Shown here: positions 1 to 64,000 of the stretch, one piece after another | How the letters are laid out: each line of letters opens with the position of its first letter | Numbering within the stretch: position 1 is the first letter of the stretch | Origin: Clostridium sp. CAG:594 | GTDB lineage: Bacteria > Bacillota_I > Bacilli_A > RF39 > UBA660 | Length of the DNA stretch: 64,000 bases | Assembly (NCBI GenBank): GCA_000434835.1 | Contig: FR881490.1 | Location: 56,374 to 120,373, forward strand | Reading direction: 5' to 3' | The notes under the pieces: model-generated | What the model saw: the letters and a program-made list of their open reading frames with translations, nothing else | Database searches by the model: none | Told to the model about the DNA's origin: nothing | Made by a program: the position numbers and the translations under genes

Positions 1-10464: not shown

Positions 10465-10607
10465 CCTTGTGGAATAGTGGCTAATTTTCCCACTTTGGAT
10501 GTGGATTAAAAACACTTAGTTTTCCTTTAAAAATAAAGAAATTTTAAGTTTTCCACATTATCCACAGTAATAATAAAAATACTATTAATAATAAGGAGAA
10601 ATATAAT
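10465..10607. promoter_or_regulatory. oriC, downstream DnaA-box cluster plus AT-rich unwinding element (incB/DUE-like)
   Basis: TTGTGGAAT, TGTGGATTA, TTTTCCACA and a perfect TTATCCACA, followed by an AATAATAAAAATA… tract before dnaN. Confidence 0.7.
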
Positions 10608-11729
10608 ATGAAATTTAGTATAAAAAAAGAAGTTTTACTTCACAGTTTAAATTCTGTAAGTAAAGCTTTATCTAGTAAAAACTTAATTCCAGTATTATCT
10701 GGTATAAAATTTAATTTAACAAATGAAGGTTTATTTTTAAGTGCTAGTGATAATGATATTAGTATTGAATCATTTATAGATAAAAGTAAATTAGAAGAAA
10801 TAAATGAAGTAGGTACTACAGTTATTCAAGGTAAATATATATTAGAAATAATAAGAAAATTAGAAGGTAGAATAGTTAATATTGAACTTTTAGATAACAT
10901 AAAAGTATTAATTTCCTGTGGAAACTCTGAATTTAACTTAAATTCAATGGATGCAGCAGAATTTCCTAATTTAAATATGGAAGAGAAGAAAGAACCTATT
11001 ATTATAAGAAAAACAGAATTTAAGAACTTAATTAACAAAACGTCTTTTGCTATATCATCACAAGAGACAAGACCAATATTAACTGGTATTAATTTTAAGA
11101 TAAACGAAGATAAGTTAGAATGTATCTCAACTGATTCATATAGATTAGCTAAAAAATATGTTACTTTATCAAATAGTGTATCTGAAGATATAAACATAGT
11201 AATACCCGGTAAAAACTTAATAGAATTAACTAAAATATTAGAAGAAACTGATGATGATATAGAGATGCACGTATTTAGTAATAAAGTTTTATTTAAGTTT
11301 GATAATACTTTATTCCAAACTAGGGTACTTTCTGGAACGTTCCCTGATGTTAATAGGTTAATACCAGCATCATTTGAATTAGAAGTAAAAGCAAATGCTA
11401 ATGAATTTTATAATGTAATAGATAGAGCAGCACTTTTAACTAGTGAAAAAGATAAGAACATAGTTAAATTTGAATGCGATGGAAATGAAGTTATAGTTTC
11501 ATCTAATTCACCAGAAATCGGACGTGTTGAAGAGAAGATGGACGTTGAAAAAAATAATGATACAAATATAAAAATAGCATTTTCTTCAAGATTTATGATG
11601 GATGCTTTAAGAACTGTTGAAAGTAAAGACGTTGTTTTATGTTTTAATAATGATGTACAGCCAATTATCATTAAAGATTCTAAGGATGATACTTTACTAC
11701 AACTTATATTACCAATAAAAACATACTAA
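10608..11729 (+). CDS. dnaN: DNA polymerase III beta sliding clamp
   Basis: 373 aa in the conserved position. Confidence 0.95.
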   Translation: MKFSIKKEVLLHSLNSVSKALSSKNLIPVLSGIKFNLTNEGLFLSASDNDISIESFIDKSKLEEINEVGTTVIQGKYILEIIRKLEGRIVNIELLDNIKVLISCGNSEFNLNSMDAAEFPNLNMEEKKEPIIIRKTEFKNLINKTSFAISSQETRPILTGINFKINEDKLECISTDSYRLAKKYVTLSNSVSEDINIVIPGKNLIELTKILEETDDDIEMHVFSNKVLFKFDNTLFQTRVLSGTFPDVNRLIPASFELEVKANANEFYNVIDRAALLTSEKDKNIVKFECDGNEVIVSSNSPEIGRVEEKMDVEKNNDTNIKIAFSSRFMMDALRTVESKDVVLCFNNDVQPIIIKDSKDDTLLQLILPIKTY

Positions 11730-11752
11730 ACTAGCTAAAATGCTAGTTTTTT
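11730..11752 (+). terminator. Rho-independent terminator after dnaN
   Basis: CTAGC-taaaatg-CTAG hairpin followed by TTTTTT. Confidence 0.45.
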
Positions 11753-11837
11753 AATTTTTGTAACAAAATATGACAAAATTCTTAAAAATACTGTGGATAA
11801 TAGATTGGCATAACTTGAAAGGAAAGGGTTTTGGAAT

Positions 11838-12299
11838 ATGAATGAATACGAAATAAACGCACAAACACTTGCAATAATACCAATAGGCAAGGAAAGAAGT
11901 AAAATAATTGAAGTAAATGGGGATTACATTATAAATAAGTCTCCTATAAAAATATTAGATGATAGCTGCAAATTCTTTGGTAGTAGCTACGAAGGGAGGT
12001 TTTGTGGTACTAAAACGTTAACTGGTATAACGCATAAGTCACCAATAATAGTAGAAGAAAGTAAAAGAATTATCTTTTTTCCTACTAAATCTCCTAGAAC
12101 ATCTACTTGTACTTGGCTTTCTTTTAATAATATAGCAGAGTATGATGGTGATGGAAAAGATTCGGTTATTAAGTTTTCTTGTGGAAAAATGCTTAGACTC
12201 CATATTTCTTATGGAATTTTAGATAATCAGATACTTAGATCAACTAGACTTGAAGCAATGTTACTAAGAAGAATGCATGATTTTATGAAAAGTATATAA
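11838..12299 (+). CDS. ComK-family competence transcription factor-like protein (C-terminally short)
   Basis: ILDDSCKFFGSSYEGRFCGT…ITHKSPIIVEESKRIIFFPTKSPRTSTCTWLS…FSCGKMLRLHISYGILDNQILRSTRLEAM aligns with the B. subtilis ComK core (IVDRSCRFFGSSYAGRKAGT…ISHKPPIMV…IFLFPTLSS…FSNGKTMELPISYNSFENQVYRTAWL). About 40 aa shorter at the C-terminus. Confidence 0.6.
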   Translation: MNEYEINAQTLAIIPIGKERSKIIEVNGDYIINKSPIKILDDSCKFFGSSYEGRFCGTKTLTGITHKSPIIVEESKRIIFFPTKSPRTSTCTWLSFNNIAEYDGDGKDSVIKFSCGKMLRLHISYGILDNQILRSTRLEAMLLRRMHDFMKSI

Positions 12300-12422
12300 A
12301 AAATGCATCTTTTTTTATAAATTATAAGAAATTAGCCTTATTTTGTGATATAATTAGTATGTATGTAGTAGTATACTCAAAATAGGTGTAGGTGGTTTAA
12401 ATGGGCTTTAAAATACTGAATT

Positions 12423-13535
12423 ATGTTTTTAAGGAAACTTGAGTTAAATAATTTTAGAAACATTTCTAAAATAGATTTTGAATTTAATAAAAATATTAAC
12501 ATTTTTATAGGAAACAATGCCCAAGGAAAAACCAATGTATTAGAAAGTATATATTTTCTTGCAATAACAAGATCACACAGAACTCATAACGAATTAAATT
12601 TAATAAAGAATGATGCACTTTATACTAAGGTATCTGGAACGTTTTTTGATGATTCAAAAAATACCCATATGCTATCTATTTTATTAAATGAAAAGGGAAA
12701 AAAGGTATCTGTTGATAATATTATGCAAAAAAAGATAAGTAATTATTTATCTAGATTAAATGTTATTATGTTTTGTCCTGATGACCTAGAAATAATAAAG
12801 GGAACTCCTGCTACTAGAAGAAAATTTTTAAATATAGAACTTTCACAGTTTAAGAAAGATTATGTTTTTCAACTTAAAGAATATAATCAGGTTTTAAAAC
12901 AAAGAAACGAGTATTTAAAGCAAAAAAATAATGCTAAATTTGATAAAACTTACTTTAGCATTTTAACGGAAAAACTTGTTATTAAAAACATAGAATTAGT
13001 AAAAATTAGGTATGATTTTATAAATAAAATAAACAATTATCTAAAAGATGTTTTTGATAAAATTGCAGGATTTGGTAATTTAGAGATTAAATATAAAAGT
13101 TTTATACATGAACAAGACTTAAATAAAGTCGATTTAAAGGACTTTATTATAAATAAGTATAATTCTATGTTTATGAATGAATTGCTTCAAAAAACGACTC
13201 TTTTAGGCTGTCACAAGGATGATTTTAAGATGTATTTAAATGATCTTGATGTAACAGAGTTTTCATCTCAAGGACAACAAAGATTATCTATTTTAAGTTT
13301 AAAATTAGCAGAAATAGAAGTTTTTGTTAAGGAAAAACATACAAAACCTATTATTTTACTAGATGATATATTTAGTGAACTAGATGAAATAAAGAAAAAT
13401 AATATTATAGATTATTTTAAAGAAGATATACAAATATTTATTACTACTACTGATATAAAAGACATAAATGATGAATTAAAGGCTAAATCTGATATTTATG
13501 TTGTGGATAATGGTAATTTTAATAAGGAGGATTAG
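12423..13535 (+). CDS. recF: DNA replication and repair protein RecF
   Basis: Walker A GNNAQGKTN and SMC-like architecture. An extended -10 (TTGTGATATAAT) lies upstream. Confidence 0.9.
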   Translation: MFLRKLELNNFRNISKIDFEFNKNINIFIGNNAQGKTNVLESIYFLAITRSHRTHNELNLIKNDALYTKVSGTFFDDSKNTHMLSILLNEKGKKVSVDNIMQKKISNYLSRLNVIMFCPDDLEIIKGTPATRRKFLNIELSQFKKDYVFQLKEYNQVLKQRNEYLKQKNNAKFDKTYFSILTEKLVIKNIELVKIRYDFINKINNYLKDVFDKIAGFGNLEIKYKSFIHEQDLNKVDLKDFIINKYNSMFMNELLQKTTLLGCHKDDFKMYLNDLDVTEFSSQGQQRLSILSLKLAEIEVFVKEKHTKPIILLDDIFSELDEIKKNNIIDYFKEDIQIFITTTDIKDINDELKAKSDIYVVDNGNFNKED

Positions 13536-13538
13536 ATT

Positions 13539-15467
13539 ATGGCAGAAAATAACGAACATTATGATGCTTCCGATATTCAGGTCTTAGAGGGATTAGAAGC
13601 CGTAAGAAAAAGACCAGGTATGTACATTGGTACTACTGATGTAAAAGGATTACATCATTTAGTTTGGGAAATTGTAGATAATGCAATAGATGAATCATTA
13701 GCTGGTTATTGTAATAATATTGAAATTATTATAAATAAAGATAACTCTGTTACCGTAAAAGATGATGGCCGTGGTATACCAGTTGATATTCACCCAAAAA
13801 CAAAGATATCTACAGTAGAAACTGTATATACAGTACTTCATGCTGGAGGTAAATTTGGTGGAGGCGGATACAAGGTATCAGGAGGTCTTCATGGTGTTGG
13901 TGCATCAGTTGTTAATGCACTATCTAAATGGGTAGAAGTAACTGTTTATAAAAATAGTAAGATTTATAAAATAAGATTTGAAAATGGTGGGCATACTACT
14001 CATCCATTAGAAGTTATCGGAGAATGTGAAGAAAATAGAACTGGTACTTGGGTAACATTTAAACCAGATCCAGAAATATTTGATACGGATATTTATGATT
14101 ATGAAACCTTAAAGGTAAGAGTAAGAGAACTTGCTTTCTTAAATAAAGGTTTACGTATCACTTTAAGAGATGATCGTGATTTAGAAGATACAACTGGAGA
14201 AACTTTTATATATGAAGGTGGTATTTCAGAATATGTTAAGTTTATAAATCAAGGAAAAACTCCTATTCATGAGGATATAATTCATTTAGAGGGTATGGAA
14301 GAAAACGTATTTTTTGAAGTAGCACTTCAATATAATACTGGATATAATGATAACATTTATTCTTTTGTTAACAACATTAATACCCATGATGGTGGAACTC
14401 ATGAGGAAGGTGTTAAACGTGCATTAACAAGAGTTATAAATAATTATGCAAGAAAAAACAACATATTAAAAGAAAAAGATGAGTCTTTAACTGGTGATGA
14501 TGTTAAAGAAGGTTTGACAATGATTATATCTTGTAAACATCCAAACCCACAGTTTGAAGGACAAACAAAAGGAAGACTTGGTAACTCAGAAGTAAGAAAA
14601 TTAGCCGATAAGGTATTTTCAGAAGGTTTCGAAAAATTCTTACTTGAAAACCCAGATGAAGCAAAAATTATTGTTAATAAAGCAATGCTTGCATCACGTG
14701 CAAGACACGCTGCTAAAAAGGCAAGAGAAATAACTCGTAAAAGTGATTTAGCAACAACTAATTTCTTTGGAAAGTTATCTGATTGCAAGAGTAAAGATCC
14801 AAAAGTATCAGAAATTTTCATAGTCGAGGGGGATTCAGCTGGTGGATCTGCTAAAAAAGGTAGGGATTCAATGACTCAAGCTATACTTCCTTTAAGAGGC
14901 AAGATATTAAACGTAGAAAAAGCAAGACTTGATAGAGCCCTTGGAAATGAAGAAATAAGAACCATTATTACTGCATTTGGTACTGGTATTGGAGATGAAT
15001 TTAATTTAGATAAATTAAGATATGACAAAATCATAATAATGACCGATGCCGATGTTGATGGATCTCATATAAGAGTATTATTACTTACGTTATTTTATAG
15101 ATTCTTTAGACCAATTGTAGAAGCAGGGCATGTTTATGCAGCACAACCACCATTATTTAGAATAATGCATGGTAAAACTCGTAAATACGTACTTGATGAA
15201 CCTGAAAAAGAAGCTTATTTAGCATCTTTACCTGAAAATGTTCGTGCAAGAGCTGAAATCGCACGTATGAAAGGTTTAGGAGAGATGGATGCTGAAGAAC
15301 TAAACGAAACAACAATGGATATTGAAAAAAGAGTATTAAGAAAGATCACTGTAGAAGATTGTGTAGCAGCAGATGCTATGTTTGGTAAATTAATGGGTGA
15401 AGAAGTAGAACCTAGAAGAAAATTTATCGAAGATAATGCACAATATGTTAAAAATTTGGATATTTAA
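13539..15467 (+). CDS. gyrB: DNA gyrase subunit B
   Basis: 642 aa with GHKL ATPase and TOPRIM motifs (EGDSAGG). Confidence 0.97.
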
Positions 15468-15480
15468 GGAGGTGTAATAA

Positions 15481-18033
15481 ATGGAAAATAAAGAAGAAAA
15501 AGAAATAAAAGAAGAAACAACTAATGATGAATTTGGAGGAACTTTTCACGAAAGAGATTCTCACGCAGAAAATGATATAGTAAAAGAAATTTCTGATTCA
15601 TTCCTTGATTATTCAATGAGTGTTATTACATCCCGTGCAATACCAGACTTAAGAGATGGTTTAAAACCAGTTCATAGAAGAATATTATGGTCAATGTTTG
15701 AAGAAGGAAATACCCCAGATAAGCCTCATAAAAAATCTGCTACAACAGTTGGTTATGTTATGGGACATTATCATCCACATGGTGATTCATCTATTTATGA
15801 AGCAATGGTTAGACTTGCACAAGATTTTAACCAAAGATACATGATGGTTGATGGTCATGGTAACTTTGGTAATATTGAAGGCGATGGTGCAGCAGCATAT
15901 CGTTATACTGAAGCAAGATTATCAAAAATATCTCTTGAAATGTTAAGAGATATAAGAAAAAATACAGTTGATATGGATGATAACTTTGATGAAACTTGTA
16001 AAGAGCCTAAGGTTTTACCATCAAGATTTCCTAACGTATTAGTAAATGGTTCAATGGGTATAGCAGTAGGTATGGCAACAAATATTCCACCACACAACTT
16101 AGGTGAAGTAATAGACGGATGTGTTGCATACATAGATAATCCAGATATTGATGTAAACGGATTAATGAATTATATTAAAGGTCCTGATTTTCCAACAGGT
16201 GGCATAATTTTAGGTAATTCAGGAATTAAAAAAGCTTATGAAACTGGTAGAGGATCAATTACTATCCGTTCTAGAACATCAATTGAGGAAGTAGGAAATC
16301 ATAGTCAAATAGTAATTACAGAAGTGCCTTATGGAACAAACACTTTGGATTTAAAAAACAAAGTAGCAGAACTTGTACATAATAAAACAATTGAAGGCAT
16401 TTCTGATTACCACACTGATTTAAAAAATGGTGTAAAAATAACAATAACATTAAAGAGAGATGCTAATCCTCAGGTTGTATTAAATAATTTATTTAAACAT
16501 ACTAATTTTCAAATTAATTATGGAATAATTTTCCTAGTAATTGATAATGGAACTCCAAGAACTTTAGGATTAAAGGATATTATTTCAAAATACATTGATC
16601 ATCAAAAAGAAGTTATTATAAGAAGAACTAAATATGAGTTAAATGAAGATGAAAAAAGAGTTCATATTTTAGAAGGTTTAAAAATAGCTTTAGATAATAT
16701 CGATGAAGTGGTAAAAATAATTCGTGGTGCTGATGATGATCAGGATGCAAAAGAAAAATTAATGACTAAGTTTGGTCTTGATGAAATTCAAAGTAATAGC
16801 ATACTAGAAATGCGTTTAAGACGCTTAACAGGCTTAGAAAGAGATAAAATAGAAAATGAATTAAATGAATTATTAAAAGAAATAGAAGAATTAAGAGCAA
16901 TTTTAGCGTCAGAACAAAAAGTTCTTGACATAATAAAAGAAGAAATGCTTGAAATTAAGAAAAAATATGCTGATGAAAGAAGAACTTCTATTGATATGAC
17001 TGCTATTGATTATATTGAGGATGAATCATTAATTCCTGTTGAAGATATAGTTGTTGCATTAACTCATAAAGGTTATGTTAAAAGAATGGCCAGAGATACT
17101 TATAAACTACAAAATAAAGGTGGTGTAGGAATTAAGGGCATGTCAACTAACGAAGAAGATTTTGTTGAAATACTTAAATCCGGAAAAACTCATGACCATG
17201 TTATGTTTTTTACTAATAAAGGTAAAGTTTATAGATTAAAAGGTTATGAAATACCAGAATTTTCAAGACAATCTAAGGGATTACCAATAATTAATTTATT
17301 GCCAATTGAAAAAGATGAAAAAATAAATAGCATATTATTAGACGATGACAGTGAAAATAACAAATATTTAGTTGTAGCTACTAAATATGGATTAGTAAAA
17401 CGAACAAACGTATCGGAATTTGAAAATATTAGAAAAAATGGTAAGATAGCTGTTACATTAAAAGATGGCGATGAGGTATTATCCGTTCACTTTACTTCTG
17501 GTAATGATGATGTAATAATTGCTGCCAATAATGGTAGAATGATTAGATTCAATGAAAATGAAATAAGAGTAATGGGAAGAACAGCAACAGGTGTAAAAGG
17601 TATTGAATTGATAGATGATTGTTATTGTGTTGGTTGTGAAATTGCAAGAGAAGGACAAGAAGTTTTAGTAGTAACTGAAAAAGGTTACGGAAAACGTACA
17701 GATATTAATGAATATAGATTAACTCATAGAGGTAGTAAAGGTGTCAAAACTCTTAATATAACCGAAAAAAATGGTACAATAGTAGCATTTAGAACAATCA
17801 CTGATGACAAAGATTTAATGATTATTACTGATCAAGGCATTGTTATTAGAATTTCAGCTGATAAAGTATCAAGAATGAGTAGAGTCACACAAGGTGTTAG
17901 ATTAATGAATTTAAGAGAAGGACAAAAAGTATCTACAGTGTCAGTAGTTGAAAAAGATGAAGAAAACACTAATGAAAATGAAACAACATCAAATGATACA
18001 TCAGAAAAAGAAACAAAAGAGGCTAGTGAATAG
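15481..18033 (+). CDS. gyrA: DNA gyrase subunit A
   Basis: 850 aa with the active-site region AAAYRYTEARL. Has an acidic C-terminal tail. Confidence 0.97.
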   Translation: MENKEEKEIKEETTNDEFGGTFHERDSHAENDIVKEISDSFLDYSMSVITSRAIPDLRDGLKPVHRRILWSMFEEGNTPDKPHKKSATTVGYVMGHYHPHGDSSIYEAMVRLAQDFNQRYMMVDGHGNFGNIEGDGAAAYRYTEARLSKISLEMLRDIRKNTVDMDDNFDETCKEPKVLPSRFPNVLVNGSMGIAVGMATNIPPHNLGEVIDGCVAYIDNPDIDVNGLMNYIKGPDFPTGGIILGNSGIKKAYETGRGSITIRSRTSIEEVGNHSQIVITEVPYGTNTLDLKNKVAELVHNKTIEGISDYHTDLKNGVKITITLKRDANPQVVLNNLFKHTNFQINYGIIFLVIDNGTPRTLGLKDIISKYIDHQKEVIIRRTKYELNEDEKRVHILEGLKIALDNIDEVVKIIRGADDDQDAKEKLMTKFGLDEIQSNSILEMRLRRLTGLERDKIENELNELLKEIEELRAILASEQKVLDIIKEEMLEIKKKYADERRTSIDMTAIDYIEDESLIPVEDIVVALTHKGYVKRMARDTYKLQNKGGVGIKGMSTNEEDFVEILKSGKTHDHVMFFTNKGKVYRLKGYEIPEFSRQSKGLPIINLLPIEKDEKINSILLDDDSENNKYLVVATKYGLVKRTNVSEFENIRKNGKIAVTLKDGDEVLSVHFTSGNDDVIIAANNGRMIRFNENEIRVMGRTATGVKGIELIDDCYCVGCEIAREGQEVLVVTEKGYGKRTDINEYRLTHRGSKGVKTLNITEKNGTIVAFRTITDDKDLMIITDQGIVIRISADKVSRMSRVTQGVRLMNLREGQKVSTVSVVEKDEENTNENETTSNDTSEKETKEASE

Positions 18034-18047
18034 TCTCTTTTTTATTG

Positions 18048-18065
18048 ATGTTTCACGTGAAACAT
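18048..18065. repeat. 18-bp perfect palindrome ATGTTTCACGTGAAACAT, copy 1
   Basis: Seen directly. Followed by AGGTATATAAAAT. Confidence 0.7.
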
Positions 18066-18126
18066 AGGTATATAAAATAAATATCAAAATTAACTTGCTA
18101 AAATTCAAATAATATAATAAAATAAT

Positions 18127-18206
18127 ATTGCACAACAGGAATGTTAGAACCAGGTCAGGCTCGAGAGATAGCAGCCTTAATAACCTCTTTCTGTGTGTGC
18201 TTTTAT
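18127..18206 (+). ncRNA. ffs: Signal recognition particle RNA, small 4.5S-like form (candidate)
   Basis: ACCAGGTCAGG…AGCAGCC matches the SRP domain IV consensus ACCAGGUCAGG-UCCGGAAGG-AAGCAGCC. The apical GNRA tetraloop GAGA is closed by a compensatory TC/GA stem (E. coli has CC/GG). The 5' GCACA pairs with the 3' TGTGC, followed by a U-tract. A -10-like TATAAT sits upstream. Confidence 0.5.
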
Positions 18207-18219
18207 TTTATATAAAATA

Positions 18220-18237
18220 ATGTTCCACGTGAAACAT
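18220..18237. repeat. Palindrome copy 2 (ATGTTCCACGTGAAACAT), followed by AGGTATACAAAAAT
   Basis: Seen directly. Confidence 0.7.
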
Positions 18238-18264
18238 AGGTATACAAAAATAAAAAGAAGGGTA

Positions 18265-18282
18265 ATGTTCCACGTGAAACAT
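18265..18282. repeat. Palindrome copy 3, immediately upstream of the tadA start
   Basis: Seen directly. Its ATG is in frame with tadA. Confidence 0.7.
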
Positions 18283-18297
18283 AGTATTAAATATTAT

Positions 18298-18708
18298 ATG
18301 GAAGAAAAATATTATGAAGAAATAATAAAATTAGCTAAAAAAGCCTACAAAAAAGGGGAAGTGCCGGTTGGTGCAATTGTAGTAAAAGATGGTAAGATAC
18401 TTTCTAAGGCATATAATAGAGTTGAAAAAGATAGAGATGCAACTATGCATGCGGAAATCTTAGCTATTAAAAAGGCATCTAAAAAAATAAAAAACTGGAG
18501 ATTAAATAATTGCGAAATGTATGTAACATTAGAACCTTGTATGATGTGTACTGCAGCAATAGAATTAAGTAGAATAAAAAAAGTACATTATTTACTTAAA
18601 AGAGATAAAGAAATAATAAAAAGCAAAGAAAAGTATATTTATGAAGAAACTGAATCTAGTCAAGAGGTTTTAGAACTATTACAATCGTTTTTTAAAAGTA
18701 AAAGATAA
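18298..18708 (+). CDS. tadA: tRNA-specific adenosine deaminase TadA
   Basis: HAE…PCMMC zinc motif. The N-terminus MEEKYYEEIIKLAKKAYKKGEVPVGAIVV aligns with TadA. The track's upstream extension consists only of palindrome-encoded MFHVKH. Confidence 0.85.
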   Translation: MEEKYYEEIIKLAKKAYKKGEVPVGAIVVKDGKILSKAYNRVEKDRDATMHAEILAIKKASKKIKNWRLNNCEMYVTLEPCMMCTAAIELSRIKKVHYLLKRDKEIIKSKEKYIYEETESSQEVLELLQSFFKSKR

Positions 18709-18738
18709 GCAATGTTCCACGTGAAACATTGCTTTTTT
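18709..18738 (+). terminator. tadA terminator built from palindrome copy 4 (GCAATGTTCCACGTGAAACATTGC + T6)
   Basis: A 24-nt perfect inverted repeat followed by TTTTTT, directly after the tadA stop. Confidence 0.6.
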
Positions 18739-18788
18739 AGTTTAAAAACATAACTTAAAATGTTATAATATATAACAGAGGTGGTTGT

Positions 18789-50495: not shown

Positions 50496-53400
50496 TGTTA
50501 GATGCAAATAGATTTGAAGGAATTAAAATATCTATCGCTTCACCCGAACAAATCCGTGAATGGTCTTATGGAGAAGTAAAAAAACCAGAAACAATAAACT
50601 ATCGTACTTTAAAACCAGAAAGAGATGGTTTATTCTGTGAAAAAATCTTTGGACCTACAAAGGATTATGAATGTGCTTGTGGTAAATATAAAAGATTAAG
50701 ATATAAGGATATTGTATGTGATAGATGTGGAGTAGAAGTTACTAAGTCTAAAGTTCGCCGTGAACGTATGGGTCATATCGAACTTGCTACCCCAGTATCT
50801 CACATCTGGTTCTTTAAAGGTGTACCAAGCCGTATGGGATTAGTACTTGATATGTCTCCAAGAGACTTAGAAGAAGTATTATACTTTGTATCATACGTAG
50901 TTATTAATCCAGGTGCAGCTCCACTTGAAAAGAAACAAACCTTATCAGATAAAGAATATCGTGCATACTATGAAAAGTATGGAAATACTTTTGAAGTAGG
51001 TATGGGAGCTGAAGCTATATTAAAACTTTTAAAAGAAATAGATGTTAAAGCTGAAATAGCAAAAATAGAAGAAGAATTAGAAGGTGCTTCAGAACAAAAG
51101 AGAACAAGATTATTAAAGAGATTAGATATATTAGATTCTTTTGATAAATCAGGAAATAAACCTGAATGGATGATATTAACAGCACTTCCTGTTATACCTC
51201 CAGAGTTAAGACCAATGATTCAATTAGATGGTGGTCGTTTTGCAACAAGTGATTTGAACGATTTGTATAGACGTGTTATTAACCGTAATAATCGTTTAAA
51301 GAAATTACTTGAATTAAATGCTCCTTCAATCATTGTTCAAAATGAAAAAAGAATGCTTCAAGAAGCAGTTGATGCTTTATTTGATAACGGAAGACGTGGT
51401 AGAAATGTTACTGGTCCATCAAATAGACCACTTAAATCAATTTCTTCTATGTTAAAAGGTAAACAAGGTCGTTTCCGTCAAAACTTACTTGGTAAGCGTG
51501 TTGACTATTCTGGACGTAGTGTTATTGCTGTTGGACCAGAACTTAAGATGTATCAATGTGGTATTCCTAAAGAAATGGCACTTGAATTATTCAAACCACA
51601 CGTTATTCATGGTTTAGTAGAAAGAGATATTGTTCACAATATTAAATCTGCTAAAAAGATGATTGAAAATCAAGATGAAAGAGTATGGGACGTTGTTGAA
51701 GATGTTATTAAAGAACATCCTGTAATGTTAAACCGTGCTCCAACACTTCACAGATTAGGTATTCAAGCATTTGAACCTAAGTTAGTAAGTGGTAAGGCTA
51801 TTAGATTACACCCACTTGTTTGTGCTGGATTTAACGCAGACTTTGATGGTGACCAAATGGCTGTTCACGTACCACTTTCTGAAGCAGCACAAGCTGAAGC
51901 AAGATTACTTATGCTATCTTCAAATAATATACTAGACCCAAAAGATGGTAAACCAATCGTTACTCCATCACAAGATATGGTTTTAGGTAACTATTACATA
52001 ACTACTGAAAAACCTGGTGATAAAGGAGAAGGTAGAGTATTTAAGAACGCTAACGAAGCTATTGAAGCATATGAAAGAAGAGAAGTTACTCTTCATGCAA
52101 GAATAGCATTACCAGCAAAATCACTTAAATATAATACATTTACTGATGAACAAAAAGAAATGTATTTGGTAACTACTGTTGGTAAGTTATTATTTAATGA
52201 AATATTACCAGATGGATTCCAATATATTAATGAACCTACTAAAGCTAATTATGAAGGATTTACTCCTATGGCTCACTTCTTAAAGAGAGGTTCTAATATT
52301 CCAGAAGAAATTAAGAAGAAAGAAATTAATAAACCTTTCGCTAAGGGTGACTTAAAGAAGATAATTGCACAAGTATTTAAACGTTATAAAACAACTGAAA
52401 CTTCAATATATCTAGATAAATTAAAGAACTTAGGATTTAAGTATTCTACTTTATCAGGTATTTCAATTTCAATTGCGGACGTTGTAAAAAGTGAACACAA
52501 AAACGAAATTATTGATAAATCTCAAAAGGTTGTTGACACAATAAATAAACAATATAGACGTGGTTTAATAACTGATAGAGAACGTTATGAAAAAGTTTGT
52601 GAAGTATGGAATAATACAACAAGCGAAGTAGAAAAAGAATTAAAACAAAAAGTACAAACTTTAACAGATAACCCAATTATGATGATGGTTAACTCTGGTG
52701 CTCGTGGTTCTATTGGACAATATAACCAGATGGCAGGTATGCGTGGACTTCTTGCAAAACCAAATGGTGATGCAGTAGAAATTCCAGTTACATCTTCATT
52801 CGTTGATGGATTATCAGTATCTGAATACTTTATATCTACTCACGGAACTCGTAAAGGTAATGCCGATACAGCACTTAAGACAGCTGACTCTGGTTACTTA
52901 ACAAGACGTTTAGTTGATGTTGTTCAAGATGTTATCGTAAGAGAAGAAGATTGTGGTACTATTCAAGGTGTTGTTGTTAAAGCATTCGTTGATGAATCAG
53001 ATGGCACTGTAATAGAAAGTCTTCATGAACGTATAACTGGTAGATATACAAACAAAAAAGTTGTTGATCCAGAAACTAAGCAATTAATTATAGACAAAAA
53101 TGAATTAATTACTGAACCAATCGCTGACAAGATTGATAAGGCAGGAATTACAGAAGTTGAAATAAGAACTGCTTTAACTTGTAAGACAGAAAATGGTGTA
53201 TGTAAACATTGTTATGGTATTAACCTTGCAACTGGTAACATTGCTGAAATAGGTGAAGCTGTTGGTATTATGGCAGCTCAATCTATCGGTGAACCAGGTA
53301 CACAGCTTACAATGCGTACATTCCACAATGGTGGAGTTGCATCAGGAGCAGATATAACTCAAGGTTTACCTCGTGTACAAGAGTTATTTGAAGCTAGAAA

Positions 53401-54127
53401 TCCAAAGGCTAAATCTACAATTGCTGAAATAGATGGTAAGATAACTAAGATAGATGAAGTAAATGGTAAATATAAAATTGCTATTACTAATGACGTAGAA
53501 ACAAGAGAACATACAACTAACTATGGTGTTAAACTTTGTGTTGAATTAGGACAAAGCGTAAAAGCAGGAGATAAGTTAAACGTTGGTTCTGTAAATCCAA
53601 AAGAATTACTTGCGGTAACTGACCCAATAACTGCACAAAACTATATTCTATCTGAAGTACAAAAAGTTTATAAATCACAAGGTGTTGATGTTTCAGATAA
53701 GCACATTGAAATACTTGCTCGTCGTATGATTGCTCGTATTAAGATAGTTGATGGTGGAGAAACTGAATTAGTTGATGGTAAATTAGTTTCAATGCACGAA
53801 TTTACTAGAATTAATAAGGAAGCTATTATAAATGGTAAGAAACCAGCAACTGGTCGTCCAATAATGCTTGGTATAACTAAGGCATCGTTAGAAACTGATT
53901 CATTCTTATCGGCAGCATCATTCCAAGAAACTACTCGTATCTTAACTGATGCATCAATTAAAGGTAAGGTTGATAATTTAACAGGTCTTAAAGAAAATGT
54001 TATTATTGGTAAGTTAATACCAGCAGGTACAGGTTCTAAATATTATTCTAATGTTAAATATTCTCTTGAAAGTGAACAAGTAGAAGATGATGCATTAGAT
54101 GTATTAGAAGATCAATTAACAGATTAA
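50495..54127 (+). CDS. rpoC: DNA-directed RNA polymerase subunit beta'
   Basis: 1210 aa with the Zn finger CxxC…CxxC and the NADFDGD catalytic motif. Confidence 0.97.
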
Positions 54128-54155
54128 GAAAGTCAAATTTGACTTTCTTTTTTTA
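54128..54155 (+). terminator. Rho-independent terminator after rpoC
   Basis: GAAAGTCAAATTTGACTTTC perfect hairpin followed by T7. Confidence 0.6.
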
Positions 54156-54229
54156 AATATTTATAAAAAAAATATATAGAATATGGAGTTTTTTTCTTTT
54201 TGTGTTACAATATACGTTAAGGTGATTTT

Positions 54230-55558
54230 ATGAAAGATGTTTATAAGTTTCTGGATTCTTTACATATAAAAAAGGAAGATATTATAACAGTTGCAGTATC
54301 TTATGGACCAGATTCTATGTTTTTACTTAATTTATTAAATAATAAATATAAAGAAAATAAAATTATTTGTTGTCACGTGCATCATAATCATAGAAAAGAA
54401 AGTGATTTAGAAAAGGAAAATCTAGAAAAATTTTGTATGAAAAATAATATTATTTTTGAATTTATGAAAATAGATAAATATAAGAATAATAAGTTTACTG
54501 AAGAAGAAGCAAGAGAAAAAAGGTATGAATTCTTTGATGAAGTACTAAAAAAATATAATTCTAAGTATTTATTTACAGCTCATCATGGGGATGATTTGGT
54601 TGAAACGATTCTTATGAAAATATCTAGAGGTTCTACGATTAAAGGTTATAGTGGAATAAATCTAATATCTAAAAGGGATAATTATTCTATTATAAGACCT
54701 TTATTGTATTTAACAAAAGATGATATAAATAAAGATTGTATAAAAGAAAATATTCCTTTTGCTGTGGATAACTCTAATACAAGTGATGAATATAAGAGAA
54801 ATAGGTACAGAAAGTATGTTTTGCCTAAATTAAAAGATGAAAATAAACTTATCCACAGGAAATTTATAGATTTTTCATTAGAATTAAAAAAATATGATGA
54901 TTATGTATCTAAAATGGTATTAAAGATTTATCCTAAGGTAGTTAAGGATAATAATTTGGATATTTCTTTGTTGTTGAAAGAAGATGATTTAATAATAGAG
55001 AAAGTACTAGAAAAATATTTATTTTATATGTATAAAAAAGACATAGGAAAAGTAACTTCTAAAAATAAAAAAGACATCTTAAAAATGATAAAAAGTAAAA
55101 GACCTAATAGTACATTATCAATGCCAAACAATAAAAAAATAATAAAAGACTATAATAAGATATATTTCGCGGATGATATAACTTATAATAATTGGTGTTT
55201 TACGTTTGATAAAGAACTTCATTTACCTAATGGATACGTAATAAAAAAGATAGATAAACTAAATAATACAACTAATTTTTATGCAGCGTTTAACTCATCT
55301 GAAATATCACTTCCTATTATTGTTAGAACTAAAAACGATGGTGATAGGATAAGCGTCTTAAATCTATCTGGGTTTAAAAAGTTAAAGGATATATACATAG
55401 ATGAAAAACTTAGTATGAAACAAAGGCATAATCAGCCCGTTGTAACAGATAGTAATAATGAAATAATATGGCTTCCAGGCCTTAAAAAATCTAAATATGA
55501 TAGGTCAAAAAGAGGAAACTATGATATAATATTAGAGTATTACAAGGAGGAACAATAA
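54230..55558 (+). CDS. tilS: tRNA(Ile)-lysidine synthetase
   Basis: PP-loop variant SYGPDSM and the TilS C-terminal domain. Confidence 0.85.
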   Translation: MKDVYKFLDSLHIKKEDIITVAVSYGPDSMFLLNLLNNKYKENKIICCHVHHNHRKESDLEKENLEKFCMKNNIIFEFMKIDKYKNNKFTEEEAREKRYEFFDEVLKKYNSKYLFTAHHGDDLVETILMKISRGSTIKGYSGINLISKRDNYSIIRPLLYLTKDDINKDCIKENIPFAVDNSNTSDEYKRNRYRKYVLPKLKDENKLIHRKFIDFSLELKKYDDYVSKMVLKIYPKVVKDNNLDISLLLKEDDLIIEKVLEKYLFYMYKKDIGKVTSKNKKDILKMIKSKRPNSTLSMPNNKKIIKDYNKIYFADDITYNNWCFTFDKELHLPNGYVIKKIDKLNNTTNFYAAFNSSEISLPIIVRTKNDGDRISVLNLSGFKKLKDIYIDEKLSMKQRHNQPVVTDSNNEIIWLPGLKKSKYDRSKRGNYDIILEYYKEEQ

Positions 55559-57544
55559 ATGCAGAATAATCAAAATATGAAAAAGGGAATGTTTCCTTAT
55601 GTAATGTTATTAGTAATTGGTCTTGCCATAATGTTTTTATATAACATGACTAATAATATGAATAAGGAATTAACATATAATGAGTTTAATAAGGCATTAA
55701 ATAAAAATAATATTAAAGAAGTTGTTATAACGCCTTCTACGCAAGCTTACACATACCAATTAACAGGTACGCTAAGAGATTCTAAAAAAGGAGAAACATT
55801 TAGTGTTAAAACACCACTTTCTGATACTGTTATTAAACAAATAGTAAGTGCAAGTGAGAAAAAGGACTTTAAGATAGTATCTAAATCAGATCCTACATCA
55901 AGTACTTGGTTTATGTTTTTAACTAACATACTTCCTTACATAGTTTTAATTGGTATTGCATTTTGGTTCTTTACAAAGCAACTAGGTGGTCAAAAAGGAT
56001 CAATGGACTTTGGAAGAAGTAGGGCTAAATTAAATCCTGATAAGGGAAAAGTAACATTTAAGGATGTTGCAGGATTACCAGAAGAAAAAGAAGAGTTACA
56101 AGAGTTAATTGATTTTCTAAAAAATCCAAAGAAATTTACTAAATTAGGAGCTAGAATACCTAAAGGTGTTTTACTTGTAGGTCCTCCAGGAACTGGTAAA
56201 ACATTACTTGCTAAGGCAGTTGCAGGAGAAGCAAACGCACCATTTTACTTTATATCTGGTTCTGATTTCGTTGAATTATACGTTGGTATTGGAGCATCAA
56301 GAGTAAGAGATATGTTTAAGCAAGCAAAGCAAAATGCACCTTGTCTAATATTTATTGATGAAATCGATGCAGTAGGTCGTCAACGTGGTACAGGTATTGG
56401 TGGAGGCCATGATGAAAGAGAGCAAACTCTTAACCAATTATTAACTGAAATGGATGGCTTTGGAGCAAACGAAGGAATTATAATAATTGCTGCAACTAAC
56501 AGACCTGACGTACTTGATCCAGCACTTTTAAGACCAGGAAGATTTGATAGGCAAGTAACTGTTGCTCTTCCAGAACAAAAAGCAAGGGAAGAAATATTAA
56601 AAGTACACGCAAGAAATAAAATATTATCTAAAAACGTACACTTAGATAATATTGCAAAAAGAACAGTTGGTTTTTCTGGAGCTGATTTAGAGAACTTACT
56701 TAATGAGGCTGCATTACTTGCGGTTAGAAGAGAAAAAAATGCTATTACAATGTCTGAAATAGATGAGGCAATAGATAGAGTTATCATGGGACCTGCTAAG
56801 GTAACTAAAAAATATACTAAAGAAGAAAAGAAGTTAGTAGCATATCATGAAGCTGGACACGCTGTATTAGGAATAAAATTAGATAATGCAAATGATGTTC
56901 AAAAGGTAACTATTATTCCACGTGGTCAGGCTGGTGGATATAACTTAATGCTTCCAAAAGAAGAAAAATATACAGCAACTAAAACAGAATTATTAGAACA
57001 AATAATGGGATTACTTGGTGGTCGTGTTGCGGAAGAAGTTGTGTTTGGTGAAATAACAACGGGAGCGCACAATGACTTTTCAAAGGCAACAAAGATTGCT
57101 AGAAGCATGGTAACAGAATATGGAATGTCTAGTCTAGGACCAGTTCAATTAGAAACTCCAGAAGGAAGTTCTTTCTTAGGAAGAGATTATAATAAAAATA
57201 GAAACTTCTCTGACCAAGTAGCATTAGAAATAGATAATGAAGTTAGAAAAATAATTAATGATTGTTATAGTAAAGCTAAAAAGATAATAGAAAAAAATAG
57301 AGATTTACTTGATTTAATAGCTTCTAACTTAATTGAGCACGAAACATTAACAAAAGAACAAATCGATTACATAGCAGAAAATGGTAAGATGCCAGTTGAG
57401 GAAATGCTAGATGATGTAAACCTTTCAAAACTAAAAGAAATGGCTAAGGCTCAAGGGATTAAAGGTTATTCTTCAATGAATAAAGATGAACTTAAAAAGG
57501 CTTTATCAAATGATTCATCAGAAGAAGAGAAAAAAGACGACTAA
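55559..57544 (+). CDS. ftsH: ATP-dependent zinc metalloprotease FtsH, with a C-terminal Rho_N/SAP-like tail
   Basis: Walker [12 protein letters not shown], and HEAGH zinc motif. The tail is [28 protein letters not shown]. Confidence 0.95.
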
Positions 57545-57562
57545 TTGCTAGTCGTTTTTTCT
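57536..57562 (+). terminator. ftsH terminator, left copy of a ~26-nt direct repeat (ACGACTAATTGCTAGTCGTTTTTT)
   Basis: ACGACTA-attgc-TAGTCGT hairpin that includes the ftsH stop codon, followed by T6. Confidence 0.6.
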
Positions 57563-57628
57563 TTATATAAAAATAAATGTATGATATAATTAATGTGATT
57601 ATAGATACGATAGTTTGGAGGTTTTAAT

Positions 57629-58207
57629 ATGACGTATGAAGAAATTACTAATAAAATACTTGGAATGTTTAGTAAGGATATGGCACCCGAAGAAAGAAAA
57701 TTACTTATTATGTTATATGATACTTGTACTTATAATAAAGATTGGGATGATGAGCCAACATTTAGTTTGTTAAGAGTTAAAACGTCATTTGATAATATCA
57801 CCAAAAAAATGTCTAGCATATTTAATATAAAATCAAGTAGATTAAAATATGTTGATTCCGATCTTTATGATAAGGATATGTCTAATTTACATGTTGATAT
57901 GGAAAGTTTAAATAAAATAAGAGAGAATACTCACGAATTTAAACATAATTCTGAAAATAAAAGAGATACATTTGATAAGTTTAAAATTGAATTAATGGAA
58001 GATTATATAATGTTAGAAGATTGTATTCAAAATTACAGTGATGATAATAAAATTTTAAAAGCAAAAATTATGAAATTATTAACAGATATGGAAATACTAC
58101 TAGGTTTACCAGTAACATTTACATCAAAAATTCCAATGTGTGTTAGTGAGATTATTGAAAAAGAAAAAAAACAAGAACAAAAAGGTGGTGTAACTCATGT
58201 TAAATGA
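57629..58207 (+). CDS. Hypothetical protein (island gene 1, 192 aa)
   Basis: ORF with a GGAGG RBS. No recognisable domain. Its 3' end overlaps gene 2. Confidence 0.5.
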   Translation: MTYEEITNKILGMFSKDMAPEERKLLIMLYDTCTYNKDWDDEPTFSLLRVKTSFDNITKKMSSIFNIKSSRLKYVDSDLYDKDMSNLHVDMESLNKIRENTHEFKHNSENKRDTFDKFKIELMEDYIMLEDCIQNYSDDNKILKAKIMKLLTDMEILLGLPVTFTSKIPMCVSEIIEKEKKQEQKGGVTHVK

Positions 58208-60017
58208 CATATTATATGAAATTAAAAATAAATATGAAAAAGATATTGATACCTTATCTGACAATGTAGTTGCATTACAAAATAGTTTGAACGATGAAAT
58301 AAATATTAACAGCGCAATAAGAAACTTTATAGAAGAATATAGGTCATCACATAAAATTAATTTTGATATTCTTGAGCCTTATAGAAAACTTTTGATTGAA
58401 CGTGGAATAATAGAGGATAAAGATTATAAAAATCTAATAAAGATAAAGGAAGAGTTAGAAGTTGATTTTCCTGAAAAAACTATAAAAATAAAAGAAGAAT
58501 TAAGCAAACTAGTAAATAGTTGTAATTCATATTCGATGAATCATACAAAAAAATATCAGTTGATAGTTAAGGAAAAGTCGAATTTTGAATATATAGCAAG
58601 TGGGAAAAAGGAAGAATTAAGTAATATTAATATGTTACTTGAAGGAAAGATTTTTGATGAAAATATATATGACACCATAAATGATATACCATATATTAAA
58701 CCTGAAGAAAAAGAAGAAATTTATTTTAATATAACTCTTAATGGAATTAAAACTTTTAATTCATATATTTCAATGGAAGCTAAAAAACAGGAAGAATATA
58801 AAAAGCAAAAAATGCTTAATGAGGCAAGGAAAGTTAATCGTAAAAGAAAACAAAATATAGAGTTAGATAAAAAAGTAAATCATAGTGAAGAAAATCTAGT
58901 TGGTTTATCAGATGAAGAATTAGATCTTATAAAACGAGCTGAGAAAATAGTAAATGAAAATAACACTGAAAATGATGCTTTTTTAAAGACTTTGGTTGGA
59001 TTAGATTATATTGAAATGTTAGATTATATTGAAGGAACAAAAAATGTAGAAGAAAAAATAGCTATTGTATTAAAACAACAACTAATTCCTCAATTAAAGG
59101 CTGGAAAATTAGTAAATGCAAAAAAAGTTTTAGAAACTTATATATCAAAATATAATTTTATTAAAGAATCAAATATTCCTGAAAATAAGTTGAAACGAGT
59201 TGGAAAGGAATATGTTTTACAAACTATGGATATGGCCAAAAATATGCTTCAAAATTTAGATAAAGAAGGTGGTTATTATTCTTATATAGAAAAGCCATTG
59301 TTGGATATGGAGTATGCTATTGAATCTGATGAAGTACTTAATGATCCTTATTTTGATGAACTATATGATACATTGAAGAACGCCATAAACTATGTTTCCG
59401 AACTAATGAATAGTAATAATATAGAACAAGAGCAGAATTCTGAGAAACAAGTCTCTGATCTTGAATTTTATGGTAAAGATACCAATAATTTAATTATATT
59501 TGCAGATGGGATAGATTTATCAAAACAAATTGATGAAAATGAAACATTAAATTTTTCTCATAAAAAGAAAGTTTTGAAAGCTTTAGAAAAAATGTCCAAA
59601 GATCCTAATATATTAATTACTTCAAACCATAAAGTTAAAGATAATATAAATAAAGATAAATATAAGTTTTTAAGAAGCTATAAATCTTCTGATTATAGAA
59701 TTGTTTATAGAGTGTTTGCTGCATCAGGGCTAAGCAAATTATATGGTAAGAAGATGAATGTGGTATTTCCTATTCGTGTATTTTATGGAGCAACAGATGA
59801 AAAAGATGCTGATTTTAAAAAGGCTAAGCAAATGTATGGTACGGTTCATAAAGAAATAGAAAAATATATAGAAATTTTGAATTCTGATGACTATGATGAT
59901 ATAAAAGATATTGTATCAGAACAAAAAAAGAAAATTGATAAATTTATAAAGGATAGTGATCCTAAAAATCCAGGGGATTCAGGTATTGGTTCATTAGGAG
60001 GTGGTAGTGATGAATAA
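58197..60017 (+). CDS. Hypothetical 606-aa protein (island gene 2): long K/E-rich N-terminal region plus a C-terminal RelE/ParE-like domain
   Basis: The C-terminus LNFSHKKKVLKALEKMSKDPN…KYKFLRSYKSSDYRIVYRV…MNVVFPIRVFYGATDEKD has a RelE/ParE-superfamily pattern (…kkl.kk…L…dP…R…dYRiiYri…vv.ilrigh). AAAGGTGGTG RBS. Overlaps genes 1 and 3. Confidence 0.5.
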   Translation: MLNDILYEIKNKYEKDIDTLSDNVVALQNSLNDEININSAIRNFIEEYRSSHKINFDILEPYRKLLIERGIIEDKDYKNLIKIKEELEVDFPEKTIKIKEELSKLVNSCNSYSMNHTKKYQLIVKEKSNFEYIASGKKEELSNINMLLEGKIFDENIYDTINDIPYIKPEEKEEIYFNITLNGIKTFNSYISMEAKKQEEYKKQKMLNEARKVNRKRKQNIELDKKVNHSEENLVGLSDEELDLIKRAEKIVNENNTENDAFLKTLVGLDYIEMLDYIEGTKNVEEKIAIVLKQQLIPQLKAGKLVNAKKVLETYISKYNFIKESNIPENKLKRVGKEYVLQTMDMAKNMLQNLDKEGGYYSYIEKPLLDMEYAIESDEVLNDPYFDELYDTLKNAINYVSELMNSNNIEQEQNSEKQVSDLEFYGKDTNNLIIFADGIDLSKQIDENETLNFSHKKKVLKALEKMSKDPNILITSNHKVKDNINKDKYKFLRSYKSSDYRIVYRVFAASGLSKLYGKKMNVVFPIRVFYGATDEKDADFKKAKQMYGTVHKEIEKYIEILNSDDYDDIKDIVSEQKKKIDKFIKDSDPKNPGDSGIGSLGGGSDE

Positions 60018-61794
60018 TTTAAAAGATTTAATTGTATTATTAGAAAAGGAAATTCGTTATACTTCAAATGATAAAATAAAAAAGTTGGAACTTGCATCAG
60101 AAAAACTGAATTCTCCAATGAACTACACTAAAGAATCAATAGAAAATTTAAATGAAATATTAATAGATGAGGTTCGTTTAACAGAAGATGAGTTAGATAG
60201 AATTCGTAATTTTGCTAAGTTGAGCGATACTGCTAAAAAATATTATCTTCATGATGCATACTCAGAGGAAGATAAAGTACTTTATTCGATACCAGAAAGA
60301 ATTAATAAAAGTAAAGAATTTTACCAAAGTAAAAAAATAGGGGAAATTAATGTAAAAAAATTAAAAAGAAAACTAACCGGTAAATTAAATGAACTAATTA
60401 ATGAAGATGAAATAAATATTATTAATAACTGCCTTAAGAAAAATAATATTTCAGGAAAAAACATCTGGAAAGAAATACATAAAATCAATTTTAATATATT
60501 TAAAAATTACAATATAAATACGCAAGAGTTAGGAACTATTGTTTTAGAAGAAACTAATGTAGATGAAAAAGAGCTTGTTAAGCTATTAGCTTCTTATGGC
60601 ATTGATTTTTCTGAGTTTACAAAAAATGATAAAAGTACATTATTGTTGTATGCTGATTTAGGAAAGATAGATGAATTGTTGAAATTCTTGCAAGATGAAA
60701 ACGCTCTTACTACTAAGTTGACAAAATACACTGGTATTTTAACTTTGATGTTTATTAGAACTTCACTTCAAGATTTAATAAATTTAAAAGAGTCGACAAT
60801 TGGTATTGATTTTAAAGATCTTGTTAGTATTTTTCCGACAGCACTATATCCAAATGTACGCACTTATTCAAGAAAAAAAATAATAGGTTCAGAATTCATT
60901 CAGACACAAGAAAGTGGATTATTAACCACAATTCAAAAAAATGCTCAACTTATGAATGAAAATGGTATAGATATTCAGTATGTCTGGGATGAATGTCCTT
61001 CTTTCCTTAAACAGAGTAATAGTGCAAATAAAGATAATATTGCTGGATTAAAATCTTACGGGATTTCGTTACTTGATGAAAATGGTAAACCTAAAAAAAT
61101 GCTTAGTGTACTAGGTAATAGAAACCCAAGTATGATAGATATTTATGATACTGCATTAGAAGCGGATGCTAAAGAATATGCCCTTAATAATTTATCTAGT
61201 TTGGCTCCATCGACAAGATATAAATTTAATTTGATAAAAGCTGCGAAAGCACTAGGCATGCCTGATTCTGATATTTTTAGAGGTTATAGAGCACCTAATA
61301 GAGAGTTATCATTAAATCTAAAAAAATTATCCTTAAATCCTCGCCTTTCAACTGATATAGACAAACAAAATGAACTTTATGGTAAGGTTAATATAGAGAT
61401 ACCAAATTTTAGAGTATATGATAATTTATTTGATATAGTAAATCCTATAAATGTATCAGAAGAAGTATTAGACGATAAAAATATTAAAGCTATTGAAAGA
61501 TTTAAAGAATCAGAAGAGCTTTATAATTTTAATGGAGTTAAAATATCGAGAAGAAAGGTTTTAAGGCTCTATAGTACTTTAATGCAAAATGATAAGTCAG
61601 ATGAAATGGATGCTTTATTATATTGTATAACTTATGGCAGTATGTTAGATAAAAATGAATTAAGAAATATTTATAGTTTGGTAAAAAAGGTATGTAATTT
61701 TAATAATGTTTCTAGTTTTGATGTTAATACAACTAGTTATGTTGATATAAAAAATGAGGCAAAAGCTATGGTAAATGGAGGTAAAAATGGTTAA
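60010..61794 (+). CDS. Hypothetical protein (island gene 3, ~594 aa)
   Basis: ATG 9 nt after a GGAGG RBS, embedded in the end of gene 2. No recognisable domain and no Walker motif. Confidence 0.5.
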   Translation: MNNLKDLIVLLEKEIRYTSNDKIKKLELASEKLNSPMNYTKESIENLNEILIDEVRLTEDELDRIRNFAKLSDTAKKYYLHDAYSEEDKVLYSIPERINKSKEFYQSKKIGEINVKKLKRKLTGKLNELINEDEINIINNCLKKNNISGKNIWKEIHKINFNIFKNYNINTQELGTIVLEETNVDEKELVKLLASYGIDFSEFTKNDKSTLLLYADLGKIDELLKFLQDENALTTKLTKYTGILTLMFIRTSLQDLINLKESTIGIDFKDLVSIFPTALYPNVRTYSRKKIIGSEFIQTQESGLLTTIQKNAQLMNENGIDIQYVWDECPSFLKQSNSANKDNIAGLKSYGISLLDENGKPKKMLSVLGNRNPSMIDIYDTALEADAKEYALNNLSSLAPSTRYKFNLIKAAKALGMPDSDIFRGYRAPNRELSLNLKKLSLNPRLSTDIDKQNELYGKVNIEIPNFRVYDNLFDIVNPINVSEEVLDDKNIKAIERFKESEELYNFNGVKISRRKVLRLYSTLMQNDKSDEMDALLYCITYGSMLDKNELRNIYSLVKKVCNFNNVSSFDVNTTSYVDIKNEAKAMVNGGKNG

Positions 61795-62083
61795 TGACGA
61801 TTTAAAAAAAATAAACATTAGTAAGGAATGTTTAGAAGTAGTAAAAAATACCTTTGATTATGATACTATAGTTTCACTGGCATATAATTATGAAAATATA
61901 AATAATAATATAAAAATGTTAAAATCTTATGGTCTAAAAGACATTGATAGGTTTTTTATTGAGAAAAATCATATTTTTTTGATAAAAAGTGAATTATTAG
62001 CTAAAAAATTTTCTAAATTTAATATACCTGTTTTTATGGAAATTATAAATAATGATTATAGTGCAATAGATAAAATTTTTTAA
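61775..62083 (+). CDS. Hypothetical protein (island gene 4, ~100 aa)
   Basis: ORF overlapping the end of gene 3. Alternative start at 61787 after a GGAGG RBS. A hairpin plus T-tract follows at ~62120–62180. Confidence 0.4.
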   Translation: MEVKMVNDDLKKINISKECLEVVKNTFDYDTIVSLAYNYENINNNIKMLKSYGLKDIDRFFIEKNHIFLIKSELLAKKFSKFNIPVFMEIINNDYSAIDKIF

Positions 62084-62215
62084 TAGATAGTTATAATAAT
62101 GTAACTTAATGTTTATGTGGAAGTATCCTATTGAATGTTTTTGCTGAATTACATTTCATCATAGGACTTCTTTTTTTAGTGCCTTTTCCCTAAATTATTT
62201 AGATTATAAGAGAAT

Positions 62216-62250
62216 ATTGACATTTAAGTATTTATATGTTAGTATAAATG
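62216..62250 (+). promoter_or_regulatory. Candidate promoter for island gene 5
   Basis: TTGACA, ~17 nt, then TATAAAT. This lies inside the track's N-terminal extension of the ORF, so the real start is the downstream ATG. Confidence 0.35.
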
Positions 62251-62276
62251 GCATTTATGGGAAAAGGGGTTTTGAT

Positions 62277-64000: not shown

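Follow-up and report, generated by a model that had tools for sequence, protein, structure and literature searches.

A short-form ComK gene between dnaN and recF in the order RF39, and a DnaA box upstream of it that is conserved in the close clade

In Firmicutes the slot between dnaN and recF of the origin cluster is usually occupied by yaaA, which encodes an S4-domain protein, and oriC usually has a two-part layout. [quoted passage not shown] In DnaA-regulated promoters the 9-mer lies over core promoter elements and is conserved in relatives; a further case is gidAB-parAB of P. aeruginosa (PMC13438810). ComK of B. subtilis is a 192-aa protein encoded by a solitary gene far from oriC. Its promoter, which has several Spo0A boxes, is directly bound by Spo0A~P (PMC3297582), and its C-terminal tail contains the MecA-targeting sequence FMLYPKEERT... 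(PMC8138137). In S. pneumoniae, competence operons near oriC respond to replication stress via copy number (PMC5034851), and the dosage model for comCDE/comAB (Slager and Veening) likewise involves an early competence regulator that lies beside oriC.

The locus described here resembles each of these systems in part. It belongs to Candidatus Aphodocola (Clostridium sp. CAG:594), order RF39, the genome of which has a G+C content of only 28%. Ca. Aphodocola corresponds to the GTDB genus CAG-594 of the family CAG-433 within RF39 (PMC8035907), an order with small genomes and no cultured member (PMC10868615 and other literature). The whole 64-kb stretch of DNA that was analysed is called the window. 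According to its ORF list and the Pfam labels on identical public contigs, the origin region has the order rnpA/rpmH, then dnaA-dnaN-comK-recF-gyrB-gyrA, with the following features.

Left flank of the origin region, minus strand: rnpA-rpmH
8746-9017, no strand assigned: oriC DnaA-box cluster preceding dnaA, 6 boxes that have one mismatch or none, among them a perfect one at 8962
9112-10464: dnaA
10500-10566, no strand assigned: oriC DnaA-box cluster between dnaA and dnaN, 3 boxes, the perfect one at 10558
10608-11729: dnaN
11838-12299, plus strand: comK, encoding a short-form ComK of 153 aa that lacks the MecA degron tail
12423-13535, plus strand: recF

Unlike its solitary B. subtilis counterpart, the comK gene of the window lies in the origin operon, and no canonical K-box is found in or near its promoter, which carries a DnaA box. 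As in S. pneumoniae, a competence-type regulator is located beside oriC, but the protein is ComK and not ComDE/ComX, a predicted initiator site is additional, and any dosage or feedback effect is putative. As at DnaA-regulated promoters, the 9-mer is predicted to cover core promoter elements and is conserved in relatives; in contrast to them, the box is single and the putative target is a competence-type regulator, no example of which was found as a DnaA target in the literature searched.

The sequence-only reading of this DNA had assigned the occupant of the dnaN-recF slot to the ComK family and not to YaaA, and the profile search that it proposed bears out the assignment. The match of the 153-aa protein to Pfam ComK (PF06338) is full-length, covering positions 2-151 of the 152 in the model, with E=7.6e-41 and a score of 139.8 bits where 22.3 is the cutoff, and the motifs quoted in that reading are all found in the ORF at 11838-12299. 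No second Pfam family was detected at E values up to 10, the S4 RNA-binding domain included; YaaA shares with this protein the slot and the orientation, but no sequence relationship. A search of NCBIfam with the same protein gave no match. Over residues 9-158 of B. subtilis ComK, which comprise the whole ComK domain, the two proteins are 40% identical (the B. subtilis sequence used was verified by Pfam, which places the ComK domain at 10-158, and by the published degron sequence). Forty columns are invariant across 24 RF39 homologues and the core ComK motifs are intact; those that are invariant and shared with B. subtilis ComK are CxFFGSSYxGR, HKxPI, FFPTxSP and SY..NQ.

The protein had also been described as lacking about 40 residues at the C terminus. 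It is 39 residues shorter overall, but the shortfall is split between about 8 residues at the N terminus and about 27-34 at the C terminus; the protein ends 7 residues past the ComK domain, and B. subtilis ComK has 34 more. The missing tail is the one that bears the MecA/ClpCP degron (FMLYPK...) in B. subtilis. Proteolytic control of the B. subtilis kind is thus unlikely, and control is expected to be mainly transcriptional. The degron is a trait of how ComK is controlled in B. subtilis and is no defining feature of the family. The ORF at 11838-12299 is, as judged from its sequence, a genuine short-form DNA-binding regulator of the ComK family.

An AlphaFold model of the protein is confident (pLDDT 89.6), and a sequence search of the PDB yielded no solved ComK relative. 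When the model was used in a Foldseek search, LytTR domains (AgrA, ComE) were the best coherent neighbours (probability 0.94-0.99), with TM-scores of up to 0.61 when normalised to target length but E values of only 0.05-0.2 and identities of 8-18%; this likeness, which is one of the structural model only, is a weak lead and not a classification. The identity of the gene is already public: NCBI and JGI annotate it as ComK, and in Candidatus Aphodocola MAG records it appears as "competence protein ComK". Clostridium sp. CAG:594 has the identical protein under CDA80746.1, and it is present in thousands of assembly blocks, the inspected contigs of which came from human-gut metagenomes. Nothing on the position or the promoter of the gene was found in the literature searched.

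The placement of comK between dnaN and recF is a trait of the lineage and not a peculiarity of one genome. A scan of one genome per species detected a close homologue in more than 586 genomes, and among the best 80, which were retained, comK adjoins dnaN and/or recF in 65 species-level loci. DnaA identity to the window in these 65 loci ranges from 100% down to 45%. The synteny check that the sequence-only reading had suggested for the dnaN-recF interval thus finds comK, and not yaaA, in the slot of the relatives. The gaps on either side of comK are only 64-190 nt, which leaves no space for yaaA, except in nine species in which an insertion of 0.8-2 kb separates comK from dnaN. Three of these inserts (L008, L009 and L018) were examined by translation of their ORFs only and contain no yaaA-like ORF; the insert of L018 carries an IS-type transposase, and the other ORFs of the three are unannotated. 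One examined insert left a chimeric ORF in which the N terminus of ComK is fused to the C terminus of DnaN.

In the remaining 15 of the 80 species, comK follows pcrA-ligA. In the ComK tree the ligA-slot proteins all fall into one clade within the origin-slot proteins, so that the origin slot is ancestral. Homologue length is nearly always 147-154 aa. From these comparisons, comK appears to have taken the place of yaaA in the RF39 origin cluster, giving dnaA-dnaN-comK-recF-gyrB-gyrA. The retention of the dnaN-comK-recF order across RF39 is new here: the arrangement was not found in literature on RF39 with ComK, competence or DNA uptake, or on comK with dnaN, recF or a DnaA box.

The intergenic region between dnaN and comK contains the following elements.

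11728-11755, plus strand: intrinsic terminator of dnaN, with an 8-bp stem, a 6-nt loop and a T-run (-11.8 kcal/mol)
11759-11775, plus strand: two degenerate tandem Spo0A-like boxes, TGTAACA-aaa-TATGACA, with a 10-bp period
11792-11800, minus strand: perfect DnaA box TTATCCACA (TGTGGATAA on the plus strand), a match to the 9-mer
11796-11801, plus strand: putative -10-like GATAAT that overlaps the DnaA box
11817-11828, plus strand: purine-rich ribosome-binding region GAAAGGAAAGGG; the 5' untranslated region around it is conserved

A perfect DnaA box had been noticed at about 11791, about 45 nt upstream of comK. The box is real, its exact coordinates being 11792-11800, so that its two edges lie 46 and 37 nt upstream of the ATG. 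The window has seven perfect DnaA boxes where 0.67 are expected, a number reached in none of 100 shuffles, and, when one mismatch is allowed, the comK box is the only intergenic DnaA box besides those of the two oriC clusters. It is single, with no second box nearby, and comK lies about 1.2 kb from the box cluster between dnaA and dnaN.

We compared the upstream region among 28 species of the close clade, in which DnaA is at least 87% identical to that of the window and ComK 53-81% identical. The box is perfect in 17 of the 28, has one mismatch in seven and two mismatches in two, and is absent from L021 and L023; 24 of the 28 therefore have it with at most one mismatch. Column conservation is 0.925 within the box and 0.76 in the rest of the upstream region, compared with 0.835 at codon positions 1-2 and 0.66 at position 3. 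The distance from the box to the ATG is 30-37 nt throughout the clade, even where 0.8-2 kb of accessory DNA follows dnaN, and this fixed distance indicates that the box belongs to comK and not to dnaN or oriC. As a positive control, the perfect oriC box some 50 nt upstream of dnaN, which most close-clade species have, is retained at a frequency similar to that of the comK box; another control, a perfect box inside recF (13502 of the window), is common only to the few closest relatives. Because the comK box is more conserved than its surroundings, and is retained at a rate like that of the oriC box and unlike that of the recF box, it is under selection.

One could envisage that the box serves replication, as an outlying oriC element, a DnaA-titration site or a filament-loading site that stands before comK by chance. 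Its distance of 1.2 kb from the dnaA-dnaN cluster would suit such a role, but the spacing that is kept is the one to the ATG, insertions shift the box relative to oriC by as much as 2 kb, and DnaA titration involves clusters and not single boxes. We regard this explanation as highly improbable.

A second explanation has more in its favour, namely that the "DnaA box" is merely the -10 region of comK, in which TGTGGATAAT is kept for RNA polymerase or another factor and the match to TTATCCACA is fortuitous. The most conserved part of the box is ATAAT (1.0), the five bases of the -10-like hexamer that are invariant in 26 of the 28 close-clade species, and the positions specific to DnaA, 2-5 (GTGG), reach just 0.79-0.89. 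At the place equivalent to the box, L021, L023 and all distant clades have TGnTATAAG, from which the box differs by few substitutions; it thus seems to have arisen by remodelling of an ordinary extended -10 element, as a derived state. That it is one box alone also fits this explanation. However, by our own reading against the textbook consensus, TGTG is one base off the register of TRTGnTATAAT, so that it does not qualify as a Firmicute -16 element; the G residues are kept in intergenic DNA of a genome that has so little G+C; all nine bases are present in 17 of the 28 species, at a rate like that of the oriC box before dnaN; and perfect boxes are over-represented 10-fold in the window. A -10 element alone is for these reasons a somewhat unlikely explanation, and control of comK by DnaA is plausible as a prediction, with more support than chance would give it.

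The remaining promoter elements are not of a standard kind. A sigma-70 scan of the region upstream of comK detected no canonical promoter on the plus strand. The sole -35-like hexamer, TGACA, of which GACA is invariant, is separated from GATAAT by 20 nt, a non-canonical spacing, and the pair was rejected as a standard promoter since it does not fit a spacer of 16-18 nt. Readings of the upstream region as a sigma-H promoter or as a CodY box were also rejected, the sequences not fitting the consensus. An Rfam search of 11650-12550 gave no match.

In the distant RF39 clades that have comK in the origin slot, and in several ligA-slot loci, no DnaA box precedes the gene. DnaA regulation thus cannot explain the position of the gene, since these clades keep the order without the box, and the position is older than the box. 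What precedes comK in the distant origin-slot clades is TTCGACA in two or three direct copies at 10-bp intervals; several ligA-slot loci also have TTCGACA repeats, and some instead have repeats of the TCTACA type at about 11 bp. The TTCGACA repeats are spaced by 10 bp in 19 instances and by 20 bp in 12, and the heptamer is enriched 165-fold in the region from -130 to -31 of comK, on one strand only. It is the reverse complement of the Spo0A-binding 0A box, TGTCGAA. Nearly all perfect 0A boxes of the loci precede comK (36) or lie in the dnaA/dnaN intergenic regions (20), and Spo0A is known to bind at oriC. We considered OmpR/PhoB-type boxes and ComK sites as other identities for the repeats, but favour Spo0A, since the 7-mer agrees exactly with the 0A consensus, the tandem period is 10 bp, and the sequence also marks the dnaA/oriC region. 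The 0A consensus is kept from Bacillus to C. difficile (PMC3485338), and spore formation has been predicted for RF39 (PMC10868615). The window encodes YabG, YabP, YabQ, SpoVG, a SpoVT-like protein and a sigma factor in the sigH position; spo0A is not located in it. That the type of comK promoter varies by family, carrying either Spo0A boxes or a DnaA box, is also new here.

These results raise the possibility, which we consider doubtful, that Spo0A~P or another response regulator acting on the TGACA-type repeats is the real switch in the window as well, working across an over-long spacer, and that DnaA is a modulator at most. The spoIIG promoter is one with such a spacer. The GACA that lies 20-21 nt before the -10-like element does not vary, consensus tandem 0A boxes stand at the equivalent place in the relatives, and the B. 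subtilis comK promoter provides a precedent, to which the sporulation-type genes of the window may be added. Against this, the two boxes of the window have 3 and 2 mismatches to TTCGACA (the invariant GACA of the close clade is part of the second box), and the mismatches include the G5 contact position (contacts: PMC3485338); moreover, no perfect 0A box is present in the 64 kb, where 3.5 are expected.

On balance we think it probable, if only slightly so, that an ancestral Spo0A-driven comK promoter was rebuilt with DnaA repression and origin dosage. According to this model, comK would have a promoter of its own, located after the dnaN terminator and before the ATG. Its ancestral control would have been Spo0A~P on tandem 0A boxes, which other RF39 clades still show and which have degenerated here, and in the Aphodocola-type clade the promoter would have been rebuilt by placing a consensus DnaA box over the -10-like GATAAT. 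The geometry suggests that bound DnaA would block RNA polymerase and hold comK down, and that a drop in free active DnaA, or its titration, would release comK. At about 1.2 kb from oriC, the dosage of comK would be the highest and the most replication-sensitive on the chromosome, and would rise when forks stall while initiation continues. Transcriptional control would be dominant, the C-terminal MecA degron being missing. The output, by homology to ComK, would be DNA-uptake genes or a K-state; no comE, comF, comG or dprA gene was found among the annotated ORFs of the 64-kb window.

The box is conserved, and the evidence for its conservation is solid; from it we infer that DnaA regulates comK. 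A conserved DnaA box in the promoter suggests, but does not prove, that comK is tied to chromosome replication. The more specific proposal, that DnaA directly gates an origin-operon ComK switch by which replication status triggers competence or a growth-arrest/repair state, with box occupancy and origin dosage in place of the MecA/ClpCP proteolytic control of Bacillus, is a tentative one that we would not expect to hold in full. If it were true, this would be the first initiator-controlled competence regulator, and abundant uncultured gut bacteria would be naturally transformable. If the conserved box is functional, competence-type regulators would be added to the genes read by the replication initiator, and there would be a second, independent origin-built competence control after that of pneumococcus. 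The locus offers nothing categorically new; its novelty lies in the short form without the degron, the order-wide position in the origin operon, and the promoter with Spo0A boxes or a DnaA box, and the same gene with one promoter type in some families and the other in another makes a clean comparative dataset. As RF39 is common in the human gut, a ComK regulator throughout the order suggests possible natural DNA uptake, which, if true, would bear on evolution, nutrient scavenging and future genetic work.

On the 3' side of comK, the region before and at the start of recF has these features.

12291-12323, plus strand: weak hairpin that follows the comK stop and is built from A-U pairs alone (-5.4 kcal/mol), a doubtful terminator
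12346-12354, plus strand: extended -10 element TGaTATAAT for recF-gyrB-gyrA
12361-12376, plus strand: conserved leader motif GTATGTAGTAGTATAC at the start of the recF transcript
12401-12442, plus strand: 13-codon upstream ORF (MGFKILNYVFKET) that overlaps the recF ATG at 12423

The sequence-only reading had taken comK to be a separate transcription unit, bounded by the dnaN terminator and by a hairpin before recF. The first boundary stands: the dnaN terminator has a proper stem (11728-11749) followed by the T-run. The second does not, because the hairpin after comK is too weak to be a convincing terminator, and with A-U pairs only it probably allows some read-through from comK into recF-gyrBA. 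Many relatives of other clades have G+C-containing terminators after comK. The extended -10 element noted before recF, on the other hand, is real and strongly conserved, TGnTATAAT being present before recF in every recF-containing locus examined, in close and distant clades alike.

The read-through bears on a further explanation, in which a ComK-fold regulator no longer controls DNA uptake but governs recF-gyrBA (pcrA-ligA in the sister clade) or growth arrest. Both slots lie among replication and repair genes, between dnaN and recF or next to pcrA-ligA (15 loci), and comK might reach recF through the weak terminator. In addition, the search for K-boxes (AAAA-N5-TTTT), which the earlier reading had proposed as a check, drew a blank: B. 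subtilis-type K-boxes with 8- or 18-bp spacers and at most one mismatch are not present in the 64-kb window. This result does not exclude comK autoregulation, and the box specificity in RF39 may differ. An altered DNA specificity is, however, unsupported by the protein, the core ComK motifs being intact and invariant, and recF has its own very strong and conserved promoter. A change of gyrB-gyrA allele beside comK, seen as an abrupt swap within the species, shows that the lineage recombines with foreign DNA, which also argues against this explanation although it is not proof of transformation; the swap next to comK is consistent with a freely recombining lineage. We consider a regulator without a role in DNA uptake distinctly unlikely.

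The recF leader has features of its own. At the position of the leader motif the distant clades have GTGTATAGGAGTAC, which lies inside a hairpin, and the stem sequence differs between species. The motif has no match in Rfam, in which the only matches to the whole window are SRP RNA and the L10 leader. The short upstream ORF has a strong ribosome-binding site, GGTGG at 12391-12395, and its start at -22, its frame and its overlap with recF are the same in nearly all close-clade species, its length being 11-18 codons. Since recF is without a ribosome-binding site of its own and is overlapped by this ORF, translational coupling of the two is implied.

Upstream of recF, every recF-containing locus that we examined carries a perfect extended −10 element, TGnTATAAT, and in the close clade (28 species whose DnaA is at least 87% identical to that of the window) this element is followed on its 3′ side by the conserved leader motif GTATGTAGTAGTATAC. 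The distant-clade counterpart (in other RF39 members) is GTGTATAGGAGTAC, which is located in a hairpin whose stem sequence varies among species. No family in Rfam matched the recF leader motif, which may function in the recF-gyrBA operon as a leader or operator not characterised so far. A short upstream ORF begins 22 nt 5′ of the recF ATG, in a frame different from that of recF, and overlaps the recF start codon. The two elements are positioned in the window as follows:

12346-12376, extended −10 element and leader motif of recF
12391-12442, upstream ORF MGFKILNYVFKET with its GGTGG ribosome-binding site, overlapping the recF ATG

The upstream ORF arrangement is kept in nearly all close-clade species, with a length of 11 to 18 codons, and recF itself lacks a ribosome-binding site. 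Translation of recF is likely coupled to that of the upstream ORF.

Comparison with contigs of the same species (L005, and also L001, L003 and L004) showed 97-100% identity from window position 6838 to about 13437, after which identity dropped abruptly to 62-88%, from gyrB (13539) through gyrA. The segment concerned is:

13438-17331, divergent segment of the window compared with L005 (and with L001, L003 and L004)

The window-type gyrB-gyrA allele is present in another locus, L002, and the gyrB-gyrA divergence is an allele replacement within the species. Its breakpoint is at the recF/gyrB junction, near the perfect DnaA box that starts at 13502.

Insertions recur at the dnaN-comK junction, making it a hot spot; the inserts of three loci were inspected:

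L009, 3977-4141, dnaN-comK junction
L018, 3343-4737, dnaN-comK junction
L008, 3709-4842, dnaN-comK junction

L009 contains a chimeric ORF in which the N-terminus of ComK is fused to the C-terminus of DnaN, and this ORF is a duplication scar. An IS-type transposase is encoded within the L018 insert; the remaining inserted ORFs of the three loci were assessed by translation alone. In every insertion case the DnaA box remains with comK.

The slot between dnaN and recF is not the only conserved position of comK, as the gene is found directly 3′ of pcrA-ligA in 15 species:

L031, L033-L039, L043, L048, L052, L054, L058, L071 and L079, loci with the order pcrA-ligA-comK

Downstream of comK in these loci are gatCAB, or cca-dnaD-nth, or priA. 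Their ComK proteins form a single clade nested inside the origin-slot ComKs, and the pcrA-ligA slot is a second conserved comK location amid replication and repair genes.

The comK leader of distant clades (e.g. L046, L055, L065, L070 and L083) has a hairpin between the −10 element and the ribosome-binding site, with pairing preserved while the stem sequence varies among species. In L063, L066, L067 and L078 the place of this hairpin, 3′ of the comK −10, is taken by a palindromic pair of perfect 0A (Spo0A) boxes, TTCGACA-N4-TGTCGAA, similar to the sites through which Spo0A represses the comK promoter in B. subtilis.

The AlphaFold model of the window's ComK (11838-12299; m269754f15c8c) is confident (pLDDT 89.6) and predicts a beta-rich core, a long helix at the C-terminus and two other helices. 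A sequence search of the PDB found no ComK structure, and the only coherent structural neighbours of the model there were the LytTR DNA-binding domains of AgrA and ComE, to which the similarity was weak.

Sporulation-type genes were found in four intervals of the window:

27923-28486, 31181-31924, 39165-40040 and 41532-42158, sporulation-type genes

The set comprises a SpoVT-like protein (AbrB/MazE domain), a YabG peptidase (E=4e-80), SpoVG, YabP and YabQ, and a sigma factor is encoded at the sigH position. These genes are consistent with the predicted capability of RF39 for spore formation (PMC10868615).

Four successive ORFs at 58197-63953 (606, 597, 102 and 579 aa) gave no Pfam match with an E-value of 0.001 or below. 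The listed start of a tadA-like deaminase ORF (18193-18705) overlaps the SRP RNA gene at 18121-18213 (Rfam RF00169), and translation of the deaminase probably begins at a more 3′ position. Inside the ORF at 54230-55558, just 5′ of the ORF at 55559, are two oppositely oriented perfect DnaA boxes with a spacing of 86 bp (54763-54771 and 54849-54857); judged only by N-terminal sequence and gene order, these ORFs are tilS and ftsH, respectively. A further perfect DnaA box (1807-1815) is internal to the ORF at 1515-3338, taken on the same two grounds only to be mnmG/gidA.

Follow-up and report, generated by a model that had tools for sequence, protein, structure and literature searches.

In the 64,000-nucleotide stretch of Clostridium sp. 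CAG:594 DNA analysed here (the window), five genes referred to as A to E follow ftsH on the forward strand, the second of which (B) encodes the protein under study. These genes and the signals around them are as follows.

57534–57560, + strand: stop codon of ftsH and bidirectional terminator hairpin; copy 1 of a 27-nt direct repeat
57562–57590, + strand: sigma-70-type promoter-like site upstream of A (TTTATA, 17 nt, TATAAT, with TG), a consensus match only
57600–61830, no strand: haplotype block A-B-C, with 65–74% nucleotide identity to contigs L001 and L002
57629–58207, + strand: gene A, 192 aa, no known family, overlapping B by 11 nt
58197–60017, + strand: gene B, 606 aa, open throughout
59997–60004, + strand: GGAGGTGG, the Shine-Dalgarno box of gene C within the frame of B, encoding the conserved Gly-Gly tail of B
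60010–61794, + strand: gene C, 594 aa, alternative GTG start at 60001, no known family
61787–62083, + strand: gene D, 98 aa, alternative ATG start at 61775
62277–63956, + strand: gene E, 559 aa, alternative TTG start at 62217, beginning 190 nt after D
63946–63972, + strand: stop codon of gene E and terminator hairpin; the 27-nt direct repeat again (copy 2), matching copy 1 at 25/27 positions

Operon structure and the partners of gene B

Genes A, B, C and D are co-translated as one operon in which all three partners of B are unannotated. Consecutive reading frames overlap by 11 nt (A/B) or 8 nt (B/C and C/D), and a GGAGG or GGTGG box is located 7–10 nt 5' of the next start at each of these junctions. 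The arrangement is conserved in relatives: in a survey of seven loci, start and stop codons overlap or abut at A/B, B/C and C/D with embedded Shine-Dalgarno boxes, gaps being present only at C/D of L001 (18 nt) and A/B of L005 (10 nt). The translationally coupled four-gene operon described in an earlier note on this DNA is thus borne out. A TTGACT/TATTAT site comparable to the promoter-like site of the window occurs upstream of A in L004 and L007.

Two further features of the locus were considered and set aside. The conserved GG..E tail of B was rejected as a secretion signal or a tag resembling Pup or ubiquitin, since it consists of the Shine-Dalgarno box and start of gene C read in the frame of B; at the A/B and C/D junctions the box and start are likewise read in the frame of the upstream gene. 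The 27-nt direct repeat, present in two copies within the window versus none expected by chance, is unsupported as the mark of a mobile-element insertion comprising A–E, because in other genera A–D occupy this site although the repeat is missing, and copy 2 does not fall on the haplotype breakpoints.

Conservation is concentrated in the C-terminal half of A (motif EDYIML.DCI.NY...LLTEMEILL) and, strongly, in the C-terminal third of C (YNFNG..ISR.KVLR.Y), and D shows the slowest evolution among the operon members. Comparison of A, B, C and D by hhalign revealed no paralogy except for a 25-column motif common to C and D (IN.NI..LKSYG), and one D ortholog gave a weak match to mTERF. Searches of A, C, D, E and their orthologs against Pfam, NCBIfam, PADLOC, PHROGs and PDB profiles returned nothing consistent, with no match to antitoxin families in Pfam, NCBIfam, PADLOC or PHROG; no antitoxin or DNA-binding domain was recognisable anywhere in A–D, and none of the PADLOC-DB v2 defence models matched A–E at E ≤ 1. 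A profile search for homologs of C returned just the two known alleles. Gene E probably lies outside the core module, as it is found only in the species of the window and is separated from D by the gap noted above.

Domain layout and fold of the gene B product

RelE/ParE domains are encountered almost exclusively as toxins of 90 residues in mobile modules of two genes. At this locus the fold forms the conserved core of a 606-residue protein, and the other parts of the operon match no known family. The product of gene B is a multidomain cytoplasmic protein in which the RelE/ParE (BECR) fold module is the best conserved part; its segments are listed below.

58197–58781, + strand: residues 1–195, N-terminal domain (helicity assumed), family mean pairwise identity 27%
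58782–58916, + strand: residues 196–240, K/E-rich linker of variable length, K+E 38%
58917–59396, + strand: residues 241–400, conserved middle domain
59469–59801, + strand: residues 425–535, predicted RelE/ParE-superfamily (BECR) fold domain, mean pairwise identity 49%
59802–59966, + strand: residues 536–590, long C-terminal helix starting with K536 and F540

Mean pairwise identity is 49% in the RelE-like domain versus 27–34% in the N-terminal domains. The earlier note had placed a RelE/ParE domain at the very C terminus, behind a K/E-rich and probably coiled-coil region of about 450 residues, and the peptide that it cited is found at residues 451–544. The fold has held, but the terminal position has not, as the domain (about 425–535) is followed by the helix of residues 536–590 and a Gly-rich tail. 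Similarly, the linker is indeed K/E-rich, but a uniform N-terminal coiled coil of this composition does not agree with the K+E content of 25.5% in the N-terminal 424 residues (versus 17–22% in neighbouring proteins).

An AlphaFold2 model of the RelE-like domain based on an input alignment of 13 sequences reached a pLDDT of 85.6 and a pTM of 0.83, with 5/5 models at 80 or above, and superseded a run on a 3-sequence alignment that was unusable (pLDDT 44.7). This modelling, proposed as a check in the earlier note, yielded the topology β1-α1-α2-β2-β3-β4-α3, which is the order of elements in RelE (strand 6–9, helices 17–23 and 29–43, strands 68–72, 77–84 and 96–105, helix 112–135). When the PDB was searched with Foldseek, ranks 1–9 were occupied exclusively by RelE, ParE or HigB toxins (probability 0.91–1.00), including RelE (2khe, 3g5o_C, 9g12), PfiT/ParE and HigB-type toxins, with E-values of only about 1e-2, and the first unrelated match appeared at rank 10 with a TM-score of 0.22. 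Target-normalised TM-scores were 0.76 (3g5o_C) and 0.65 (2khe) for RelE versus 0.41–0.52 for ParE/PfiT.

Profile evidence points the same way, below the Pfam threshold. PF05016 (ParE_toxin) is the sole Pfam family matched repeatedly, by 10 of the 13 B relatives scanned singly (best E 3.2e-4), each of the other weak Pfam matches being confined to one or two of the 13. The Pfam check named in the earlier note therefore had a divided outcome, in that the family recurs among relatives but B of the window scores 14.2–15.2 bits (E 0.034–0.066), under the gathering cut-off of 23. The PHROG profile "RelE-like toxin" matches residues 454–506, and hhalign of the domain against an E. coli RelE-type profile (P = 4.4e-4, probability 31–34%) pairs the strands YRIVY.V and VVF.I.V with β3 and β4 of RelE. 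Searches of PDB sequences with the single B protein or with profiles of alignments A2, A3 and A4 returned no RelE/ParE match, and among PDB entries the relationship is visible solely by structure comparison. The domain profile retrieved full-length relatives only, and no stand-alone RelE/ParE protein, from 1.84 billion representative proteins.

A small alpha/beta fold reached by convergence, with chance profile matches and no true kinship to RelE/ParE, could account for the Pfam scores under the cut-off, the empty profile search of PDB sequences, the lack of stand-alone relatives and the modest Foldseek E-values. However, four independent lines (PHROG, Pfam, Foldseek and hhalign) give one family in one register, the best Pfam E-value is that cited above and unrelated Foldseek matches begin only at rank 10, so that convergence is very improbable and already largely refuted. 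The outcome that the earlier note had named as fatal to its proposal, namely no significant profile or structural match to the superfamily, was looked for and the proposal survived. The agreement of the model with the nine best PDB matches confirms the assignment, according to which residues about 425–535 are predicted to adopt the RelE/ParE-superfamily fold. The label "toxin" for this domain denotes the modelled fold and not a demonstrated activity.

The catalytic set of E. coli RelE comprises K52, K54, R61, R81 and Y87, and a KKK patch on its helix α2 has a role in ribosome contact. With the RelE mRNA interferases of type II toxin-antitoxin systems (E. coli RelE; Mycobacterium tuberculosis RelE2 Rv2866, 3g5o; Thermus thermophilus RelE, 2khe; PF05016), B shares the fold and the order of strands and helices, a Y-R-[IL]-V-Y strand, the basic KKK patch on helix α2, which is conserved as in RelE, and an upstream gene that overlaps it in the fashion of an antitoxin gene. 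In the hhalign register R501, invariant in the family, corresponds to R61, K536 to R83 and F540 to Y87, the last position being aromatic (F in the window allele, Y in most relatives). B differs from these toxins in that the domain is embedded at 425–535 of 606 residues, a helical insertion of 10–14 residues separates β3 from β4, a 55-residue C-terminal helix is added, no RelB-, ParD- or Phd-type antitoxin lies beside the gene, and the gene is one of four in an operon that descends vertically and is not mobile. Moreover, the equivalent of K52 is variable in the B family, S or R stands in place of K54, and no basic residue corresponds to R81; RNase activity of the domain is therefore uncertain, given also the F at the Y87 position in the window allele. 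The invariant residues of the domain are H478, R501 and Y504, of which H478 is the family's own and outside the RelE catalytic set. As judged from sequence conservation, this His/Arg/Tyr set points to an active site or binding site that has been retained.

Rapid evolution and two haplotypes at a fixed locus

In all relatives examined (at least nine lineages) the A-B-C-D operon is flanked by ftsH on one side and a class-A PBP gene on the other, and a scan of genome contigs for homologs found two MAGs only, both "uncultured Bacilli". The operon evolves far faster than the neighbouring genes: where FtsH proteins are 85–94% identical, identity is 30–36% for B and 30–41% for A.

Within one species, A-B-C is represented by two deeply diverged, selectively constrained haplotypes. 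Roughly 800 metagenome blocks contain this species. The flanks (ftsH, D and E) of L001 and L002 are 97–99% identical to the window, whereas dS between the haplotypes is 1.32 for B and 1.17 for C versus 0.03–0.14 in the flanks. The dN/dS ratio between haplotypes is 0.25–0.30, in a comparison that leaves out the 3' end of ftsH against L001 (out of frame), and on this ground both versions are regarded as functional. Possible disrupted variants also occur in the population (C split in L009, B truncated in L012) and suggest that the genes are dispensable. A fixed locus, an extreme evolutionary rate and two ancient haplotypes in one species thus coincide in an operon that passes by vertical descent at a housekeeping locus, in gut Bacilli that are abundant, spore-forming and uncultured.

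Possible functions of the operon

The reading preferred here, tentatively, is that the operon encodes a chromosomally fixed effector complex derived from a toxin-antitoxin system and equipped with a RelE-type RNA- or ribosome-directed module. Its ancestor would have been a RelE-type toxin-antitoxin module that became fixed in the chromosome and grew into a multi-protein effector complex; formation of a complex is proposed on the basis of the coupled A/B, B/C and C/D junctions with their embedded Shine-Dalgarno boxes. The RelE-like domain would represent the output: it would bind mRNA or the A site of the ribosome, most likely to cleave or block mRNA, and could be held in an inactive state by the N-terminal domains of B, by A and C, or by all of these. 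Gene A, which lies upstream of B and overlaps it as in the classic antitoxin position, may encode a partner of B or its neutraliser, and D may be a generic conserved subunit. The variable parts (A, the N-terminus of B and C) may co-evolve as a single specificity or sensor unit, a pattern expected of conflict systems that would involve sensing of phage or foreign elements or the matching of toxin and neutraliser; such conflict-like evolution is proposed from the low identity of B and A compared to FtsH and from haplotype dS values far above those of the flanks. The view of the earlier note that B is an effector or sensor fusion and not part of a simple toxin-antitoxin pair would fit these data, since conservation is highest in the RelE-like domain, with variability elsewhere, and no domain of antitoxin type could be recognised.

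Several observations speak against the effector-complex reading: no antitoxin or DNA-binding domain is recognisable in A–D, PADLOC and PHROG gave no match for the partners of B, the Pfam score of B lies under the gathering cut-off, and the RelE catalytic set is incomplete. Strict vertical synteny, as found in at least nine lineages, is rarely seen in defence or toxin-antitoxin modules, which as a rule are mobile and patchily distributed, and would fit equally a lineage-specific housekeeping or structural complex, acting for example in translation/RNA handling, envelope biogenesis or sporulation, in which the RelE-fold domain is catalytically dead and exapted for RNA, ribosome or protein binding and fast evolution reflects low constraint on helical scaffold proteins. 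This alternative, somewhat unlikely, is favoured by the order ftsH-A-B-C-D-pbp (fixed in 9/9 lineages examined), the sigma-70-like promoter ahead of A, the incomplete RelE catalytic set, the lack of matches in the PADLOC defence library and the helical-repeat-like motif of D and C, together with the weak match of one D ortholog to mTERF (nucleic-acid-binding repeats). However, two haplotypes with dS above 1 inside near-identical flanks would be unexpected for such a complex, as would the contrast between B and FtsH identities; the split C and truncated B suggest dispensability, and the strongest constraint falls on the RelE-like domain itself, whose invariant His/Arg/Tyr residues suggest a retained site.

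Two other alternatives retain a toxin-like role for B but change its target or its route. A ParE-type function, by which the domain would poison DNA gyrase instead of acting on mRNA or the ribosome, is improbable: the best Pfam family bears the name ParE_toxin, Foldseek retrieves PfiT together with several ParE structures and several RelE catalytic residues are missing, as in ParE toxins (PMC11980606), but PF05016 does not discriminate RelE from ParE according to a recent survey (Gerdes, 2025; PMC11980606), RelE structures are the closest by TM-score, and the equivalents of R61 and Y87 are conserved together with the RelE-like KKK patch. The idea of a secreted polymorphic toxin (LXG/T7SS-like), which would trace the diversity of A-B-C to the diversification of toxin and immunity among strains, is very improbable. 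The long, probably helical N-terminal region preceding a BECR-fold domain, the small protein encoded upstream of B and the strong polymorphism within the species recall such toxins; however, LXG or other trafficking domains are absent at E ≤ 1 from 13/13 B members, the conservation is reversed (the toxin-like domain being the best-conserved part), the domain is internal, the gene directly 3' of B encodes 594 residues rather than a small immunity protein, and no secretion-related Pfam family was found among called genes in flanks of 10–20 kb, several of these genes having no Pfam match of any kind.

A more elaborate form of the effector-complex reading is rather unlikely as a whole. It would make A-B-C-D an undescribed four-protein immune or kin-discrimination complex beside ftsH, in which the hypervariable A, B N-terminus and C gate a RelE-type translation-arrest effector, balancing selection keeps the haplotypes, and C and D may carry mTERF-like nucleic-acid-binding repeats. 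The locus offers a tractable case of the domestication of toxin-antitoxin effectors into larger sensor/effector machines, the haplotypes make it possible to ask whether balancing selection acts on such machines in the gut, and about 1,500 residues of protein without family assignment gain a concrete, testable functional context.

A type II toxin-antitoxin module comprises a stand-alone toxin of about 90 residues and a small adjacent antitoxin with a DNA-binding domain. The B locus, with a protein of 606 residues and no RHH, HTH, Phd/YefM or AbrB partner, falls outside this definition, and gene order alone (the upstream gene overlapping B by 11 nt) fits. Multidomain RelE/ParE-fold defence toxins have precedent, and the survey describes fused RelE-YiaG, YefM-YoeB and BrnTA, PtuZ (PIN'-YoeB) of ptuXYZ and the transmembrane ToxM, with many multidomain BECR proteins excluded by its own statement (Gerdes, 2025; PMC11980606). 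The likeness resides in a conserved effector domain of RelE/ParE fold within a larger protein or multi-gene putative defence operon, whereas the partners described in that survey (HTH-XRE/YiaG, YefM, RHH, PIN-like, DUF262 nuclease, PtuA-like ATPase or a transmembrane segment; PMC11980606) are found neither in A–E nor in the 13 B relatives, and those of the A-B-C-D system are all unannotated. In CapRel, a fused toxin-antitoxin sensor, the fast-evolving part is the phage-sensing antitoxin domain (PMC9712102). B also joins a conserved toxin-type effector domain to a fast-evolving remainder, but the effector is RelA/SpoT-like in CapRel and RelE-like in B, and CapRel consists of one gene carried by mobile elements while the operon occupies a fixed chromosomal site. 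Polymorphic specificity loci such as the comQXP pherotypes of Bacillus subtilis and staphylococcal agrBDC have sharp boundaries of recombination. A–D include neither a signalling peptide nor a kinase or regulator, and the similarity to these loci is in the population-genetic pattern alone: a block of adjacent interacting genes is deeply diverged between strains, and the next gene of the operon and the flanks are near-identical.

Gene cluster downstream of ftsH

In this origin-proximal chromosome stretch of a spore-forming Firmicute (27% G+C; gidA, dnaX, mfd, yabP, yabQ, divIC, rpoBC, tilS and ftsH are present), a cluster of genes named A to D, with a further gene E behind it, comes after rpoB, rpoC, tilS and ftsH:

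57629–58207, + strand, gene A, 192 aa
58197–60017, + strand, gene B, second of the cluster, 606 aa
60010–61794, + strand, gene C, 594 aa
61787–62083, + strand, gene D, 98 aa
62277–63956, + strand, gene E, 559 aa, after a 190-nt gap behind D

The reading frame of B is open across 606 codons, and the peptide quoted in the earlier note corresponds to its residues 451–544. Neighboring genes overlap by 11 nt (A/B) or 8 nt (B/C and C/D) and a GGAGG or GGTGG box lies 7–10 nt ahead of the next start at each of these junctions, which bears out the proposal of a translationally coupled four-gene operon. The conserved Gly-Gly tails that end A, B and C arise from in-frame reading of the following gene's Shine-Dalgarno box (58180–58196, 59997–60009, and 61774–61786), an arrangement also found at the equivalent junctions in L001, L004, L005, L007, L018, and L020 (contigs of relatives or of the same species). 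The conserved end of B (GG..[DN]E-stop) represents the Shine-Dalgarno box of gene C and its ATG-AAT start translated in the frame of B, the terminal [DN]-E being derived from the start codon region of C; its interpretation as a protein signal was thus ruled out.

In every relative with a contig that reaches far enough (L001–L007 and L018–L020), ftsH is followed by A to D in the same arrangement and then by an opposite-strand class-A PBP gene, with dusB-lysS taking the place of the PBP gene in L005. Translational coupling of A–D is retained in these same relatives, apart from short gaps at C/D in L001 (18 nt) and A/B in L005 (10 nt), and E is confined to the species of the window. A 27-nt direct repeat (25/27; 57534–57560 and 63946–63972) consisting of a stop codon and terminator hairpin occurs after ftsH and again after E, so that its copies bracket the entire A–E block (two in the window vs. 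none expected by chance); in other genera the sole copy is the downstream one, after D.

Domain organization and predicted fold of B

B comprises the following regions:

1–195, N-terminal domain, no fold assigned
196–240, K/E-rich linker of variable length
241–400, middle domain, no fold assigned
401–424, short variable linker
425–535, RelE-like domain, with a 10–14-residue insertion between b3 and b4
536–590, C-terminal helix
591–606, Gly-rich tail

Of the long K/E-rich N-terminal region described previously, only the linker at 196–240 is strongly rich in K and E. The RelE-like domain is the best conserved part of B (mean pairwise identity of 49% vs. 27–34% in the N-terminal domains).

A single-sequence Pfam search of B matched ParE_toxin (PF05016) at residues 453–506 (profile positions 26–71; E 0.066), although at 14 bits this is below the curated cut-off of 23 bits; the PHROG "RelE-like toxin" model matches the same region. 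When the domain was scanned member by member, PF05016 matched 10 of the 13 family members (best E 3.2e-4) and every other Pfam family just one or two. Alignment with an E. coli-type RelE profile (hhalign, P = 4.4e-4) pairs ...DYRIVYRV...VVFPIRVF of B with ...GYRLVYQV...VVVFVISVG of RelE and, relaxed to full length, covers RelE residues 2–95. Sequence searches of the PDB with B gave no match. The AF2 model built from 13 sequences was confident (pLDDT 85.6, pTM 0.83; 5/5 models at least 80), with the topology b1-a1-a2-b2-b3-(short helix)-b4-long helix, and its Foldseek ranks 1–9 in the PDB were RelE (2khe, 3g5o, 9g12), PfiT and a pneumococcal HigB-type toxin (probability 0.91–1.00; target-normalized TM-score up to 0.76), the first unrelated structure appearing at rank 10 (TM-score 0.22). 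On the basis of these profile matches and the predicted structure the assignment to the RelE/ParE fold stands, despite the missed Pfam threshold and the lack of a PDB sequence match. The fold claimed in the earlier note is thus upheld, while its placement at the extreme C-terminus is not, as a helix and the Gly-rich tail follow.

H478, R501, and Y504 are invariant in the family. RNase activity of the domain is only possible, since R501, Y/F540, and K536 align with R61, Y87, and R83 of E. coli RelE while K52, K54, and R81 lack conserved counterparts.

The B family is rare, with three clusters among 5.8 billion proteins and eleven more 50%-identity representatives among 1.84 billion; stand-alone toxins were not among them. 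Complete members all have ~600–660 aa with the domain equally placed, and two members end early, inside it.

Divergence and haplotypes of the A-B-C block

In relatives whose FtsH is 85–94% identical to that of the window, identity falls to 30–41% for A, 30–36% for B, 32–44% for C, and 53–67% for D. In L001 and L002 ftsH, D, and E are 97–99% identical to the window, whereas the A-B-C block (57600–61830) is just 65–74% identical in nucleotides, with sharp boundaries near 57.6 and 61.83 kb. Nei-Gojobori dS is 0.14, 0.08, and 0.03 for the flanking ftsH, D, and E, and 0.44, 1.32, and 1.17 for A, B, and C; B and C have dN/dS values of 0.30 and 0.25. The two versions are thus ancient haplotypes of one species, still under constraint and exchanged as a unit, rather than products of recent selection, relaxed or positive, acting on the block where it stands; the block edges are recombination boundaries. 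The window haplotype occurs in ten other contigs of the species at 98% identity or above.

E is also polymorphic, the allele of the same-species contigs L008 and L017 (10490–12166) being 85.6% identical in nucleotides and 78% in amino acids among neighbor genes at ~99–100%. In L009 (8224–10008) gene C is broken into two frames of 312 and 280 aa, and in L012 (6410–8152) B ends at 580 aa; these may be loss-of-function variants, in which case the genes would be dispensable, or assembly errors.

Possible roles and other features

A, C, D, E, and residues 1–424 of B gave no significant or recurrent match in Pfam, NCBIfam, PADLOC, PHROGs or PDB profiles. A motif of 25 columns (IN.NI..LKSYG; hhalign P = 0.0011) is common to C and D, and the D ortholog of L005 (13625–13918) weakly matches Pfam mTERF (E 0.0013, 18 bits vs. 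a cut-off of 23), hints of helical nucleic-acid-binding repeats that serve as a lead only.

We tentatively favor A–D as a multi-protein effector complex derived from a toxin-antitoxin system, in which the RelE-type domain of B would be the output, aimed at the ribosome or mRNA. This reading is preferred because the effector-like domain is conserved while the rest of B varies along with A and C, the four genes are closely coupled in their expression, A occupies the antitoxin position, and evolution of the block looks conflict-driven. A housekeeping complex or an exapted RelE-like domain is a somewhat less likely alternative, kept in play by the strictly vertical inheritance of the gene order and by the incomplete set of catalytic residues; a ParE-like function, a secreted polymorphic toxin and a chance resemblance to RelE/ParE are less likely still.

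Multidomain RelE/ParE-fold proteins are a recognized category that includes fused RelE-YiaG, YefM-YoeB, and BrnTA, as well as PtuXYZ and ToxM; none of these has the architecture of B or partners like A, C, and D (PMC11980606). The haplotype dimorphism and the ~1,500 residues of co-expressed protein without family assignment add to the interest of the locus.

Elsewhere, L008 and L017 carry an additional 579-aa sigma-70-family gene between rpoC and tilS (641–2380) that is missing from the window. Two ordinary RNA elements and, near the origin amid housekeeping and sporulation genes, two large surface-protein genes also occur in the window:

18121–18213, small SRP RNA
32204–36814, surface-protein gene, 1536 aa, SdrD_B and Ig-like domains
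36774–39098, surface-protein gene, 774 aa, SpaA pilin-type domains
44420–44552, ribosomal protein L10 leader
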